Origin: an uncultured Desulfobacterales bacterium
Lineage (GTDB): Bacteria; Desulfobacterota; Desulfobacteria; Desulfobacterales; SURF-7
Assembly: GCA_964578935.1 (NCBI GenBank)
Contig: CAZOEW010000001.1
Span: 1 to 53,611, forward strand
Length of the DNA stretch: 53,611 nt
Direction of reading: 5' to 3'
The translations under genes and the position numbers were made by a program. The notes under the pieces were generated by a model. It had not been told where the DNA came from, ran no database searches, and was given only the letters and a program-made list of their open reading frames with translations. How positions within the stretch are numbered: position 1 is the first letter of the stretch; each line of letters begins with the position of its first letter. Shown one piece after another: positions 1 to 53,611 of this stretch.

Positions 1-605
1 ATGACATAACGCCAGTTTTCTTTGAAGCATCTTGCTGGAAGTCCTGACGCATTGGGAATGGATAGAACAAGCAGTCCGCCGGGAGCCAACAACTGGTTGC
101 ATTTATCGAGTATGCGAAACGGATTGCGGACATGTTCCAGAACGTCCCAAAGCGTAACGGCATCATATTTTTTGGGGGGGAACCAGTCTTCAAAGATACC
201 ATTGAAGACAGTGATGCCGAAATGTCGGTAGCAGTATTCGGACGCCGAAGGCCGCGGTTCCACCCCATCGGCGGACCATCCCGCCAACTGGGCATGTCTG
301 AGAAAATGTCCCATACCGGAACCAATGTCCAGAATTGTTCCTTTTTCCGGTTTCAGTTCATTTAATATGCGTATCCGCTGCGGGAAACCGCCTTGGGTTT
401 CGTCTACGATATTATCATGATAGAGCTTCTGCCTGCTATATAGTTGTTTGATGTCTTCTTCAGAGGGATATGGATGCTGCCAACCGAATTCACAATTCCC
501 GCACCATGCGATGGCGAACTTTTTTCCGCTTTTATTTACCCGCCAGAAAGTGCTTGTTGACTTCTCGTGGCAGTATGGGCATGTGAGTATTTGTTTGTCA
601 TTCAT
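1..605 (-). CDS. class I SAM-dependent methyltransferase with N-terminal Cys4 zinc ribbon (3' end runs off the window)
   Basis: Absent from the ORF track because it has no stop in the window. My minus-strand translation from ATG 605-603 is stop-free to position 1: MNDKQILTCPYCHEKS..WCGNCEFGW..GTILDIGSGMGHFL (SAM motif I)..LLAPGGLLVLSIPN. The ATG overlaps the end of the upstream GT2 gene (ATGAATGA), suggesting translational coupling. Confidence 0.8.
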   Translation of the reverse strand, partial: MNDKQILTCPYCHEKSTSTFWRVNKSGKKFAIAWCGNCEFGWQHPYPSEEDIKQLYSRQKLYHDNIVDETQGGFPQRIRILNELKPEKGTILDIGSGMGHFLRHAQLAGWSADGVEPRPSASEYCYRHFGITVFNGIFEDWFPPKKYDAVTLWDVLEHVRNPFRILDKCNQLLAPGGLLVLSIPNASGLPARCFKENWRYV

Positions 606-1599
606 TTTTATCCACAAATGCTTGGGTAGTGATTAACAGTCCTCGTTTGCGAATATCTCTAAGATTCCATTCGATGCCTGCCAGAATGCCCCTCAATCGA
701 TGTTTTTGCAAGGATACCAGGCCTTCCATGAGCATTAACGGTATCGTTAAAAATAAAAAATCCGGTATAAACAGAAAGGCGAAGTACAATGGGTGCAGAT
801 TTTTTCTTGCAAGCAGTAATATGTTGCGGGTATTCATGAAGTTACGGGTGTAATTGTTCTTGAAGCTTTTTTTTGCTCTATGCCAGCAGATTGCCTCGGG
901 AATGTATTTTATCTTCCAGCCGTGCCGGATCAAGCGATCGCAAAAATCGATGTCTTCCGACCCGTATGGGGAAAATTCAGTGTCCAACAAACCGATTTGC
1001 TTAAAAACATCTGTCCGGATGAGTTGAGCGCAGCCGATCTGAAATGAAATATCGCGTTCAATGTCGAATTGGCCCGTATCTTTCTGGTCTTCACCTCGCC
1101 CTGTATCGATCCAACCTGGAGGCGATTTTTTCAGGAAGCGGCAGAATCGGTTTAATATTATAAATCCTGCGTGCAAATAGGTCCATTTCCAGGAAGTGCA
1201 TCCAACCCGCCATATCCGTTTTTTATCATGTTCCATGTATATTTTAGGGCCGACGATAGCCGTATCGGGATATTTTTCAATGGCATGCACTAAGTTAGTA
1301 AGGAATTGAGGTGCGGCATAGGCATCGTTATCAATTAACAGAACATAATCAAATTTATTATCAATGGCATGTCGAATACCAATATTTCTTCCCCCGGCGA
1401 CACCGAGGTTCTGATTCGTCCTTATTATTCGTAATGAAGCGTATCGATCTATTAAAAAATCAGTAGGGTCCTCTGTTGAATGATTATCAATGACAAGAAT
1501 TGCATCCTTTTGACCTAACTGGGGTACGAAGCTCAGCATGCATCGGCTCGTATACAATGCCTCATTCCAGTTCAATATGACAATCAATGTTGAATGCAT
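598..1599 (-). CDS. family 2 glycosyltransferase
   Basis: 333-aa ORF. N-terminus LIVILNWNEALYTSRC..VIDNHSTED..NLGVAGGRNIG..YVLLIDNDA is typical of the GT2 (GT-A fold) DxD region. Confidence 0.85.
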   Translation of the reverse strand: MHSTLIVILNWNEALYTSRCMLSFVPQLGQKDAILVIDNHSTEDPTDFLIDRYASLRIIRTNQNLGVAGGRNIGIRHAIDNKFDYVLLIDNDAYAAPQFLTNLVHAIEKYPDTAIVGPKIYMEHDKKRIWRVGCTSWKWTYLHAGFIILNRFCRFLKKSPPGWIDTGRGEDQKDTGQFDIERDISFQIGCAQLIRTDVFKQIGLLDTEFSPYGSEDIDFCDRLIRHGWKIKYIPEAICWHRAKKSFKNNYTRNFMNTRNILLLARKNLHPLYFAFLFIPDFLFLTIPLMLMEGLVSLQKHRLRGILAGIEWNLRDIRKRGLLITTQAFVDKNE

Positions 1600-1836
1600 G
1601 TTGTCGTGATACGTCCGGATGCAAACAAGTCATTTCAAAATACGCTATGAGTCCGATATCCGATCATGAACCAAGATCCTTATTTTTATTTTGAGACGAC
1701 TTGTCGCAATTCAAATGAGTAAACCAATAAGCTATAGATTTAATTTTGATAAACATATCGTAAAACAAGTGGATACGCAATATGCTTCTGGGAAATCCCG
1801 GTAGACGGCTAATTGAATTGTCCAGGATAGGATAGC

Positions 1837-1865
1837 TTGACAGCTCTCTGGTTTTGTATTAGATA
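1837..1865 (+). promoter_or_regulatory. sigma70-like promoter candidate for the flippase/radical-SAM operon
   Basis: TTGACA (1837-1842), 17-nt spacer, TAGATA (1860-1865), about 40 nt upstream of ATG 1907. Confidence 0.4.
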
Positions 1866-1906
1866 CCTAACTGTTAAGCGCCCGAGAATAAAACCTTATT
1901 TGCGAG

Positions 1907-3307
1907 ATGCAGCCATATGCGCTTGATGTTGGTTTGCGGCGTTATAGGCACATTGTGAAAAATCAAAATGCGCATCCAAAGTCCCTCAAAGACGAACTAA
2001 TTCGCGGCACTATCGGCTCTTTCCTGCTAAAAATCAGCCAGATAGGATTTGGCTTCTTGTCCTCCATCCTTCTGGCAAGGCTTCTGGGCTTGGAAGAATT
2101 CGGCGTCTATGCGTTTTGTCTATCCATTGTGATCATTCTAAGCATTCCTGCGAAGTTGGGTGGCGAGTCACTTCTGGTTCGAGAAATATCCGCCTACAAC
2201 TCCCAAAAGAAATTTTCATATCTTCGAGGGCTGATCCGGCAGATGCGGATAGCATCCATGACGGTATCGGCTTTACTGTGCCTTTGTGCTGCAACCATCG
2301 GCTGGTTCGTCTTCCAGGAAAGGACATTACGAGCCACATTCATTGCGGCTTTATTTCTCATTCCATTGTCTGCTTACTTGAGCATTCAAAGTTCGGCATT
2401 ACGCGGGTTGCAGCATATCCTGCTCGGGCAGTTCAGCTTATCCGCGGGATCGATATTGCTTCTTGTTTTTCTATCCGGATTCGTTTTATTTTCCGATAGT
2501 GCCCTGACGCCCTTGACCGCCATTTATGCGCAGTTGGCAAGCGTTGGCATACTGGCAATCCTGACATACTATTTACTTCGTCATTATTTGCCAAAGGAAG
2601 CGGGGGCTGTGCAACCTGCCTATGAAACCCGCCGATGGAGTAAAAGTATGTTAACGTTCCTTCTTGCCAACATTATGCTCGCGTTCAACAGCGAAGCATC
2701 CGTTGTTCTTCTGGGCTTTATCCAGAACACGGAATCGGTCGGTCTTTTCAGAGTTGCTCAGCGTATCGCCGGGCTTATTCCTTTTGGACTTCTGGCTGTA
2801 AACGCGACCATCGCTCCAACCGTGGCGGAATTGTTTTCAAAAAATGAAAAAAAACGGTTGCAGCATCTCATCAGTCGAAGTGTTTTAATGATCACAGCCT
2901 ATGCATTGCCTGCAAGTTTATGCCTTATTTTTTTCGGTCAACGAATTGTCCCGTTTTTATTTGGCGCAGAATACGCCGCAGCTTACCTTCCCATGGTGAT
3001 TCTTTGCGTCGGGCAACTTTTTAATACCTGTTTGGGATCCGTAGGGCTCATCCTGAATATGGTTGGACTGGAAAAGGTTGTCGCAAGAGGACTTACCATT
3101 GCCGCAATAACCAATTTGTCCTTTAATTTGCTTTTTATACCACTTTGGGGATTAATGGGAGCGGCGATCGCTGTCAGTGCGAGCATGATGATTTGGAATA
3201 TTTCGTTGAGCGTTTGGCTTTACAAAAAAACCGGACTTGTCAGTATGATTCGGTTTGATACACTAAAACATTCGGGTAAAAGTGATAAACGGATTAAAAA
3301 GTGTTAG
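1907..3307 (+). CDS. Wzx-like polysaccharide flippase (MOP/MATE-like superfamily)
   Basis: 466-aa ORF. It is highly hydrophobic with many predicted TM segments, has a polysaccharide-biosynthesis-protein-like N-terminus (GSFLLKISQIGFGFLSSILLARLLG) and sits among GT genes. Confidence 0.75.
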   Translation: MQPYALDVGLRRYRHIVKNQNAHPKSLKDELIRGTIGSFLLKISQIGFGFLSSILLARLLGLEEFGVYAFCLSIVIILSIPAKLGGESLLVREISAYNSQKKFSYLRGLIRQMRIASMTVSALLCLCAATIGWFVFQERTLRATFIAALFLIPLSAYLSIQSSALRGLQHILLGQFSLSAGSILLLVFLSGFVLFSDSALTPLTAIYAQLASVGILAILTYYLLRHYLPKEAGAVQPAYETRRWSKSMLTFLLANIMLAFNSEASVVLLGFIQNTESVGLFRVAQRIAGLIPFGLLAVNATIAPTVAELFSKNEKKRLQHLISRSVLMITAYALPASLCLIFFGQRIVPFLFGAEYAAAYLPMVILCVGQLFNTCLGSVGLILNMVGLEKVVARGLTIAAITNLSFNLLFIPLWGLMGAAIAVSASMMIWNISLSVWLYKKTGLVSMIRFDTLKHSGKSDKRIKKC

Positions 3308-3379
3308 AAGCCATTTAAAACCTGCAAACGTGCCCAAAGCCGTAACGTGTAAAAATGTCTATATCAAAAAAGGTTTAAA

Positions 3380-4756
3380 ATGATAAAAATTTGCTTGGTT
3401 TACCCCAAAAGCATGCGCTTGCCGCGATATTTCAATTTTGTGACGAACATTGCGACGGAAACAGTCAAAACGCTTCCGCCGCTTGGGATGCTTTATTTAA
3501 TAAGCAATACAAATTATAAGGTCGATTTTATCGACAACCGGATTCAGCAATATGATACCCGGACATTATGCGAAAAACTCAGCGAATATGACATGGTTGG
3601 ATTTGGTGGTACAATCTTCGAAATCAAGGAAGCGCGCACAGTTTCGTCCAACCTCATGCGAAAAGGTATTTTTACGGTATATGGGGGGCCGAACGCCACT
3701 GCGAACTGGAACCTTTATCTAACTTGTTTCAGCATGATCGTCAGGGGTGAAGGTGAAGAAATTTTAAGTAAAATAATAGACTGTTACAATAGCCGCGCCT
3801 CTTTTGAAAAAATTGGTTTTTCAATAATTGGATCCACATGGGTGAATGAGCAGATTTTCAGGTTACAAAGTCTGGATACCCTGTTGTACCCTGACAGGAC
3901 GATAATAAATATCGATGATTATAAACGCGAGGAATCGGTGTATCTTTCGGATTGTTATCCGGTCGATACCGTTGTATCGAGTCGCGGATGCCCTTTTAAT
4001 TGCTATTTCTGCTCTTCAAAGTTCATCTGGGAAAGAAGATATTCTTTTCGTTCTATTGATAATATAATTGGTGAAATTAAGTTGTTAAGAGAAAATTTCG
4101 GCACAAGGGGTATATATTTCCGGGAGGATAATTTTACTGTCAATAAAGAACGGGTTATGCAGTTTTGTGACAGAATCAAGCGGCATTCAATATCCTGGAT
4201 TTGTGAATCAAGGGTCGATACATTGGACGAACCACTGATAGAAAAAATAGCAGCTTCCGGATGCAAAGGCATATGGTTTGGTATTGAATCCACCGATGAC
4301 AAGGTCCTAAAACGGATCGGAAAGGGGATCACTATTGAACAGGTAAAAAATACAATTAATTTGTGTAACCAATATGGAATCCGGACAGGCGGTGGATTTA
4401 TGCTTGGTTTCCCGTTTGACGACAGAAAATCGATCAAGAAAAATTTTAGTGAGAGTAAAAAACTGAATTTATCCGTGACATTTTACAACCGTGTCTGGGC
4501 CATACCCATTTCACAAATGTATTATGAGATAGTGAATCGGAATTTGGATTATTATACTTTTGAAAATATTATTTTGCCATCAACTGAATATCTTTCCGCT
4601 GATGAAGTGAACTCCTTGTATTTCCGGCTGGTATCCAAAAAAGAGGTCATCGATAAAAAATTAAACACACTTATCGGAAAAGAACTCGTTAACTGGGTAA
4701 AGAAAAAATTTCCTTTTATTGTTACCTTATATAGAGCTTTATACAAACTGTTTTGA
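3380..4756 (+). CDS. B12-binding domain radical SAM protein (class B rSAM)
   Basis: 458-aa ORF with an N-terminal Rossmann-like B12-binding-type region (MVGFGGTIFEIKEA..VYGGPNAT..IVRGEGEE) followed by SSRGCPFNCYFCSS (CxxxCxxC). Confidence 0.85.
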   Translation: MIKICLVYPKSMRLPRYFNFVTNIATETVKTLPPLGMLYLISNTNYKVDFIDNRIQQYDTRTLCEKLSEYDMVGFGGTIFEIKEARTVSSNLMRKGIFTVYGGPNATANWNLYLTCFSMIVRGEGEEILSKIIDCYNSRASFEKIGFSIIGSTWVNEQIFRLQSLDTLLYPDRTIINIDDYKREESVYLSDCYPVDTVVSSRGCPFNCYFCSSKFIWERRYSFRSIDNIIGEIKLLRENFGTRGIYFREDNFTVNKERVMQFCDRIKRHSISWICESRVDTLDEPLIEKIAASGCKGIWFGIESTDDKVLKRIGKGITIEQVKNTINLCNQYGIRTGGGFMLGFPFDDRKSIKKNFSESKKLNLSVTFYNRVWAIPISQMYYEIVNRNLDYYTFENIILPSTEYLSADEVNSLYFRLVSKKEVIDKKLNTLIGKELVNWVKKKFPFIVTLYRALYKLF

Positions 4757-4814
4757 TGTGAAAACCGGAATCACGAGATGGCAGGAGTCGTGTGAATGGT
4801 TGTAAAAACGGTTT

Positions 4815-6365
4815 TTATGATGAATTTGCGATCCAGGTATCTTTCTCTGTCACGGTTATTTTTTCATCGGGAATACCATATGTCTCACGGATGGTGGCGG
4901 CGAAATCCGGGCAATCGAGAAATATTTTATCAAAAAAATTAAAAAGGCCGGCAGCTTGGACGATATATGGGTCATCGATTTTTCGTGTGTTTTGATAGCT
5001 GTCAGGCGTTTGAATAAAAATAAATTTTTCGTTCGAAACAATTACACTATGATATTTTAACAACAAGCGAACCGCGAAATCGGAACCGGATACAATTAAT
5101 CGATTGATTCTCGTCTCCATTAGAATCCTCAAAATCAGATACTGGGAGCGTTCCATATTCAGTTTTAAGTCCTGCAGCAGGATATAATGAATGCCCGGTC
5201 GAACAGTGTTTCTTTTTTTCTTATTTGTTATTATAGCGAATTTATAGGGTAGCTCCGGATCATCGGGTTCTGTTACGAAACTATTCTCGTTTTTGACAAA
5301 ATAGAGATCAATACTTTCATTATTTAATAATTTTAATATGTTATATTGTATTTTGTTGGCAATGGGCAATTTGCTTCCCTCATGAATCCGTCGAAATGTC
5401 TGACAGGCAATGAGCTCGGGTTCCACCATTTCCAACTTTGTCCATTGATCTTTTATGCGGGTACTCATGTGATGAATATCCGTTTTGATGACCTTTCGCT
5501 TGACTGCTTTCAGATACTGATAATAACTCGGATTCAAGTTGTTAAGCCAGTCCAAAGCGCGGTTAAGCAGTTGCGTATCGGGATGCGCTTGTCTCCTGAT
5601 CGTTGAATTGGATTGCGCGGAATGTAAAATAATCCTCCGAAACAACTCATTCGGCCTGACGACCTTGTTTAAACGAAATGAACGTTGCCATAGAGATTGT
5701 CCAGGGGGCTTCTGCCGTATTGCCACCAATGTTCCGTTGATGGTTATGTGGCGATAGCCTTTCACAAAAGTTTGGCAATTCCAGAGCCAATCCTGATACG
5801 CAAATTGCATTTCGTCTTTGACATACGGGATTTCCTGAAAAATCGATTTTGGGGCCATTAATAAAGCTGTCCAAAGATTTTTTTCAAACAATTGAGAAAA
5901 GTGTTCCGGATTGACATTCATCTCCTTAATGTAGGGATCGAACGGAAATCCAATAACGAATTGCGGATGCGCGATGTCCCCTTCACCTTTCTCAAGCGAT
6001 GAAATGGCCTCATTCAGCCAGTTCTCCGAATATAGATCATCACCATCCAGGATTGAAATATAGGTGCCGGAAGCTTTCGATACGCCAAAATTTCTAGAAA
6101 GCGAAAGTGAACCAAAATCAGCGTTATGCACTGAAATGATATTTTGTCGTTTTTCCTCCCAATGGTGTAACACGTCAAGTGTTGCCGGATCCCTAACGCG
6201 GTCTTTGACGATAACGATTTCAATATCATAGTCATTCTTGTTTTTTGCATAATCGACTGCATGTTCTAAAGCGCGCATGGTTCTGTGCAAAATGTTCCCT
6301 TCAGCATGAACAGGTATCACAACAGAAGCAATGCAGGGGATCTGGTTTGGTTTCGGCATGTTCAT
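4815..6365 (-). CDS. family 2 glycosyltransferase with an uncharacterised C-terminal extension of about 280 aa
   Basis: 516-aa ORF. The N-terminus ASVVIPVHAEGNIL..IVIVKD..SLSRNFGV..ISILDGDD is GT2-like. I recognise no motif in the C-terminal half. Confidence 0.75.
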   Translation of the reverse strand: MNMPKPNQIPCIASVVIPVHAEGNILHRTMRALEHAVDYAKNKNDYDIEIVIVKDRVRDPATLDVLHHWEEKRQNIISVHNADFGSLSLSRNFGVSKASGTYISILDGDDLYSENWLNEAISSLEKGEGDIAHPQFVIGFPFDPYIKEMNVNPEHFSQLFEKNLWTALLMAPKSIFQEIPYVKDEMQFAYQDWLWNCQTFVKGYRHITINGTLVAIRQKPPGQSLWQRSFRLNKVVRPNELFRRIILHSAQSNSTIRRQAHPDTQLLNRALDWLNNLNPSYYQYLKAVKRKVIKTDIHHMSTRIKDQWTKLEMVEPELIACQTFRRIHEGSKLPIANKIQYNILKLLNNESIDLYFVKNENSFVTEPDDPELPYKFAIITNKKKRNTVRPGIHYILLQDLKLNMERSQYLILRILMETRINRLIVSGSDFAVRLLLKYHSVIVSNEKFIFIQTPDSYQNTRKIDDPYIVQAAGLFNFFDKIFLDCPDFAATIRETYGIPDEKITVTEKDTWIANSS

Positions 6366-6366
6366 A

Positions 6367-7461
6367 TTATTCGTCGACTCTTTTGGTTCCCCGTTGTAAG
6401 ATAATCAACCTATTTTTTATGGCGCGCTTTTTGGGCATATATTTGTATCTTATCGCTTCTTGAAGAAGGAAAACGAGTATTTCCAAACGTTCTCGGCATG
6501 TGAATCCTGAAAAACGGGAAACAGGAAGCGAAAGCAGTAGATTCGACAGAATTGGGTGTATAATGATCTTAATCAGCTTATGCTCTTCTTTTTCTCTCAA
6601 TTGATAATGTCTGGAAAAGGTTTGAATAATGTCTACAATATCTTGATAGGTACGTTTCAATTCGTTTTTAGATCTATTTTCGACACGTCCACCGACGATA
6701 TCCAGCATGCAATTTAAGTCGATTCTATCAACGTTTCTTTTTTCCATAAACTTATATAAGTATTCTTTTCTGATACCATTGCCGATATCTTGCTGAATTA
6801 TTTTTTTTGAAACCGAAATGGATTTCGCGTGATGCCGATATTTGAGAAGGGGAATTGGGAGATTATAGCCAGCGGTATAATCTAAAACGCGACACCACAA
6901 TCCATAATCCTGAGCGAACTTGGTTTGCTCATCATACCATAGATTGAAATTGGTCAATATCTTTTTTCGGATCATTACTGTGGGATGGATGAAGGGCGCC
7001 ATGAATGGCAGGCAGCACCTTATTTCGATATCCGTTTCAGGTGAAAAGATTATTTTTTTAATTCGTTCATTGGCATCAATTTGATAAGCCGCACTCCCGA
7101 CAATACCGACACGACTATGATTGCAAAGATAGTTCACCTGCCGCTGAATTCGATCAGGCAATGCGATGTCATCCGCATCCATTCGAGCGATTAATTCACC
7201 TTGCGCCTTAGCGATACCCGCATTCAATGAAAATGCAATGCCACGATTCTTTTCATTTTTGAGTACGACAATTCTGTTATCATGGATAGCGTTTATTGCC
7301 GACAGGGAATTATCAGTGGAACCATCATCCACAACAATGATTTCCAGGTTGCGGTATGTCTGATGAAGAATGCTGAGTAGGGCCCGGCGAAGATATTCAT
7401 GGTTGTTGAAAACCGGAACAACAACTGAAACAAGCGGATTCGAATTTGGATCAGAATGCAT
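6367..7461 (-). CDS. family 2 glycosyltransferase
   Basis: 364-aa ORF with VSVVVPVFNNHEYLRRALLSILHQTYRNLEIIVVDDGSTDNS and ARMDADD, the canonical GT2 motifs. Confidence 0.85.
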   Translation of the reverse strand: MHSDPNSNPLVSVVVPVFNNHEYLRRALLSILHQTYRNLEIIVVDDGSTDNSLSAINAIHDNRIVVLKNEKNRGIAFSLNAGIAKAQGELIARMDADDIALPDRIQRQVNYLCNHSRVGIVGSAAYQIDANERIKKIIFSPETDIEIRCCLPFMAPFIHPTVMIRKKILTNFNLWYDEQTKFAQDYGLWCRVLDYTAGYNLPIPLLKYRHHAKSISVSKKIIQQDIGNGIRKEYLYKFMEKRNVDRIDLNCMLDIVGGRVENRSKNELKRTYQDIVDIIQTFSRHYQLREKEEHKLIKIIIHPILSNLLLSLPVSRFSGFTCRERLEILVFLLQEAIRYKYMPKKRAIKNRLIILQRGTKRVDE

Positions 7462-7499
7462 TATTTTTCGAGTTTTTCGAGTTTCAGTATCGTTGATAT

Positions 7500-8507
7500 T
7501 TAACAGTAGCCGTATTTTCCCAAATCAAGTGAAAATCTTTCCGCAAGTTTACTATTGCCGTCTACATATCGATCCATAATCTCTTTTTCATTTTCAAAGT
7601 GAATCTTAAACTGTCTGCCCGGTATATTGAATGTTTGAAACCATTTTTTAATGGGTGAAGAAATAGCAGCCGGCAAGAGATAACTCGCGTTTTGTAAGGC
7701 GGTATAAGTATTACGGCCGATTCCTTCCAAAAAGGGTCTTGTATCCTGTCGATAAAAATCTTTTTTCAGTCTTTTGACATTTTCCTGATTATTCAAAGAA
7801 AAGCGCACTGTATCTTCGGGAAGGTTCAAAATACAAGCCCAAAGCGCTGCGTAACGATTCAGGTCTTCTATTAAATCTTCGTATACAACAATCGTAATAT
7901 TGTTTCGGTGGAATAACTGTTCATAATACAAAACAATCTGATCGAAATTCAGTGCAGCGCCAATGAAGTTATCGAAATTTTTTTGGTAGGCGTATGAAAT
8001 AAATTTTTCAAAGCTATTTGTTTCTTTATGTTTTTTATAAACTAGGTTGTAATATTGCGCATAACAGGATTTTAGCAATTCTGTCTGCTTTCGAATACTG
8101 ATAATAATGTTGGGATCGTATTCGCAAAAATCCTTATTGAACAAAAGCGACAATTTTCTCGCGATGGCCGCTGGATCGGGCGTCCAGCAAAAGGGAGGCG
8201 GATAATACCTGAAAAGCAATGAATTTGTGATAAAACTTTCATTTGAGAAAACGATGGCTTGTGCATCGGGTTTTTGGGCTGTCTGAGATGCGATATCGTT
8301 CATTATCAGAGATCGGGTATGGGCAAGTGCCTCCTTAAATGGGATTTCATTTTGAAAAATGATGGCACGACTGTATGACCTGTCAGTCGATTTGTCTATG
8401 TGGATAATATGGTCATTTGAAAAAAGATGTTTTTGTAATGTCGTGGTTGCTGTTTTTGGATATCCGATGTGTATTTGCAGCGGCAGTTTGATTCTATCCA
8501 TAACCAA
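7500..8507 (-). CDS. sulfotransferase family protein
   Basis: 335-aa ORF. It has a 5'-PSB-like loop HIGYPKTATTTLQKHL, a 3'-PB-like IIISIRKQTELLKSCY and a C-terminal VVYEDLIEDL..LNLP segment typical of PAPS-dependent sulfotransferases. Confidence 0.75.
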   Translation of the reverse strand: MVMDRIKLPLQIHIGYPKTATTTLQKHLFSNDHIIHIDKSTDRSYSRAIIFQNEIPFKEALAHTRSLIMNDIASQTAQKPDAQAIVFSNESFITNSLLFRYYPPPFCWTPDPAAIARKLSLLFNKDFCEYDPNIIISIRKQTELLKSCYAQYYNLVYKKHKETNSFEKFISYAYQKNFDNFIGAALNFDQIVLYYEQLFHRNNITIVVYEDLIEDLNRYAALWACILNLPEDTVRFSLNNQENVKRLKKDFYRQDTRPFLEGIGRNTYTALQNASYLLPAAISSPIKKWFQTFNIPGRQFKIHFENEKEIMDRYVDGNSKLAERFSLDLGKYGYC

Positions 8508-8657
8508 TTATCCTGATAACGATATGATCGGATTTCACCCGCACCGAGATAAATATCATAGGGAAAGAATGCGTTTTTTGCAACCGTATTAATATGATGT
8601 CAACAATGCTGGTTGAAAGGCTGAAAGTGCATTAACGGCCCCCTGAGGGCGATGAAA

Positions 8658-9431
8658 TTATCGTTTTCTGGAACGGACACTATTGATAAAGCGGCTCAAA
8701 ATCCTGCTTGGTTGTTTTATAAATGGAAATGTTTCCATGGCTTTAAGCTTTATGATCTTATTAGGATGAAATTGGTCTCTCAAGCTGATATCTAAGTAAT
8801 TTCCTGTAAGATCAATAAAGGCATACTGTTTGACGTTGGATTTTTCCATTAAGAACTGATTGTATGGCAAAGCATAAATAGGAACACCCACAGCCTCGGC
8901 GAAATAGACAGCAAAAGGGAAGACAAGGCTTGGCTCAAAAGAGGTCGCGTGTTGCCATATCGTTCTGCTGAAATCATCCCCGCCAATCCATCCACCGGCC
9001 TGAACTTTTGGAAATATGTTTATCAGGTCAATTGCAATTCCCCGGAGTGTATGATCACCGTCGATATATGCGAAGTCCAAGCTGTTATCCGGTATGCGAT
9101 CAATCACCTCGCTGGTTTTACCCTGTAAAATAATTCTTTTCTCGCTCGCAAAATCGGTTTTTGATTTGGTTTCTATCAAAAATTGTTCAAATACATTGTT
9201 TTCCTTGTTGGCCGGCTTGTTCCAACTATCCAGGTGCCGCCAGGGATCTATCATGTAATATTTTTCTATCAAATTACATCCCCTGAGGATGGTTGAAGCA
9301 AAGTCCCCTCTATAAACACCCACTTCGGCTAAACTTTTTGATTGATTTGCATTTAAAAATTGGATCCAAAACTCGGAACGATTTTTTGATTGCTTCAAAC
9401 ATTCCTTTATGAGTTGGGACCTGGTATTCAT
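8658..9431 (-). CDS. class I SAM-dependent (TylF/Methyltransf_24-like) methyltransferase
   Basis: ORF 8658-9509. The likely start is ATG 9431 (MNTRSQ) with AGGAGG 5 nt upstream. Motifs: LAEVGVYRGDFA and DFAYIDGDHTLRG..GGWIGGDDF. Confidence 0.7.
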   Translation of the reverse strand: MNTRSQLIKECLKQSKNRSEFWIQFLNANQSKSLAEVGVYRGDFASTILRGCNLIEKYYMIDPWRHLDSWNKPANKENNVFEQFLIETKSKTDFASEKRIILQGKTSEVIDRIPDNSLDFAYIDGDHTLRGIAIDLINIFPKVQAGGWIGGDDFSRTIWQHATSFEPSLVFPFAVYFAEAVGVPIYALPYNQFLMEKSNVKQYAFIDLTGNYLDISLRDQFHPNKIIKLKAMETFPFIKQPSRILSRFINSVRSRKR

Positions 9432-9582
9432 ACATCCTCCTGCCTTGTTAAAGGATAAGTCCTTGCTTCTTTTGAGGAAGACTATATGCGAAAGTTGATG
9501 GTGCGGCAACAGTATTTTGTATGCGAGAATGTAGGTTTATGTGTTGAATTCCCGAGCTTAAGTTGGCTGGCAAATACATTGG

Positions 9583-9618
9583 AAAAGGCTTTTCGGAAAC
9601 ATTTCCGAAAAGCCTTTT
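9583..9618 (-). terminator. intrinsic terminator downstream of the glutamate-synthase FMN subunit gene
   Basis: Near-perfect hairpin AAAAGGCTTTTCGGAAA/TTTCCGAAAAGCCTTTT (17 complementary nt per arm around a 2-nt centre, so the innermost pairs must open), T-rich on both flanks, 26 nt after the stop at 9644. Confidence 0.7.
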
Positions 9619-9643
9619 TTATATTCACCTGCGCTTCGAAATG

Positions 9644-11296
9644 CTAAGAATTGAGAATCTTCTTGGCACTGTCGTCATTAACATCAGAGACATGAGGAAT
9701 ACCTGTCTCTTTAGCAGTCTCCCGGTTTCCAGAGAAGATGTCCGATCTTTCGATCCGGTTCAGAGAGAATTTTCTTGCTCCTGCCATGAGCTGCTGCAGG
9801 CCGCAAGCCAGTTTATCGGCCAAGGTCCAGAATGCGATTGCGCCGTAAGGAATATGTTTCATTTCATCTTTTCCTACCTTTTTTTCCACATCAAAATAGG
9901 AGGCAAAAATTTCCTTGGCGCTGTTTCCTACCTGTTGTACTGTTTTCGGCAGCTCATTCCAGTTGCCGCTTACGTCTGCCCGCCTTTCAGGATGAAGCGC
10001 CCCTTCAATGTTCGAGCCGACAAAACCCGGAATCATGATCGCTCTTCCCATGCAGACCAGTTTTGTAAACGGCGCACCAAGTGCAAGCGCCTTGAATATA
10101 TGGTCCTCAAGGGCAAAACCCCCGGCAAAGGACATATCAACGACATGCTGTCCTTTCGCTGACAGGATGCCGGCATACTCGTGTGCCTTTGAATGCAGAA
10201 GTATTGAAGGTACACCCCAGCTCTGCATCATGTTCCACGGGCTCATTCCGGTACCGCCGCCGGCGCCGTCAATTGTCAAGAGGTCAAGATTCGCGTCTGA
10301 AGCAAACTTTATCGCCATTGCCAGTTCTTCCATTCCATAAGAACCGGTTTTCAGGGTGATTCTTTTAAATCCGATGCTTCTGAGGTAATCCACACTGCTC
10401 ATGAAATCTTCACGCACCTGATCGACCGTACTCAGATTGGTTCCTCCAAGACGGCTGTGCCGGGCAAAGGATTTAATTGAACCGTTTTCAAAAGCTTTCT
10501 GGACTTCAGGAACGGTTGGATCCGGGTCGACTACATAGCCTCGCTCTTTCAGAAATATAGCGTAATCAAGACTTTCCACCTGTATCTCGCCGCCGATATC
10601 CTTGGCACCCTGACCCCACTTCAATTCGATAATGCATTTTTCGCCATATTTATCCACTACGAATTCCGCAACGCCATTGCGGGTATCTTCAACATTGAGC
10701 TGGACGATTATGGCGCCATAACCGTCAAAGTATCGAAGATATCCATCGATGCGCCTTTCCAGCTCCGGAGCGCTCTTGATTTTTCCTTTTTTCGCGGCAC
10801 CGGTTCCGATTTTCGATTGGCGGTCAACCCCCACAACATTTTCACCGATTACGACGGGAATGCCGCAAAGCGCTCCGCCGATTGCAAATGAATCCCAGTA
10901 TTTCTGGGCGATAAATGTCGAGCCGAGTGCTCCAGTCATCAGGGGCATGCGGATTTTTGTTTTTACTTTCGCGCCGAATTCCGATTCAAGGCTGACCTTT
11001 GGAAAGATGCAGTCATCCGGATCATTGCTCATGCCATTGCTCAGGCCATGTGCGCCATAGGCATACCCCTGGATTCGAAGCGAGTTGTAGGAAACGCCGA
11101 CATGGGTCGTATTGTTGGCGCCGGCTGTTACCAGACCGAAACTTCTTGGATAAAGCAGCTTTCGTCCGACAAGGCTGGAAAGCCATGTCTCGCATTTTCC
11201 CTGACAGTCTGCGCGGCAGAGCGTACACAGACTGGATTCTGCGGCATTACCCCGATTCGCGGTTCCAAGTGTATCATTGTTTTTTGAAAATCTCAT
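9644..11296 (-). CDS. FMN-binding glutamate synthase family protein (GltB2-like domain)
   Basis: ORF 9644-11317. ATG 11296 (MRFSKNN) has AAAGGAGAG upstream. Motifs: ELKWGQGAKDIGGE and IDGAGGGTGMSP (compare KxxQGAKPGxGG / GGTGASP of the GltS FMN domain). N-terminal Cys cluster CTLCRADCQGKC. Confidence 0.85.
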   Translation of the reverse strand: MRFSKNNDTLGTANRGNAAESSLCTLCRADCQGKCETWLSSLVGRKLLYPRSFGLVTAGANNTTHVGVSYNSLRIQGYAYGAHGLSNGMSNDPDDCIFPKVSLESEFGAKVKTKIRMPLMTGALGSTFIAQKYWDSFAIGGALCGIPVVIGENVVGVDRQSKIGTGAAKKGKIKSAPELERRIDGYLRYFDGYGAIIVQLNVEDTRNGVAEFVVDKYGEKCIIELKWGQGAKDIGGEIQVESLDYAIFLKERGYVVDPDPTVPEVQKAFENGSIKSFARHSRLGGTNLSTVDQVREDFMSSVDYLRSIGFKRITLKTGSYGMEELAMAIKFASDANLDLLTIDGAGGGTGMSPWNMMQSWGVPSILLHSKAHEYAGILSAKGQHVVDMSFAGGFALEDHIFKALALGAPFTKLVCMGRAIMIPGFVGSNIEGALHPERRADVSGNWNELPKTVQQVGNSAKEIFASYFDVEKKVGKDEMKHIPYGAIAFWTLADKLACGLQQLMAGARKFSLNRIERSDIFSGNRETAKETGIPHVSDVNDDSAKKILNS

Positions 11297-11371
11297 CTTT
11301 ACTCTCCTTTTGTTCAATACGGTTAAGACCGGCTGTTTTTTTCAACCGAATCTCTAAAATTTCAAAGGCTA

Positions 11372-11415
11372 TAAACGCAAAAAGACGTCTGTTCCTTTGA
11401 GAATCAGACGTCTTT
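11372..11415 (-). terminator. leader (attenuator) intrinsic terminator upstream of the glutamate synthase gene
   Basis: Minus strand: AAAGACGUCUG, a 13-nt loop, CAGACGUCUUU, then UUGCGUUUAU. It lies about 75 nt before the start codon at 11296. Confidence 0.7.
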
Positions 11416-11457
11416 GTCTATTTTTCTATTTAAAAGTTACCGCACGTCATTGTGCGG
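11405..11457 (-). promoter_or_regulatory. ANTAR-type dual hexaloop RNA element (P1 + P2), with P2 overlapping the terminator 5' arm
   Basis: Minus strand P1 is CCGCAC-AAUGAC-GUGCGG (11457-11440). P2 is UAGAC-AAAGAC-GUCUG (11420-11405). Both loops are 6 nt with A at position 1 and G at position 4. Confidence 0.65.
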
Positions 11458-11494
11458 ATAAAAAATTTTAACTTATAATTACATAAGCTCCTTA

Positions 11495-11523
11495 AAATTA
11501 CCTGTACTGATGTTAAAAGTCAA
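11495..11523 (-). promoter_or_regulatory. sigma70-like promoter candidate for the ANTAR-controlled leader
   Basis: Minus strand TTGACT (11523-11518), 17-nt spacer, TAATTT (11500-11495). Confidence 0.35.
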
Positions 11524-11670
11524 GCAGGAAATCGGATAAAAAATGATCGGATATGAATTTAGGCAGCTGGCGGATGCGGAAGATTCGGGATCAAACGGGT
11601 AACTACTGTTTTGTATCCGGGCGGAAATTGTCGCTTCCATGGAAGTCCCACGCGCTATGGGCGGAACAAT

Positions 11671-12390
11671 CTATTCCTGGTATAACTCATCTGAAAGTAT
11701 GATGGCTTCAGCGATATAACGAAGTGATTTCCGGGAATCCATGCTGCGTTTTTGTATCCATCGATAGGCTTCATCGACTTTCATGCCGCGGCTTTTCACG
11801 AGAATCTCTTTGGCCCGTTCAACCGTTTTTCTGGTTTCCAGCTCCTCACGGATAACTTTGGTCTTTACCATCAGTTCGGTATTTAAAATAGCGACGGCAG
11901 CCTGGTTTGCGACAGCTCGCAGAAGATTTACCTCGGTTTCGGAAAAATCATACGGTTTGGATGTAAAACAGTTCAACGCGCCGATCACCTTTTCATCTTT
12001 TAAGGTGAGCGGCACACCCATCATGGAGACAAGGCCCAGCTTTCGGGCCATCTCTTTTTCTTTAAACCTTTTGTTTTTCAAGACATTTTTAATGATAAGC
12101 GGTTGTTTCCGTGTAACCACATAGCCCACAACGCCTTCGTCGGGGTTCAATGAGCGGTCTTTAACATATTCCGGAGCGATTGCCTGGGTTGCCTTTAATC
12201 GAATTTTTGGAGGATCCTGCGTTTCATCGATCAGCCATAAAGAGCATATGGTTACATTCATGGCATTTGCTGTAACCATAACGATAAGCTTTAGCAGGTC
12301 TTCAAGATACAGCTCTGATGTTATGGCATGACTGATATCCGTAAGTGCCTTGATATATTCTCCATAAGTTTTTGTGTCCAGCTTTTCCAT
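11671..12390 (-). CDS. GAF domain + ANTAR domain RNA-binding antiterminator
   Basis: 239-aa ORF. The N-terminal ~150 aa are GAF-like (ICSLWLIDE..VVGYVV..PLIIKNV..MGVPL). The C-terminus ELETRKTVERAKEILVKSRGMKVDEAYRWIQKRSMDSRKSLRYIAEAII is an ANTAR signature. Confidence 0.85.
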   Translation of the reverse strand: MEKLDTKTYGEYIKALTDISHAITSELYLEDLLKLIVMVTANAMNVTICSLWLIDETQDPPKIRLKATQAIAPEYVKDRSLNPDEGVVGYVVTRKQPLIIKNVLKNKRFKEKEMARKLGLVSMMGVPLTLKDEKVIGALNCFTSKPYDFSETEVNLLRAVANQAAVAILNTELMVKTKVIREELETRKTVERAKEILVKSRGMKVDEAYRWIQKRSMDSRKSLRYIAEAIILSDELYQE

Positions 12391-12605
12391 CTGTCCTGCC
12401 GTATGGGCTGTGATAAGAATTGGTTGTAACCGTTTAAAAGCATCCAGGGTGTTCCGGGATAAAGCCTTCTGAAATCAATCTATAGAAATAATAAAAACTT
12501 TTCAACACCTCATCAAGCAGAAACACAAAATTGCGATTAGAAATCAGAAAATATGAGCTCGTTACACCAGGTATTCCGTCTCAGGGAAAGGGACGGTCTT
12601 TGCCC

Positions 12606-12635
12606 TTGACATTAAGAAATACTTACAAATATAAT
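12606..12635 (+). promoter_or_regulatory. consensus sigma70-type promoter for the amidotransferase gene
   Basis: TTGACA (12606-12611), 18-nt spacer, TATAAT (12630-12635). Both hexamers match the consensus. Confidence 0.5.
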
Positions 12636-12636
12636 T

Positions 12637-12660
12637 GATAATTATTTATAATTAATTATC
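12637..12660 (+). promoter_or_regulatory. perfect 8-bp inverted repeat (candidate operator) abutting the -10 element
   Basis: GATAATTA, 8 nt, TAATTATC (12637-12644 and 12653-12660). Confidence 0.4.
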
Positions 12661-12701
12661 CGGGAAGAGAAAGTTTGCCAAACGGTAAGGAGAAATAGAA
12701 T

Positions 12702-13829
12702 ATGTGCCGTCTGTTCGCAATAACATCGGATACGTTTATCTCTCCTGCCATGGGTTTCAAGGGATTGAATGCCATGCGGGAAGGATATGACGGCTCCGGC
12801 GTCGGCCTTCTATTGCGGGATCTTGGCGGCTCATTTGAAGCGATTAAAGAATTTCCGATCTTGTCCGGAATTTTCAGTGATTCAGGCTTGCGGACTCTTG
12901 ATCAATTCATGTTGGATATGGGGTTTACAACAAAATACAAAATTTCTTTCAAATTGCCGAAAGATCCGCCAAGAGGCGTTCCAAGAAGAGATATCTACCT
13001 GATCAGGGCATATGATTATCCCCTTGACTGGGAAAGGATGGAACAGAAAGAGCTGCATGATAATCTGATGAGGGTCCGGCTCCACCTCAAGAAAAAGGGC
13101 GAAGTAAACAGAGATATGATTATTTTTTCCTTTTGGCCGGATACCATTATGATTAAAGAGATCGGGGACCCCATTCAGGTGGCTGAATATTTACAGCTGG
13201 ATCGGAAGGAGCTCACGGCCCGGGTTATAATGGTCCAGGGGCGGCAAAATACCAATCATGATGTAGATCTCTATTCCTGCCATCCGTTTTTTCTACAGGG
13301 TTTTTCAACCATGGCAAACGGCGAGAACACCGCATTTGTAACGAATCGTGAATTTTTGATTTCAAGGGGGTTTCCGGGGTATAACGGTTATAGGTCTGAC
13401 TCGGAAATTTTTACACACACCCTGCATTATGCATGTTCAACACTGAAGCTTGGAATCGAAGCCTTCAAACATATCATAACACCTTTAAACCAGGAGTTGC
13501 TTGGTGATCATCCGGATGCCTCTTTTCTGAGGCATTTGAAATATTCCTGCAGGCAACTCATCATTGACGGACCCAATTGCGTTATCGGTTGTCTTCCGGA
13601 CCATTCCCTTTTTATGGTACAGGATCGAAAAAAACTCCGGCCGGGAGTTGTCGGCGGGGATCAGGGAATGTTTGTTTTCTCCTCTGAGGTTTGCGGTCTG
13701 GATGCCGTGATACCGGATCGCGACAAAACCAGAGATTTTCAGCCGATGCATCTGGATACGGTGGTTGTTGACCCGGAGCGGCAGGGTATCAAAATCTGCC
13801 GTCAGACAGATTCATTTCTGAAGAATTGA
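12702..13829 (+). CDS. class II (Ntn) glutamine amidotransferase, GltB1-like
   Basis: 375-aa ORF starting MCRLFAITS (Cys right after the initiator Met is the Ntn nucleophile) with AAGGAG upstream. It is paired with the FMN-domain gene nearby. Confidence 0.85.
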   Translation: MCRLFAITSDTFISPAMGFKGLNAMREGYDGSGVGLLLRDLGGSFEAIKEFPILSGIFSDSGLRTLDQFMLDMGFTTKYKISFKLPKDPPRGVPRRDIYLIRAYDYPLDWERMEQKELHDNLMRVRLHLKKKGEVNRDMIIFSFWPDTIMIKEIGDPIQVAEYLQLDRKELTARVIMVQGRQNTNHDVDLYSCHPFFLQGFSTMANGENTAFVTNREFLISRGFPGYNGYRSDSEIFTHTLHYACSTLKLGIEAFKHIITPLNQELLGDHPDASFLRHLKYSCRQLIIDGPNCVIGCLPDHSLFMVQDRKKLRPGVVGGDQGMFVFSSEVCGLDAVIPDRDKTRDFQPMHLDTVVVDPERQGIKICRQTDSFLKN

Positions 13830-13855
13830 GTTTTCGAATCCATCGCCAAACCCCT

Positions 13856-14815
13856 TCAGGCCTCATGAGCTTTTCCGATTAAATCAACAATGCCCACCTT
13901 TTTCTTTTTAAGGTAAGTGGTTATTCCGCTATGGATCTCAACAAAAACATCGGGGTTTACAAACCAGGATGTTCCAATGCCCACCGCAGTTGCACCTGCA
14001 AGAACATATTCGATCACATCCCGCCAGTTTGAAATCCCTCCAATCCCGATGATCGGTATTTGCTTGCGGCGGCATTCCGGTATTTTTTTAAAACAGTCAT
14101 ATACCATAAAAAGGCCGATCGGTTTTATCGCCGGACCGGAAAGCCCTCCCACCACATTTCCCAGAAGCGGCTTGCCGGTATCGGTATTGATCGCCATCCC
14201 CCGTATGGTGTTAATCATGGAAAGCGCATCGGTACCTCCGGAAATAGCCGCTTTTGCGGGCACTGTAATATCGGTTATGTTCGGTGTCAGTTTGGTGATG
14301 ATAAGAAGACGTTGATCAACCCGTTTTTTTACGGTTTTAACGATGCGCTCCACCAGTTTGGGATCGGTTCCAAAAGCAGTGCCTCCTTTTTTGATATTCG
14401 GACAGGAGACATTGATCTCAATACCGGAAATAAGTTGACTCAGATCGGTATCACTCAGGCAGGAAGCAAGCTCACCGAATTCCTCAACAGAGTCTGCAGA
14501 AATGTTCACAAAAATCGGCAGATCAAAGTTGAGAAGACCGGGAAGTTCTTTTTTTGTAAAAAATGCGGCACCTTCATTTTGAAGGCCGATGGAATTGAGT
14601 ATGCCGGTCTGTGTTTCAACAATTCTAAATTCTTTGTTTCCTTCTTTGGGCTTCAGGGTAACGCCTTTGGTTACAAAGGCACCCAGTGCTGATACGATTT
14701 TGGGACTCTTTTTCAACACTTCGATTTCATTGCCATGCCCTGATGTTCCGGAAGCTGTCATTAACGGGCTTCTCAGTTGTTTGTCTTTAAGTTTCACATG
14801 GAGGATGTTATTCAT
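13856..14815 (-). CDS. pyrD: dihydroorotate dehydrogenase, class 1B catalytic subunit
   Basis: 319-aa ORF with SPLMTASGTSG, LNSIGLQNEG, EINVSCPNIKKGG, GGLSGPAIKP and IIGIGGI. The start ATG overlaps the stop of the upstream ORF (ATGA). Confidence 0.9.
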   Translation of the reverse strand: MNNILHVKLKDKQLRSPLMTASGTSGHGNEIEVLKKSPKIVSALGAFVTKGVTLKPKEGNKEFRIVETQTGILNSIGLQNEGAAFFTKKELPGLLNFDLPIFVNISADSVEEFGELASCLSDTDLSQLISGIEINVSCPNIKKGGTAFGTDPKLVERIVKTVKKRVDQRLLIITKLTPNITDITVPAKAAISGGTDALSMINTIRGMAINTDTGKPLLGNVVGGLSGPAIKPIGLFMVYDCFKKIPECRRKQIPIIGIGGISNWRDVIEYVLAGATAVGIGTSWFVNPDVFVEIHSGITTYLKKKKVGIVDLIGKAHEA

Positions 14816-15885
14816 AGTTGTTCCCAGTCAATTTCTTTTGAGTCAAAAAGAGGTCCATCAACACATACCCGGGAGTATCGGCTGCCTTTACTGCCTTTCC
14901 TGGTTCGGCAGACACAGGACATGCAGACACCGATTCCGCATCCCATTCTTTTTTCCAAAAGGACTTTCATCGGAATATTGAACTTTGTAGCGATATTTTT
15001 TAATGCGATCAGCATCGGTTTTGGACCACAGGCAAGAATCAAAATGGATTCCGTTTGTTTTAAACGGTTCAAAAACAGGCTGTAATGATCCACAACCAGA
15101 CCGACATGATAGTTTTTATGGTTTATCTTATCGCTCAGAATTTCGTTCTCCGTTGACTCCCTGGACAAGAAGATTTCATCCGGATTCAATCCGATTTTCG
15201 ATAATTCATTGATGTAAACATATGCTTTTTCGGATTCATCTGAAAACGTTTTTCCATAAGGAGCTTCCCGTAATGATTCAATCCGGTCGATACCGATAAA
15301 CGCTTTGAGTTTAAAAGAGTAAAATTTGAGGGCCTGCCCGAAAAAAACCAGGGGCGCCATGCCGACGCCGCCGCCGATAAGGTGCACTTCATCCACATTG
15401 TCAGACCGCCATTTGGGTATATTGATGAATTTTCCAAGAGGTCCCAGTATTTTTATCTGATTTCCGGGATTCAGGTTCTTCAGTTCATTTGTACCGATTC
15501 CGTCTTCTATGATTTTATAAAAGATTTCAAATTGGTGCGGATAAACCGTGTTGGTTATCGCTGCCAATTGAGCCGGGAGATGCAGTTTGTTATGATAACC
15601 CCATTCAAAATGTTTATAGTATGCCCGCTGAATTCCAAAAGGTCTTTTTAGAAAAGATCGGGCAGAGAGGTCCATCGCATGTTTCCGGTATTCAGATATC
15701 CGTTTTTCAGGAGAGCGGTTTCGTTTTTTTCGGTGACCTTCGGGCAGGGTGTCTATCATCACAAACTGTCCCGGACCGATCGTATGCATGTCCGGAGCAG
15801 TGAACTGCAGTTTGAAGTGCATGGGTTTGCCGTCCAATCCAACCGGCGTGTTTTGGATCACTTCCGCCTTGAAATGTTTTATCCG
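14812..15885 (-). other. PyrK-like domain of the fusion ORF (residues ~680-1036)
   Basis: Ferredoxin-reductase-like FAD/NAD motifs and a C-terminal Cys4 [2Fe-2S] motif. Internal ATGs at 15927 (M666) and 15918 (M669, with GGAG 3 nt upstream) could yield a stand-alone PyrK. Confidence 0.75.
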
Positions 15886-17922
15886 GTGTTTGGTATTTTT
15901 CCCCAAATCGGTTTTCATCGGCTCCATGTTGAAGAGGTGCCCGAATTGATCTGGATCGACCTCCGCTGCTTTTTTACAAATATCTTCAAAGCAGACATAG
16001 AAGCCCCTTGGCCATTTATCTGCCTGACTGATGTGTCTATAGGATTTCATCACACTTTTGTGCGGGAAGATCAGATAACAGATAATTTGAAACTCATGCC
16101 TGTCTTTTTGGAAAATATCCTCTGCTGCCTGTTTCAGGGCTTTTTCTTTTTCCGGGGAATAAAAACAGAAAAAGATTTTTCTCCCGTTTTTGTTTTCCGC
16201 AATAAAGTCGATATGGCCAAGGCTGCTGTCATGGATTTTGAAATCAGCAGTTTCTGTATGGATATCCAGAGTCGCGTCATGAAAGGAGCCTTCTGCAACG
16301 GATTTAATTTTATAATTATCTTTTAACAGGATGGCGCGAAGGAGGGACAGGCATATTCGATTGTATGCCCTGCGATTTATCCTTTTATCGGATATTGTTT
16401 CCCGGATTTCCTGCACGGATCGTTCGGCAAGAAGATTCTGCAATGAGGGTTTGATTAAATTCCCGGCATGGCATTTCACTTTTTCCGGCTGATCCGACCT
16501 TTCGTGGAAAGCGGCCATTTGAACAAATAATTCCACTTCGCGATAATCGTTCTTTCCAGATTTTTTTAAAATTTCTTTTTCAGTTTGCGACTTCCAGGTA
16601 AGAGAATAATAGTGATCCGACACACGGACTTTCTGTTTGTTTGACTTTTCGGCGATATCTGGGAAATTCGATCCTGCCGTCTCTGTTTTATACCCCATTT
16701 TTAAAAAAGTATGATGCAGTGTTTCCCCGTATTCTGTATTTTTGGTTCTATGCGCTAAAATTATTTTGCATGAATGGCCTGAGTGTTTCCTGATCCGGCT
16801 TAAAAAAGGCTTCAGTTTCTGAATATCGTCTTTTTCCGGAAGCGCTTCTGAATGCCATTTCAATAAATCCGTACAATTCATTTTAAGCCAGGCGCCCCAG
16901 AACGCTGATAAAATCGAATAATGATTGTCTCTATTATAAAGCGGATCAATCAATACATGCGTAATTTTTAGTTTTCGGGGAAAGGGTTCGGATCTTAAAT
17001 CCGTAAGATGAATATATGCCTGATCATTGGTGTTTTCAAATTCATCCATTGAATTCGCAAAGCCTGTAAAACCCAAAAGGGAATTTAATTCCTTCTTGCA
17101 GGTTAACACGGCAGCAAACTGCTTCTCAAAAGCCTTCCAGACATTGATCTCCTGTCCGGGTGATGGTGAAAAGCGATCAGAAGTTTTCCACCAGCGTGAC
17201 GCAGCGCCGGATTTCGCTGTTGTATTTTGTATCGTGATGCAGTTCGTAAGAATTCCCGTAAACACATATTGAAGTACTTCCCTGCATCTTACAGACGAGA
17301 TTTTATGAATTGCATTCAGCAGTTCAGCCAAAGACGCTAAATTTCGGCTTGTAAAAAAATCTTGAATGAAGAGGGCATCTTTTTTTTTAGAAAGGGTAAT
17401 TTTTTTTTCAGGATACCAATATTCGGGCGGAGCCTTCGATTCTGAAAGCTGTCGCTGGATCTGGAATTTTGACAGGCGCTTCAACTGGTTGAATCCACAA
17501 TATTGACAGGTGATCCTGACAGATTCAGGCCGTTCTTTTCGTCCTTCTTTCACCCATTTCAAATATTCGTAGTTTACTGGTTTTTTACATCCAGGGCATA
17601 TACCGGTATATCGGTTTTGTATATTTCCGGAAACTTTTTGTTGAATTTCTTCAAAAGCCTTTTTTAAAGAATATAAACCAACGGGCTGGGCTAAAACTTT
17701 TATCAGGAAAACAGCCACTGGATTGATGTCACCGGCCAATACTTTCGAACCGCGTTGAAGTGCCGTAACAACAGGAGCGGCTTCCCTGCAAAACAAATCA
17801 AGCAGAACATCTCCTGGCTGCATGTCTTTAAAGATTCTGTGGAGTTCATTGGACTGCTTTTGCCCCCAGTATGGATGAGAACGGGTAACACAATGTAAAA
17901 AAGGGGGCTGTTTCATATTCAA
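14812..17922 (-). CDS. pyrK: 1036-aa fusion ORF: methylase-like Zn-ribbon module + uncharacterised middle + PyrK-like FAD/[2Fe-2S] electron-transfer domain
   Basis: Uninterrupted ORF. Residues ~680-1036 are PyrK-like (GPGQFVMID, LKRPFGI, LIGGGVGMAPL, CGPKPM, CGIGVCMSCVC..VCVDGP). Residues 1-~420 are methylase-like (see separate features). The gene symbol applies to the C-terminal domain only. Confidence 0.8.
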   Translation of the reverse strand: MNMKQPPFLHCVTRSHPYWGQKQSNELHRIFKDMQPGDVLLDLFCREAAPVVTALQRGSKVLAGDINPVAVFLIKVLAQPVGLYSLKKAFEEIQQKVSGNIQNRYTGICPGCKKPVNYEYLKWVKEGRKERPESVRITCQYCGFNQLKRLSKFQIQRQLSESKAPPEYWYPEKKITLSKKKDALFIQDFFTSRNLASLAELLNAIHKISSVRCREVLQYVFTGILTNCITIQNTTAKSGAASRWWKTSDRFSPSPGQEINVWKAFEKQFAAVLTCKKELNSLLGFTGFANSMDEFENTNDQAYIHLTDLRSEPFPRKLKITHVLIDPLYNRDNHYSILSAFWGAWLKMNCTDLLKWHSEALPEKDDIQKLKPFLSRIRKHSGHSCKIILAHRTKNTEYGETLHHTFLKMGYKTETAGSNFPDIAEKSNKQKVRVSDHYYSLTWKSQTEKEILKKSGKNDYREVELFVQMAAFHERSDQPEKVKCHAGNLIKPSLQNLLAERSVQEIRETISDKRINRRAYNRICLSLLRAILLKDNYKIKSVAEGSFHDATLDIHTETADFKIHDSSLGHIDFIAENKNGRKIFFCFYSPEKEKALKQAAEDIFQKDRHEFQIICYLIFPHKSVMKSYRHISQADKWPRGFYVCFEDICKKAAEVDPDQFGHLFNMEPMKTDLGKNTKHRIKHFKAEVIQNTPVGLDGKPMHFKLQFTAPDMHTIGPGQFVMIDTLPEGHRKKRNRSPEKRISEYRKHAMDLSARSFLKRPFGIQRAYYKHFEWGYHNKLHLPAQLAAITNTVYPHQFEIFYKIIEDGIGTNELKNLNPGNQIKILGPLGKFINIPKWRSDNVDEVHLIGGGVGMAPLVFFGQALKFYSFKLKAFIGIDRIESLREAPYGKTFSDESEKAYVYINELSKIGLNPDEIFLSRESTENEILSDKINHKNYHVGLVVDHYSLFLNRLKQTESILILACGPKPMLIALKNIATKFNIPMKVLLEKRMGCGIGVCMSCVCRTRKGSKGSRYSRVCVDGPLFDSKEIDWEQL
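16663..17922 (-). other. N6/N4 DNA-methylase-like module with internal Zn ribbon (residues 1-~420)
   Basis: Motifs: HPYWGQK..GDVLLDLFCREAAPVVTALQRGSKVLAGDINPVA (motif I-like), CPGC..CQYC ribbon, FFTSRNLASLAELL, and LIDPLYNRDNHYSILSAFWGAWL (DPPY-like). Confidence 0.55.
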
Positions 17923-18127
17923 TCTCGATGAATTATATATAGAAATCGCGTATCCGCTCCAAGGGAATTTTATCTGTTGAAAGGATGATGAACATTCACA
18001 AATTCTACAGGCTGTATCATCCTTCCTGAATTCTTTCTGACAATGGGATCACATGGAGGAGTATATATAAACGATCTGATTATAATGCAAGAATCATCTG
18101 CCAATCGATGGAATAAAAAGAAGTTTG

Positions 18128-19558
18128 TTATATCTGGGTGTTCTGATCCGAAAGATCCGGAATATATTCCAAACCCTGATGCCGCAATATATCATAATAG
18201 ATCATGATCTGCCTTACATAGCGGACCGGCTCCGTTCCTCTGCAATATCCGTATTTGGCATCTTTAAAATATTTCCATTTTCGAAGCATGGGGAGCGTCT
18301 TGGAAAGAGATGACCATTTGTTGGGGTCCAGATTCATTTTTTTTGCCAGTCTCTGGGCGTCGCGAATATGTCCCTGTCCTGTATTATAAGCTCCAAAAGC
18401 AATAAACAGCCGGTCTGCGCTCTCTGCGCCCTTAAACAGGTCATACAGCTCCTTTAAATGTCTGACACCCGCATTGATGTTTTGAGTCGGGTCATAAAGG
18501 TCTGTTACACCATAGGCCTGGGCAGTTCTTTCGGTTAGTTGCATCAGCCCATGGGCTCCGGCAGGGCTTTTCGCCAACGTTCTGAAATGGGATTCCTGAT
18601 ATATCTGAGCCGCGATGATTCTCCAGTCAAAACCATATTGATCCGCTGCACTCCGGATCAGGGGGATGAATTGGGGAAGCCTCGAATGAATACGTCTATG
18701 ATAGGCCCGTAAATCGACATAATCGAACAGCTCGAGATCCATATAATATTTTTTATAAATTTGATTAAATGTTCCATCTTTTTTTATTTTGACAAAAAAT
18801 TCATTAATTTTTTCGACAAGTTTTTTTGATTCAGGATGAACCGCCCAGCCGATATGATTCTTTTTGCTGATAGAACCACGGGCAACTGCCTTTGGAAAAT
18901 ACCGACGGTTCAGCATGGCCACATTGCTGTCTGCAATGGTGATCTCTATTTTTCCTTCCGCGACTTTCTGTATCAGTTCGGCAGTGGGTATATTGTCCAC
19001 GGCTTCGATGGTTATGGACATTCCGTTTTGCTGTAATTCCTTCAACCGTTCCTCATAGGAGGTTCCTTTTCGTACATGTATGGTTTTTCCAGCCAGGTCT
19101 TCCAGTTTTCGAATATTATAGTTTTCTCTATTTACGACAATCTGCTGCCGTGTGGTTATATATTCCTTCGAAAACAGGATGATGCTTTGACGTTTTGGCG
19201 TAATCGTCAAACTGGCCGCGATGACATGAGCTTGTCCATCCAGAAGCTTTGGGATCATTTCTTCCCATTTTTCAATAATGATTATTTTCAGCTTTACCCC
19301 GAGGTAATCGGCAAATGCACGTGCAAGATCGTATTCAAACCCCATCTTCTGGTCCCGGTAGGTATAATAGCAGTGGGCATTGTTTCGGGTGATAAAGAAT
19401 ATTTCATTTTTTTCCAGTATGTTGTCGAGACAATCCGTTTTGAACAGTCTTTCGCGGGATAAAAAAAGGACTGAACCAATGAGGATAAGAAAAAATAAAA
19501 CCCCGGGCAGGATATGGGGTGTTTTGAAAATCGTATTGATCCGGTGTGAAAAATACAA
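18128..19558 (-). CDS. mltF: membrane-bound lytic murein transglycosylase F-like (SBP_bac_3 + SLT domains)
   Basis: 476-aa ORF with an N-terminal TM/signal segment, a solute-binding-like middle and a C-terminal SLT motif (QIYQESHF..AGAHGLMQL..AYNTGQGH). The start codon appears to be TTG. Confidence 0.8.
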   Translation of the reverse strand: MYFSHRINTIFKTPHILPGVLFFLILIGSVLFLSRERLFKTDCLDNILEKNEIFFITRNNAHCYYTYRDQKMGFEYDLARAFADYLGVKLKIIIIEKWEEMIPKLLDGQAHVIAASLTITPKRQSIILFSKEYITTRQQIVVNRENYNIRKLEDLAGKTIHVRKGTSYEERLKELQQNGMSITIEAVDNIPTAELIQKVAEGKIEITIADSNVAMLNRRYFPKAVARGSISKKNHIGWAVHPESKKLVEKINEFFVKIKKDGTFNQIYKKYYMDLELFDYVDLRAYHRRIHSRLPQFIPLIRSAADQYGFDWRIIAAQIYQESHFRTLAKSPAGAHGLMQLTERTAQAYGVTDLYDPTQNINAGVRHLKELYDLFKGAESADRLFIAFGAYNTGQGHIRDAQRLAKKMNLDPNKWSSLSKTLPMLRKWKYFKDAKYGYCRGTEPVRYVRQIMIYYDILRHQGLEYIPDLSDQNTQI

Positions 19559-19996
19559 TTAGAAAGCCCCCAGCTGACAGGAACCGATTTTTATCGACAG
19601 GGTTTCACAGGCATTCCCGACTTCTAATTTGTTGATGTCAAGGTCCGATGCAATCCGCCAGGCATCCTTGCAGGAAATTTTTCCTTTATCTGCCGAGCTT
19701 ATAATTTTTTCCTCAAGGCTTTTTCGGATGACCGTAATGGGTTTGACGATTTTTTTTTCAGGTTTATAGCCGAACAAACCCAGCTGGCATTTTATCAGCC
19801 TGATTTTCAAAAAATCCGCAACCTTTCCGATTTCATCCATTGAAACGCGCTGGTCTTTGCTGATTTTAAATGCGACAGCGCAGGGCAGCTCATTTCCCGC
19901 GGCTCGTTCAAGCAAAATTTTTTTAAGCTTTGGATTCGGTTCTATGGAAGAACCGGCTTTGCTTTTCAACGTTTTTTTTTCGGGCTCGCTCATCAT
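19559..19996 (-). CDS. hypothetical protein with an internal duplication of a Cys-containing ~40-aa module
   Basis: 145-aa ORF. Two gap-free repeats each contain C..(29 aa)..CQLGxF. Its stop is directly followed by the mltF start. Confidence 0.5.
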   Translation of the reverse strand: MMSEPEKKTLKSKAGSSIEPNPKLKKILLERAAGNELPCAVAFKISKDQRVSMDEIGKVADFLKIRLIKCQLGLFGYKPEKKIVKPITVIRKSLEEKIISSADKGKISCKDAWRIASDLDINKLEVGNACETLSIKIGSCQLGAF

Positions 19997-20292
19997 GCAT
20001 ACCCTTTTTTGTTTGATTACAGGTTAATTGTCGTGAATCTTGTTTCAGCAGGTGATTTTATTTATATAGCAATTTTTTATAAAACACAATTCCTGTTGAT
20101 AAACATCTATTTGCTTGAACAAAAATGAAGCGTTTGCTACTCTTTTTCAGTTTCTTTCCGGGAAGGGTTGCTTTTCGTTATGTCCGCGTCATCAGCACGG
20201 TCCGTTACGCTGGTTTTCGATAAATCCCAGAAAAAATATCTGAAGACCGGCTGATTATGCTTTTGGACTTTCCGTTAACAAGGATGCTTGTT

Positions 20293-21390
20293 ATGAGTGG
20301 CAGATCGTTTCAAATTCATCGCAAAAAGACCAGGCCGATTCATGTCGGAAAAGTGCAAGTAGGCGGGATGGCACCGGTTGCGGTTCAGTCCATGACAAAC
20401 ACCTATACTCAGGATGTTCAATCCACGGTCTCACAGATTCATGGGCTGGAAAAGGCGGGATGTGAAATCATACGAGTGGCGGTGCCGGATCTGGAAGCTG
20501 CTTTGGCCATCGCTCGGATTAAAAAAGAAATCTCTATTCCTCTCATTGCGGATATTCATTTTGATTTCAAGCTTGCCATTCAGGCGGCTCGCTCCGGGGC
20601 GGACGGGCTGAGAATCAATCCCGGGAACATCGGCGGCAATAAAAAGGTCAAGGCGGTTGTTGATGCGGCAAATGAATGCGGTATACCGATTCGAGTAGGA
20701 GTAAATGCTGGATCTCTTGAAAAGGATCTTCTTGAAAAATATGGAGGCGCGACAGCAGAGGCCATGGTTGAAAGCGCCATTCGGAACATTGCGTTACTGG
20801 AATCACTTGATTTTAAGCAGATAAAGATTTCCATCAAGGCTTCGGATGTCGCCCGAACCGTAGAAGCATACCGTCTTCTTTCCGACAGAACAGACATTCC
20901 CCTTCATGTCGGCGTTACCGAAGCAGGGGGGCTTTATTCCGGAATCGTGAAATCCTCCCTTGGTATCGGAATGCTTTTATCCGAAGGGATCGGAGACACA
21001 ATACGGGTATCGCTTACCCGTGATCCAATAGAGGAGGTGCGGGTAGGATATGAAATTCTCAAAGCCCTTGATATCCGGCGTCGTGGCCCGGAAATTATTT
21101 CATGCCCTACCTGTGGACGCTGTAATATTGGTCTGTTCGATATTGCGGAACAGGTTGAAAAAGCAATGATGTTTTCATCCCTGCCTATCAAGATCGCGAT
21201 TATGGGATGTGTGGTTAATGGCCCTGGAGAGGCAAAAGAGGCGGACATCGGGATTGCCGGCGGCGATGGAATTGGAATTCTGTTTAAAAAAGGAAAGGTC
21301 GTTAAAAAAATCCCCCAGGAAAAACTGGTGGAGGGACTCCTTAAAGAGATTGCCGATTATGAAAAAAATAGTAAAACAACATCCGGATGA
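20293..21390 (+). CDS. ispG: 4-hydroxy-3-methylbut-2-en-1-yl diphosphate synthase
   Basis: ORF 20257-21390. The likely start is M13 (MSGRSFQIHRKKTRPIHVGKVQVGGMAPVAVQSMTNT), which mirrors the IspG N-terminus. C-terminal CPTCGRC and GCVVNGPGE. Confidence 0.9.
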   Translation: MSGRSFQIHRKKTRPIHVGKVQVGGMAPVAVQSMTNTYTQDVQSTVSQIHGLEKAGCEIIRVAVPDLEAALAIARIKKEISIPLIADIHFDFKLAIQAARSGADGLRINPGNIGGNKKVKAVVDAANECGIPIRVGVNAGSLEKDLLEKYGGATAEAMVESAIRNIALLESLDFKQIKISIKASDVARTVEAYRLLSDRTDIPLHVGVTEAGGLYSGIVKSSLGIGMLLSEGIGDTIRVSLTRDPIEEVRVGYEILKALDIRRRGPEIISCPTCGRCNIGLFDIAEQVEKAMMFSSLPIKIAIMGCVVNGPGEAKEADIGIAGGDGIGILFKKGKVVKKIPQEKLVEGLLKEIADYEKNSKTTSG

Positions 21391-21527
21391 TAGGATGCTG
21401 TGATAAACGTTCTTTTTTCAGTAAAGCCGTGATAAAAAAGAGTGATCGAAGGCGGATCCGGAAAAGGACAACATACAAGTGGATTAAACAATATATTTTG
21501 TTTTTGATTTGAAAGATGAGGATTGAG

Positions 21528-23048
21528 ATGAGCAAACAGCTTGAGACTGCGATATCGCCAACGCGGATTGAGGACTATCCTGAATGGTATCAGCAGGTAG
21601 TAAAAGCATCGGAACTGGCGGAAAAATCTCCTGTGCGGGGTTGCATGGTTATCAAACCATGGGGGTATGCCCTGTGGGAAAATATAACGCATACGCTGGA
21701 TCGTATGTTTAAAGAAACAGGCGTAAAAAATGCGTATTTCCCACTTTTTATTCCGTTAAGTTTTCTGGAAAAAGAAGCGGAACATGTTGAAGGGTTTGCC
21801 AAGGAGTGTGCAGTCGTTACGCATCACAGGCTTGAAAAAGGGCCTGACGGCGGATTGGTTCCTGCAGGGGAGCTTGCTGAGCCTCTTGTTGTTCGTCCAA
21901 CTTCTGAAACCATTATCGGCGATTCATTTTCCAGGTGGGTATCAAGCTATCGCGACCTTCCCATTCTGATCAATCAGTGGGCAAATGTGGTTCGGTGGGA
22001 GATGCGGACAAGAACATTTCTGAGGACAAGCGAGTTCTTGTGGCAGGAAGGGCACACCGCGCATGCGGACAGGGAGGAAGCGGTCAAACGAGCGTATATG
22101 ATGCTGGATGTATATGAAAGATTTGTAGAAGACTATCTGGCCATGCCGGTTATAAAGGGAGAGAAATCTGCTTCTGAAAGATTCCCGGGAGCTGTTGATA
22201 CACTGTGTATTGAGGCGATGATGCAGGATCGGAAAGCACTTCAGGCCGGTACTTCTCATTTTCTCGGGCAAAATTTTTCCAGAGCTTCGAATATTCGTTT
22301 TCAGTCTGCTGAAGAAAAAGAAGAATATGCATGGACTACCTCATGGGGTGTTTCAACCCGTATGATAGGGGGACTGGTCATGACTCACGGCGATGATGAT
22401 GGAATTGTTTTACCTCCCCGGATCGCTTCCGCGCATATTGTACTTCTGCCGATTTTTCGAAAGGAGAAGGATCGTCAGGCTGTGATGCAATATACGGAAA
22501 ACCTGGCAAAAGCACTTCGGGAAAAATCGTATTTCGGCCGGCACATTGTCGTTGAAGTCGACAGCCGTGATATCGGCGGCGCAAGGGGATGGGATTGGAT
22601 CAAGAAGGGAATTCCGATTCGCGTAGAGATCGGTCCGCGGGATATTGCAGGTGATTCGGTTTTCGTTGCAAGGAGAGATAAGGGTTTAAAGGAAAAAGAA
22701 TCGATCGGCAGAGAGCAGTTTGTCTTTCAGATTACCGACATGCTGGATGATATCCAAAAGAACCTGTTCGACCGGGCACTGGATTTCAGGGAGAAGCATA
22801 CGGTTCGAATGGATGATCGAGGGGAATTTAAAGATTTTTTCACACCGGAAAATATGGAAAAACCGGAAATTCACGGAGGTTTTGTCCATTCTCACTGGTG
22901 CGGCGAAGAACAATGCGAAACCAGAATAAAAGAAGATCTCAAGGTTACCATCCGATGCATACCGTTTGACAATGAAACCGAAACCGGCAAATGTATCTAC
23001 TGCGGGGGGGCAAGCAGCAGGCGTGTTATATTCTCAAAAGCATACTGA
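21528..23048 (+). CDS. proS: proline--tRNA ligase, archaeal/eukaryote-like type
   Basis: ORF 21516-23048 of ~505 aa with no INS editing insertion. Class II motifs are present (RPTSET, FLRTSEFLWQEGHT, GTSHFLG). The C-terminal Zn-type domain ends in Tyr (..FSKAY). Confidence 0.9.
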   Translation: MSKQLETAISPTRIEDYPEWYQQVVKASELAEKSPVRGCMVIKPWGYALWENITHTLDRMFKETGVKNAYFPLFIPLSFLEKEAEHVEGFAKECAVVTHHRLEKGPDGGLVPAGELAEPLVVRPTSETIIGDSFSRWVSSYRDLPILINQWANVVRWEMRTRTFLRTSEFLWQEGHTAHADREEAVKRAYMMLDVYERFVEDYLAMPVIKGEKSASERFPGAVDTLCIEAMMQDRKALQAGTSHFLGQNFSRASNIRFQSAEEKEEYAWTTSWGVSTRMIGGLVMTHGDDDGIVLPPRIASAHIVLLPIFRKEKDRQAVMQYTENLAKALREKSYFGRHIVVEVDSRDIGGARGWDWIKKGIPIRVEIGPRDIAGDSVFVARRDKGLKEKESIGREQFVFQITDMLDDIQKNLFDRALDFREKHTVRMDDRGEFKDFFTPENMEKPEIHGGFVHSHWCGEEQCETRIKEDLKVTIRCIPFDNETETGKCIYCGGASSRRVIFSKAY

Positions 23049-23054
23049 TTCAAA

Positions 23055-23077
23055 AGCCGCAACTTGCGGCTGGTTTT
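23055..23077 (+). terminator. weak hairpin + T-tract between proS and rel
   Basis: AGCCGC-AACTT-GCGGCT followed by GGTTTTCC. Confidence 0.35.
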
Positions 23078-23097
23078 CCGGATTTGATACGTAGATT

Positions 23098-25254
23098 ATG
23101 ATTCGAATAACAGACATACTGGATAAGGTCTCAGAGTATTATCCCGAGGCAGACCTTGACATCATTGATCGTGCATATGTCTATTCTGCCCGTGTCCATG
23201 CCGGGCAGGTGCGTCACTCCGGAGAGCCATACCTTTCTCATCCATTGGAAGTGGCCGGCATCTTGTCGGACATGAAGCTGGACAGTATCAGCGTGGCAGC
23301 CGCGCTGCTTCATGATGTAGTGGAAGATACGCATGCCACGGCAGAAGATATCAGGGAGATGTTTGGCCCTGAGACCGAACATATTGTTTCCGGTGTTACC
23401 AAGATCAGTGCCCTCACCTTTGATAATTCACAAGCACGCCAGGCTGAAAACATCCGGAAAATGATTCTTGCAATGGCGGATGACATCCGGGTGATTCTGA
23501 TCAAACTGGCGGACCGGCTGCACAATATGCGGACATTGGGGTATCATAAAAATCATGAAAAATGTGTTGCCATTGCCCAGGAAACACTTGATATCTATGC
23601 GCCTATTGCAGCCCGGCTGGGGATCTACTGGATCAAACAGGAACTTGAAAATATTGCATTTCAATATGCCATGCCGGATGAATACGAAAGAATTAAAGCA
23701 CTCATAAACAAAGGGGCTGCAGAGCGAGAAGAGTATGTCGCGACGATTAAGTCATACATCAAACACAAGATGGATGAAGCCAATTTAAAATGCGAGGTTG
23801 TGGGCAGATACAAGCAGTATTACAGTATTTATCAGAAAATGGTGCAGCAGAATCTGGAGTTTGAGGAGATATACGATATCAGCGCATTCAGAATCATTCT
23901 GGATACCATCCCCCAATGCTATGAGGCATTAGGGCTTCTTCATGCGTTATGGAAACCAATTCCAAAAAAGTTTAAGGATTATATCGGCGTGCCGAAATTA
24001 AATATGTATCAGTCCCTGCACACGACTGTCATTGGTCCTTTTGGCGAACGTATGGAGATTCAGATTCGAACAACTGAAATGGATAGAGTGGCGAAATCAG
24101 GAATCGCGGCCCACTGGAGCTACAAGGAGGGCAGAAGTTTTGATGATAAAACCGGTAAAACGTTTGCATGGATTCAGGATCTCGTTGAAAATCAGGAAAA
24201 TTTCAGAGATCCGAATGAATTTTTGGAGAATGTGAGAATTGACCTGTTCCCGGATGAGGTTTATGTGTTTACTCCCCAGGGAAAGATTATAACGCTTCCG
24301 AAGGGCGCAACACCGGTTGACTTTGCGTATCAGATTCATACCGAGGTCGGTAACCAGTGTACCGGTGCAAAAGTCAACGGCCGTATGGTTCCACTGCAAT
24401 ATCAATTGAAGACAGGTGACAGTATTGAGGTGATCACCTCCAAAGGGCACACCCCAAGTAAGGACTGGCTGAATTTTATTAAAACGGTAAAGGCTCGATC
24501 CAGAATACGTCAGTGGATCCGAACACAGGAAAAGGGGCGAAGTATTACCCTCGGACGGGAAATGTGTGAGAAAGCCTTTCGTAAAGAGCGCTTGAATTTT
24601 AATAATTTTTTGAAATCCGAAGAAATGGATAATATCGTTAAAGAGTTTGGATTCTCCGCAACAGAGGATCTGATCGCTGAGGTGGGATACGGTAAAATTA
24701 CACCATTACAGATTGTTCGGAAATTATTACCAAAATCGGAGGAAGAGTCCCATAAATCGGACGGATCGATTCTGAACAAGATTATTGGAAGGGTAAGAAA
24801 GAAAAAAAATCATGAAGGAATTGTTGTAAAAGGGCTGGATGATATTCTGGTCAAGTTTGGGAAATGCTGCCAACCGGTTCCAGGTGACAAAATTACAGGT
24901 TATATTACCAGGGGACAGGGGGTTACCATACACAGAGCCAACTGCATAAACGCTTTTAAAATGACACCTGAAAGGCAGATTGATGTTGCATGGGGGGGGG
25001 ATACGTCAGACACCTATCCGGTAAGAATCAGGATCCGTTCCCATGATCGATTTGGATTGCTTGCGGATATTACCGCAAGCATCAGTAAAAACAGCGCAAA
25101 TATTCTGCAGGCCTATACGGAAACCAAGGAGAATAAAATGGTCGACACCTTTTTTACCATTGCAGTTGAAGGTACCGACCATTTAAACAGGGTGTTGACT
25201 TCTCTCAGGAAGGTTAAGTTTGTTCAGGATGTTAAGAGGCTCGACAGCAATTAA
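23098..25254 (+). CDS. relA: bifunctional (p)ppGpp synthetase/hydrolase (RelA/SpoT homologue)
   Basis: 718-aa ORF with an HD domain ([14 protein letters not shown]), a synthetase domain (YKSLHT-like YQSLHTTV), and TGS and ACT C-terminal regions. Confidence 0.9.
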
Positions 25255-25445
25255 GGCGCTTTTACAACCAATCCTGACTTAATACAGTTGGTACAGACAT
25301 TGATTTTTTTTACGCTTCCGTTTTGAACCACAGCCCGCACTCGTTGAAGATTCGGGTTGAAACGGCGTTTGTTCAGATTATGAGCGTGGCTTACGTTGTT
25401 CCCTACCATCGGTTTTTTGCCACATATTTCACACATTTTTGACAT
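25251..25445 (-). CDS. rpmB: 50S ribosomal protein L28
   Basis: 64-aa ORF: [38 protein letters not shown]. Confidence 0.9.
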
Positions 25446-25618
25446 GATTTCGATCTCCCTTGCCTATCGATAAAGCATAATAAAAAGAATCAAATCTTTT
25501 ACAATAGAATATTTTATAAGTAAAGTCTTTTTTTAGAAGCGATCTTAAAAAAGGTTGTCGTGCATTCCCATCGTCAGGGCTTGGAAAGAATCCTCGGCTT
25601 TGAATACCGTTCCTGTTT

Positions 25619-26296
25619 CTACTCTTGTTCCTCTTGTTTTTTTTCAGCTTCAGCCGCCTCCAGAGCTGCTTCACAAAGTGAGATATGCTGAAGAGCGGTA
25701 CGATGCGTTCCAACATCCGGATAATCGGAGATTACGGCTTTAAAACGATACAGAGCGGCCTTATAGTGTTCCGTCTTGTAATAATAAAGCGCAACATACA
25801 GTTCGTTGCCCGCAAGGCTTTTAATACATTCATGTTTGTCTTCTTTTGCCTGGGGAACATATGAACTGTCCGGATAATACTTGATCAGCCGGTTAAATGT
25901 GTCAAGGGCTTTACGTGCAGGTGTCTGGTCTCTGTCGATGGTATCGACCTGGTTAAAATGGCATTGACCGATCTGGTAGACCGCATAAGGAGTTTTTTCA
26001 TTCCTTGGATGGAGATTTTCGAACTCTTCATAAGCAAAAACAGCATCCGCATATTCTTCAAGGTGATAGTAGGCATCTGCAATCTTAAGCTCAGCAACAA
26101 TTGCATACTTGCTGAATGGATACCAGTCTTTTAGATCTTGAAGGGATTGAATCGCTTTTCGGTAGCTCTCACTTTCATAGTGCGCAAGGCCTTCAGCAAT
26201 AAGCTCATCAGCTGTTTTTTCCTTCTGTGTCTCAAACCAGGCGCATCCGGAGAGAAACATGATGGATATGAGGAACAGGGTGGACAAGATTTTCAT
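25619..26296 (-). CDS. bamD: outer membrane protein assembly factor BamD-like lipoprotein (TPR)
   Basis: 225-aa ORF with lipobox LSGC at residues 15-18 and TPR-like repeats (YRKAIQSLQDL.., YADAVFAYEEF.., YKAALYRFKAVI). Confidence 0.75.
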   Translation of the reverse strand: MKILSTLFLISIMFLSGCAWFETQKEKTADELIAEGLAHYESESYRKAIQSLQDLKDWYPFSKYAIVAELKIADAYYHLEEYADAVFAYEEFENLHPRNEKTPYAVYQIGQCHFNQVDTIDRDQTPARKALDTFNRLIKYYPDSSYVPQAKEDKHECIKSLAGNELYVALYYYKTEHYKAALYRFKAVISDYPDVGTHRTALQHISLCEAALEAAEAEKKQEEQE

Positions 26297-26298
26297 GA

Positions 26299-27225
26299 TT
26301 ACACGCTTTCCAGATAATGCTCGGCTGCGGCAACAGAGATGACAGCGTCGCCGGCAGCGGTTGCGATCTGCCTTATGGGGGTGTTCCTGACATCGCCTGC
26401 CGCAAAAACCCCGGAGACGGAGGTTGCCATGTTTGTATCCGTTATGATGAAGCCGTTATCATCCCGCTGGATTTCATTTCCAAGAAAATCCACGTTCGGA
26501 TGCGTGCCAATCCAGATAAAGCATCCGTCTACGGGCAGATTTTTGGTTTCGTTGGTTTTAACGTGCTTGATGGTTATTTTTTCAACATGGGTAAGACCGG
26601 TGATTTCCGTCACAACCGAATCCCATACCAGCTCTATTTTTTGATTCGCAAACGCTCGTTCCTGTAATATTTTTTCTGCCCGCAGCTCATCCCTGCGGTG
26701 AATCAGATATACCTTCCTCGCGAATTTGGCCAGAAACTGGGTTTCCTGTACCGCGGTATCTCCTCCTCCGACAGCTGCGACTACACGATCTTTGAAAAAC
26801 GGGCCGTCACATGTTCCGCAGAAGGATACGCCTCTCCCGGAGAACTTGGCCTCACCGGGAACCCCGAGTTTTTTCGGAGATGCACCGGTAGCAATAATGA
26901 CCGCACGGGCAAGGAGCATTGCTCCATCCGATAGCGTAATCCGCTTTATCGGCTTTGAACAATCAAGAGACGAAACTTCTGCGGATTGAATCGAAAGATC
27001 AAACCGTTTTGCCTGATCGGTCATTCTTTGAACAAGTTCTGCGCCGGAAATTCCTTCGGGGAATCCCGGGTAATTCTCAATCCAGTCTGTAACAAGGATT
27101 TGGCCGCCCGGTGTTATTTTTTCGAGAAGGATCACTTTCATTCGGGCGCGTGCCGCATAGAGCCCGGCGGTCAGCCCTGCCGGTCCTCCGCCGATAATTA
27201 CCAGATCATGATCAACTTTATCCAT
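26299..27225 (-). CDS. trxB: thioredoxin-disulfide reductase
   Basis: 308-aa ORF with IIGGGPAG, redox CGTCDG (CxxC), GGGDTA and GVFAAGDV. Confidence 0.9.
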   Translation of the reverse strand: MDKVDHDLVIIGGGPAGLTAGLYAARARMKVILLEKITPGGQILVTDWIENYPGFPEGISGAELVQRMTDQAKRFDLSIQSAEVSSLDCSKPIKRITLSDGAMLLARAVIIATGASPKKLGVPGEAKFSGRGVSFCGTCDGPFFKDRVVAAVGGGDTAVQETQFLAKFARKVYLIHRRDELRAEKILQERAFANQKIELVWDSVVTEITGLTHVEKITIKHVKTNETKNLPVDGCFIWIGTHPNVDFLGNEIQRDDNGFIITDTNMATSVSGVFAAGDVRNTPIRQIATAAGDAVISVAAAEHYLESV

Positions 27226-27424
27226 ATTTCAGTGTCCTAATCCGGTCATGGCGGAGGCTCAGGGTCTTAGAATTCGGAGCTGATATCGTTTTACAATACC
27301 GATCGATTTTGTTCGGGATCCGTCCGGGATTCCGGTGGTTGATAATTTTTTTCCGTGTGCTTTTTTGATTAACGTGTGTGGACGCAAAGAGTATGCAGCA
27401 AGAAGCATGGTTGTCATACTCGAA

Positions 27425-27751
27425 TTAAAGCATCTTGTTGATCGTTTCTTCCAGCTTTGCCTTTGCAACCATACCCACGATCTGCTCGAAGACTTTACCG
27501 TCTTTAAAGAATATCAAGGTAGGTATTGAACGTATTTCAAATTTGCCGGGTGTGACCGGATTGTCATCAACATTGCATTTAACGATTTTTATTTTGTCTC
27601 CCAGGGTGCCGGCAAGTTCTTCCAGCAGGGGGGCTATTGCGCGGCACGGGCCGCACCAGGGAGCCCAGAAATCAACCAGTACGGGTTTCCCTGAGTTCAA
27701 CACTTCAGTATCAAAGTTGCTGTCATTTATTTCAAAAATTCCTTCTGCCAT
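27425..27751 (-). CDS. trxA: thioredoxin
   Basis: ORF 27425-27805. The likely start is the internal M ([13 protein letters not shown]). WAPWCGPCR active site. Confidence 0.9.
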
Positions 27752-28144
27752 AGCCTGTAATCCTTTCGGTTGTGAATAGTATTTTTGCGCTGAACATAGT
27801 ATCAAAAAGCCTTTTTGTCAACCTTTGGCGGTCGTGGGAATCAGTCGTATTGTTTGAATTCCGACTTATGGTTTCAAAGAACAGCCGCGTTCCAACCCAT
27901 CCATATTAAAAACGCAATATTGTTTGGAAATATTGATTGAAATGCGGAAGTGTGTTTATATGATTCTTTTATATCTGTTTCGCTGCATGGAATGTTGAAT
28001 TTTCAATCCATAAAAAATTCTGAGTTTCGGTTGTGAAATTCCATTAGCATCTTGATTTTGAACATAATAATGAACCTGTTGGATTTGAAAAAAATTTGTA
28101 AAAAAAGCCCTGTTCCTTTCCGGCTTTTTGAAAGGTGAGTTGAG

Positions 28145-29212
28145 ATGGCAACAGATTTTCAGGCAAATGCCTTACCTGCTCTGATCGGAAGTTTTCCCCT
28201 GAACGATCATGGAGAAGCGATAGAGCTGGTTTTGAAATATACCCCTGAGATACCTCTCTGGGTTCAGCTTCCCTCACATAAAGAAGAGGGCATGATGGTG
28301 CAGTTTTTGTCCGGGATGCCGGGTCTGATAAAACAGGGAGAGAAAACATTTGTTAACACGGACAAAGAAACGTTTGAGTCAGAGCTGCTTGAATTTTATG
28401 AAGAGTTTCTGTCCGTTACAGATGGAGAACAAGATCTTGTCAACTCGAGGTTCAGACTTGAAACCAGCACAGCCGCAGGTTTTTTTGAATTTTTGCGCAA
28501 ACTGGAAAAGACGGACATTCAGCCTGTGGCCCTGAAAGGGCAGATAACCGGACCGGTTACACTGGGAACCGGAGTTGTCGACCAGAATGGCAGGGCGATA
28601 TTTTATGATGAACGGCTGCGGGATGCCACGGTCAAACTCATTGCCCTGAAAGCAAGATGGCAGGTTCGTAAGCTTAAAAAATTCGGCTGTCCGGTGATCC
28701 TTTTTTTTGACGAGCCGGCATTGACAGGTTTTGGATCTTCAGCCTTTATCAGCATATCAGCGGAAGAGATATCAGCCTGTTTTGACGAGGTGATCGATGC
28801 TGTACACGCCGAAGGGGGGATTGTCGGAATACATGTATGTGCGAATGCCGAATGGTCCCTCATTCTGGACTCTTCTGCGGATATTGTCAGTTTTGATGCA
28901 TATTCCTACTTTGACAAATTTGTTCTTTATCCGGAGCAGATCAGAAAATTTATGGCCGCAGGTGGTATACTGGCATGGGGAGTCGTTCCGACATTAAATC
29001 CGGAAGACCTGAAAAAAGAGACGGCAGATTCTTTGACAGCGCTTTGGGAAGAGAGAGCCGGTGGGATAGAAGCTCTTGGGATCGATGCTTCCGTTATAAC
29101 CGCCCAATCTTTGATTACACCCAGTTGCGGAACCGGTTCGCTAAGTTTGGATCAGGCGAAAACTGTATTGCGGCTTACACAAGAAGTATCCCGAAACATC
29201 AGAAATCGTTGA
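28145..29212 (+). CDS. MetE/UROD-like Zn-dependent (thiol) methyltransferase family protein, short 'core' form
   Basis: 355-aa ORF with ITGPVTLG, ILFFDEPALTG, GIHVCAN (HxC) and ITPSCGTG. These resemble the substrate/Zn-ligand motifs of the cobalamin-independent methionine synthase C-domain and MtaA-type enzymes. Confidence 0.5.
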   Translation: MATDFQANALPALIGSFPLNDHGEAIELVLKYTPEIPLWVQLPSHKEEGMMVQFLSGMPGLIKQGEKTFVNTDKETFESELLEFYEEFLSVTDGEQDLVNSRFRLETSTAAGFFEFLRKLEKTDIQPVALKGQITGPVTLGTGVVDQNGRAIFYDERLRDATVKLIALKARWQVRKLKKFGCPVILFFDEPALTGFGSSAFISISAEEISACFDEVIDAVHAEGGIVGIHVCANAEWSLILDSSADIVSFDAYSYFDKFVLYPEQIRKFMAAGGILAWGVVPTLNPEDLKKETADSLTALWEERAGGIEALGIDASVITAQSLITPSCGTGSLSLDQAKTVLRLTQEVSRNIRNR

Positions 29213-29343
29213 TCTGTGGATGCTATACGCTGTCATGTTTTGTAGAAGTTGGATGATGAAGCGAAAATCAGATAAATTGTTGATCCGAATACGCGGATAC
29301 CGGAGAATCTTATTTTATTAAAATTATAGGATATGAGGTTTTT

Positions 29344-30201
29344 ATGACAGACACACACACGTTACAAAACCGTTTTTCAGGAGCAAGACGTTACATTCTG
29401 GATGAGGAACTTGCTAAAATTGTTAATATTTCCATGGCACTTGAAATGCCTCTTCTTCTAAAAGGAGAGCCCGGAACCGGGAAAACCATGCTGGCGCATG
29501 CAATTGCAGAAAATTTGAAGATGCCGCTGATCGTTCTGAATGTAAAATCAAGCATGAAGCTGGTAGAGGCCCTTTACCAGTACGATACCCTGACACGATT
29601 AAATGACAGTCGTTTCGGGGATTCAAGCCGTGATGTAAGCAATATTGAAGACTATTTGAGAATGGGTAAGATCGGACAGGCGTTTACCGCTGAAAAAAGA
29701 ACCGTTCTTCTGATCGATGAAATCGACAAGGCAGATACGGATTTTCAGGATGACATGCTGGATGTTCTGGATCAGATGCAGTTTGACATCATTGAGACCG
29801 ACAAAACCATCTCCGCAAGATATCGACCGGTTATCATCATCACATCCAACGCAAAGAAGGATTTGTCCGACCCTTTTCTTGGAAGATGCAATTTCCATCA
29901 TATCGCATTTCCGGATCCGAAAATGATGCGTAAAATTATAGGCGTTCATTTCCCGGATATCGATGATACGCTGGCTGAAAATGCCATATCGACTTTTTAC
30001 CGGCTGCGCGATCTTGATGCAATTGAAAAACGGCCTGCAACCAGAGAGCTGATCAACTGGATTCGGGCATTGCAGGCGGATTCGGATTTTAAGCCGAAAG
30101 TGCTGGCAAAGGGTGAGGTCCCCTATCTGGGTGTTTTATTTAAAAAAAGCCAGGACCACTCTCGCGCCCAGGATGGTTTGAACAGACGTGGACGGTTTTA
30201 A
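29344..30201 (+). CDS. MoxR/CoxD-like AAA+ ATPase
   Basis: 285-aa ORF with Walker A GEPGTGKT, Walker B LLIDEIDK and ITSNA (sensor 1). Confidence 0.8.
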   Translation: MTDTHTLQNRFSGARRYILDEELAKIVNISMALEMPLLLKGEPGTGKTMLAHAIAENLKMPLIVLNVKSSMKLVEALYQYDTLTRLNDSRFGDSSRDVSNIEDYLRMGKIGQAFTAEKRTVLLIDEIDKADTDFQDDMLDVLDQMQFDIIETDKTISARYRPVIIITSNAKKDLSDPFLGRCNFHHIAFPDPKMMRKIIGVHFPDIDDTLAENAISTFYRLRDLDAIEKRPATRELINWIRALQADSDFKPKVLAKGEVPYLGVLFKKSQDHSRAQDGLNRRGRF

Positions 30202-30266
30202 ACACTTCCGATCATGTTGATTTTTCAGAGAGAAGTTGTTCCGCATGGATAAAAGAGAAATAGACT

Positions 30267-31457
30267 ATGTTCATCGATTTTTTTTATAAGGTAAAGGACT
30301 ACGGAATCCCTGTGAGCCCGACTTCATTTTTGACACTTCACAGGGCCTTAAATACAGGTCTGATTGAATCGCTTGAAGACTTTTATACCGCCTCCCGATC
30401 CATTTTGATCAAAAGTGAACGATATTTTGATCTGTTTGATCAGATTTTTGCTCATTATTTTCAGGGGGTCGAGCTCCCTGATTATGAGGGGTTTGAATTG
30501 GATGAGATGGCAAAGGCGATGCTTGAACATTGGCTGAAAGATCCGGAGTCGATTGCCGAAGCTCTTGGCATGGATGAGTCTGAACTCAACAAAATGACGC
30601 CTGATGAACTCATTGAATATTTCAAGAAACGCCTTCAGGATCAGTCCGAGCGTCATGACGGCGGAAATAAATGGATTGGAACCGGCGGAAGATCGCCTGT
30701 GGGGCACTCCGGTTATCATCCCGGTGGAATGCGGGTGGGAGGCGTTTCACGAAACAAGTCCGCTGTAAAGGTCGCCATGGAAAGACGTTACAGGGATTAT
30801 TCCCTGGAAGGCCCCTTGACCGAATCCATGATGGGTGAAGCCCTGAAAAGGCTTCGCAATCTGATACCGGCTGGGCCGATGGATCAGGTGAATGTAGATG
30901 AAACAATCTATCAAACCATGAAAAACGGAGGCGAGATTGAAATTGTTTTTGAGCGTGACCTGAAAGATCGTCTCAAGGTCATTCTTGCGATTGATAATGG
31001 CGGATGGTCCATGGATCCTTATATTTCAATCGTTCAAACGCTTTTTGACTATTCACGGGCTCAATTCAAGGATCTGAAAACCTATTTTTTTCATAACACG
31101 GTTTACGATACCGTATGGGAGGATCCTGCGCGTCTGAGAAAACCGGTCCGTTTGGATGATCTGGCAAAAAGGGATCCTGAAACCCGCCTGATCATGGTTG
31201 GAGATGCGAGCATGGCTCCCTATGAGTTGATGGCAAGGGACGGCTCTCTTTATATTAACGAACGAAGCGGCAGGCCCGGCATCGAGAGTTTGATGTTCCT
31301 GGCTGAAACGTTTAAACACAGTGTATGGCTTAATCCGGCTTCAGCCCGGATATGGAATTATACCAGCACCATCAAAACCATCAGCAATATTTTTCCGATG
31401 TTTGAACTATCTATCGACGGCCTGGAGAAAGCCGTCAAGCAGTTAATGATAAAATAG
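30267..31457 (+). CDS. VWA domain-containing CoxE-like protein
   Basis: 396-aa ORF. It has a CoxE-like N-terminus (FFYKVKDYGIPVSPTSFLTLHRAL), a C-terminal VWA-like core (LAIDNGGWSM..MVGDASM), and sits adjacent to the MoxR ATPase. Confidence 0.7.
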   Translation: MFIDFFYKVKDYGIPVSPTSFLTLHRALNTGLIESLEDFYTASRSILIKSERYFDLFDQIFAHYFQGVELPDYEGFELDEMAKAMLEHWLKDPESIAEALGMDESELNKMTPDELIEYFKKRLQDQSERHDGGNKWIGTGGRSPVGHSGYHPGGMRVGGVSRNKSAVKVAMERRYRDYSLEGPLTESMMGEALKRLRNLIPAGPMDQVNVDETIYQTMKNGGEIEIVFERDLKDRLKVILAIDNGGWSMDPYISIVQTLFDYSRAQFKDLKTYFFHNTVYDTVWEDPARLRKPVRLDDLAKRDPETRLIMVGDASMAPYELMARDGSLYINERSGRPGIESLMFLAETFKHSVWLNPASARIWNYTSTIKTISNIFPMFELSIDGLEKAVKQLMIK

Positions 31458-31544
31458 GGGGTTCAGACCCCGGAAAGAATATATGGCTTTTGTAAAAACC
31501 ATTAAGATATTATTGCCCATCAGCCTGCTGCAGGAGACTTTCAC

Positions 31545-32855
31545 GTGCCGGATATGAAAAAGCTGGCGGAATTGATGAGAGAACTGGAAGCGAGCCTCAG
31601 CATTTGTACCCGTTGCGGCATGTGTCAGGCGGTTTGTCCGCTGTTTCTGGAAACCGGCAGGGAGGCGGATCTTGCCCGCGGCAAACTGGCTCTTCTGGAT
31701 GGTTTGATACAGGAACTGTTTAAAAACCCTGACGGGGTTTCCGAGCGTCTGAACCGTTGCGTTTTATGCGGCTCGTGTGAATCCAATTGCTCCAGCGGAG
31801 TCCATGTTCTTGAAATTTTTTTCAAGGCTCGTGAAGTGATTTCGGGTTTTCAGGGCCTGTCCGCAGCAAAAAAAATGGTTTTCCGGCAGATGCTGGCACG
31901 GCCTGAAACTTTTGATCTGCTCATTTCCTTTACGGCAAAGTTTCAAAATCTGTTTGCCAGACCGGTTAACCGGGAACTTGGAACATCCTGCGCCCGTATC
32001 TTTTCTCCTTTGTTGACCAGTCGTCATTTCATCCCGCTGGCACCGGAGCCGTTTCATAAAAAAATACCGTTTATGGATACGCCTCCCGGAAAATCAGGCC
32101 TTCGCGTGGGTTTTTTTGTCGGCTGCCTTCTGGACAAGATGTTTCCCGGTATTGCGGAAGCTACAATAGAAGTACTTCAACATCACGGCACAGGCATTTG
32201 GCTGCCTGAAAATCAGGGATGTTGCGGCATCCCTGCAATCAGCGAAGGAGATTCAACCGCATTTGAGCGCCTGGTGCGGCATAACATCGATCTTTTTGAT
32301 GCGGGCAACATTGACTATCTGATCACGTCATGCGCAACCTGCACGTTTACGATCAAGAAAGTCTGGCCCATGATGGTTGCGACGGCTACCAGGGAGATGC
32401 GGTCCAAAATGGAACGACTTTCCCAAAAAACACTGGATATCAGCCAGTTTCTGGTTTCAATTCTCGGTGTATCCAAAGATGAAGAACAACGGTCATGTCC
32501 AACACGAAACATTACCTATCATGATCCCTGTCATCTTAAAAAATCATTGGGAGTTTGGGCTGAACCAAGAGTTTTGATCAATGCTGATTCCAGCTCGTTT
32601 CTGGTTGAAATGCTTGAAGCGGATCGCTGTTGCGGCATGGGGGGAAGCTTTAACCTTCATCACTACAACCTCTCGTCGGAAATCGGGAAAAAAAAGGCTT
32701 CCCGCATCCTGGACACCGGGTGCCGGATCGTTGCCACCAGTTGTCCTGCCTGCATATTACAGTTGTCTGATGCCCTTTCAAAATCCGGAAGCAAGATCGG
32801 TGTAAAACACGTGATTGAAATCTACAGAGATTCGATTATGAATCGTGCTCAATAA
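31545..32855 (+). CDS. (Fe-S)-binding protein, GlcF/LutA/HdrD-like with two 4Fe-4S motifs and two CCG domains
   Basis: 436-aa ORF with CTRCGMCQAVCP, CVLCGSCESNC, two Cys-rich CCG-type repeats (GCCGIP.., CCGMGG..) and SCPAC. Confidence 0.8.
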   Translation: MPDMKKLAELMRELEASLSICTRCGMCQAVCPLFLETGREADLARGKLALLDGLIQELFKNPDGVSERLNRCVLCGSCESNCSSGVHVLEIFFKAREVISGFQGLSAAKKMVFRQMLARPETFDLLISFTAKFQNLFARPVNRELGTSCARIFSPLLTSRHFIPLAPEPFHKKIPFMDTPPGKSGLRVGFFVGCLLDKMFPGIAEATIEVLQHHGTGIWLPENQGCCGIPAISEGDSTAFERLVRHNIDLFDAGNIDYLITSCATCTFTIKKVWPMMVATATREMRSKMERLSQKTLDISQFLVSILGVSKDEEQRSCPTRNITYHDPCHLKKSLGVWAEPRVLINADSSSFLVEMLEADRCCGMGGSFNLHHYNLSSEIGKKKASRILDTGCRIVATSCPACILQLSDALSKSGSKIGVKHVIEIYRDSIMNRAQ

Positions 32856-33142
32856 CTATATTGAATAATAGAATATTTTATATCATATACTTCGAAGTAA
32901 TGCCCGATACGAGATACAGATTACCTATAAGCGAGGATCTGAAGATCTGGTCGATTATTTAGGGTGTGTTCTTCGGGATCAGGGTTTTCGCATTTCTACC
33001 TGGACAAATATCGATAAGAAACCCGATGATTTTCGAAGCTCCAGCGGATAGTTTCATCATTCATCCCTGAATCGATCTAAAAAATTTTTTTCGTGAACAA
33101 AAGATAGCTGCCGTTGTCAGGCTTTGAGGTGAGAAATTGGAA

Positions 33143-33766
33143 TTATTCCTGCAGCAATGATTCAATTTCGCTCAGGCTTTTAATATGGATATCTGCTGAA
33201 AGGGATGGATTGTTATAGGCAACAAAGGGAATCCCCGCTGCCAGGGAGGCCTGTTCGTCGACTTCGGAGTCTCCGATGTAAATCATATTATCGGGAAAGA
33301 CGTTGAAGTGATTCATAATTTTTAGCAGTGGGTCCGGGAAGGGTTTTGGGTGATCCACATCACGGGCGGAAATCACGAGGTCAAAATATCCTGCAAGATC
33401 GTGCTCAGCCAGAACACGATCCATGGTGTCGGAACGGTTTGTCGCAATCGCTGTTTTATATTCAGGCCGGAGCTTTTTCAGTAGCGGTTTCAGGCCGGGT
33501 TCAATCTCCATATAGGGAATCAGGGAAAAATAGTTTAATGTTTTGCGAACCTCATCAGCTTGCTTTCGGATTTCCCTGTTTTTAAAAAGATAGTCCAGGG
33601 AAGCATCCACCGTGTGCATATGGGTGTAGGCAAACTGATCTGCCGTCATGGGAGGCATGTTGAAATGCTCCAGAATCCGATTGTAATACGTCATGTTTGA
33701 TTTTGTCGTATCAAACATGACGCCGTCGCAGTCAAAAGCAACCACTTTAATCTTTGTCAGTTTCAT
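33143..33766 (-). CDS. HAD-superfamily hydrolase (phosphoglycolate phosphatase-like)
   Basis: 207-aa ORF with VAFDCDGVMFDT (DxD motif I), ATNR (motif II) and YIGDSEVD (motif IV). Confidence 0.8.
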   Translation of the reverse strand: MKLTKIKVVAFDCDGVMFDTTKSNMTYYNRILEHFNMPPMTADQFAYTHMHTVDASLDYLFKNREIRKQADEVRKTLNYFSLIPYMEIEPGLKPLLKKLRPEYKTAIATNRSDTMDRVLAEHDLAGYFDLVISARDVDHPKPFPDPLLKIMNHFNVFPDNMIYIGDSEVDEQASLAAGIPFVAYNNPSLSADIHIKSLSEIESLLQE

Positions 33767-33823
33767 TGGATTATCAATCTTGGGGGGATTGCGTTTTCGT
33801 TCGTTTCCGATTCAGAACGATTT

Positions 33824-34357
33824 CTATTCAGGCGTTTTCGGATCCAGTTCACCCAGGTATATGAATTCAATCCGACGGTTTAGAGCCTGTCCGGACTCGG
33901 TGTCATTTGAGGAGACAGGCATTGTTGCCCCGACGCCCTCGGCAGTCAGCCGGTTTTTATCAATTTGATATTTTTCGACAAGTATATCCATCACCTCTTT
34001 GGCCCGCAGCTTGGACAGGTTGAGGTTGTATTTTGCGGATCCTTTGCTGTCGGAATGCCCTTGAATCAGAATTTTTGCATTTCGGAGTTTTTCAGCTTTC
34101 AATGCGGTTGCAATCTGCTCCAACTGCGCCGTGAAACATTTATTGATTCTGGAAGAACCGGATTCGAAATGAATACCGACGATTCCAAGCTGGCCCGCCT
34201 TGATCTGTAATTCAGGCAGCTCTGTATTATTATCCGGCTTTTGAATCCTGTTTTCAGGTTTATTTTCATCTACAGCGCTTTCAGAAAGACAGGGTGATGA
34301 AGTCAGGAAAGTAAATCCTATACTCAGACAGGCGGCAAAAAATGAAATTCGTTTCAT
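33824..34357 (-). CDS. OmpA-family (peptidoglycan-associated) protein
   Basis: ORF 33824-34438. The likely start is MKRISFFAACLS (signal peptide). C-terminal OmpA_C motifs: IQGHSDSKGSAKYNLNLSKLRA..NRRIEF. Confidence 0.8.
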   Translation of the reverse strand: MKRISFFAACLSIGFTFLTSSPCLSESAVDENKPENRIQKPDNNTELPELQIKAGQLGIVGIHFESGSSRINKCFTAQLEQIATALKAEKLRNAKILIQGHSDSKGSAKYNLNLSKLRAKEVMDILVEKYQIDKNRLTAEGVGATMPVSSNDTESGQALNRRIEFIYLGELDPKTPE

Positions 34358-34409
34358 TGACATTTCCCAACCCGGCTTACCGGAAAAGTGATGATTGAAT
34401 AAAACGCGT

Positions 34410-35123
34410 CTATTGTTTTTTAGAAGAAATATCGCCATAGACGCTTATTTGAATCTCAGGTCGTATCTTGCTGTCTGTTTTTAACGTGATAATGTCAAAA
34501 TAACGACCCCCATCTGTTCTGATATTCTCTACCGTGAGAAGATAGCCCTTTCCTTCCGGATGCTCCACTTCTTTCAGTTCCTGCTGGATATTATCGCCAT
34601 TTTTGGCACTTACACTTAGAATTTTAAACGGATATTTTTTTTCAGGGATGATGTTTGCCGAGCTTTTTATGGATGCCCCGGATTCACCTGAAAGCCTGAG
34701 TCTTGAGGGAGAAATGGTTGCAAATTTTTCAACATATCCGGTTATAATCAGATTGAAACTTTTATTTTGCGGGTCATTGGTCTCAACCCGGATACTTTTA
34801 TTCACTTTCCGTCCGCCATATCCATCCGTATTTACTTTAATTTTTATTGTTCCCTCGCCACCGGGAGGGATTTGCTCTGTATAAGAGACGGCTGCGCAGC
34901 CTCAGCCGGGTTTGACTTTCATAATATCAAGCTGGGCTTTTCCTGTATTCTGTATGACAAAGTCATGTATAATTTCTTTCCCTTCGGTAATCGTTTCAAA
35001 TTTGTAGATTCCTTCAACCACATTCACCACCGGAAATGCCGTTGCTTCAATTTTGTTTTCCGCATAGCCGATTTGATAAAAAAGAAAAATAATAATAGCA
35101 GGTAAGATCGTTTTCAGTTTCAT
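34410..35123 (-). CDS. secreted DUF1573-like protein interrupted by one in-frame UGA (candidate selenoprotein, alternatively a pseudogene)
   Basis: ORFs 34902-35183 and 34410-34805 are in the same frame, and the 96 nt between them have no other stop (my translation). Reading through gives ..HDFVIQNTGKAQLDIMKVKPG-UGA-GCAAVSYTEQIPPGGEGTIKIKV..IRVETNDP. The signal peptide starts at MKLKTILPAIIIF (35123). Confidence 0.6.
34851..34870 (-). other. hairpin downstream of the UGA (weak SECIS candidate)
   Basis: Minus strand UCCCUC-CCGGUGGC-GAGGGA with GGU in the loop. The loop starts ~37 nt after the UGA, at the far edge of the reported bacterial SECIS spacing. A GGCUGCGCAGCC palindrome also directly follows the UGA. 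Confidence 0.25.
34902..34904 (-). other. in-frame UGA, candidate Sec codon
   Basis: The TGA falls where DUF1573-family proteins carry the first Cys of the conserved S-C-G-C-T motif. Here the sequence reads G-[UGA]-G-C-A. Confidence 0.5.
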
Positions 35124-35340
35124 AAACAGTTCCTCAAAAAATACGGATAATGAAAAAAATATGGTGTGCCAAGTTTTATGCATTTTAAATGGTTATTTTT
35201 GAAAGTCAAGAACGAGATGTGTAAAAAAGGCAAATCGTGTCCCTCCGGGAATCAGCTATTTTGTCCAAGTCCAAGGAAGGCAAAAATTTTAACCATATGA
35301 ATATATATAATATTTTGCGGATTAACCTGTGAGGCTGCGG

Positions 35341-35374
35341 ATAAAACCCGATTTTCGGAGACGAAGAAATCGGG
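35341..35374 (-). terminator. intrinsic terminator after priA
   Basis: Minus strand CCCGAUUU-loop-AAAUCGGG followed by UUUUAU, about 70 nt after the priA stop. Confidence 0.6.
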
Positions 35375-35446
35375 CAGAATAAACATTTATGGATGGACAT
35401 GGTTTACGGACATGGGCCTGACGCTCCCAATCCATGTCATGAACTT

Positions 35447-37891
35447 TTAAAGCATGAAGATCGGATCCACGTCCACAACCACTTTTACATTTCGATTTTG
35501 AGTGATATCAAGATCTTCAAACATTAGGCGGCTCACAAAGGTATGAAGTGTGCCGGTATTGGTTCCTTTGAGTAAAATATGCCATCTGAAATATCCGGCG
35601 ATCTTTGAAAAAGGAGCCTCCACCGGGCCAAGGATCTCAATGTCCTTCTGGAATCGACGCTCTTGTTGGCACATGGCTTTACAGCGCTCACCGGCAAGGA
35701 TGGCATGGGTTTTTGTTGTTTTTTTATCCCTTCCCGATATTTTGAGCTGAACGATTCTTGAAAATGGAGGGTAGTTCAATGCTTTTCGGAAAACAATTTC
35801 CTGGCTGTAAAACCTTTCATAGTCCTGAGCCTGAGCCGCGGTTATACTGAAATGATTTGGATTATATGTCTGCAGGATTACCCTGCCTTTGAGGTTCCCC
35901 CTGCCTGCTCTTCCGGCAACCTGGGCCAGAATCTGAAATGTAAGCTCACTTGCCCTGAAATCCGGGAAATTAAGGGAAAGATCTGCACAAATAATTCCCA
36001 CTAGCGTAATGTTGGGAAAGTCGTGGCCTTTTGCGACCATTTGCGTCCCAATCAGGATATCTATCTTATTCTTCCTTAACTCTTTCAAAATAGTAACCAT
36101 GGATCCCTTTTTGACCGTTGTGTCACGATCCATTCTCGTGATTCTCGCATCTGGAAAAAGATTCTCCATGGCGGCAGCCACCTTTTCTGTGCCGATTCCC
36201 AGCAGCTTGATAGCGGGGGAACCACATTTCCCACATGCGGAAACCGATGCACGGGTGTACCCGCAAAAATGACATTTATACGCATTGATTCCCTTGTGCA
36301 GTGTAAGTGAAATATCGCAGTTCTTGCACAGCATGGGTTCACCACAGGATGCACACACCGGGAAATTCGCGAAGCCTCGCCGGTTCAGAAAGAGAAGAAC
36401 CTGTTCTCCCCGCTCAAGATTTTTTTTAACCTCTTGGATCAGCTCCGGTGTGATAAATCTTCTCAGGCCTCTTTCATCCCGGTATCGGCAAAGGTCAACA
36501 ACCGTAACCTCCGGCAGCGGGCGATCATTGATTCTTTTTGTTAAATACAACCGGTCAAATTTTTTTAGATCTGCATTAAAGGAGGACTGGACTGAGGGTG
36601 TGGCGGAGCCAAGCAGGACAATCGCGTTCTGCTGTTTTGCCCTTACAATGGCAATATCCCTTGCATGATACCGCAGACTGCTTTCCTGTTTGTAGGAGCT
36701 GTCATGCTCTTCATCCACGATAATCACACCCAGTTCGGTAACCGGTGCAAAAACGGCTGATCGTGCGCCAATGACGATTTTTACTTTTTTCTCCAGGATT
36801 TTTAGCCACTGGTCATATCTTTCACCTGCGGACAGCCCGCTGTGCAGGACGGCAATACATTCTCCAAAGCGGGCTCTGAAGCGCCTTTCGGTTTGGGAAA
36901 TCAATGCGATCTCCGGGACCAGGACAAGGGCGGAGTATCCTTTTTTCACGGCAGATTCAGCGATGCGCATATAAACTTCCGTTTTCCCGCTTCCGGTTAC
37001 ACCGGAAAGAAGATAGGTGGTGAATCCTGTTCCCATCGAGCGCAGAATGGTTGAGACTGCTTTTTCCTGTTCCCGGGTGAGTTGGGGCGGAGTGTCCGGA
37101 GGAACCGGCTCGCCCAGGGGATCGCGATAAACGCTGCGCAGATCCTCTGACAGAAATCTGTTTTTAACCAGATATTCCGTATATCCTTCGGCGCCTTCCG
37201 TATTTGCCTTCAATTCTTTAAGCGAGATGCCGTCTGGATGCTTTGTTACAAGGTCTATAATCTGTTTTCTTTTTTCATAAAACCGGTCTTTCGGGATGTC
37301 TGCATTAATGACGGATAAAAATTTTTCTTCCCGCGGTCCGATGCTTTTCCCTTTGAGCAGGAGTTTTTTTTCGATAACCCCTTGTTCAACCATTCTTTGG
37401 ATCAGGGAGGAAATGGTTTCCTTCTGAAATTTTCGCTGTAGCGTTTTTTGCAGCACAGCGCCTGATTCAAGCAGTTTCAGGACTTTTTTTTCAGCCGGGG
37501 GAAGGGTGTTTCCGCAAAGTTGTTTTTTGCCGGAAGGAGTAATGGAAAGCTCGGCATAATCATATAGATTTATACCACCGGGAAGGGCCTTTTTGATGAC
37601 CTCGCCAACAGGATATTTATAGTATTCTGCAATCCACCTGAAAAACGGAATCATGGATTTCGGAAAAAGGGCTTTTTCATCCAGAATATCTAATATCAAT
37701 TTGGTTTTGCCCTCTTCCATCTTTTCAGCTGCCCCGAGTATGTAACCGGTAACCTTTCGATGCCCAAAGGGGATCAGGACTCTTCTGCCTTCTTCGGCAA
37801 AGGGCAATAGATTTGCCGGAATCCCGTATGTATAGGTATTGTATACGGGCAGGGCAACGGCAATATCTTTGTATGCTTCGGCTTCAGGCAT
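35447..37891 (-). CDS. priA: primosomal replication protein N' (PriA helicase)
   Basis: ORF 35447-38089. The likely start is M67 (MPEAEAYKDIAVALPV). Motifs: GVTGSGKTEVY, DEEHD, Cys-rich Zn insert (CASCGEPMLCKNC..CHFCGY..CGKCGS), GTQMVAKGHDFP. Confidence 0.9.
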   Translation of the reverse strand: MPEAEAYKDIAVALPVYNTYTYGIPANLLPFAEEGRRVLIPFGHRKVTGYILGAAEKMEEGKTKLILDILDEKALFPKSMIPFFRWIAEYYKYPVGEVIKKALPGGINLYDYAELSITPSGKKQLCGNTLPPAEKKVLKLLESGAVLQKTLQRKFQKETISSLIQRMVEQGVIEKKLLLKGKSIGPREEKFLSVINADIPKDRFYEKRKQIIDLVTKHPDGISLKELKANTEGAEGYTEYLVKNRFLSEDLRSVYRDPLGEPVPPDTPPQLTREQEKAVSTILRSMGTGFTTYLLSGVTGSGKTEVYMRIAESAVKKGYSALVLVPEIALISQTERRFRARFGECIAVLHSGLSAGERYDQWLKILEKKVKIVIGARSAVFAPVTELGVIIVDEEHDSSYKQESSLRYHARDIAIVRAKQQNAIVLLGSATPSVQSSFNADLKKFDRLYLTKRINDRPLPEVTVVDLCRYRDERGLRRFITPELIQEVKKNLERGEQVLLFLNRRGFANFPVCASCGEPMLCKNCDISLTLHKGINAYKCHFCGYTRASVSACGKCGSPAIKLLGIGTEKVAAAMENLFPDARITRMDRDTTVKKGSMVTILKELRKNKIDILIGTQMVAKGHDFPNITLVGIICADLSLNFPDFRASELTFQILAQVAGRAGRGNLKGRVILQTYNPNHFSITAAQAQDYERFYSQEIVFRKALNYPPFSRIVQLKISGRDKKTTKTHAILAGERCKAMCQQERRFQKDIEILGPVEAPFSKIAGYFRWHILLKGTNTGTLHTFVSRLMFEDLDITQNRNVKVVVDVDPIFML

Positions 37892-38109
37892 ACTGTTTCC
37901 TTTCCGGGGATAGGCGTTGAAATTTATCCTTACCCTATAGATCACGAACTCCGGGCGATCAAGGGGCATTTTTTTTCTGGTTGCAAAGCCTGCGTTTTTG
38001 TTTCTTAAATACCGGTTGTGTTTTGCATACGGTGCTGTTATGAATGAACAATTTTGATTTTCTGTTTTCTTGCCCGCCAGGTCAACCATACGATGAAAGA
38101 TGCCTTTTG

Positions 38110-39558
38110 ATGGAAAAAGAGATGAAATTGTTTTGTGTGCACCACCCTACGAAGCCGGCTCATTTCCAATGTTCGCAATGTAATTCAACCTTTTGTCCGG
38201 ATTGCATCACCACAAGGGAGAAGGGAGGTTCGGGCAAAGGGGAACTGTTAAATCTCTGTCCGAAATGCATGGCTCCCTCCGACTGGATCGGTGCCGCCAA
38301 TCTCATCGAACCCTTCTGGAGCAGGCTTCCCAAATTTTTTATTTACCCTCTGGCCTTGCAGCCTTTTGGGCTCCTGCTGGGTATGTCATTTGCCGGTTTT
38401 ATCTTCAGGGGGCCGGGATTCATAAGCCTTTTTGTACAAATTGCGATCTGGGGAATCATATTGAAGTATTCCTACGCAGCACTCAAGACGACAGCTCGGG
38501 GTGATCTGGTGCCTCCGAAGATTGATTCGAAAACCATTTCGGATGACTTTCATCAGGTTTTCAAGCAGCTTGGTATCTTTATCGCTATTTTTTTGGGATT
38601 TATTGGTATCCAGCAAGTGGTCGGAATTTTTTTTGCCTTTATATTTCTGATTGTTGCGATTCTGTCTGTCCCTGCAATGATTATTATCTTTGTAACAACG
38701 GAAAGCCTGATGCATGCCATCAATCCGATCCTTTTTATTCAGCTTGCGCTTCGGATAGGCTGGGGATATCTTCTCATGTATTTTTTTCTGGTCCTGCTTT
38801 TTTTTGCACCTGCGGCTCTGGCACAATTCGCATTCAGAATTCTTCCGCCGGACCTGACCATATTTCTTTTCAGCCTGGGTAAAAATTACTATACCATCAT
38901 CTCCTACCATCTGATGGGGTATGTAATCCTTCAATATCACCAAAATATAGGATACAAAATTGAGTTTGAAGATTTCAGGGATTCTCCTGACTCCAGGAAG
39001 GATTCAAAACAAGAAAAGGTGCCGGAACTTTTGAGTAAAATCAATTTCATGTTCAAGGAAGGCCGGCATGATGAAGCGCTTGCTTTGATCCAGGAGGAGG
39101 AAAAAAAGGACGGTATCCATGATCCTGACATTTCAGAATGCTATTTTAAACTGCTCGCCATGAAAAATCGGATAGACGAAATGCTGGTTTACGGAAAAAA
39201 ACACCTGGGAATGATGGTGCAGAGAAACGAGAAACGAAAAGCCTGCGAGACTTATAAACAGTGCATTGCCAAAGACCCCGGGTTTGCTGCTGACGCGTCT
39301 GTTCTGTTCAAATTGGGCGGATGGCTGAATGAATTCGGAAAATCAAGAGAAGCGATAGGCGCATACAATCGGCTTGTAAAAAAATTTCCGGATGCTCCCC
39401 TGGTTCCGAAAACGCTTTTCCGTGCGGCACAGATTTACAATGACAGGCTCATGAATCCGGCAAAGGCGGAAATCATATTGAATACGGTAATCAAAAAATA
39501 TCCGGATTATGAACATATTTCAAGTATTCAAAATTATCTTGCCCAGATGAAGTCATGA
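38110..39558 (+). CDS. membrane protein with N-terminal B-box-like zinc finger, polytopic core and C-terminal TPR-like region
   Basis: ORF 38044-39558. The likely start is MEKEMKLFCVHHP. It has CxxH..CxxC..CxxC..CxxC at the N-terminus, about six hydrophobic segments, and a helical-repeat C-terminus (ACETYKQCIAKDP.., AIGAYNRLVKKFP..). Confidence 0.55.
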   Translation: MEKEMKLFCVHHPTKPAHFQCSQCNSTFCPDCITTREKGGSGKGELLNLCPKCMAPSDWIGAANLIEPFWSRLPKFFIYPLALQPFGLLLGMSFAGFIFRGPGFISLFVQIAIWGIILKYSYAALKTTARGDLVPPKIDSKTISDDFHQVFKQLGIFIAIFLGFIGIQQVVGIFFAFIFLIVAILSVPAMIIIFVTTESLMHAINPILFIQLALRIGWGYLLMYFFLVLLFFAPAALAQFAFRILPPDLTIFLFSLGKNYYTIISYHLMGYVILQYHQNIGYKIEFEDFRDSPDSRKDSKQEKVPELLSKINFMFKEGRHDEALALIQEEEKKDGIHDPDISECYFKLLAMKNRIDEMLVYGKKHLGMMVQRNEKRKACETYKQCIAKDPGFAADASVLFKLGGWLNEFGKSREAIGAYNRLVKKFPDAPLVPKTLFRAAQIYNDRLMNPAKAEIILNTVIKKYPDYEHISSIQNYLAQMKS

Positions 39559-39771
39559 TTGTCCTCTGCCGGTTCCGATATAGATGCGCAGGAAGACAAG
39601 GAGGCACAGAATGATGATAATCAAAATACCGGGGGTAGTCAGCCACGATTTGAACCAGGACTCCCCTTTTGCTTTAAGTTCTTTTCTTTCCTGATCATAC
39701 CAGCGGCCGAGCAGAAGTGCCGCGACAAGTACAGCAGCCAGTTTTAGATAATATAAAAAAGTCACCAACAT
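39553..39771 (-). CDS. small two-TM membrane protein (hypothetical)
   Basis: 72-aa ORF with two hydrophobic helices flanking a charged loop. No motif recognised. Confidence 0.3.
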   Translation of the reverse strand: MLVTFLYYLKLAAVLVAALLLGRWYDQERKELKAKGESWFKSWLTTPGILIIIILCLLVFLRIYIGTGRGQS

Positions 39772-39923
39772 GTTTTCTTCCTGCGTTTTAGGTTAATATC
39801 CCCTGGATTGTTGATATACCTTGATAATTTTTTTATTACCATATAAAATTTAATACAATCTTGCAAATTCTGATTACGAAGCCATCAACATTAAAATTCA
39901 ATGTTTACAACAGTGTAACGATT

Positions 39924-40217
39924 ATGCGGTTAGATCACAATGTGGTTCATCGAAAGGTTTTTGCGCCATGGTATGATACGGAAACGATATGTATCCTTTT
40001 AATATTTTTTCTGGTTCTTGTTTTCTTGTTCAGTCTTGCCGGCATTTCAGTCTGCGGTGAAAATCCGGAATTCCGGGATCATGTCTGGGTGCCTGTTTTT
40101 TTGCTCTTTGCAAGCGGCATGGTGCTTATTTCCATAACCATACGGCTGGTGCGAAGACACATTGACCGTTACCAGAACAGGTATCTGAAGGATTTTTCAT
40201 CCGATGGGCTTGAATAG
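39924..40217 (+). CDS. small two-TM membrane protein (hypothetical)
   Basis: ORF 39861-40217. The ATG at 39924 (MRLDHN) is the first canonical start. Two hydrophobic helices. Confidence 0.3.
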   Translation: MRLDHNVVHRKVFAPWYDTETICILLIFFLVLVFLFSLAGISVCGENPEFRDHVWVPVFLLFASGMVLISITIRLVRRHIDRYQNRYLKDFSSDGLE

Positions 40218-40233
40218 GATTCATGCAGGCGGT

Positions 40234-40827
40234 TTATTGATGAACGCAGGTAGCGCTTTGCAGGCAGGGAAGCATCATTTCAATGAAAAAATGCAGAATT
40301 TTTGCCGTAAGCCCCCATACGGTTATGCCCTCGTACGGATAGATCAGTGTATAACCATCCGGCATTCTTCCGGAGAAGTTTTCCTGCTGGTGGATTTTAA
40401 CCAGATGGTCGATCGGTATGTTAACGATTCTGGATATTTCAGCGGGGTCGTAAACAACGTGACTCTTTTCATTCCATAACCCGATGAACACCTCTACATC
40501 TCTTTCAAAAATGGTTTGAAAATGTCCCATTGAACCGACAAGCTCAACATGCTCCGGTGGTATGTTGAGCTCTTCTTCAAGTTCCCTGTAGACGGCATTC
40601 AGACGACCGGTATCACTTTTATCCACATGACCGCCCGGAAGTGCCACCTGGTTTCTCCAGGGATACCCCTCATTGTCGGCTTTCTGAATTGTCAGAATCA
40701 GTGGGCATTGGTTCAAATTGAAAATCAGTAAAAATACGCATGCCGCCTTGAAGTCATCACCTGCCGGAGGTTCGGGAAGAATGGTATCATCAAGACGCTG
40801 TTTCAAACATGAAGCTGTAATGGTCAT
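40234..40827 (-). CDS. NUDIX hydrolase (CoA pyrophosphatase-like)
   Basis: 197-aa ORF with Nudix box LPGGHVDKSDTGRLNAVYRELEEELNI. The start overlaps the stop of the upstream gene (ATGA). Confidence 0.75.
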   Translation of the reverse strand: MTITASCLKQRLDDTILPEPPAGDDFKAACVFLLIFNLNQCPLILTIQKADNEGYPWRNQVALPGGHVDKSDTGRLNAVYRELEEELNIPPEHVELVGSMGHFQTIFERDVEVFIGLWNEKSHVVYDPAEISRIVNIPIDHLVKIHQQENFSGRMPDGYTLIYPYEGITVWGLTAKILHFFIEMMLPCLQSATCVHQ

Positions 40828-41300
40828 GGAAGGTTTCGGTTGTCGATAAAATTTTTCAGTGTCATTTTTTGATAGCTGCCGGTTTGAATGAATTCCAGAT
40901 ATAAAATCATTTCAGAAGGGGGTATGTAACCGGGCCTGTTGGCTATTTTTTCATCTGTTTCCTTAAGAAACCAGTTTGTAGGCAGCCCCCGGACTTTGTA
41001 TCGTTGAGCGAGTTCTCTTTCCTGGTCGGAATTCACTTTTATGGAAATAAAGTTTTGATTCAGATAGGAGACCACGGCAGCATCTTTAAAGGTTGTATTG
41101 TTCATGACTTTGCAGTAACCGCACCAGTCTGCGTAAAAGTGCAGAAAGATTTTTTTCTTTTCCGCTTTACCGGCGGTTATCCCCTTGTCATATGAATACC
41201 AGTTGATCTCTTGTGTTGCTGTATTTTCAGCATAAGAAATTTGAACAATAGGAATCAAAAGCAGCGATGACAGACAGATTGTAAACAAAATTTTTTTCAT
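40824..41300 (-). CDS. periplasmic thioredoxin-fold protein
   Basis: 158-aa ORF with a signal peptide and HFYADWCGYCKVM (CxxC). Confidence 0.75.
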   Translation of the reverse strand: MKKILFTICLSSLLLIPIVQISYAENTATQEINWYSYDKGITAGKAEKKKIFLHFYADWCGYCKVMNNTTFKDAAVVSYLNQNFISIKVNSDQERELAQRYKVRGLPTNWFLKETDEKIANRPGYIPPSEMILYLEFIQTGSYQKMTLKNFIDNRNLP

Positions 41301-41322
41301 AATATCGTTTAAGCACCTGTTG

Positions 41323-42009
41323 TTAAAATAGTTTATCGGTTAAAAGCAAAAGCCCAATGGTAATCAGAAGAACTCCTGCCACGGCGTTTATATATCGGAT
41401 GAGTCTTATGGCCTTTTTAATAAAGACAAGAAGAAAATTAATAAAGATCGATATCAGAATAAAAGGTACTGCAAGACCGGCCGAATATACGACAAGAAGC
41501 AATACTCCTGTACGGACGGTTTCCTGACTGCCTGCAATGATCAGAATAGACCCCAGCAATGGTCCGATACACGGGCTCCAGCCGGCTCCGAAAGCCATTC
41601 CAATAAAAAAAGTGCCCAGGAAGTGAAGGGGTTTTTTCTGAAGATGGAGTCTTTTTTCAACATTAAGATAACGGATACGGATCAGGCCTGTCAAATGAAT
41701 ACCGAAAATGATGATGACAACACCGCCGATTTTAGTAATAACATTCCGATATTCAAAAATAAAACTTCCGAGATAGGACGCGGAAGCTCCAAGAAGGATA
41801 AATACGAATGAAAATCCGCTGACATATAATAGTGTTGAACTCAGTATTTTAATACGCAAGGCGGACGCCTTGCCTTCGATCAGCTCTTCCATGGAAAGAC
41901 CCGTAATAAAAGAAAAATAGGCAGGAATCAGCGGGAGGATACATGGAGAAAAGAAGGATGCCAGGCCGGCCAGAAGTGCAAGATGATATGGTATGTTTTC
42001 GGTCATCAT
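41323..42009 (-). CDS. ccdA: cytochrome c biogenesis / thiol-disulfide electron transporter CcdA (DsbD-core family)
   Basis: 228-aa polytopic ORF with FFSPCILPLIP and WSPCIGPLLG, the two conserved Cys motifs. Confidence 0.85.
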   Translation of the reverse strand: MMTENIPYHLALLAGLASFFSPCILPLIPAYFSFITGLSMEELIEGKASALRIKILSSTLLYVSGFSFVFILLGASASYLGSFIFEYRNVITKIGGVVIIIFGIHLTGLIRIRYLNVEKRLHLQKKPLHFLGTFFIGMAFGAGWSPCIGPLLGSILIIAGSQETVRTGVLLLVVYSAGLAVPFILISIFINFLLVFIKKAIRLIRYINAVAGVLLITIGLLLLTDKLF

Positions 42010-42025
42010 GACAAAAGATTGATCC

Positions 42026-42925
42026 TTACGGGTTGCTCAGTTCCCGGGATCGTTCCGCTGCTCGTGAAATGGCTTCGACGAAAATCTCTTTTACCCGGTT
42101 TGAATCAAGAATTTGAAAGGCCGCTTCGGTCGTTCCGCCAGGTGATGTAACCTTTTGACGTAGAATTTCAGGGGGTTCTTTGCTCTCCTGCATCAATCTG
42201 AGAGCCCCCTCTATGGTTTTCATGGTCAGGGTTACCGCTGTATCCGGATCGAAACCAAGGGTAATACCGGCATCGATCATTATCTCAGCGAGGTAAAACG
42301 CATACGCAGGCCCTGAACCTGAAAGAGCTGTCACCGCATCAAGGTCCTCCTCTTTCACCTCAACCACTTCACCCATAGCTTTGAGAATGGTTCCGGCGGT
42401 TTGAATGTCTTCGGCTGACGCATATCGGTTGCCGCTCATACCTGACATGCCGGAAAGAACAAGGGCCGGTGTGTTGGGCATGACCCGGATAATCGGCAGC
42501 TTTTCAGACTTACGCCTGTCAAGGGTCGCGTATAAAAGGGTTTCAAGCTTTTTAATGGTGATTCCGGCAGCGATGGAGATGATCAGCTTTTTTTCTGAAA
42601 GATCCGAATACCCTTCTTTCCCAGTCAGATCCAAAAGGACCTGTTCCATCACCTGCGGTTTTACGGCAAGAATCAGAATTTCACATTCCCGAAAAAGTCC
42701 AACATTATCTTTCAGGGTGTTGATCTTATACGTCTGTTCTAGGTCTGCGAGTCTTTTTTCACGGATATCGCTTATAAAAAGTTCCGAGGGGTCATTCAGC
42801 CCTGAACGTATCATCGCACCTGCGAACGCTTCCCCCATGTTGCCCGCTCCGATGATGCCGATTTTTTTGTTGAGTCTGTTCAAAATTGGTTCTCTCCTTT
42901 TTTCCCCTCGGGTGATTTTAAGCAT
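42026..42925 (-). CDS. proC: pyrroline-5-carboxylate reductase
   Basis: 299-aa ORF with KIGIIGAGNMGEA, RVMPNTPA and SPGGTTEA. An alternative TTG start at 42883 has AAGGAGAG upstream. Confidence 0.85.
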   Translation of the reverse strand: MLKITRGEKRREPILNRLNKKIGIIGAGNMGEAFAGAMIRSGLNDPSELFISDIREKRLADLEQTYKINTLKDNVGLFRECEILILAVKPQVMEQVLLDLTGKEGYSDLSEKKLIISIAAGITIKKLETLLYATLDRRKSEKLPIIRVMPNTPALVLSGMSGMSGNRYASAEDIQTAGTILKAMGEVVEVKEEDLDAVTALSGSGPAYAFYLAEIMIDAGITLGFDPDTAVTLTMKTIEGALRLMQESKEPPEILRQKVTSPGGTTEAAFQILDSNRVKEIFVEAISRAAERSRELSNP

Positions 42926-43201
42926 TTATATTTAACTTAATTGGGAGGGTTCTACAAATACTTTTTTCAGCATTGTCCTGAGAAAGGAATTTTATGACAG
43001 ATGGGGTTAAAAAAAATTTCGATTGATTAAAAGGAGTGTATCACGTTAATTTTTTATGTAGCGGATTTTGAATTTCCCGATGTTTTTTTTGAAATCTCTT
43101 GACTTATGGCTGAGATATCATTAAATTTTTTAGGAATAGGCAGCGGTCTGTCCATTTTATACTACCGAAGTCTCTACAATTTTAATAAGGTTTTCAAAAA
43201 C

Positions 43202-43507
43202 ATGTTTATATTGGGTAACTTTCTCGAAGCCGTTGCAACGGTTATCCATTACATACTCACATTGTTCATGTGGGTTGTCATTGCACGAGCAGTTCTTTCC
43301 TGGGTTAATCCAGATCCTTTTAATCCGATAGTGCGGTTTATACATAATGTAACCGAACCGGTTCTGTACCGTATCCGAACGACAATTCCAGCTGTTCTGG
43401 GCGGAATAGACTTTTCACCCATTATTGTATTTTTAGCGATTGTCTTTCTGGATAAATTCATTGTAGGCAACCTCATAATTTTATCAAGGAGAATGTTAAT
43501 CGGTTAA
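43202..43507 (+). CDS. yggT: YggT family membrane protein
   Basis: ORF 43106-43507. The internal start MFILGNFLEAV.. fits the ~100-aa family. Motif: ARAVLSWVNPDPFNPIVRFIHNVTEPVL. Confidence 0.8.
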   Translation: MFILGNFLEAVATVIHYILTLFMWVVIARAVLSWVNPDPFNPIVRFIHNVTEPVLYRIRTTIPAVLGGIDFSPIIVFLAIVFLDKFIVGNLIILSRRMLIG

Positions 43508-43576
43508 ATGGCATCCTGATGAAAGGGTTTAAAATTTTTACCCTGAAAGTTACAGCCTGTTAACGGAGGCGATAAA

Positions 43577-44089
43577 ATGACGAAAATTACTCCCAGCGAT
43601 ATCCAGCAGCAACAGTTTAAAATTAAATTCAGAGGGCTCGATATACGAGAGGTGGATATGTATCTCGAGAAGGTAGCTGATGCCTTTGAATCTCTTATCA
43701 ATGAAAATCAAAAGATCCGTGAAAAGATAGACCGGCTTAATCTGGAGAGCCAGGGATATAAAAAAAGAGAGGAAATTTTCAAACGTGCCATCCTGAACTC
43801 CCAGAAAGTCCTTGAACAGATGAAACAGAATGCTCAAAAGGCAGCAGAACTGATCATCGCGGAAGCTGAAGTAAATGCGGAAAAGATACTCAACCGGGCT
43901 CATAACAGGCTGGCTCAGCTTCACGAAGATATTGCTGAGCTGAAGCGTCAGCGTATGCAGATTGAAGTTCAAATTCGTTCCATACTGGAATCTCATACCA
44001 AATTGCTGGATATTGAAAAAGAAGACGCAAAAACAACCGATAGTGCAGATGAAAAAATAAAATTGTTTAACCGGACAAACAGTCTGTAA
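43577..44089 (+). CDS. DivIVA domain-containing protein
   Basis: 170-aa ORF: MTKITPSDIQQQQFKIKFRGLDIREVDMYLEKVA plus a coiled coil. GGAGG sits upstream. Confidence 0.85.
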   Translation: MTKITPSDIQQQQFKIKFRGLDIREVDMYLEKVADAFESLINENQKIREKIDRLNLESQGYKKREEIFKRAILNSQKVLEQMKQNAQKAAELIIAEAEVNAEKILNRAHNRLAQLHEDIAELKRQRMQIEVQIRSILESHTKLLDIEKEDAKTTDSADEKIKLFNRTNSL

Positions 44090-44223
44090 GGTTACGGCTC
44101 GTCCTGGTATCCCGATATGATTGCAGAATATCCATAGACAGAGCCTGTTCTTTTTTGATCAGATTGTAAGTGCTTCGATATTATTTCCTCAACAATAAAT
44201 ACGTAACCATTCAGGAGCATTCT

Positions 44224-45282
44224 ATGGCTAAAATAGATGCATTTTTTAAGTTGATGCATGAGCAAGGCGCTTCCGACCTTCATCTCATAGCCGGACAGCA
44301 ACCCGCGCTCAGGGTAAGGGGAGAGATTGAAAGGGTAAAATACAAAGTCCTTGATAGTGATCATTTAAGGAGCATGCTGTATGAGATTACGCCGGAAGAG
44401 AGAATAAAACGGTTTGAAGAAACAGGGGATGTTGACTTTGGCTATGAGATTCTGGGTCTTGCAAGATACCGGGTCAATTTTTTTATGCATCGTAACGGTG
44501 TAGGGGCCGTTTTCAGAGAGATTCCAAGCGTGATCGCATCAATCGAGCAGCTCGGTCTCCCACCTGTTGTCGGCAGACTGGCAACCCTTCCGAGGGGTAT
44601 GGTTATCGTGACCGGCCCGACCGGCAGCGGAAAATCAACCACGCTTGCCGCCATTATTGATGTTGCCAATCGAATACGCAAGGATCATATTATCACCATT
44701 GAGGACCCCATTGAGTTTGTGCATCAGAGCCAGAACTGTATTGTAAACCATCGTGAAGTGGGAATACATACCAAAACATTTGCCTCAGCTCTGAGGGGAG
44801 CTCTTCGTGAGGATCCGGACATTATTCTGGTCGGTGAGATGAGAGATCTTGAAACAATTTCGCTGGCCATTGAAGCAGCTTCTACCGGACATCTTGTTTT
44901 TGCAACGCTGCATACGACAAGCGCCGCAAAAACCGTTGACCGGATTATCGAGGTTTTCCCGGGAGAGCAGCAGGCTCAGATACGCTCAACACTTGCAGAT
45001 GGTATCCGGGCTGTTATCGCACAGGTTCTTTTTAAAAGAATCGATATAAAATCCCGCTGTGTGGCACCTGAAATCCTGATCGCAACACCTGCGGTTCGAA
45101 ATCTCATTCGGGAATCAAAGACGCATCAGTTGCCTTCAATGATGCAGACAGGAAAAAAATACGGGATGCAGCTTTTGGATGATGCGATCATGAATTTATA
45201 CCAAAAGGGGTGGATAGGAGCTGATGAGGCATATGCCAAGGCAAATGACAAGGAGCAGTTTAAGCCCTTTTTACCGGCGTAG
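44224..45282 (+). CDS. pilT: type IV pilus retraction ATPase PilT
   Basis: ORF 44170-45282, start at MAKIDAFF. Motifs: ASDLHL, GPTGSGKSTT, ITIEDPIEF, ILVGEMRD, GHLVFATLHT. Confidence 0.9.
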   Translation: MAKIDAFFKLMHEQGASDLHLIAGQQPALRVRGEIERVKYKVLDSDHLRSMLYEITPEERIKRFEETGDVDFGYEILGLARYRVNFFMHRNGVGAVFREIPSVIASIEQLGLPPVVGRLATLPRGMVIVTGPTGSGKSTTLAAIIDVANRIRKDHIITIEDPIEFVHQSQNCIVNHREVGIHTKTFASALRGALREDPDIILVGEMRDLETISLAIEAASTGHLVFATLHTTSAAKTVDRIIEVFPGEQQAQIRSTLADGIRAVIAQVLFKRIDIKSRCVAPEILIATPAVRNLIRESKTHQLPSMMQTGKKYGMQLLDDAIMNLYQKGWIGADEAYAKANDKEQFKPFLPA

Positions 45283-45454
45283 CCATCTGATTTTACTGAG
45301 GTTTAATTTCTATTCCTGATTTTGTTAATTCGCAATTCCCTGACCGGCTCCTGTGGAACAAGGTCAGATTGTTTCGTCACGGTCTGGTGTATGTTTTCGG
45401 CTTTCAGGAAGATCTGTCAAGGGTTGCCGGGTTTATATAATAAAGGAGTGAGCA

Positions 45455-46621
45455 ATGAAAAAGCAGGAAGTGGATCACATTCTCGCCAGAATGCTCGATT
45501 CATATGAAAATGTATCAGACCTTAACCTGACCGTTGGAAAACCGCTGCAGGTTGAAAGCTCGGGAGAATTGCTCCCGGTTGAGATTAAGCCGTTTTTTGA
45601 GGAGTTGACACCTTTTCAAACAGAAACGATTGCATTGAATCTGATCGATCATGATGTCCGATTGACTGAAAAACTGATCGTGGAAGGTTCCTGTGACCTG
45701 TCTTACAGCCTCCCAGGGAAAGCACGGTTTCGTGTCAACATCTTTTCCCAGTCCGGCAATTATTCCATTATTCTAAGGCGCCTTGAGTCAACTGTTCCAA
45801 CCATATCGAACCTTAACCTTCCGGAAGTGTTTTATAAACTCGCGGAGGAAAAAAATGGGATCATTCTGGTCACCGGGGCCACCGGAACCGGCAAATCCAC
45901 TTCTCTAGCAGCAATCCTTGAGCATATCAATGAGAACAAATCGGTTCATATTGTTACGCTGGAAGATCCGATTGAATATCAGCATCCCCATAAAAAAGCC
46001 ACCTTCAATCAGAGGGAGCTTGGAAAAGATTTTGATGAGTTTTCAAGCGGCCTGCGGGCTGCCCTCAGGCAGGCTCCCAAGGTGATTCTTGTAGGTGAAA
46101 TGCGTGACAGGGAGACCGTGGAGATCGGTCTTAGAGCCGCGGAGACAGGGCATCTTGTCTTGACGACTCTGCATACGGTTGATGCGGGGAAAACCATCAG
46201 CCGCATACTCGGCATGTTCAGCACCGATGAAGAAAATATTGTTCGGGTGCGGCTGGCGGAAACCCTCCGCTGGATCGTTTGTCAGAGGCTTTTGCCCAAG
46301 GTAATCGGAGGCAGAATGGCAGCTTTTGAAATTTTAGGAACAAACCTGAGGGTTAAGGATGCGATATTGAATGGTGAATCAGAGGGGAGAACGTTTTATG
46401 ATATCATGGAGGCGAATCGAGCCTTTGGAATGACGACATTCGATGAATACATACTCAAACTGTTCGAACAGGGATTTATATCAGAAGAAACAGCTCAGGG
46501 ATTTGCATCGCGGAGAGGAGTCGTTAATCGGGGCATCGATATTGTGAAGAGTTCAAGGGGTGAAGCTACGACGGACATAAAGAATCTGGAAATTGACAGC
46601 GGTTACGGCAAATTTCGTTGA
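45455..46621 (+). CDS. PilT/PilU-family type IV pilus ATPase (second paralogue)
   Basis: 388-aa ORF with GATGTGKSTS, VTLEDPIEY, ILVGEMRD and GHLVLTTLHT. Confidence 0.8.
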   Translation: MKKQEVDHILARMLDSYENVSDLNLTVGKPLQVESSGELLPVEIKPFFEELTPFQTETIALNLIDHDVRLTEKLIVEGSCDLSYSLPGKARFRVNIFSQSGNYSIILRRLESTVPTISNLNLPEVFYKLAEEKNGIILVTGATGTGKSTSLAAILEHINENKSVHIVTLEDPIEYQHPHKKATFNQRELGKDFDEFSSGLRAALRQAPKVILVGEMRDRETVEIGLRAAETGHLVLTTLHTVDAGKTISRILGMFSTDEENIVRVRLAETLRWIVCQRLLPKVIGGRMAAFEILGTNLRVKDAILNGESEGRTFYDIMEANRAFGMTTFDEYILKLFEQGFISEETAQGFASRRGVVNRGIDIVKSSRGEATTDIKNLEIDSGYGKFR

Positions 46622-46675
46622 TGGCGGGAATAACCCCGTAACAGAGATTCAACAAGGAGGCCCTGGGACTGAAAA

Positions 46676-47428
46676 ATGGAAATCATATGTGACAAATGCA
46701 ATCGCAGTTTGAAAATATCGGATGATAAAATTCCAGAAGAGCGCAACGTTACCGTTCGGTGTCCCACATGTAAAAATAAGATAACGGTGCGCAAAGAAAA
46801 GCAGAAAGACGATTTTGAGGCCGATGCGGGCGGTTTTGAAACCGATGAGGGCAGTCCTGAAACCGATGCGGGTGGATTTGAAACCGATGAGGGCGGTCTT
46901 GAAGCTACTGACGGGAAAAACACTCAATTTGCATTTGATGCAGACTATTCGGAAGACTATGAGCAACCGGACAGAATGTTTGAATTTATCGAAGATGAAG
47001 GAAAAATAGCACTGATTTGTGAAATGGACCAGAGTATCAAAGAGCAGATAAAACCGGTTCTTGATTTTATGGAGTACCATATTATTGAAACAAACAGCTC
47101 AAGGGACGCAATCAAGAAATTGCGGTATAATGCTTTCAATATAATAGTACTCAATGAAGAGTTTGATACGAGCGATCCGGATTCAAACGGTATCTTGATC
47201 TATCTTGAACGGATGCAGATGCAGGAACGCAGAAAAATATTTGTGGCTCTGCTGAGTCGGCGATTTCAAACCCTGGATCATATGATGGCTCTTCATAAAA
47301 GTGTCAACATGATCATTAACCTGGAAAATCTGAATGAGTTTGAAAAAATTTTAAAACATGGTATATCTGACTCCGACATGTCTTACAGAATTTATATGGA
47401 AACCCTTAAGAATGCTGGACGCGTATAA
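46676..47428 (+). CDS. zinc-ribbon (MJ0042-like) protein with acidic heptad repeats and a C-terminal pseudo-receiver domain
   Basis: 250-aa ORF. MEIICDKCNRSLKI..VRCPTCKNKI is followed by (E-T/A-D-A/E-G-G/S-F/P/L) x4. The REC-like fold is IALICEMD..FNIIVLNEEFD..VALLS, with Asn where the phospho-acceptor Asp is expected. Confidence 0.6.
   Translation: MEIICDKCNRSLKISDDKIPEERNVTVRCPTCKNKITVRKEKQKDDFEADAGGFETDEGSPETDAGGFETDEGGLEATDGKNTQFAFDADYSEDYEQPDRMFEFIEDEGKIALICEMDQSIKEQIKPVLDFMEYHIIETNSSRDAIKKLRYNAFNIIVLNEEFDTSDPDSNGILIYLERMQMQERRKIFVALLSRRFQTLDHMMALHKSVNMIINLENLNEFEKILKHGISDSDMSYRIYMETLKNAGRV
46817..46915 (+). repeat. in-frame 21-bp tandem repeat, about 4.7 copies
   Basis: gaggccgatgcgggcggtttt / gaaaccgatgagggcagtcct / gaaaccgatgcgggtggattt / gaaaccgatgagggcggtctt / gaagctactgacggg. 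Units 1 and 3 are alike and units 2 and 4 are alike, giving a 42-bp super-period. Confidence 0.85.
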
Positions 47429-47443
47429 AAAAAGCAGTTTCGA

Positions 47444-47605
47444 ATGAAATCTTCCGGACGCAAATATACCTGTAACGAATATCGTGCCGAAATGATCTTG
47501 CTCGGCCTTCAAAAAAAACTGCATCAGAAAAATCTGACAGAAGAAGAGCGTCGAAACATAAAACAGGAGATACAAAATCTCGAATCCGCCATGGGCATGG
47601 ATTGA
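47444..47605 (+). CDS. small conserved-looking protein (53 aa), below the ORF-track cutoff
   Basis: My translation: MKSSGRKYTCNEYRAEMILLGLQKKLHQKNLTEEERRNIKQEIQNLESAMGMD. Its stop TGA (47603-47605) overlaps the ATG (47605) of the next gene (TGATG). No obvious SD. Confidence 0.45.
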   Translation: MKSSGRKYTCNEYRAEMILLGLQKKLHQKNLTEEERRNIKQEIQNLESAMGMD

Positions 47606-48501
47606 TGAATGCAAGAATAACGAAGGTTTCGAGAAAACTGTATCTCATTGCGTTGCTCCCTCCGATTGAAGGGTTTGATGACTTCATCAGTGTCTGGCTT
47701 TACACGGGTTCCCCTTCGTTTATCGTGGATGTAGGTCCGGCGGTTACGGTCAGTCAGCTTTTAACCGCACTTCAAGAACTGGACGTTAACAGGCTTGACT
47801 ATATTTTTCTTACCCATGTTCACATTGATCATGCCGGAGGCGTTTCGGATTTTTCGGCCGTTTTTCCGGAAACACCCGTTATATGTCATGGTTCCGCAAT
47901 TCCTCATCTTGTAGACCCTTCCATTCTGTGGGAGGGAAGTGTGAAAACGCTTGGAAAAATTGCACACGCCTATGAACCAATCAAGCCGGTTCATTCCGAA
48001 CGTCTCGTTAATGTAGCGGATTTCGGTTCAAATTCAGTGTTTCCGATATTGACACCGGGTCATTCTCCACATCATGTCAGCTATCAGTTCAAGGAGTATC
48101 TTTTTGCCGGTGAAGCAGGAGGAGTTTGCATACCGGAGTCAGCGTATCTCCGGCCGGCAACTCCGTCCAGATTTTTCCTGGAAACCTCGGTGCAGAGCAT
48201 TGATCGTCTGATAGAGCGGGACAGCAGGTTTATCTGTTACGGCCATTTTGGAATGAGTGGAAATTGCAGGGAGATGCTGGAAAAAAGCCGCGGTCAGCTT
48301 TTCCGGTGGGAAAGGGTTATCGGTGAAGAGATCGAAAAATTGAATCAGGAACATTTTTTGACAACCTGCATGGATAGACTTTTACAGGAAGATTCGTTGC
48401 TTTCCGGGTTTTATGCGTTAAGCCCGGCAAAAAGGGAGAGGGAAAGATACTTTTTGAAAAACAGCATCCAGGGTTTCCGGTCAGCCGCTTTCCATCCATA
48501 A
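47605..48501 (+). CDS. MBL-fold metallo-hydrolase
   Basis: ORF 47602-48501 with LTHVHIDHAGG (HxHxDH), TPGHSPHH and CYGHFG. Confidence 0.8.
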   Translation: MNARITKVSRKLYLIALLPPIEGFDDFISVWLYTGSPSFIVDVGPAVTVSQLLTALQELDVNRLDYIFLTHVHIDHAGGVSDFSAVFPETPVICHGSAIPHLVDPSILWEGSVKTLGKIAHAYEPIKPVHSERLVNVADFGSNSVFPILTPGHSPHHVSYQFKEYLFAGEAGGVCIPESAYLRPATPSRFFLETSVQSIDRLIERDSRFICYGHFGMSGNCREMLEKSRGQLFRWERVIGEEIEKLNQEHFLTTCMDRLLQEDSLLSGFYALSPAKRERERYFLKNSIQGFRSAAFHP

Positions 48502-48523
48502 TCCGCTTTTTCAATGACGGGAA

Positions 48524-49294
48524 CTATCCATGAAGGCTGTCGCTGATGATCCTTAACCCGTCCAGTGTCAATGCGGGTTCTACCGCCTCGATTGTTTCCG
48601 ATGCATCATAAATCAGGGTTGCAAGGCCCCCTGTTGCAATTACCTTTGGCTTGGTTCCCATCTCCTTATCCATGCGCCTCACGATTCCATCCACGAGGCC
48701 GGCATATCCGAAAATAATACCGGATTTTATGCTTTCCACCGTATTTTTCCCAATGATCCGCTCCGGCTTTTCGAAAAGCTCAACCCGTGGCAGCTTTGAT
48801 GCCTTTTTAAACAAAGCTTCTGACGAAATCATGACTCCCGGTGCGATCGCTCCTCCCAGATACTCTCCTTTTTCCGATATCGCATCAAAGGTCGTGGCGG
48901 TTCCGAAGTCGATGACAATCAAACTTTGTTTATACTTGTCATACGCGGCAACCGCATTGACAATTCTGTCCGCACCTACTTCTGAAGGATTGCTGTACAG
49001 AATAGGCATTTGGGTCGCGGTTTTTGCATCAACCCATCTGGGTTTGTGATTCAGGTATTTCCTGCAGAAAGCGTCATAAATGGTGACAACGGGGGGAACC
49101 ACGCAGGATATAATTGTCTGTTGAATATCACTGAATTTGATGCCGCTTCCTCCAAAGAGAGCCGAAGCCAGAATACAAAATTCATCCTCGGTGGTATTTT
49201 TTTCCGTTCGTATGCGCCAGCTCTTTAGGAGTTTTGAGCCGTCAAAGATCCCCAGAACCGTATTGGTATTTCCGATATCGATAACAAGAAGCAT
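48524..49294 (-). CDS. coaX: type III pantothenate kinase
   Basis: 256-aa ORF with MLLVIDIGNTNT, VGADRIVNAVAA, IVIDFGTATTFD and VIATGGLA. Confidence 0.9.
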   Translation of the reverse strand: MLLVIDIGNTNTVLGIFDGSKLLKSWRIRTEKNTTEDEFCILASALFGGSGIKFSDIQQTIISCVVPPVVTIYDAFCRKYLNHKPRWVDAKTATQMPILYSNPSEVGADRIVNAVAAYDKYKQSLIVIDFGTATTFDAISEKGEYLGGAIAPGVMISSEALFKKASKLPRVELFEKPERIIGKNTVESIKSGIIFGYAGLVDGIVRRMDKEMGTKPKVIATGGLATLIYDASETIEAVEPALTLDGLRIISDSLHG

Positions 49295-49345
49295 AAATCA
49301 CCTGTCCCTATGGATATTGATTAATGTGTCCGCCTGTTTTCTGTT

Positions 49346-50230
49346 TTAAGCATTCCGAATGGCATCCACTATTTTCAGCGTCGCACATGTGTTTGCCACA
49401 TTGTGACATCTTACAATATGAGCACCTTTTAATGCCGCGGCAGCAACGGCTGCCTGGGTCCCTGTTTCCACGACAGGTGACTCCGGATGCAGTTCCTTTT
49501 TCAGATCCCCTCTCAGTTCATTACGAATAAACGCTTTCCTGGAAGGCCCAACAAGAATAGGCACTTCAAGTGATTGAAATTCTTCGATACTTTTTATTAG
49601 TTGAAAATTATGCTTAAATGTTTTCCCAAACCCGATCCCCGGATCAATGATGATTTTGGACCTGTTGATTCCTTTTTCCATGGCAGACTGGATTGCCTGT
49701 TTCAGAAATGCTTTAATTTCATTCACAAGATCACTGTAAACCGGTGATTCCTGCATGGTTTTCGGGGTGCCTTTCATGTGCATCAGTATTATGGGAACGT
49801 TGTATTCAGCGGCAACGGCAGCGAGATCGGGATCATTTCTTAATGAACTGATATCATTTATAATAGAAGCGCCAGCGCCAAGGGCTCTCCGTGCAACACC
49901 TGATTTTGTCGTATCAATGGAAATGGGGATTGAGATATGTTTGGCCAGATATTCTATGACCGGAATCACCCTTTTCAACTCTTCTTCTTCCGATATCGGT
50001 TCTGAAGAGGGTTTGGTTGATTCTCCACCGACATCAATGATATCGGCCCCTTCTTCAGCCATTTTTTCCGCATGGGAAAGGGCTGTATCATGGTCCAGAT
50101 ATTTTCCTCCATCTGAAAAAGAGTCAGGGGTTATATTCAGGATGCCCATGACCCGGGTCTTCCGGCCCAGTTCCAGTACATAATCTCCGCAAATGATATG
50201 ATGTATATGATGTGGATGCCTGGCAGCCAT
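49346..50230 (-). CDS. folP: dihydropteroate synthase
   Basis: 294-aa ORF with VMGILNITPDSFSDGG, GADIIDVGGESTKP, ISIDT and DPGIGFGK. Confidence 0.9.
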   Translation of the reverse strand: MAARHPHHIHHIICGDYVLELGRKTRVMGILNITPDSFSDGGKYLDHDTALSHAEKMAEEGADIIDVGGESTKPSSEPISEEEELKRVIPVIEYLAKHISIPISIDTTKSGVARRALGAGASIINDISSLRNDPDLAAVAAEYNVPIILMHMKGTPKTMQESPVYSDLVNEIKAFLKQAIQSAMEKGINRSKIIIDPGIGFGKTFKHNFQLIKSIEEFQSLEVPILVGPSRKAFIRNELRGDLKKELHPESPVVETGTQAAVAAAALKGAHIVRCHNVANTCATLKIVDAIRNA

Positions 50231-50232
50231 TT

Positions 50233-52101
50233 TCAGACTGTTTCTTCGGAGGGCGTCTCACTGGTTATCCCTTTATCCTGTTTCTCGGAATCAGGGCTTT
50301 TAAGCTTTATTCCAGGGCGCATGGCGCGGATAAGGTCATCCAGTTCAGCCCCGAGAACCGTTTCCTTTTCAAGCAGAAGATCAGAGAGCTTATGAAGAAT
50401 ATCGATGTTTTTAACCAGGATCTTTTTTGCTTTTTCATAGCTTTCCATAATCAGGCGCGTAACCTCTTGGTCAATATTTTTTGCCGTTTCTTCAGAATAA
50501 TCTTTGTGCTGGGCGATTTCCCGACCCAGGAAAATATGCTCTTCGCCCTGTGCATAGGAAAGCGGTCCCAACAGAGCACTCATGCCCCAGCTTCTGACCA
50601 TTTTCTGGGCAAGCGCTGTCGCTTGTTTGATATCATTGGAAGCACCGGTACTGATCCGTTTAAAAACAATTTCTTCCGCAACCCGTCCTCCAAAGGTTAT
50701 GGCCAATTCATTTTCAAGCTGATCCTTATATTTAAAATCACGCTCTTCGGGCAGAAACCAGGTTATACCTGCTGCATTCCCTCTCGGAATAATACTAATT
50801 TTGTTGACGACGTCGGTATCCGGCAGAAAACGAGCAACAAGGGCATGCCCACCTTCATGAATGGCGGTTGTTTTTCGATCTTCTTCTCGCACAACTTTTG
50901 ATTTTCGTTCAAGCCCCATGTAAACTTTATCCTTGGCATCCTCAAAATCGACCATCTGAAGTTTTTCTTTGTTTCGTTTTGCGGCCAGAAGTGCGGCTTC
51001 ATTTACAAGATTTTCAAGGTCCGCGCCTGAAAAACCGGGAGTTCCTTTGGCGATAACCAGAATGTTAACATCGGTATCGACCGGTGTTTTCTTTGTGTGA
51101 ACATTGAGAATTCCTTCTCGACCTTTGATGTCGGGCAGCGGAACAACAACCTGACGATCAAATCGGCCCGGGCGCATCAATGCCGGATCCAGAACATCCG
51201 GACGGTTCGTGGCGGAAATCAGAATAACGCCTTCGTTTGATTCAAACCCGTCCATTTCAACCAGGAGCTGGTTGAGGGTCTGTTCTCTTTCATCGTGACC
51301 ACCGCCGAGACCGGCTCCTCGATGTCTGCCGACTGCATCGATTTCATCGATAAAAATGATACAGGGGGCGTTTTTTTTGCCCTGGACGAAAAGATCCCGA
51401 ACGCGCGAGGCACCGACACCGACAAACATTTCAACAAAATCCGAACCGCTGATGCTGAAAAACGGAACCCCGGCCTCTCCGGCGATTGCTCGGGCCAGAA
51501 GTGTTTTTCCGGTGCCGGGTGATCCCATCAGAAGGACCCCTTTGGGGATTCTGCCTCCAAGACGGGTGAATTTTTTAGGGTCTTTTAAAAATTCTATGAT
51601 TTCAGCAAGTTCTTCTTTTGCTTCTTCGATTCCGGCAACATCTTTAAACGTAACCTTTTCGGCCTGATCTGAAAGCAGGCGAGCCCGGCTTTTCCCGAAA
51701 GAGAGTGCCTTGCCTCCTCCTCCCTGCATCTGCCGCATAAAAAAGATCCACACCCCGATGAGAATAATCATGGGGAACCAGGATACCAGTATGGACATAA
51801 ACCAGGGTGTTTCCGCCGGCGGCTTGGCATTGATCGCAACTTTTTTTTGCCTGAGGATTTTGATAAGGTCGCTGTCCTGAGGAGCAAAAACTTTAAAACG
51901 AGATCCGTTGATATCGGACACATAAAGCTCCTGGCCCTGTATTACAACATTCGCGACCTTCTCTTCCTCTACCATGGAAATAAATTCAGAGTAACCGATC
52001 TGGGTTTCAGCGACCTGCTGCTGGTTAAAAATATTGACAAGCATTACCACCATCAGAATGATGACAAGCCATAAAGACAGATTTTTATAAAATGGATTCA
52101 A
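50233..52101 (-). CDS. ftsH: ATP-dependent zinc metalloprotease FtsH
   Basis: 622-aa ORF with two N-terminal TM segments, [20 protein letters not shown], the SRH region and HEGGHAL (HExxH). Confidence 0.95.
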
Positions 52102-52258
52102 TCCCTTTTACCTCCTGGATGGATTCAAATTTGATCGTGAAATACCTGTTTTTTTTATGGCAGAAAAATTAAAAAATATACAGTATTTTCTATCATGGAT
52201 ATAACAATCGTATCTGGAAAACAGGTTGCCAGAAGAATAATCTAATCATCATTATTCA

Positions 52259-53611
52259 TTAGGCAAGCAAAAGTTCAACCTTTAGTACTTTCTTTGTCGA
52301 TGATGTCACCTTCACCGAATTGTCTATTTGAAATCCCCCGACCCAGATAATTTCGTCATTGCTTAACAGAATCGGGCATGCCGCTCGGGCTGTTTTTTTT
52401 ATCTTGCTGTTTATAAAGAATTTTTTAACTTTTTGAGTGCCTGTGATGCCAAGCGGTGAAAATCGATCACCCGGCAGAATGTTTCTTATGGTCAGCGGAA
52501 ACGCTATTTTGTCCATGTCGATCCATGCAACATTTGGTTTGATTCTATTTTTATTAAAATCAACCGGGTCCGTCATCTCGATATCGGAAAATCGAAACTG
52601 TTTGCCGATTTCATGAATGAGGACTGTTTCAGATGAGGAGCCGGGCTTTGACACATGGTAGCTGAAAACAAAATCGGGTTGGGGTTTGGTTTTTGTTTTT
52701 GGAGGACGAGCAATTCTTTTTCTTTTTGAAATCAGAACCTGATCCGCTGAAACCTCGACGAGAATTTCATTCGGCAGGTGAATCTGTCCTTTCAAGCGGT
52801 TCTTTTCGATAAGGTGTAAAATTGAATCAATATGGTCATAAGTCATTTGTTTTAAATCACCGTTGACCTGTCTGATTAAACTTCTCATAATCCTTCGGCG
52901 AAGGGGAAGCGGTTTTTCCATCAAAAGAGAAGCGGAACACCTTATGGAGAGGTCATTCTCGTGGAATACCAGACCGTTCATCTCTCTGTCGACGATTTCT
53001 TCAATCCAGACTTCTTCGTCCTGGATAATGGTTCCCATCCGGTTTAGTGCTTTAACGATCTTTGGGTTATAGGAAGATTTCATTTCCGGAATGAGGTTGT
53101 GCCGGATTCTGTTTCGTAAATAGGTTGTGTCCAGGTTGGTTGAATCTTGCGTATAATGAAGCCTGTTCTCGGACAGGAATGCGTGGATATTGTTTTTTGA
53201 AAGATGAATCAGGGGGCGTATAATACTGATTTCTCCCTTCCGCCGTAAGGGAGGGATTCCCGAAAGTCCTGATTTTCCAGTGCCCCGCAGCATGTTCATC
53301 AGAATCAATTCCGCATTATCCCCGGCATGATGCGCTGTCGCAATTCGGGAATATCCCATTTTTTTCGAAATAGTTAAAAAAAAATCGTACCGGGCTTTCC
53401 GGCCTGCATCTTCAACAGAAAGCTTCTCTTCGGCAGCGTATAGTTGAAGATCCATTTTTTTGATATGAAACGGAAGGTTGAGTTTAGATGCAAGGGATTC
53501 AACAAACCCGGCATCCTGGTCCGAATCCTTTCCCCTCAGACCGTGATCCAGGTGCGCAACACCAATCTTGATATGGAAGCGGGGTGAAAGAATGGAGAGG
53601 ATATGCAGCAG
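52259..53611 (-). CDS. tilS: tRNA(Ile)-lysidine synthetase (5' end runs off the window)
   Basis: ORF 52259-53455 continues stop-free upstream to 53611 in my translation (LLHILSILSPRFHIKIGVAHLDHGLRGKDSDQDAGFV..). It has the TilS-type HLDHGLRG..D..FV and ARY motifs and lies in the conserved tilS-ftsH-folP order. Confidence 0.85.
   Translation of the reverse strand: MLHILSILSPRFHIKIGVAHLDHGLRGKDSDQDAGFVESLASKLNLPFHIKKMDLQLYAAEEKLSVEDAGRKARYDFFLTISKKMGYSRIATAHHAGDNAELILMNMLRGTGKSGLSGIPPLRRKGEISIIRPLIHLSKNNIHAFLSENRLHYTQDSTNLDTTYLRNRIRHNLIPEMKSSYNPKIVKALNRMGTIIQDEEVWIEEIVDREMNGLVFHENDLSIRCSASLLMEKPLPLRRRIMRSLIRQVNGDLKQMTYDHIDSILHLIEKNRLKGQIHLPNEILVEVSADQVLISKRKRIARPPKTKTKPQPDFVFSYHVSKPGSSSETVLIHEIGKQFRFSDIEMTDPVDFNKNRIKPNVAWIDMDKIAFPLTIRNILPGDRFSPLGITGTQKVKKFFINSKIKKTARAACPILLSNDEIIWVGGFQIDNSVKVTSSTKKVLKVELLLA

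What the first reader, a model, noticed from the sequence alone, without database searches (positions are those of the whole stretch)
11372..11523. Complete ANTAR antitermination switch (dual A..G hexaloop hairpins competing with a terminator) in the glutamate-synthase leader, next to its GAF-ANTAR regulator
These elements lie on the minus strand, between a TTGACT-17-TAATTT promoter candidate and the start codon at 11296:
- P1: CCGCAC-AAUGAC-GUGCGG (11457-11440).
- A 19-nt linker.
- P2: UAGAC-AAAGAC-GUCUG (11420-11405).
- An intrinsic terminator: AAAGACGUCUG, 13-nt loop, CAGACGUCUUU, then UUGCGUUUAU (11415-11372).

Both loops are hexaloops with A at position 1 and G at position 4. That is the described signature of RNA bound by ANTAR domains. 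P2 is built from the 5' arm of the terminator, so the two structures are mutually exclusive.

The gene immediately upstream on the same strand encodes a one-component GAF+ANTAR protein. Together this looks like a self-contained, small-molecule-sensing (GAF) attenuator acting on one half of a split glutamate synthase. The ligand is unknown; a nitrogen-status metabolite is only a guess.
Basis: partly seen in the sequence, partly recalled or inferred. Interest (0 to 1): 0.7.

Follow-up and report, generated by a model that had tools for sequence, protein, structure and literature searches.

The report
ANTAR antitermination switch, GAF-ANTAR regulated
A short RNA leader that can fold either into two protein-binding hairpins or into a transcription stop signal sits between a small-molecule-sensing RNA-binding regulator and a glutamate-synthase-like gene. 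It is conserved across many sulfate-reducing bacteria, making it a solid new example of a known kind of nitrogen-gene switch whose sensor class has never been studied.

Summary
On the minus strand lie P1 (11457-11440), a 19-nt linker, P2 (11420-11405) and an 11-bp terminator (11415-11381 plus U-tract) that re-uses the P2 loop and 3' arm.

The loose dual A..G hexaloop pattern is common by chance (9 seen, about 7 expected). Conservation is what makes this site convincing.
- 59 of 80 Desulfobacterales genomes carry one such site directly downstream of the orthologous GAF+ANTAR gene, mostly ahead of the same glutamate-synthase-related gene.
- A1, G4 and the closing AC..GU pairs are invariant or nearly so.
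- P1 and the terminator show compensatory changes.
- A TTGAC -35 box lies upstream in 59 of 59 leaders.
- A covariance model built without the window or its close relatives finds this site alone (51.5 bits).

The same motif precedes glnA, gdhA and nitrate-transporter genes elsewhere. It is therefore the canonical ANTAR target of Ramesh et al. 2012.

Verdict: a new member of a known kind. The regulator class (one-component GAF-ANTAR) is uncharacterized. Its GAF domain is closest to the glutamine-binding PtsP/EI-Ntr GAF.

Not established: the ligand, the direction of control, and the "split glutamate synthase" claim.

The parts
11495..11523 (-). Candidate sigma-70-type promoter of the leader: -35 TTGACT (11523-11518), 17-nt spacer, -10 TAATTT (11500-11495)
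   Evidence: Sequence read. TTGAC lies within 130 nt upstream of P1 in 59 of 59 orthologous leaders, against 15% of random segments from the same loci. The simple consensus scan does not call it because the -10 matches only 3 of 6 positions. The transcription start has not been mapped.
11440..11457 (-). P1 hairpin CCGCAC[AAUGAC]GUGCGG: 6-bp stem, hexaloop with A1 and G4, closing pairs A-U and C-G
   Evidence: -10.2 kcal/mol. Four of 6 pairs show compensatory changes across 37 leaders. Loop A1, loop G4 and the closing C-G are 59 of 59; the next pair's bases are A 57 of 59 and U 59 of 59.
11421..11439 (-). A/U-rich 19-nt linker between P1 and P2
   Evidence: Linker length is 8-40 nt (median 16) in 59 orthologous leaders, and its sequence is not conserved.
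11405..11420 (-). P2 hairpin UAGAC[AAAGAC]GUCUG: 5-bp stem including a U-G wobble, hexaloop with A1 and G4. This is the antiterminator element.
   Evidence: -3.6 kcal/mol, weak on its own. GAC[AAnGnC]GUC is nearly invariant in 59 leaders. Its loop and 3' arm are the terminator's 5' arm.
11371..11415 (-). Intrinsic terminator: 5' arm AAAGACGUCUG (11415-11405), 13-nt loop with a small inner helix, 3' arm CAGACGUCUUU (11391-11381), tail UUGCGUUUAU
   Evidence: -19.5 kcal/mol, z = -4.7. 95.8% of cells are paired across 37 leaders. Compensatory changes occur at the positions that are P2 loop positions 3 and 5. These pairs were not used to select the sequences.
11671..12390 (-). One-component regulator gene, 239 aa: GAF domain (about 29-168), one long connecting helix, ANTAR domain (181-231)
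   Evidence: Pfam GAF_2 1e-20 and ANTAR 8e-19, both above the gathering score. PDB sequence hits: PtsP GAF 3ci6 at 3e-15, and Rv1626, EutV and NasR for the ANTAR domain. AF2 model with pLDDT 80 and a continuous helix 151-201. More than 5800 homologs.
9644..11296 (-). Regulated gene: 550-aa glutamate-synthase-related FMN-domain protein (GltB2-type) with an N-terminal C-x2-C-x3-C-x3-C motif, effectively monocistronic
   Evidence: Pfam PF01645 at 2.6e-14, covering only profile positions 188-309 of 369. Source names are "glutamate synthase-related protein" and "FMN-binding glutamate synthase family protein". Orthologs align from residue 1, which supports the ATG at 11296. In 18 loci the conserved next gene downstream is convergent.
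12702..13829 (+). Divergent gene for a possible class-II (Ntn, N-terminal Met-Cys) glutamine amidotransferase-like protein. Its link to the switch is unproven.
   Evidence: GATase_2 only at E = 0.0033, below cut-off. Profile against the PDB gives E = 0.06 and 0.28, to two class-II amidotransferases. It is present next to the regulator in 9 of 80 loci. No ANTAR site in its leader.

Best explanation
This is a protein-dependent transcription attenuator of the ANTAR class.

Inferred mechanism:
1. Transcription starts at a conserved promoter about 30 nt upstream of P1.
2. The nascent leader first forms P1 and then the weak P2 hairpin.
3. If nothing holds P2, its loop and 3' arm are captured by the downstream arm CAGACGUCUUU. 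This forms an 11-bp terminator followed by a U-tract, and RNA polymerase stops before the glutamate-synthase-related gene. That is the default OFF state.
4. When the adjacent GAF+ANTAR protein is in its active state, it binds the two AC[AAnGnC]GU hexaloop hairpins. It is presumably a dimer held by its long connecting helix.
5. Binding stabilises P2, blocks terminator formation and allows read-through (ON).
6. The GAF domain sets the active state by binding a small molecule. Glutamine and/or 2-oxoglutarate are the best leads, because the GAF domain is closest to the PtsP/EI-Ntr and NifA GAF domains.

What is shown here:
- the RNA elements and their mutual exclusivity
- their conservation and covariation
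- the regulator's domain make-up
- the conserved adjacency of regulator gene and site

What is inferred:
- binding of this particular protein to this RNA
- read-through as the outcome
- the ligand and the sign of its effect
For: - Elements and energetics.
- Terminator helix: 95.8% paired, with compensatory changes at P2-loop positions.
- P1: compensatory changes at 4 of 6 pairs.
- Loop and closing pairs: A1, G4 and the closing AC..GU are invariant or nearly so in 59 leaders. These are the features shown by mutagenesis to be required for EutV antitermination (PMC3369931; PMC8934654).
- Distribution: one site per locus, always directly downstream of the GAF-ANTAR gene, in 59 of 80 Desulfobacterales genomes and nowhere else in the 4-kb flanks.
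- Leave-out model: finds only this site in the window (51.5 bits).
- Other contexts: the same motif plus terminator precedes glnA, gdhA, nitrate-type binding-protein and other genes. The gdhA sites have a divergent GAF-ANTAR paralog alongside (L086, L130, L144, L186).
- Regulator: ANTAR domain above Pfam threshold. It aligns with EutV and keeps the equivalents of K143, M172 and R175. A long helix links GAF to ANTAR. It is the only ANTAR protein in the window.
- GAF domain: closest to the PtsP and NifA GAF domains. The EI-Ntr GAF binds glutamine (PMC4848567).
Against: - There are no experimental data of any kind for this locus.
- The bare motif is frequent by chance.
- The 19-nt linker (8-40 nt in the family) is longer than the 5-12 nt range of the E. 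faecalis eut leaders. For EutV, a 14-nt linker, or a 20-nt extension of the linker, impaired antitermination.
- Three EutV RNA-contact positions differ here: R168 to Q, N173 to D, R177 to S. The last two also differ in Rv1626 and NasR.
- 21 of 80 orthologous regulators have no adjacent site, so adjacency is not obligatory.
- GAF domains bind very diverse ligands, and the structural neighbours are generic.
- No curated Rfam family matched.
Confidence: 0.75

Rival explanations
1. The RNA is a genuine ANTAR-type attenuator, but it is controlled in trans by a different ANTAR protein encoded elsewhere in the genome, such as a REC-ANTAR response regulator of a nitrogen two-component cascade. The neighbouring GAF-ANTAR protein would then act on other targets or only modulate.
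For: The loop and closing-pair consensus is the generic ANTAR one. It is also found ahead of nitrate-type transporter genes in high-GC contigs, and ahead of glnA with no GAF-ANTAR gene in the flanks. 21 of 80 orthologous GAF-ANTAR genes have no adjacent site. Only 53.6 kb of this genome could be examined.
Against: The regulator gene and the site are adjacent in 59 of 80 genomes across several families. A GAF-ANTAR paralog also sits next to the gdhA sites. There is no other ANTAR protein in the window.
Confidence: 0.12
2. The ANTAR protein binds the two hairpins, but the main output is not transcription read-through. Instead it changes mRNA stability or translation of the downstream gene, as proposed for actinobacterial ANTAR RNAs.
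For: Translation-level ANTAR targets have been described (bioRxiv 10.1101/660928, abstract listed; Figure S3 legend of PMC3369931).
Against: The conserved helix that overlaps P2 is always followed by a U-tract and lies 70-150 nt upstream of the start codon. It does not overlap the ribosome-binding site.
Confidence: 0.05
3. No regulator is involved. The hairpins are simply the intrinsic terminator of the upstream regulator gene plus a fortuitous extra hairpin, or a constitutive attenuator.
For: The dual hexaloop pattern arises by chance at about 7 per window. The MFE structure is P1 plus the terminator.
Against: A conserved -35 box lies between the regulator gene and P1 in 59 of 59 leaders. The P1 loop and closing pairs are invariant without any terminator constraint, while the P1 stem covaries. 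The same motif recurs ahead of unrelated nitrogen genes.
Confidence: 0.04
4. The leader is a metabolite-binding riboswitch or a leader-peptide attenuator rather than a protein-binding element.
For: There is a weak sub-threshold match to Thr_leader (26.8 bits against a gathering score of 55). The match is driven by the terminator.
Against: No Rfam family reaches threshold. The conserved part is only two 5-6-bp hairpins with a variable, unconserved linker, which is too small for a ligand pocket. I did not look for a conserved leader ORF.
Confidence: 0.02

Closest known systems
EutV/EutW-controlled eut leaders of Enterococcus faecalis, the ANTAR dual-hexaloop antiterminator (Ramesh et al. 2012, PMC3369931; Walshe et al. 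2022, PMC8934654)
   Same: Two short hairpins with hexaloops carrying A1 and G4. Sequence-specific closing pairs A-U and C-G (AC..GU). P2 embedded in the 5' half of an intrinsic terminator. An ANTAR protein with a coiled-coil-type helix ahead of a three-helix bundle.
   Different: The regulator here is a one-component GAF-ANTAR protein, not a phosphorylated REC-ANTAR response regulator. The linker is 19 nt (8-40 nt in the family) against 5-12 nt. There is a single site ahead of a single gene rather than four sites in one locus. The target is a nitrogen-assimilation-type gene, not ethanolamine use.
NasR (NIT-ANTAR) and the nasF leader of Klebsiella oxytoca; NasS/NasT systems
   Same: NasR is a one-component sensor-ANTAR protein that acts on a hexaloop hairpin upstream of a terminator in a nitrogen-assimilation leader. 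The exact loop pattern used here also retrieves leaders of nitrate-type binding-protein genes in high-GC contigs.
   Different: The sensor domain is NIT (nitrate/nitrite), or a partner protein NasS, rather than GAF. The targets are nitrate and nitrite assimilation genes.
Predicted ANTAR sites ahead of glutamate synthase and "glutamate synthase-like" genes in Firmicutes (Desulfotomaculum reducens, Carboxydothermus hydrogenoformans, Desulfitobacterium hafniense, Candidatus Desulforudis; Table S2 of PMC3369931)
   Same: The same kind of RNA ahead of the same kind of gene, often next to an ANTAR regulator gene.
   Different: Where the table names a neighbouring regulator, it is an ANTAR response regulator. 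I did not check the regulators of the other listed genomes. Term searches of their supplementary files found no Desulfococcus, Desulfobacterium, Desulfatibacillum, Desulfosarcina or Desulfobacula, and no mention of GAF.
GAF domains of PtsP (EI-Ntr) and NifA
   Same: They are the closest relatives of the sensor domain: 29-30% identity to 3ci6 over the whole domain, and NCBIfam nifA and PtsP models at 1e-16 and 1e-13. Both report nitrogen status. Glutamine binds the EI-Ntr GAF (PMC4848567).
   Different: Their outputs are a phosphotransferase or a sigma-54 activator, not an RNA-binding domain. Conservation of ligand-contacting residues was not tested.

Membership tests
ANTAR-target dual-hairpin antiterminator RNA (Ramesh et al. 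2012) | Two short stem-loops, each with a hexanucleotide terminal loop | tested here: met
   P1 has a 6-bp stem and P2 a 5-bp stem, both with 6-nt loops. Conserved in 59 orthologous leaders.
ANTAR-target dual-hairpin antiterminator RNA (Ramesh et al. 2012) | A at loop position 1 and G at loop position 4 in both loops | tested here: met
   The loops are AAUGAC and AAAGAC. In 59 leaders P1 has A1 59/59 and G4 59/59; P2 has A1 57/59 and G4 59/59.
ANTAR-target dual-hairpin antiterminator RNA (Ramesh et al. 2012) | Sequence-conserved closing base pairs of the stems (A-U then C-G, i.e. AC[loop]GU, in the eut leaders) | tested here: met
   Both hairpins here read AC[loop]GU. Closing C-G is 59/59 in both hairpins. 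The A-U pair is 59/59 in P2; in P1 its bases are A 57/59 and U 59/59. The feature is described in PMC3369931.
ANTAR-target dual-hairpin antiterminator RNA (Ramesh et al. 2012) | P2 shares nucleotides with the 5' arm of an intrinsic terminator (mutually exclusive folds), followed by a U-tract | tested here: met
   The P2 loop and 3' arm form the terminator's 5' arm. The terminator helix is 95.8% paired, with compensatory changes, in 37 leaders.
ANTAR-target dual-hairpin antiterminator RNA (Ramesh et al. 2012) | Short inter-hairpin linker (5-12 nt in E. faecalis; 3 or 14 nt impaired EutV) | tested here: inconclusive
   The linker is 19 nt here and 8-40 nt (median 16) in the family. That is outside the EutV optimum, but the published seed alignment allowed a variable distance.
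ANTAR-target dual-hairpin antiterminator RNA (Ramesh et al. 2012) | An ANTAR-domain protein encoded in the same genome | tested here: met
   The adjacent gene 11671-12390(-) scores 67.6 bits on PF03861 against a cut-off of 27.3.
ANTAR-target dual-hairpin antiterminator RNA (Ramesh et al. 2012) | Match to a curated covariance model of the family | tested here: inconclusive
   No Rfam 15 family reached threshold, and no ANTAR-type family appeared even at E<=10. I used models built here instead: R1 59.1 bits and leave-out R2 51.5 bits.
ANTAR-target dual-hairpin antiterminator RNA (Ramesh et al. 2012) | Specific binding by the ANTAR protein and protein-dependent read-through | not testable with these tools
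   Needs EMSA, in vitro transcription, or reporter or Term-seq experiments.
ANTAR-domain RNA-binding regulators (PF03861) | ANTAR three-helix bundle preceded by a long dimerisation-type helix | tested here: met
   Pfam hit. AF2 model with helix 151-201, then helices 205-219 and 223-238, at pLDDT 82-94 in that region. Prediction only; the dimer was not modelled.
ANTAR-domain RNA-binding regulators (PF03861) | Conservation of residues that contact RNA in EutV (K143, R168, M172, N173, R175, R177) | tested here: inconclusive
   In the alignment to 6wsh, K, M and R (equivalents of 143, 172, 175) are kept, while 168 is Q, 173 is D and 177 is S. D at position 173 is also found in Rv1626 and NasR.
GAF small-molecule sensor domains | GAF fold | tested here: met
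   GAF_2 at 1e-20. Foldseek TM 0.73-0.78 (normalised by target) to the PtsP GAF 3ci6.
GAF small-molecule sensor domains | Identified ligand | not testable with these tools
   Only a lead by similarity to the PtsP and NifA GAF domains.
Glutamate synthase (GltB FMN domain plus class-II amidotransferase domain) | FMN-binding synthase domain (PF01645) recognisably like GltS | tested here: inconclusive
   PF01645 scores 53.6 bits, above cut-off, but covers only profile positions 188-309 of 369. No NCBIfam hit. No GltS hit by sequence or profile in the PDB. The AF2 model has pLDDT 44 and Foldseek returns only generic TIM barrels at E>0.001.
Glutamate synthase (GltB FMN domain plus class-II amidotransferase domain) | Partner Ntn-type glutamine amidotransferase subunit | tested here: inconclusive
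   12702-13829(+) starts Met-Cys. GATase_2 at E = 0.0033 is below cut-off. The profile against the PDB gives E = 0.06 and 0.28 to class-II amidotransferases. It is a neighbour in only 9 of 80 loci. No GXGXG or GltD-type gene was found in the window survey.

The most novel reading that the evidence does not exclude
The 239-aa GAF-ANTAR protein is a direct, one-component sensor of a central nitrogen-status metabolite: glutamine and/or 2-oxoglutarate, as in the related PtsP/EI-Ntr GAF. It would convert that signal straight into transcription read-through of a GltB2-type enzyme gene. In relatives, paralogs would do the same for gdhA. This would be a nitrogen-control route in Desulfobacterota that bypasses the PII/NtrBC and sigma-54 machinery. 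It would also be the first defined ligand, RNA target and mechanism for the large but uncharacterized GAF-ANTAR class. Its long and variable linkers imply a binding geometry different from EutV.
Probability: 0.3. Interest if true: 0.6.

Novelty: new member of a known kind. Interest (0 to 1): 0.42.

Why it matters
ANTAR antitermination is an established mechanism. Every characterized regulator, however, senses through a receiver or pseudo-receiver domain, a NIT domain or a LOV domain. The papers I could read (2012, 2020 and a 2025 review) describe no characterized GAF-ANTAR protein, although it is one of the commonest architectures.

This locus gives a clean, minimal and highly conserved pairing of one GAF-ANTAR protein with one cis-linked target RNA. 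It is found in at least 59 species-level genomes and in many metagenome contigs. There is also a concrete ligand hypothesis, glutamine or 2-oxoglutarate.

It is therefore a ready experimental system for three questions:
- how a GAF domain gates ANTAR RNA binding
- whether the long linkers fit the "successive binding" model proposed for EutV
- how sulfate-reducing Desulfobacterales regulate ammonium assimilation

It also flags the GltB2-type "glutamate synthase-related" protein as nitrogen-regulated, which is a clue to the function of a poorly understood enzyme family.

Tried and rejected
1. Rfam scan at E<=10 of 11000-12800. No ANTAR-type family appeared, only sub-threshold noise (Thr_leader at 26.8 against 55 bits).

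2. Treating the dual A..G hexaloop pattern as significant by itself. Rejected: 9 observed against about 7 expected. Even with a terminator required, shuffles give 0.16 per window.

3. Looking for a second site in the window, including the leader of the divergent GATase-like gene and upstream of the regulator. None found.

4. Consensus promoter and terminator scan. It missed both the promoter (weak -10) and the terminator (13-nt loop), and it called P1 itself "terminator-like". It was not informative for this site.

5. Identity of the target protein.
- phmmer and profile searches against PDB sequences found no GltS.
- NCBIfam returned nothing.
- The AF2 model from a shallow alignment (84-97% identity) was poor, pLDDT 44.
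- Its Foldseek matches were generic TIM barrels above E = 0.001 and were disregarded.

6. Identity of the GATase-like protein. Only sub-threshold hits.

7. Literature search with the word-start term "ANTAR". It was swamped by "Antarctic" and was repeated with whole-word matching. That found no paper on a GAF-ANTAR regulator or on ANTAR control in sulfate reducers.

8. Whole-genome regulon of the source organism.
Full report
**1. Observation**

Reading 11200-11700 on the minus strand confirms each element at the stated coordinates:
- a TTGACT-17-TAATTT promoter candidate (11523-11495)
- P1 CCGCAC[AAUGAC]GUGCGG (11457-11440)
- a 19-nt A/U-rich linker
- P2 UAGAC[AAAGAC]GUCUG (11420-11405)
- an 11-bp helix AAAGACGUCUG/CAGACGUCUUU (11415-11405 with 11391-11381) around a 13-nt loop, followed by UUGCGUUUAU
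- ATG at 11296 behind a GGAGAG ribosome-binding site

The only discrepancy is one base: the tail ends at 11371.

RNAfold places P1 and the terminator in the minimum-energy structure (-51.5 kcal/mol, z = -4.4). On their own, P2 is weak (-3.6 kcal/mol) and the terminator strong (-19.5 kcal/mol). Without a stabilising factor the leader should therefore terminate.

**2. Is it more than chance?**

The pattern by itself is not. Two A..G hexaloop hairpins within 40 nt occur 9 times in the window, against 6.9 +/- 2.7 in shuffles. Requiring an overlapping terminator still gives 0.16 per shuffled window. The case rests on context and conservation.

**3. Flanking genes**

- 11671-12390(-) encodes a 239-aa GAF+ANTAR protein. 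Both domains score well above the Pfam cut-offs.
- 9644-11296(-) carries a partial Glu_synthase PF01645 domain. Databases name it [quoted passage not shown].
- The regulator family is large and unusually conserved: more than 5800 hits, with 70-85% identity across Desulfobacterales.

**4. Comparative evidence**

I fetched 80 genome loci around orthologs of the regulator.
- In 58 of them a glt-like gene lies directly downstream on the same strand.
- A strict scan found AC[A..G..]GU hairpins in tandem in 37 leaders. In each, the P2 loop and 3' arm (consensus AAAGGCGUCU) reappear as the 5' arm of a helix closed by AGRCGCCUUU plus a U-tract.
- Pair counts on the alignment: P1 has compensatory changes at 4 of 6 pairs (CG, GC, UA and GU types).
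- The terminator helix was not used to select the sequences. It is 95.8% paired, with compensatory changes exactly at P2-loop positions 3 and 5. In the window itself, the A at loop position 5 is matched by a U in the 3' arm.
- Slid-partner controls collapse to 26-63% paired.

A covariance model of P1-linker-P2 (R1) gave these results.
- It finds one site in the window (59.1 bits); the next hit scores 12 bits and lies inside a coding region.
- It finds one site in each of 59 of the 80 loci, always just downstream of the regulator gene and never elsewhere in the flanks.
- In that 59-sequence alignment, A1 and G4 are 59/59 in P1, and 57/59 and 59/59 in P2.
- The closing C-G pair is 59/59 in both hairpins. 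The adjacent A-U pair is 59/59 in P2; in P1 its bases are A 57/59 and U 59/59.
- A leave-out model, built without the window and L001-L007, still scores the window site 51.5 bits (E about 2e-13) as the only credible hit.

**5. Promoter**

Anchoring the leaders on P1 shows cTTGACA, with a TAAnnT-type -10 about 17 nt later, in essentially all of them.
- TTGAC occurs within 130 nt upstream of P1 in 59 of 59 leaders, against 15% of random segments.
- With a TAnnnT hexamer also required at 16-18 nt, the figures are 20 of 59 against 0.5%.

A simple consensus scan misses it because the -10 is weak.

**6. What class of RNA is this?**

A pattern scan of metagenome contigs with the two conserved loops returned 120 stretches, 85 of them well-formed (hairpins plus terminator). 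Of those 85, 58 precede a glt-like gene, often with the regulator upstream.

The rest precede:
- glutamine synthetase
- NADP-glutamate dehydrogenase, with a divergent GAF-ANTAR paralog alongside
- NMT1_2 nitrate-type binding proteins, in high-GC contigs
- flpD/mvhD-like genes
- a porin

These identities were confirmed by Pfam, and the sites score 17-48 bits with the leave-out model.

This matches the picture in Ramesh et al. 2012 (PMC3369931):
- dual hexaloop hairpins with A1 and G4
- sequence-specific AC..GU closing pairs
- P2 inside the terminator

The site is therefore a canonical ANTAR target RNA. Term searches of that paper's supplementary files found no Desulfococcus, Desulfobacterium, Desulfatibacillum, Desulfosarcina or Desulfobacula entries and no mention of GAF.

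**7. The regulator**

- The ANTAR domain aligns with Rv1626 (1s8n), EutV (6wsh) and NasR (4akk).
- Of the EutV RNA-contact residues, the equivalents of K143, M172 and R175 are kept. The equivalents of R168, N173 and R177 are Q, D and S.
- An AF2 model (pLDDT 80) shows a GAF fold, one continuous 51-residue helix (151-201) and the ANTAR bundle. This is the coiled-coil-type coupling seen in other ANTAR proteins.
- No full-length GAF-ANTAR structure appears in the PDB.
- The GAF domain is closest to the PtsP/EI-Ntr GAF (3ci6: 3e-15, 29-30% identity) and matches the NifA N-terminal GAF.
- The EI-Ntr GAF binds glutamine, and a reciprocal alpha-ketoglutarate effect is cited for E. coli (PMC4848567).
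- This makes glutamine or 2-oxoglutarate the best ligand lead, and no more than a lead.
- According to the 2012 paper, a 2020 paper and a 2025 review, no GAF-ANTAR protein has been characterized. Whole-word literature searches found none either.

**8. Mechanism proposed**

The default state is termination. The active GAF-ANTAR protein, probably a dimer, binds P1 and then P2, holds P2 closed, prevents the terminator and lets RNA polymerase read into the GltB2-type gene. The GAF ligand sets the active state.

The sign of control is unknown. By analogy with GS-GOGAT logic and EI-Ntr, low glutamine or high 2-oxoglutarate would give ON. Substrate induction is equally possible.

- Shown: the RNA anatomy, exclusivity, conservation and covariation, the domain architecture, and the conserved adjacency.
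- Inferred: binding, read-through, the ligand and the sign.

**9. What is not supported**

The "split glutamate synthase" claim is unproven.
- The target gave no GltS hit by sequence or profile in the PDB, and its fold model was poor.
- The divergent gene 12702-13829(+) is only marginally like class-II amidotransferases. It is a neighbour in 9 of 80 loci.
- No further glutamate-synthase parts or nitrogen genes lie in the window, which is otherwise housekeeping.
- The glt-like gene is effectively monocistronic.

"Self-contained" is plausible for this window: one site, one ANTAR protein. It cannot be settled without the rest of the genome. Also, 21 of 80 orthologous regulators lack an adjacent site.

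**10. Differences from the EutV paradigm**

- The sensor is one-component GAF rather than REC.
- The linker is 19 nt here and 8-40 nt in the family, against 5-12 nt in E. faecalis. There a 14-nt linker, or a 20-nt extension of the linker, impaired function.
- Some orthologous leaders carry a third hexaloop hairpin upstream of P1.

**11. Verdict**

This is a real, strongly conserved ANTAR antitermination switch. As an RNA it is a new member of a known kind. It is attached to an uncharacterized regulator class, which gives it moderate interest as an experimental entry point.

Noticed in passing
window 12606-12635 (+): A perfect 12-of-12 sigma-70 consensus, TTGACA-18-TATAAT, lies about 65 nt upstream of the GATase-like gene 12702-13829(+). 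That leader has no ANTAR site.
   Followed up: partly
L014, L017, L020, L034, L047 (about 12-23 nt upstream of P1); similar hairpins visible in L008, L009, L012, L015, L023: A subset of orthologous leaders has a third hexaloop hairpin with A1 and G4, mostly of the type GUC[AAYGRN]GAC, between the promoter and P1. These leaders therefore carry three ANTAR-type hairpins.
   Followed up: partly
L086, L130, L144, L186 (metagenome contigs): The same dual-hairpin and terminator motif precedes an NADP-glutamate dehydrogenase gene. A divergently transcribed GAF-ANTAR paralog (41-45% identity to the window's regulator) lies directly upstream.
   Followed up: partly
L102, L113, L147, L160, L163, L191 (metagenome contigs): In these contigs both hairpins read AGAC[AAAGGC]GUCU or AGAC[AAGGGC]GUCU, and each is followed by an extra GC-rich hairpin. 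In five of them a glutamine synthetase gene follows (Pfam-confirmed for L102; L160 ends before any ORF). No GAF-ANTAR gene was found in the flanks.
   Followed up: partly
L085, L116, L129, L179 (metagenome contigs): The motif also precedes a cluster that starts with an flpD/mvhD-like gene. In my reading this is followed by metV-like, metF-like and Cys-rich 'MPSKYVIH...' genes, but only the FlpD identity was checked with Pfam.
   Followed up: no
L098, L125, L131, L140, L153 (high-GC metagenome contigs): The same loop consensus with longer GC-rich terminators precedes NMT1_2 nitrate/sulfonate-type periplasmic binding proteins. These look like NasT/NasR-type nitrate-assimilation leaders, which suggests the AC[AAnGGC]GU consensus is generic to ANTAR targets.
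   Followed up: partly
window 13856-17922 (-): A 1036-aa ORF (14812-17922) combines weak N-terminal methyltransferase-like similarity, a long unassigned middle part and a C-terminal PyrK-like electron-transfer domain. It overlaps the downstream pyrD-type dihydroorotate dehydrogenase gene (13856-14815) by 4 nt.
   Followed up: no
window 11296-11317 (-): The mechanical ORF list starts the glt-like gene at TTG 11317. Orthologs align from the ATG at 11296, which has a GGAGAG ribosome-binding site, so 11296 is the likelier start.
   Followed up: yes
L010, L024, L025, L031, L033, L038, L041, L042, L044, L052, L056, L069, L072, L078 and others: 21 of 80 orthologous GAF-ANTAR genes have no detectable site next to them. 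In several the downstream gene is convergent, and in three the contig ends. Their targets, if any, must lie elsewhere.
   Followed up: partly
loci with the glt-like gene; representative L026:6793-8175 (-): In 18 loci a gene convergent with the glt-like gene lies downstream. It encodes a roughly 434-aa protein that I read as having a KaiC/RecA-like N-terminal part and an XRE-type helix-turn-helix, but I did not check this with Pfam.
   Followed up: no

What the first reader, a model, noticed from the sequence alone, without database searches (positions are those of the whole stretch)
14812..17922. Giant PyrK: a methylase-like Zn-ribbon module and an unknown middle region fused in-frame to the DHODH-1B electron-transfer subunit and coupled to pyrD
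Stand-alone PyrK proteins are roughly 250-300 aa. Here one uninterrupted 1036-aa ORF carries a recognisable PyrK domain only in its last ~357 residues (GPGQFVMID, LKRPFGI, GGGVGMAPL, CGIGVCMSCVC..C). It ends in an ATGA overlap with an apparently canonical pyrD.

The first ~420 residues resemble Zn-ribbon-containing N6/N4 DNA methylases. From memory, the pattern H-P-Y-W-x-x-K, D-x-F-x-x-x-x..G-D-I-N-P-V-A, F-x-x-R-x-L, D-P-x-Y..Y-x-x-L-S-x-F..W-L fits the COG1743/DUF1156-type family. Those enzymes are normally found in restriction-modification or defence contexts. Residues ~430-680 are unassigned.

I know of no described coupling of a nucleic-acid-methylase-like fold to a flavin/[2Fe-2S] electron-transfer protein of pyrimidine biosynthesis.

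Three readings are possible:
- A regulatory or moonlighting domain that tethers DHODH to nucleic acid.
- A redox-dependent nucleic-acid or nucleotide-modifying activity. The DHODH fold family also includes dihydropyrimidine dehydrogenase, which reduces pyrimidine bases.
- A decayed defence gene that lost its stop codon, with real PyrK made from an internal start (ATG 15918, M669, GGAG 3 nt upstream).

One sampled line from the N-terminal part is AT-rich (18/60 G+C at 16561-16620), versus 28/60 at 15301-15360 in the PyrK part. This may hint at a different origin.
Basis: partly seen in the sequence, partly recalled or inferred. Interest (0 to 1): 0.75.

Follow-up and report, generated by a model that had tools for sequence, protein, structure and literature searches.

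The report
Giant PyrK with dead methyltransferase module
The electron-transfer subunit of a pyrimidine-synthesis enzyme (DHODH-B PyrK) is fused here to a restriction-modification-type DNA methyltransferase that has lost its catalytic motifs; the window's copy is a degenerate member of a widespread and apparently undescribed family whose other members mostly keep an intact methyltransferase.

Summary
ORF 14812..17922(-) encodes one 1036-aa protein that ends in an ATGA overlap with a canonical class-1B pyrD.

It has three modules:
- Residues 1-445: a Zn-ribbon N6A/N4C DNA-methyltransferase fold, homologous to R-M/BREX-PglX-type enzymes (hhalign E 8e-74).
- Residues 446-680: not "unknown". This is the uncharacterised N-domain shared by a large clade of 520-620-aa "long PyrKs".
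- Residues 681-1036: PyrK with all cofactor motifs intact.

The fusion is neither an artefact nor a recent read-through. About 30 cluster representatives down to 26% identity share it (Desulfobacterota, an anammox planctomycete and others). pyrD follows directly in 10 of the 11 fusion loci with enough downstream sequence, and the modules co-diverge.

Most members keep DPFxGxG and DPPY. The window's sub-lineage has lost the SAM-binding glycines (FCREAA), and the window has also lost DPPY (DPLY). dN/dS is 0.36-0.47 for the MTase module, about 0.6 around the dead motifs, and 0.1 for PyrK.

Best reading: a working PyrK that carries a domesticated, catalytically dead pseudo-methyltransferase. The role of that module is unknown; it may be non-catalytic or on its way to being lost. 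No literature on this fusion was found.

The parts
14812..17922 (-). Whole giant pyrK ORF (1036 aa from TTG 17922; probable start ATG 17916; stop 14812-14814)
   Evidence: The orthologous full-length ORF is found in L001/L002 (77% identity over the whole protein, 71% over the N-terminal 690 aa) and L007 (88% over the N-terminal 690 aa), which come from independent assemblies.
16588..17922 (-). Module 1, residues 1-445: Zn-ribbon N6A/N4C DNA-methyltransferase fold of R-M/BREX-PglX ancestry; here a pseudo-methyltransferase
   Evidence: PADLOC MTase_II E 1.5e-13 and PglXI E 1.5e-8. hhalign against stand-alone MTases gives E 8e-74, with homology ending at residue 442. Foldseek hits to viral DNA MTases. 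Domain cores have pLDDT mostly 80-95. dN/dS is 0.47 (CI 0.36-0.62) against P0002 and 0.36 against L007.
17779..17799 (-). Degenerate motif I (SAM-binding loop): D42-L-F-C-R-E-A48 in place of the family's D-P-F-C-G-G-G
   Evidence: All other members with this region present, about 130 of the roughly 145 scanned, keep GxG. Within the sub-lineage the loop erodes stepwise: GEA (L008), AEA (L007), REA (P0002 and the window).
17497..17598 (-). Zn ribbon inserted in the target-recognition region (C109, C112, C139, C142)
   Evidence: The four cysteines are invariant in 21 family members. The Zn/TRD sub-region, residues 101-300, is the best-constrained part of the module, with dN/dS 0.20-0.31.
16936..16947 (-). 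Degenerate motif IV (catalytic): D326-P-L-Y329 in place of DPPY
   Evidence: L007, P0002 and L008 keep DPPY. Other lineages carry DPPG, DPPC or DPPS.
15883..16587 (-). Module 2, residues 446-680: helical bundle plus an alpha-beta-beta-beta-alpha-beta core. This is the uncharacterised domain that forms the N-terminus of the 'long PyrK' clade.
   Evidence: Homology to the N-termini of P0008, P0012, P0034, P0124 and others. No Pfam or PDB sequence hit. pLDDT is above 90, and pTM is 0.86 for the model of module 2 plus PyrK. dN/dS is 0.23.
14815..15882 (-). Module 3, residues 681-1036: PyrK (FNR-like FAD/NAD module plus C-terminal [2Fe-2S] domain) with two clade-specific insertions in the FAD barrel
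   Evidence: PF10418 E 6.7e-15 and PF00970. PDB 1ep1_B/5ksw_B by sequence. Foldseek 5ksw_B TM 0.74. Motifs RPFGI 760, GGGVGMAP 850 and C995..C1020. dN/dS is 0.09-0.11.
13856..14815 (-). pyrD, class-1B dihydroorotate dehydrogenase catalytic subunit, translationally coupled by an ATGA overlap
   Evidence: NF005574 339.7 bits (cut-off 269) and PF01180 E 1.7e-65. Overlap confirmed. The same arrangement is seen in 9 of 10 group-1 giant loci tested, 3 of 3 long-PyrK loci and the one group-2 locus.
15916..15927 (-). Candidate internal starts M666 (ATG 15927) and M669 (ATG 15918), with GGAG 3 nt upstream of the latter
   Evidence: The spacer is too short for a typical Shine-Dalgarno (my knowledge). 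M669 is Val in P0002/P0005 and not conserved in the family. No promoter signal above chance. Listed for completeness; use of these starts is not supported.

Best explanation
The ORF is translated from its 5' end as one ~118-kDa protein.

The C-terminal 356 residues are a functional PyrK. Electrons taken from dihydroorotate by the FMN of the co-translated PyrD pass through the PyrK [2Fe-2S] cluster to FAD and on to NAD+. This mechanism is inferred from conserved cofactor motifs, fold and operon structure, together with what is established for L. lactis DHODB.

The protein belongs to an old family in which a complete restriction-modification-type DNA amino-methyltransferase was fused upstream of PyrK. 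The MTase has motif I, then a Zn-ribbon/TRD, then motif IV, and was originally followed by a nuclease-like domain. In most members the MTase motifs are intact, so those proteins are probably bifunctional.

In the window's sub-lineage the SAM-binding glycine loop is destroyed (GGG to REA), and in the window DPPY has also become DPLY. The N-terminal module here is therefore a pseudo-methyltransferase. It is kept in frame because PyrK translation depends on it, and it remains under moderate purifying selection, strongest on the Zn-ribbon/TRD. The most likely reason is a non-catalytic role, such as nucleic-acid or partner binding, or support for folding and assembly of the complex. Otherwise it is a slowly decaying relic heading for the deletion that produced the 520-620-aa long PyrKs elsewhere.

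Shown: domain homologies, motif states, family breadth, pyrD coupling, and the selection pattern.
Inferred: DHODB activity, loss of MTase activity, and any non-catalytic role.

The fusion is real and old:
- Syntenic orthologues in independent assemblies.
- About 25 representatives of 1015-1065 aa align over residues 10-689 at 26-39% identity, and a second fusion group of 1035-1200 aa exists.
- The taxa span Desulfobacterales, Desulfocicer, Desulfobulbia, Smithella and an anammox planctomycete.
- pyrD follows directly in 9 of 10 group-1 giant loci tested and in the one group-2 locus.
- Divergence of the MTase and PyrK modules is correlated (Mantel r 0.58, p 0.0005).

MTase ancestry:
- hhalign E 8e-74.
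- Stand-alone relatives hit PADLOC PglX/PglXI (down to E 9e-113), MTase_II and REase_II.
- Fold matches to viral DNA MTases.

Catalytic death in this copy:
- Motif I is FCREAA and motif IV is DPLY.
- Every other member scanned with the region present keeps GxG.
- dN/dS is about 0.6 around both motifs, with confidence intervals that touch 1.

Full-length translation:
- There are no stops and at most one single-codon indel at dS 0.36-0.43, whereas about 15.8 stops are expected under neutrality and 0 of 2000 simulations stayed open.

Residual constraint:
- The MTase module has omega 0.47 (CI 0.36-0.62) and 0.36. The Zn/TRD sub-region has 0.20-0.31.

Dispensability elsewhere:
- Verified long PyrKs lack the module and have unrelated upstream genes, yet they sit next to giants in the PyrK tree.
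- Motif IV has decayed independently to DPPG, DPPC or DPPS in other lineages.
Against: - No experiment exists. DHODB activity, loss of SAM binding and the size of the protein made are all inferred.
- The PyrK part is divergent and stays far below the NCBIfam PyrK equivalog cut-offs (98.8 bits against 314). It carries two insertions of unknown role.
- I could not check whether the genome has a second, canonical pyrK.
- Because stops upstream of an essential domain are lethal, the open frame does not by itself show that the module has a function. Omega of 0.4-0.5 could reflect selection only against misfolding.
- Non-canonical SAM binding cannot be excluded from sequence alone.
- One relative (L013) has a giant pyrK without an adjacent pyrD.
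- The NJ tree behind 'repeated loss' is crude.
Confidence: 0.7

Rival explanations
1. Pure relic. The N-terminal 445 residues have no function of their own in this organism. They are a decaying passenger, kept open only because PyrK is translated through them, and constrained only against toxic misfolding. The lineage is on the way to the deletion that produced long PyrKs.
For: Both catalytic motifs are destroyed. Omega is about 0.6 in the motif-bearing sub-regions, with confidence intervals reaching 1. GC3 is lowest in this module. The module has been lost completely in several related lineages.
Against: Omega for the whole module is significantly below 1 in two comparisons, and is 0.2-0.3 in the Zn-ribbon/TRD. 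The four Zn cysteines and the FTxRNL, EKNVW and W345 positions stay identical to the family consensus. Four diverged genomes of the sub-lineage all retain the module at full length or up to a contig end.
Confidence: 0.2
2. Still an active bifunctional enzyme. The N-terminal module binds SAM in a non-canonical way and methylates DNA or RNA, so the protein is both an orphan methyltransferase and PyrK.
For: The fold and most family-invariant positions are retained. The rest of the family looks catalytically competent: PF01555 scores above its gathering threshold in P0126, P0153, P0156 and P0159, and DPFxGxG plus DPPY are intact.
Against: Motif I reads G-x-G to R-E-A, putting charged and bulky residues where the SAM methionine moiety packs, and motif IV reads DPLY. 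The window protein has no Pfam MTase hit above threshold. Selection is relaxed exactly around these motifs.
Confidence: 0.05
3. Recent read-through or an assembly artefact. Two separate genes (a defence methylase and pyrK) were joined by loss of a stop codon or by misassembly, and the real PyrK is made from M666/M669.
For: There are in-frame ATGs at 15927 and 15918, with GGAG nearby. One database protein (P0005, 374 aa) starts at the equivalent Met.
Against: P0005 is a contig-end truncation: L003 begins 5 nt before its ATG and reads in frame as N-M-E-P. The same continuous ORF is present in independent assemblies and in about 30 divergent representatives. The junctions between modules are conserved. 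No stops accumulate upstream. M669 is not conserved. Promoter-like sites are at chance level.
Confidence: 0.03

Closest known systems
PyrK, electron-transfer subunit of class-1B dihydroorotate dehydrogenase (Lactococcus lactis DHODB; PDB 1EP1-3, 5KSW; background in PMC8097209)
   Same: FNR-like FAD and NAD(H) modules followed by a C-terminal four-Cys [2Fe-2S] domain (PF10418). The gene is translationally coupled to a class-1B pyrD. The best structural match is 5ksw_B.
   Different: - It is four times longer, with 680 extra N-terminal residues in two modules.
- It has two clade-specific insertions in the FAD barrel: about 35 aa after GQFVMID and about 35 aa after RPFGI.
- It scores far below the curated PyrK equivalog cut-offs.
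'Long PyrK' proteins of 520-620 aa in Desulfobacterota, Nitrospirota and Bacteroidota. They are in databases as 'hypothetical protein' or 'DHODH electron transfer subunit' and are not described in the literature I could search.
   Same: They share the middle domain plus the PyrK with the same insertions, and the same pyrD coupling.
   Different: They lack residues 1-445. The window protein is the longer, probably ancestral architecture.
Restriction-modification / BREX-type Zn-ribbon DNA amino-methyltransferases (PADLOC PglX|PglXI and MTase_II models; Pfam PF01555-type motif I)
   Same: Homologous over about 430 residues (hhalign E 8e-74). They share the motif order I, Zn-ribbon/TRD, IV and the conserved FTxRNL, EKNVW, DPPY and SEFWGxWL blocks.
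   Different: The window copy lacks the GxG loop and the second Pro of DPPY. It has no restriction or BREX partner genes nearby, and it is fused to a metabolic redox protein. The stand-alone relatives carry a C-terminal REase-like domain instead of PyrK.
   Same: Both are Zn-ribbon-containing DNA methylase-like proteins. Relatives of the window module give weak local matches.
   Different: The window protein has no hit. Relatives reach at most 48 bits against a cut-off of 1000. The relationship is distant at best, not membership.
Known multi-domain PyrK-like fusions (NCBIfam PRK12778 'DHODB NAD-binding subunit/glutamate synthase' and PRK12775/12779), and MnmC (FAD oxidoreductase plus SAM methyltransferase; from my own knowledge)
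   Same: They set a precedent for PyrK-like modules fused to other domains, and for a flavoprotein fused to an MTase in a single polypeptide.
   Different: Those PyrK fusions join redox modules to each other. MnmC's two domains act on the same tRNA substrate. No functional link is known between a DNA MTase and DHODH.

Membership tests
DHODH class-1B PyrK | C-terminal [2Fe-2S] domain with four Cys ligands (PF10418) | tested here: met
   PF10418 55 bits (gathering threshold 23.9), E 6.7e-15. C995, C1000, C1003 and C1020 are present and invariant in 48 relatives.
DHODH class-1B PyrK | FNR-like FAD-binding barrel (RxFS-type motif) and NAD-binding GGGxGxAP | tested here: met
   RPFGI at 760 and GGGVGMAP at 850. 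PF00970 22.4 bits (gathering threshold 21.1). Foldseek 5ksw_B E 1.7e-12, TM 0.74.
DHODH class-1B PyrK | Encoded next to, and partnered with, a class-1B pyrD | tested here: met
   ATGA overlap with pyrD. pyrD scores 339.7 bits on NF005574, above the 269 cut-off.
DHODH class-1B PyrK | Reaches the curated NCBIfam PyrK equivalog score | tested here: not met
   The best score is NF000799 at 98.8 bits against a cut-off of 314. This is a divergent PyrK clade with insertions, so equivalog-level identity is not established by HMM.
DHODH class-1B PyrK | DHO:NAD+ oxidoreductase activity with PyrD | not testable with these tools
   Needs an enzyme assay or genetic complementation.
N6-adenine/N4-cytosine DNA amino-methyltransferases (R-M / PglX type) | Class-I SAM-MTase fold homologous to family members | tested here: met
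   hhalign probability 100%, E 8e-74. PADLOC MTase_II E 1.5e-13. Foldseek hits to viral DNA MTases at E 7e-6 to 5e-5.
N6-adenine/N4-cytosine DNA amino-methyltransferases (R-M / PglX type) | Motif I, the (D/E)xFxGxG SAM-binding loop | tested here: not met
   The window has D-L-F-C-R-E-A. Every other family member scanned with this region present keeps GxG.
N6-adenine/N4-cytosine DNA amino-methyltransferases (R-M / PglX type) | Motif IV, the (D/N/S)PP(Y/F/W) catalytic tetrapeptide | tested here: not met
   The window has D-P-L-Y. DPPY is retained in L007, P0002, L008 and most giants.
N6-adenine/N4-cytosine DNA amino-methyltransferases (R-M / PglX type) | Pfam PF01555 above its gathering threshold | tested here: not met
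   The window protein has no PF01555 hit. Relatives do reach it: P0126 at 40.2 bits, P0153 at 77.2 and P0156 at 52.5, against a threshold of 26.7.
DUF1156 anti-phage methyltransferase (COG1743 / NF042963) | Match to the DUF1156 family models at the curated score | tested here: not met
   The window protein has no hit in Pfam or NCBIfam. Relatives score at most 47.8 bits against a cut-off of 1000.
PD-(D/E)xK restriction-endonuclease-like fold (for the middle domain) | alpha-beta-beta-beta-alpha-beta core with the D...(D/E)xK catalytic residues, or a significant profile or structure match | tested here: inconclusive
   - The predicted topology fits.
- The best hhalign match is to the nuclease-like C-domain of the stand-alone MTases, but at probability 1.3%, E 0.04.
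- There is no Pfam or PDB hit, and the fold search was uninformative.
- Catalytic residues are not conserved; only F585 and F587 (protein numbering) are invariant across both alignments, and the long-PyrK-only alignment adds Tyr520 (Y76 in A6 numbering).

The most novel reading that the evidence does not exclude
The family records the domestication of a complete restriction-modification protein (MTase plus nuclease-like domain) as a nucleic-acid-sensing appendage of DHODH-B. In this reading de novo pyrimidine synthesis is physically or allosterically coupled to DNA: its methylation state, replication, or invading DNA. Members with intact motifs would also be true DNA methyltransferases whose dosage is locked to pyrimidine supply. 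The window's dead-MTase copy would retain only the binding or regulatory function.
Probability: 0.15. Interest if true: 0.85.

Novelty: new variant of a known kind. Interest (0 to 1): 0.66.

Why it matters
PyrK and DHODH-B are textbook enzymes, and R-M methyltransferases are among the best-catalogued protein families. Even so, a fusion of the two is spread over several phyla, strictly coupled to pyrD, and appears to be undescribed.

If the intact members are active, they are orphan DNA methyltransferases whose expression and stoichiometry are tied to an essential nucleotide-biosynthesis enzyme. That would be an unexpected link between epigenetic or defence machinery and pyrimidine metabolism.

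The family also offers a clean natural series for studying how a defence gene is domesticated and then eroded:
- a stand-alone MTase-REase;
- an MTase-REase-PyrK fusion;
- the giant PyrK;
- motif-dead giants such as this window;
- the long PyrK, with the MTase deleted.

In practice, annotation pipelines currently label these proteins either 'hypothetical' or plain 'PyrK'. Both labels hide the module.

Tried and rejected
- The word-indexed homologue search with the family profile returned nothing new. It had also missed the whole family at the first attempt. Only the exhaustive HMMER search revealed the family.
- The fold search of the full model against the PDB listed only FNR/PyrK hits, so the MTase and middle domains were invisible. 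The viral library rescued the MTase fold but gave nothing usable for the middle domain.
- Direct profile tests of homology between the middle domain and the nuclease-like domain of stand-alone MTases were not significant. I therefore do not claim that homology.
- P0005, a 374-aa 'stand-alone' PyrK at 82% identity, looked like evidence for an internal start but is a contig-end truncation.
- Horizontal acquisition inferred from composition is rejected. The GC3 dip is small, and the module is shared with relatives at dS above 0.4 and across phyla.
- An internal promoter or terminator is rejected; the sites are at chance level.
- The DUF1156 assignment is rejected.
- Model coordinates are not exposed, so contacts between domains, and between the MTase pocket and the flavin, could not be measured.

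Full report
**Observation**

The minus-strand ORF 14812..17922 is uninterrupted and encodes 1036 aa from the first possible start, TTG 17922. The database cluster for the same protein starts at ATG 17916 and gives 1034 aa. Its stop overlaps the start of the next gene as ATGA.

That next gene (13856..14815) is a canonical class-1B pyrD: NCBIfam NF005574 scores 339.7 bits against a cut-off of 269, and PF01180 has E 1.7e-65.

The last ~356 residues are a PyrK:
- PF10418 has E 6.7e-15, and PF00970 is above its threshold.
- Sequence matches to L. lactis PyrK 1ep1_B and 5ksw_B.
- The best structural match of the AlphaFold model is 5ksw_B, at E 1.7e-12 and TM 0.74.
- RPFGI, GGGVGMAP and the four cluster cysteines are present.

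**The N-terminal module (residues 1-445)**

Pfam alone gives only sub-threshold hits, but three independent lines show real homology to DNA amino-methyltransferases:
- PADLOC MTase_II (E 1.5e-13, residues 16-348) and PglXI.
- A profile-profile alignment to a family of ~820-aa stand-alone methyltransferases, with probability 100% and E 8e-74. It covers residues 11-442 and stops sharply there.
- Fold matches of the model to viral adenine-N6 and cytosine-N4 DNA methyltransferases.

The stand-alone relatives are restriction-modification or BREX-type enzymes. They hit PADLOC PglX|PglXI down to E 9e-113 and MTase_II at about 1e-65, and the C-terminus of P0160 hits a Type II restriction-enzyme model at E 7e-12.

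The window protein has no DUF1156 hit, and relatives reach at most 48 bits against a cut-off of 1000.

**The 'unassigned' middle (residues 446-680)**

A search with the PyrK part alone showed that it belongs to a large clade in which most members are 460-630 aa. Their N-terminal extensions are plainly homologous to window residues ~455-680, sharing blocks such as NRKAYNR..., DFVAEN.G.RIFFCFY, ICYLI and KWPRGFF.

Three such 'long PyrKs' on long contigs are genuine. Each is followed by an overlapping pyrD and preceded by unrelated genes.

The domain has no Pfam family and no PDB sequence relative. A second model of middle domain plus PyrK, built on a 48-sequence alignment, is confident (pLDDT 83, pTM 0.86). 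This suggests a fixed packing of the domain on PyrK.

Its predicted core topology (alpha-beta-beta-beta-alpha-beta) resembles the restriction-endonuclease fold. Its best profile match in the stand-alone MTases is their nuclease-like C-domain, but that match is not significant (probability 1.3%, E 0.04), and the fold search was uninformative. The assignment therefore stays open.

**Not a one-off**

The word-indexed search found only one other fused protein: P0002, which is 71% identical over the N-terminal 690 aa and syntenic in two independent JGI assemblies.

The exhaustive HMMER search found 720 relatives. They include about 25 cluster representatives of 1015-1065 aa that align over residues 10-689 at 26-39% identity and end in a PyrK Fe-S domain.

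A second, more distant group of 1035-1200 aa consists of the entire stand-alone MTase plus its nuclease-like domain, fused to PyrK (hhalign E 2e-146 over positions 9-789 of 823). The one full-length locus of this group that I recovered is also followed by an overlapping pyrD.

In species-representative genomes the giant type occurs in Desulfobacterales, Desulfobacterium, Desulfocicer (including a MAG assigned to D. vacuolatum DSM 3385), Desulfobulbia, Smithella and an anammox planctomycete. The window itself is closest to a Desulfobacterales MAG (L007, 88% identity).

pyrD follows directly in 9 of the 10 giant loci tested, which include L001. L013 is the exception.

Across 17 full-length giants, divergence of the MTase module correlates with divergence of the PyrK module (Mantel r 0.58, p 0.0005). 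In a crude NJ tree of the PyrK part, giants are interleaved with long PyrKs, including the three verified ones. Taken together, this favours an old fusion inherited vertically, with the MTase module deleted several times. It does not fit repeated gain.

**State of the methyltransferase**

Family-wide, motif I (DPFCGGG) and motif IV (DPPY) are the consensus. The four Zn-ribbon cysteines are invariant, as are FTxRNL, EKNVW, D326-P327 and W345. Of about 145 relatives scanned, every one with the region present has GxG, except the window protein and P0002.

Within the window's sub-lineage the loop erodes stepwise: GEA (L008), AEA (L007), then REA (P0002 and the window). Only the window has also changed DPPY to DPLY. 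Other lineages have independently lost the motif-IV aromatic residue, giving DPPG, DPPC or DPPS.

The window's module is therefore homologous to methyltransferases but fails two of their defining features. I classify it as a pseudo-methyltransferase.

**Selection**

I compared the window with P0002/L001 and with L007. Values below are dN/dS.

| Region | vs P0002 | vs L007 |
|---|---|---|
| MTase module | 0.47 (bootstrap CI 0.36-0.62) | 0.36 |
| Zn-ribbon/TRD | 0.31 | 0.20 |
| Motif I sub-region | 0.62 (CI touches 1) | 0.31 (CI touches 1) |
| Motif IV sub-region | 0.64 (CI touches 1) | 0.62 (CI touches 1) |
| Middle domain | 0.23 | 0.40 |
| PyrK | 0.11 | 0.09 |

There are no stops, no frameshifts and at most one single-codon indel. 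Neutral decay at the observed dS would give about 16 stops in the MTase module, and 0 of 2000 simulations stayed open.

One caveat applies. Because the module lies upstream of an essential domain in the same frame, the open frame is expected whenever translation starts at the 5' end. It therefore argues against an internal-start-only model, but it does not by itself prove that the module has a function. Only omega below 1 bears on that, and selection against misfolding could contribute to it.

**Internal start and artefact**

GGAG does lie 3 nt before ATG 15918. However, the spacer is short, M669 is Val in P0002 and P0005, and neither Met is conserved in the family. Promoter-like sites are at chance level.

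The apparently stand-alone P0005 is cut off by its contig end.

Composition differs little. MTase GC3 is 0.39, against 0.46 +/- 0.03 for the other genes in the window.

**Mechanism**

Most likely (confidence about 0.7), the protein is made at full length and works as the PyrK of DHODH-B. Electrons flow from dihydroorotate to FMN on PyrD, then to the [2Fe-2S] cluster, then to FAD and NAD+. This is established for L. lactis DHODB (PMC8097209) and inferred here.

The N-terminal module in this lineage no longer methylates. It either keeps a non-catalytic role, as the better-constrained Zn-ribbon/TRD hints, or it is a slowly decaying passenger.

Rival readings:
- A pure relic (about 0.2).
- A still-active methyltransferase (about 0.05).
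- A read-through or assembly artefact (about 0.03).

Why an R-M methyltransferase should be tied to PyrK at all remains unexplained. That is the interesting open question for the family, most of whose members look catalytically competent.

**Novelty**

Three full-text searches found no description of a PyrK-methyltransferase fusion or of the long-PyrK N-domain. The parts are known kinds; the architecture, its breadth and its erosion series are new. I rate it a new variant of a known kind, with interest 0.66.

Noticed in passing
L013:3508-6714 (uncultured Desulfobacterales MAG, CAZRLQ010000043): This is a giant pyrK with motif IV DPPS that is not followed by pyrD. Downstream lie a cold-shock-like small ORF and unrelated genes. 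It is the only uncoupled case among the 11 fusion loci (10 group-1, 1 group-2) with downstream sequence.
   Followed up: partly
window 12702-13829 (+): A 375-aa ORF beginning MCRLFAI... sits on the opposite strand between pyrD and the GAF-ANTAR regulator. It has no Pfam hit at E <= 1e-4. The syntenic relative L001 has only a ~590-bp gap with a 69-aa ORF at this position, so this is a lineage-specific insertion next to a Glu_synthase-domain gene (9644-11317).
   Followed up: partly
L004:1-3630: A complete Type I R-M system (HsdR, HsdM, HsdS) plus four unannotated small genes lies about 2.4 kb upstream of a verified long pyrK-pyrD pair. This may be coincidence, but it is notable given the R-M ancestry of the giant PyrK module.
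   Followed up: no
window 14815-15882 (PyrK residues ~725-800): The whole long/giant PyrK clade carries two insertions in the FAD-binding barrel. One is a variable, low-confidence ~35-aa loop after GQFVMID. The other is a highly conserved ~35-aa segment after RPFGI (HRAFYxxFxxxYLxxLxLPxxLAxxLHTVxP). Their function is unknown; they may form the docking surface for the middle domain.
   Followed up: no
window 16588-17922 compared with L001: Synonymous divergence from P0002 is lower in the MTase module (dS 0.36, and 0.23 in codons 1-100) than in the middle domain and PyrK (0.54-0.63). The comparison with L007 does not show this pattern. It is unexplained; regional rate variation or past recombination are possible causes.
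   Followed up: partly
window 17011-17039 (-): The best promoter-like match in the region (TTGAAA-17-TATATT, 10 of 12) lies on the coding strand inside the MTase module. The overall count of such sites is at chance level, so it is probably meaningless.
   Followed up: no
L022-L072 (Asgard archaea: Thor-, Heimdall-, Hod-, Promethearchaeota; also Chloroflexota and Armatimonadota): The genome scan with the MTase motifs returned many loci in Asgard archaeal MAGs that match only the motif-I region (residues ~37-130, 25-36% identity). I did not examine what these proteins are.
   Followed up: no

What the first reader, a model, noticed from the sequence alone, without database searches (positions are those of the whole stretch)
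34410..35123. In-frame UGA at the first Cys position of the DUF1573 C-G-C motif: candidate new selenoprotein (or fresh pseudogene)
Two track ORFs (34902-35183 and 34410-34805) are in the same frame and are separated by a single TGA (34904-34902) plus 96 stop-free nt. Read-through gives one secreted protein whose sequence follows the DUF1573 pattern continuously: ..HDFVIQNTGKAQLDIMKVKPG-[UGA]-GCAAVSYTEQIPPGGEGTIKIKV..IRVETNDP..

The UGA sits where family members have the first Cys of S-C-G-C-T. Cys/Sec replacement at a conserved Cys, particularly in a C-x-C redox-type motif, is the hallmark of genuine selenoproteins, and the inferred lineage is rich in them.

The evidence against is as follows. 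TGC to TGA is a single substitution. I cannot identify a convincing SECIS: the palindrome GGCUGCGCAGCC lies directly after the UGA, and the hairpin UCCCUC-CCGGUGGC-GAGGGA has a GGU-containing loop but starts ~37 nt downstream, at the limit of the usual spacing.
Basis: partly seen in the sequence, partly recalled or inferred. Interest (0 to 1): 0.7.

Follow-up and report, generated by a model that had tools for sequence, protein, structure and literature searches.

The report
Known DUF1573 (OS_HP2) selenoprotein gene
The in-frame TGA is real and almost certainly encodes selenocysteine in an exported two-domain Ig-like protein, but this U-G-C DUF1573 selenoprotein family (OS_HP2) has been catalogued since 2007, so the gene is a genuine but ordinary member of a known family of unknown function.

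Summary
One ORF (35123..34410, minus strand, 237 codons) is interrupted by a single TGA at 34904-34902. That TGA sits at the first Cys of the DUF1573 C-G-C motif.

It is not a pseudogene.
- All 80 related loci, each from a different Desulfobacterales species genome, carry TGA in the same column.
- The loci share the synteny priA - gene - HAD hydrolase.
- dN/dS downstream of the TGA is 0.08-0.15.
- Cys-containing homologues exist, including two in the gene-HAD-RsmE context.
- TGA is an ordinary stop for 11 of 37 other long ORFs in the window.

It is not new either. NCBIfam NF041425 'OS_HP2 family (seleno)protein' matches at 146.9 bits (cutoff 100). Zhang & Gladyshev (2007, 2008) and two reviews (2022, 2026) list 'DUF1573, pfam07610, UGC/UxC' as a bacterial selenoprotein family.

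A hairpin is predicted there in all 75 Sec genes aligned. It is more stable than synonymous-codon controls, and it is degraded in 8 Cys homologues. Most orthologues have a second, covarying, Sec-specific hairpin between the UGA and this one; in the window that hairpin is nearly lost.

The biochemical function is unknown, and the Sec machinery could not be checked within the window.

The parts
34410..35123 (-). Complete selenoprotein gene: 237 codons plus TAG stop, with Sec at codon 74. Member of the OS_HP2 / DUF1573 family.
   Evidence: sequence and translation. (PF07610, E=7.7e-19). (NF041425, 146.9 bits vs cutoff 100). (tblastn matches to query residues 1-237 run straight through the TGA in orthologous loci).
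35131..35135 (-). Shine-Dalgarno-like GAGGA, 7 nt upstream of the ATG at 35123.
   Evidence: Read directly. Orthologues L001 and L003 start at the same MKLKTI....
35061..35123 (-). Predicted Sec-type signal peptide (MKLKTILPAIIIFLFYQIGYA | ENK), so the mature protein is probably exported.
   Evidence: Inspection: basic n-region, hydrophobic core, G-Y-A before the putative cleavage site. In the AF2 model of orthologue P0019 this stretch is an N-terminal helix followed by a low-pLDDT linker. No signal-peptide predictor was available.
34902..34904 (-). UGA = selenocysteine codon (U74), first position of the U-G-C motif.
   Evidence: TGA is in the same column in 80/80 species loci. TGC/TGT occupies that column in 8 Cys homologues.
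34896..34898 (-). TGC = Cys76, the only cysteine in the protein and the partner of U74 in U-G-C.
   Evidence: one Cys in 237 residues. In the 30-sequence alignment, Cys76 is nearly invariant (90% or more) and Gly75 is invariant.
34851..34870 (-). Hairpin B, the probable SECIS core: UCCCUCCC-GGU-GG-C-GAGGGA. It has an 8 bp stem with one bulge and a GGU apical loop, at +35..+54 counted from the U of UGA.
   Evidence: -11.2 kcal/mol, z=-2.6, p=0.01 against synonymous-codon resampling; a hairpin is predicted here in 75/75 Sec genes (-5.2 to -13.7 kcal/mol), and the MFE apical loop begins with GG in 69 of 75 sequences (GGC 41, GGU 18); degraded in 8 Cys homologues (mean -5.2 kcal/mol, z about 0); it meets the published bSECIS constraints, with the spacing at the limit.
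34875..34887 (-). Remnant of hairpin A (CUCU-UAUAC-AGAG, 4 bp). In most orthologues this is a 5-7 bp Sec-specific hairpin at +14..+33.
   Evidence: Window: -2.1 kcal/mol, z=0.06. Orthologues: mean -8.2 kcal/mol, z=-2.45, absent in Cys homologues. Three of its base pairs show changes on both sides; the alignment shows stems such as GUCUC/GAGAC, GUUUC/GAAAC, GCCUC/GAGGC and GCUUC/GAAGC.
34885..34904 (-). Alternative helix predicted in the window, in which UGAGGC pairs with GUCUC and encloses the GGCUGCGCAGCC palindrome.
   Evidence: RNAfold and RNAalifold. One arm (UGAGG) is invariant for coding reasons, so covariation cannot test it. The palindrome is not conserved.
34728..35015 (-). Ig-like domain 1 (DUF1573 / OS_HP2 domain, residues 37-132), carrying U74-G-C76 in a turn between two beta-strands.
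   Evidence: AF2 model of the Cys homologue P0019: mean pLDDT 91.5, with C73-G-C75 between strands 64-71 and 75-80.
34428..34727 (-). Ig-like domain 2 (residues about 133-232). It has no Pfam model and is conserved in all orthologues.
   Evidence: conserved motifs IIPEKKYPFKI, LTVEN, GRY.D, LKTDS.I.PE. (second beta-sandwich). (tandem Ig-like matches; 2qsv).
35447..38089 (-). priA (primosomal protein N'), the conserved upstream neighbour.
   Evidence: PriA domains; found on the same strand upstream in 56 loci, with 56 of the 80 loci holding at least 3 kb of upstream flank.
33824..34360 (-). OmpA-family (peptidoglycan-binding) protein gene immediately downstream. It is present only in the window's subclade.
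   Evidence: PF00691, E=1.5e-21. (8 of 80 loci). Some database homologues are OmpA-OS_HP2 fusions (P0010, P0014, P0044).
33143..33766 (-). HAD-family hydrolase gene, the conserved downstream neighbour.
   Evidence: HAD_2, E=1.1e-31; 77 of 80 loci, same strand, usually directly after the stop codon. It also follows the Cys homologues P0019 and P0021.

Best explanation
The gene encodes a genuine selenoprotein of the known OS_HP2 / DUF1573 family.

Recoding (inferred). During translation, UGA74 is recoded as selenocysteine by SelB.GTP.Sec-tRNA(Sec). SelB is recruited by an in-ORF bacterial SECIS whose core is hairpin B (34870..34851). Hairpin B has an 8 bp G+C-rich stem and a GGU apical loop, and it overlaps the codons for I-P-P-G-G-E-G. 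In most orthologues a second, Sec-specific hairpin A lies between the UGA and hairpin B. It probably acts as a folded spacer that brings B to the ribosome's mRNA entrance. In the window's lineage hairpin A has decayed to 4 bp.

Protein (inferred). The product has an N-terminal signal peptide and is probably exported to the periplasm. In this subclade it may work with a peptidoglycan-anchored OmpA-like partner. It folds into two Ig-like beta-sandwiches.

Active site (inferred). The only redox-capable residues are U74 and C76. They sit in a beta-turn and, judged from the strand register, lie next to the invariant His53. The most likely chemistry is a reversible selenylsulfide (U-G-C) thiol/selenol exchange centre, analogous to the CXC/CGC PDI-mimic motif known from my own background knowledge. 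Binding of a soft metal by Sec, Cys and His is the alternative.

What is shown: the conserved UGA, the Cys/Sec pairing, the Sec-specific RNA structure, purifying selection, family membership and the fold.

What is inferred: SelB binding to hairpin B, export, and the chemistry.
For: - TGA sits at the same column in 80/80 loci from different GTDB species, and in the window.
- True Cys homologues have CGC there. P0019 and P0021 share the gene-HAD-RsmE context.
- dN/dS after the TGA is 0.076 against L001 and 0.152 against L003.
- NF041425 'OS_HP2 family (seleno)protein' scores 146.9 bits against a cutoff of 100. PF07610 scores 68 bits.
- The literature lists OS_HP2 / DUF1573 with a UGC or UxC motif.
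- Both RNA regions are more stable than synonymous-codon controls in the 75 Sec genes (z=-2.45 for A, -2.38 for B) and not in 8 Cys genes (z about 0).
- In the fixed-register structure, 84% of cells are paired, against 37-56% for the slid controls, and hairpin A shows compensatory changes.
- A hairpin is predicted in the B region of all 75 sequences, and its MFE apical loop begins with GG in 69 of them. It satisfies the published bSECIS model of loop, stem, G position and MFE.
- TGA is an ordinary stop for 11 of 37 long ORFs in the window, so there is no genome-wide reassignment.
- The AF2 model of the Cys homologue P0019 has pLDDT 91.5, two Ig-like domains, and the motif in a turn.
Against: - No Sec machinery (selA, selB, selD or tRNA-Sec) lies in the 53.6 kb window, so Sec competence of this genome is inferred from its relatives.
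- No Rfam SECIS family matches, either at gathering scores or at E<=10.
- Hairpin B's loop is 37-39 nt from the UGA, at or just beyond the 16-37 nt range of the bSECIS model.
- Part of hairpin B's self-complementarity is forced by the Pro-Pro-Gly-Gly codons. No two-sided covariation was seen for B in a fixed register.
- There is no experimental evidence for Sec insertion in any member of this family in the papers read. The function is unknown.
Confidence: 0.9

Rival explanations
1. Fresh pseudogene or sequencing/assembly error: a recent TGC-to-TGA substitution has truncated an ordinary Cys-type DUF1573 gene.
For: TGC to TGA is a single substitution. The gene callers behind the protein database split or truncate the gene (many hits of 131-171 aa). 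The window's hairpin A is weak.
Against: The same TGA is present in 80/80 independent species assemblies at 45-93% protein identity. dN/dS downstream is 0.08-0.15. Sec-specific RNA structure is present. The family is a catalogued selenoprotein family.
Confidence: 0.01
2. The UGA terminates translation, and the downstream part is made separately from an internal start such as GTG 34805. This would give two polypeptides and no selenocysteine.
For: An ORF with a GTG start exists at 34805. Gene callers annotate such fragments in many genomes.
Against: The 32 codons between the TGA and that GTG (GCAAVSYTEQIPPGGEGTIKIKVNTDGYGGRK) are conserved in frame in all orthologues. The called starts of the fragments differ from genome to genome (V, M at different positions). 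The split would cut the DUF1573 beta-sandwich in the middle. The downstream fragment would lack a signal peptide. Cys homologues are single polypeptides.
Confidence: 0.03
3. The UGA is read through or recoded as something other than Sec, for example Trp or Gly as in genetic codes 4/25, or near-cognate Trp/Cys suppression.
For: Many database entries show W at this position.
Against: The W entries are the same sequences as loci that carry TGA, for example P0023 = L049 and P0015 = L058. They therefore look like a gene-caller artefact from translation with a code that reads TGA as Trp (inferred). TGA ends 11 of 37 long ORFs in the window. The column is Cys, not Trp or Gly, in all TGA-free homologues. 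A Sec-specific downstream hairpin with a G-rich loop is present.
Confidence: 0.03
4. It is a Sec gene, but the SelB-binding SECIS is hairpin A, or the UGA-containing helix, rather than hairpin B. Hairpin B would then be mostly a by-product of the PPGGEG codons.
For: Hairpin A starts 10-12 nt after the UGA. From my own knowledge this is close to the 11-nt spacing of the minimal E. coli fdhF SECIS. Hairpin A shows clear two-sided covariation and is absent from Cys homologues. In about a sixth of sequences its loop starts with GU. CCN-CCN-GGN-GGN is intrinsically self-complementary.
Against: In most sequences hairpin A's loop has no G in its first positions, and the bSECIS model requires one. Hairpin A is almost lost in the window, L001 and L003 (-2.1 to -2.8 kcal/mol), yet these genes keep the TGA and remain under purifying selection. 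Hairpin B is present in every sequence, is significantly stabilised at synonymous sites (z=-2.4), and is degraded in Cys homologues.
Confidence: 0.25

Closest known systems
OS_HP2 selenoprotein family (Olavius symbiont hypothetical protein 2; NCBIfam NF041425; listed as 'DUF1573 domain-containing protein, pfam07610, UGC')
   Same: Same domain (PF07610). Same U-G-C motif with Sec at the first position. Same lineage (Desulfobacterales/Deltaproteobacteria). The window protein scores above the curated NF041425 cutoff. A locus from an Olavius-associated Delta 1 genome (L019) is a syntenic orthologue at 48% identity with TGA at the same column.
   Different: Nothing essential. The window's subclade has an extra OmpA-like gene between this gene and the HAD gene, and its hairpin A has decayed. 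The 2007 paper found 0 Cys homologues in its own dataset and did not show the SECIS of this family. Here Cys homologues and the RNA structure are documented.
Cys-type DUF1573 proteins (PF07610; e.g. Desulfosarcina sp. BuS5 BuS5_01775 = P0029; structural-genomics entry 2qsv from Porphyromonas gingivalis)
   Same: Same two-domain Ig-like architecture with a signal peptide and a C-G-C motif in the same turn.
   Different: They have Cys instead of Sec and lack the stabilised downstream hairpins. Several lie in HdrA/FlpD-type gene clusters rather than between priA and the HAD gene.
Canonical bacterial SECIS (E. coli fdhF type; consensus bSECIS model of Zhang & Gladyshev as summarised in PMC13188914)
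   Same: An in-ORF stem-loop downstream of the UGA. Small apical loop with G followed by G or U. 4-16 bp stem. MFE <= -7.5 kcal/mol.
   Different: The loop lies 37-39 nt from the UGA, at or beyond the model's upper limit. In most family members a second conserved hairpin occupies the spacer. No Rfam SECIS family matches.
CXC / CGC redox motifs (PDI-mimic CGC peptides, Mia40 CPC) - from my own knowledge, not tested here
   Same: Two chalcogen residues separated by one residue (Gly), in an exported protein.
   Different: The scaffold is an Ig-like beta-sandwich rather than a thioredoxin fold. There is no biochemical evidence for oxidoreductase activity in DUF1573 proteins.

Membership tests
OS_HP2 family (seleno)protein, NCBIfam NF041425 | Score above the curated whole-protein cutoff of the family HMM | tested here: met
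   146.9 bits vs cutoff 100, E=1.7e-43, residues 37-132 on profile positions 3-98 of 98 (TGA entered as Cys).
OS_HP2 family (seleno)protein, NCBIfam NF041425 | DUF1573 (PF07610) domain | tested here: met
   68 bits vs gathering score 26.1, E=7.7e-19.
OS_HP2 family (seleno)protein, NCBIfam NF041425 | In-frame UGA at the first position of the U-G-C (UxC) motif, aligned with Cys in homologues | tested here: met
   The literature gives the motif as 'UGC' or 'UxC'.
OS_HP2 family (seleno)protein, NCBIfam NF041425 | TGA conserved in orthologues from other organisms | tested here: met
   80/80 loci, including an Olavius-associated Delta 1 genome (L019).
Bacterial selenoprotein gene (general) | [quoted passage not shown] | tested here: met
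   Hairpin B: -11.2 kcal/mol, 8 bp stem, GGU loop. Criteria taken. The spacing is 37 nt if the loop is read as the 8-nt CCGGUGGC and 39 nt if read as the 3-nt GGU, so it is met only at the limit. bSECISearch itself was not available.
Bacterial selenoprotein gene (general) | RNA structure specific to the Sec forms and absent from the Cys forms | tested here: met
   Sec genes z=-2.45 (A) and -2.38 (B); Cys genes z about 0, with n=8 only.
Bacterial selenoprotein gene (general) | Sec-decoding machinery (selA, selB, selC, selD) in the same genome | not testable with these tools
   Only the window is available. It has no tRNA and no sel genes among 33 ORFs scanned.
Bacterial selenoprotein gene (general) | Selenium demonstrated in the protein (75Se labelling or mass spectrometry) | not testable with these tools
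   This is an experimental test. None is reported for this family in the papers read.
Rfam bacterial SECIS families | Covariance-model match | tested here: not met
   No hit at gathering score in the window. No SECIS family at E<=10 in 34700-35000. The Rfam SECIS models cover only a few lineages.

The most novel reading that the evidence does not exclude
The SECIS of the OS_HP2 family may be a tandem-hairpin element. A G-less, covarying, Sec-specific hairpin A (+14..+33) would serve as a folded spacer that places the SelB-binding hairpin B (GG[C/U] loop, about 39 nt from the UGA in sequence) at the ribosomal mRNA entrance. That would be an architecture outside the 16-37 nt single-hairpin bSECIS model. 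The window's lineage would show that hairpin A is dispensable.
Probability: 0.3. Interest if true: 0.4.

Novelty: already known. Interest (0 to 1): 0.2.

Why it matters
For annotation, the two fragment ORFs (34902..35183 and 34410..34805) should be merged into one selenoprotein gene. Many public entries for this family are truncated or carry a spurious Trp at the Sec position.

For biology, it adds little. OS_HP2/DUF1573 is already catalogued as a bacterial selenoprotein family of unknown function.

This analysis adds four modest points:
- The Sec form was found in all 80 retrieved loci (the best 80 of 103 tblastn-confirmed), all of which fall in the priA-OS_HP2-HAD group of Desulfobacterales.
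- Homologues that carry Cys instead share the downstream HAD-RsmE context.
- The region downstream of the UGA carries two Sec-specific hairpins. The one with the G-rich loop is unusually far from the UGA.
- The protein has exactly one Sec and one Cys on an exported Ig-like scaffold, which makes it a clean target for testing what a U-G-C centre does in the periplasm of sulfate reducers.

Tried and rejected
- Rfam scans at gathering score (whole window) and at E<=10 (34700-35000) gave no SECIS family, only chance CRISPR-DR2 and SNORD19B hits.
- ARAGORN found no tRNA-Sec in the window.
- The search for related loci with the 15-sequence alignment A1 failed because it had no sufficiently conserved stretch. 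The 6-sequence alignment A2 worked.
The Cys homologue P0019 was modelled instead.
- A PDB sequence search found nothing significant. Foldseek gave only generic HYDIN/ASH/cadherin-type Ig-like matches and 2qsv, a protein of unknown function, so it offered no functional clue.
- A scan of the window for other TGA-split ORFs, to show Sec use in this genome, found only spurious antisense or read-through frames. The same scan of the flanks of the 80 loci for CxxU/UxxC junctions found nothing credible.
- A suspected split HdrA gene in L084 ends in TAA, not TGA.
- sel genes were sought among 33 window ORFs with Pfam and NCBIfam. None was found.
- The palindrome GGCUGCGCAGCC was considered as a SECIS and rejected. 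It is not conserved and it starts directly after the UGA.
Full report
**1. Observation**

On the minus strand, an ATG at 35123-35121 is preceded by GAGGA at 35135-35131. It opens a frame that runs to TAG at 34412-34410. The frame contains exactly one internal stop, TGA at 34904-34902.

Read through, the product is 237 residues: MKLKTILPAIIIFLFYQIGYAENK...VKPG-U-GCAAVSYTEQIPPGGEGTIKIKV...

With Cys entered at the TGA, the protein matches Pfam DUF1573 (PF07610, E=7.7e-19, residues 38-131) and the related HYDIN/VesB Ig-like model.

**2. Is the TGA an accident?**

No. A protein search returned two kinds of relatives. The first kind is full-length proteins of about 240 aa. The second kind is a very large number of 131-171 aa fragments that begin a few residues after the motif, for example VSYTRQIPPGEEG..., MASYTRQ... 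and MPPGGEG.... That is the signature of gene callers stopping at a conserved in-frame stop.

Many of the 'full-length' entries carry W at the motif (TGWGC, TDWGC). These are the same genes as loci that carry TGA, for example P0023 = L049 and P0015 = L058. They therefore look like TGA translated with a genetic code that reads it as Trp, which is an inference.

A scan of one genome per GTDB species used peptide patterns taken from the C-terminal domain, so it was blind to the Sec/Cys column. It confirmed 103 relatives by tblastn and returned the best 80 as loci, all Desulfobacterales or 'Deltaproteobacteria'. All 80 have TGA in exactly the same codon column, at 45-93% protein identity to the window.

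True Cys homologues also exist: P0017, P0019, P0020, P0021, P0025, P0026, P0029, P0031, P0034, P0050 and others, with K[PT][GS]-C-G-C-T.

The 80 loci are positional orthologues. priA lies upstream on the same strand in 56 loci (56 loci hold at least 3 kb of upstream flank). A HAD-family hydrolase gene follows directly in 77 of 80 (domains). The Cys homologues P0019 and P0021 share the gene-HAD-RsmE arrangement.

Between the window and its closest relatives L001 and L003, dN/dS for codons 75-237, downstream of the TGA, is 0.076 and 0.152. For the N-terminal 73 codons, which include the signal peptide, it is 0.46 and 0.39. The part after the TGA is therefore translated in this frame and is under strong purifying selection.

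TGA is an ordinary terminator for 11 of 37 long ORFs in the window, so there is no genome-wide reassignment.

Taken together, these results exclude the pseudogene and sequencing-error reading, and they argue strongly against the two-polypeptide and Trp read-through readings.

**3. RNA structure downstream of the UGA**

I aligned 69-nt segments (6 nt upstream, the TGA, and 60 nt downstream) from 75 distinct Sec genes. The alignment is gapless. Two hairpin regions stand out.

*Hairpin A.* It lies at +14..+33, counted from the U of UGA, and is typically CUGUCUC-UUAUAC-GAGACAG.
- It shows compensatory changes: GUCUC/GAGAC, GUUUC/GAAAC, GCCUC/GAGGC and GCUUC/GAAGC.
- These couple a Val/Ala codon with the synonymous or Arg/Lys choice five codons later.
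- Some clades keep a hairpin here but in a shifted register.
- In a fixed-register count, 84% of cells are paired against 37-56% for slid controls. Three pairs of hairpin A change on both sides.

*Hairpin B.* It lies at +35..+54: UCCCUCCC-GGN-GG-N-GAGGGA, overlapping the codons for I-P-P-G-G-E-G.
- A hairpin is predicted here in all 75 sequences, at -5.2 to -13.7 kcal/mol.
- Its MFE apical loop begins with GG in 69 of the 75 sequences (GGC 41, GGU 18).

*Control for coding constraints.* To separate RNA selection from protein constraints, I resampled synonymous codons while keeping each peptide.

| Set | Region A: mean MFE (kcal/mol), mean z | Region B: mean MFE (kcal/mol), mean z |
|---|---|---|
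| Sec genes (n=75) | -8.2, z=-2.45 | -10.4, z=-2.38 |
| Cys homologues (n=8; DNA) | -1.8, z about 0 | -5.2, z about 0 |
| Window | -2.1, z=0.06 | -11.2, z=-2.6 (p=0.01) |

Both hairpins are therefore Sec-specific RNA features. In the window, and in L001 and L003, hairpin A has decayed to a 4 bp remnant (34887..34875), while hairpin B (34870..34851) is intact.

*Comparison with the published model.* The bSECIS consensus, as quoted from PMC13188914, requires:
- an apical loop of 3-9 nt;
- a stem of 4-16 bp;
- a G in the first two loop positions, usually followed by G or U;
- 16-37 nt between the UGA and the loop;
- MFE <= -7.5 kcal/mol.

Hairpin B meets every criterion. The spacing sits at the limit: 37 nt if the loop is read as CCGGUGGC, and 39 nt if read as GGU closed by two extra C-G pairs. 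Most hairpin A loops (UUAUAC, CUUUCC and similar) have no G in the first positions.

I conclude that hairpin B is the probable SelB target (about 0.6-0.7). Hairpin A is then an auxiliary folded spacer. When folded, its base is 10 nt from the UGA and 1 nt from the base of B. The spacer role is inference only.

The palindrome directly after the UGA is not conserved. From my own knowledge of ribosome geometry, it would be inside the ribosome when UGA is in the A site. No Rfam SECIS family matches.

**4. The protein**

The N-terminus looks like a Sec-type signal peptide: MKLK, a hydrophobic core, then GYA|ENK. This is by inspection only.

AF2 could not be run on the window sequence. The Cys homologue P0019 (45% identical) gave a confident model with mean pLDDT 91.5 and two Ig-like beta-sandwiches. 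The C-G-C motif lies in the turn between strands 64-71 and 75-80.

Foldseek finds HYDIN/ASH-type and cadherin-like Ig domains, and the uncharacterised P. gingivalis structure 2qsv. A sequence search of the PDB finds nothing.

The window protein has a single Cys, C76, next to U74. His53, Gly75 and several glycines are invariant in a 30-sequence alignment. From the strand register, His53 should lie next to the U-G-C turn; this is an inference, because no coordinates were available.

In the window's subclade, an OmpA-family gene lies between this gene and the HAD gene (8 of 80 loci). Some database homologues are OmpA-OS_HP2 fusions. This is consistent with a cell-envelope location.

The most likely chemistry is a selenylsulfide/selenol-thiol exchange centre. 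CXC and CGC motifs are known PDI mimics, which I state from my own knowledge. Soft-metal binding is the alternative. Neither is tested.

**5. Comparison with what is known**

NCBIfam NF041425 'OS_HP2 family (seleno)protein' matches at 146.9 bits against a cutoff of 100.

OS_HP2 was defined by Zhang & Gladyshev in 2007 from the delta1 and delta4 symbionts of Olavius algarvensis. They had two sequences and no Cys homologue in that dataset, and they did not illustrate its SECIS (PMC1976440).

The 2008 GOS paper lists 'OS_HP2, pfam07610, UxC' (PMC2398784). [quoted passage not shown]

A locus from an Olavius-associated Delta 1 genome is among my orthologous loci (L019), with the same TGA and the same synteny.

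The window gene is therefore a member of an already catalogued family. Every sequence-level membership criterion tested was met. Two criteria remain untested: the presence of Sec machinery in this genome, and selenium in the protein.
- The window has no tRNA and no sel gene among 33 ORFs scanned.
- No other TGA-split gene was found in the window or in the locus flanks.

**6. Verdict**

The selenoprotein interpretation is supported, and the pseudogene alternative is refuted. The claim of novelty is not supported.

Interest is low (0.2). The residual points of interest are:
- the two-hairpin, long-spacing SECIS region of this family;
- the complete dominance of the Sec form among the retrieved priA-OS_HP2-HAD loci of Desulfobacterales;
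- the systematic mis-annotation of these genes in public databases, as truncated fragments or with W at the Sec position.

Noticed in passing
Protein hits P0003-P0120; P0007, P0010-P0052: Public databases hold this gene mostly as C-terminal fragments of 131-171 aa, or as full-length proteins with a spurious Trp at the Sec position (TGWGC, TDWGC). Identical peptides in loci L049, L058 and L024 carry TGA there. This looks like a systematic annotation artefact for the whole family.
   Followed up: partly
L001-L080, +14..+33 downstream of the TGA; window 34875-34887: A second Sec-specific hairpin (A) lies between the UGA and the G-loop hairpin in most orthologues. It shows clear compensatory substitutions that couple a Val/Ala codon with an Arg/Lys codon, and register shifts in some clades. 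It is nearly lost in the window, L001 and L003.
   Followed up: yes
L082 (Desulfosarcina sp. BuS5, CP087952.1), L084, L087: Several Cys-type homologues (P0029, P0020, P0050) do not lie between priA and the HAD gene. They are embedded in clusters of HdrA-like FAD/Fe-S oxidoreductase and FlpD (MvhD-like) genes. This suggests paralogues associated with heterodisulfide-reductase-type complexes.
   Followed up: no
P0001 (397 aa), P0004 (364 aa): Some relatives carry three tandem copies of the second Ig-like domain (repeats of ...IIPE.K..F.I...ENKKKE.GRY.D.I.LKTDS...). P0025, P0041, P0043 and P0073 have long low-complexity, Q/K-rich C-terminal tails.
   Followed up: no
window 33824-34360 (-); P0010, P0014, P0044: An OmpA-family peptidoglycan-binding protein gene sits directly downstream in only 8 of 80 loci, the window's subclade. 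In other metagenomic relatives an OmpA-like domain is fused N-terminally to the OS_HP2 selenoprotein.
   Followed up: partly
window 40824-42009 (-): There is a pair of periplasmic-reductant genes. One is a CcdA/DsbD-like membrane protein (41323-42009), with a weak, sub-threshold similarity to the 'TsoB' selenoprotein model. The other is a signal-peptide thioredoxin-like protein with a WCGYC motif (40824-41300). They lie about 6 kb from the selenoprotein gene. No link between them was established.
   Followed up: no
window 14812-17922 (-): This is a 1036-aa ORF. Only its C-terminal 80-230 residues or so match a PyrK-like dihydroorotate dehydrogenase electron-transfer subunit. It lies directly upstream of pyrD (13856-14815). 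The large N-terminal part got no NCBIfam hit at E<=1e-10.
   Followed up: no
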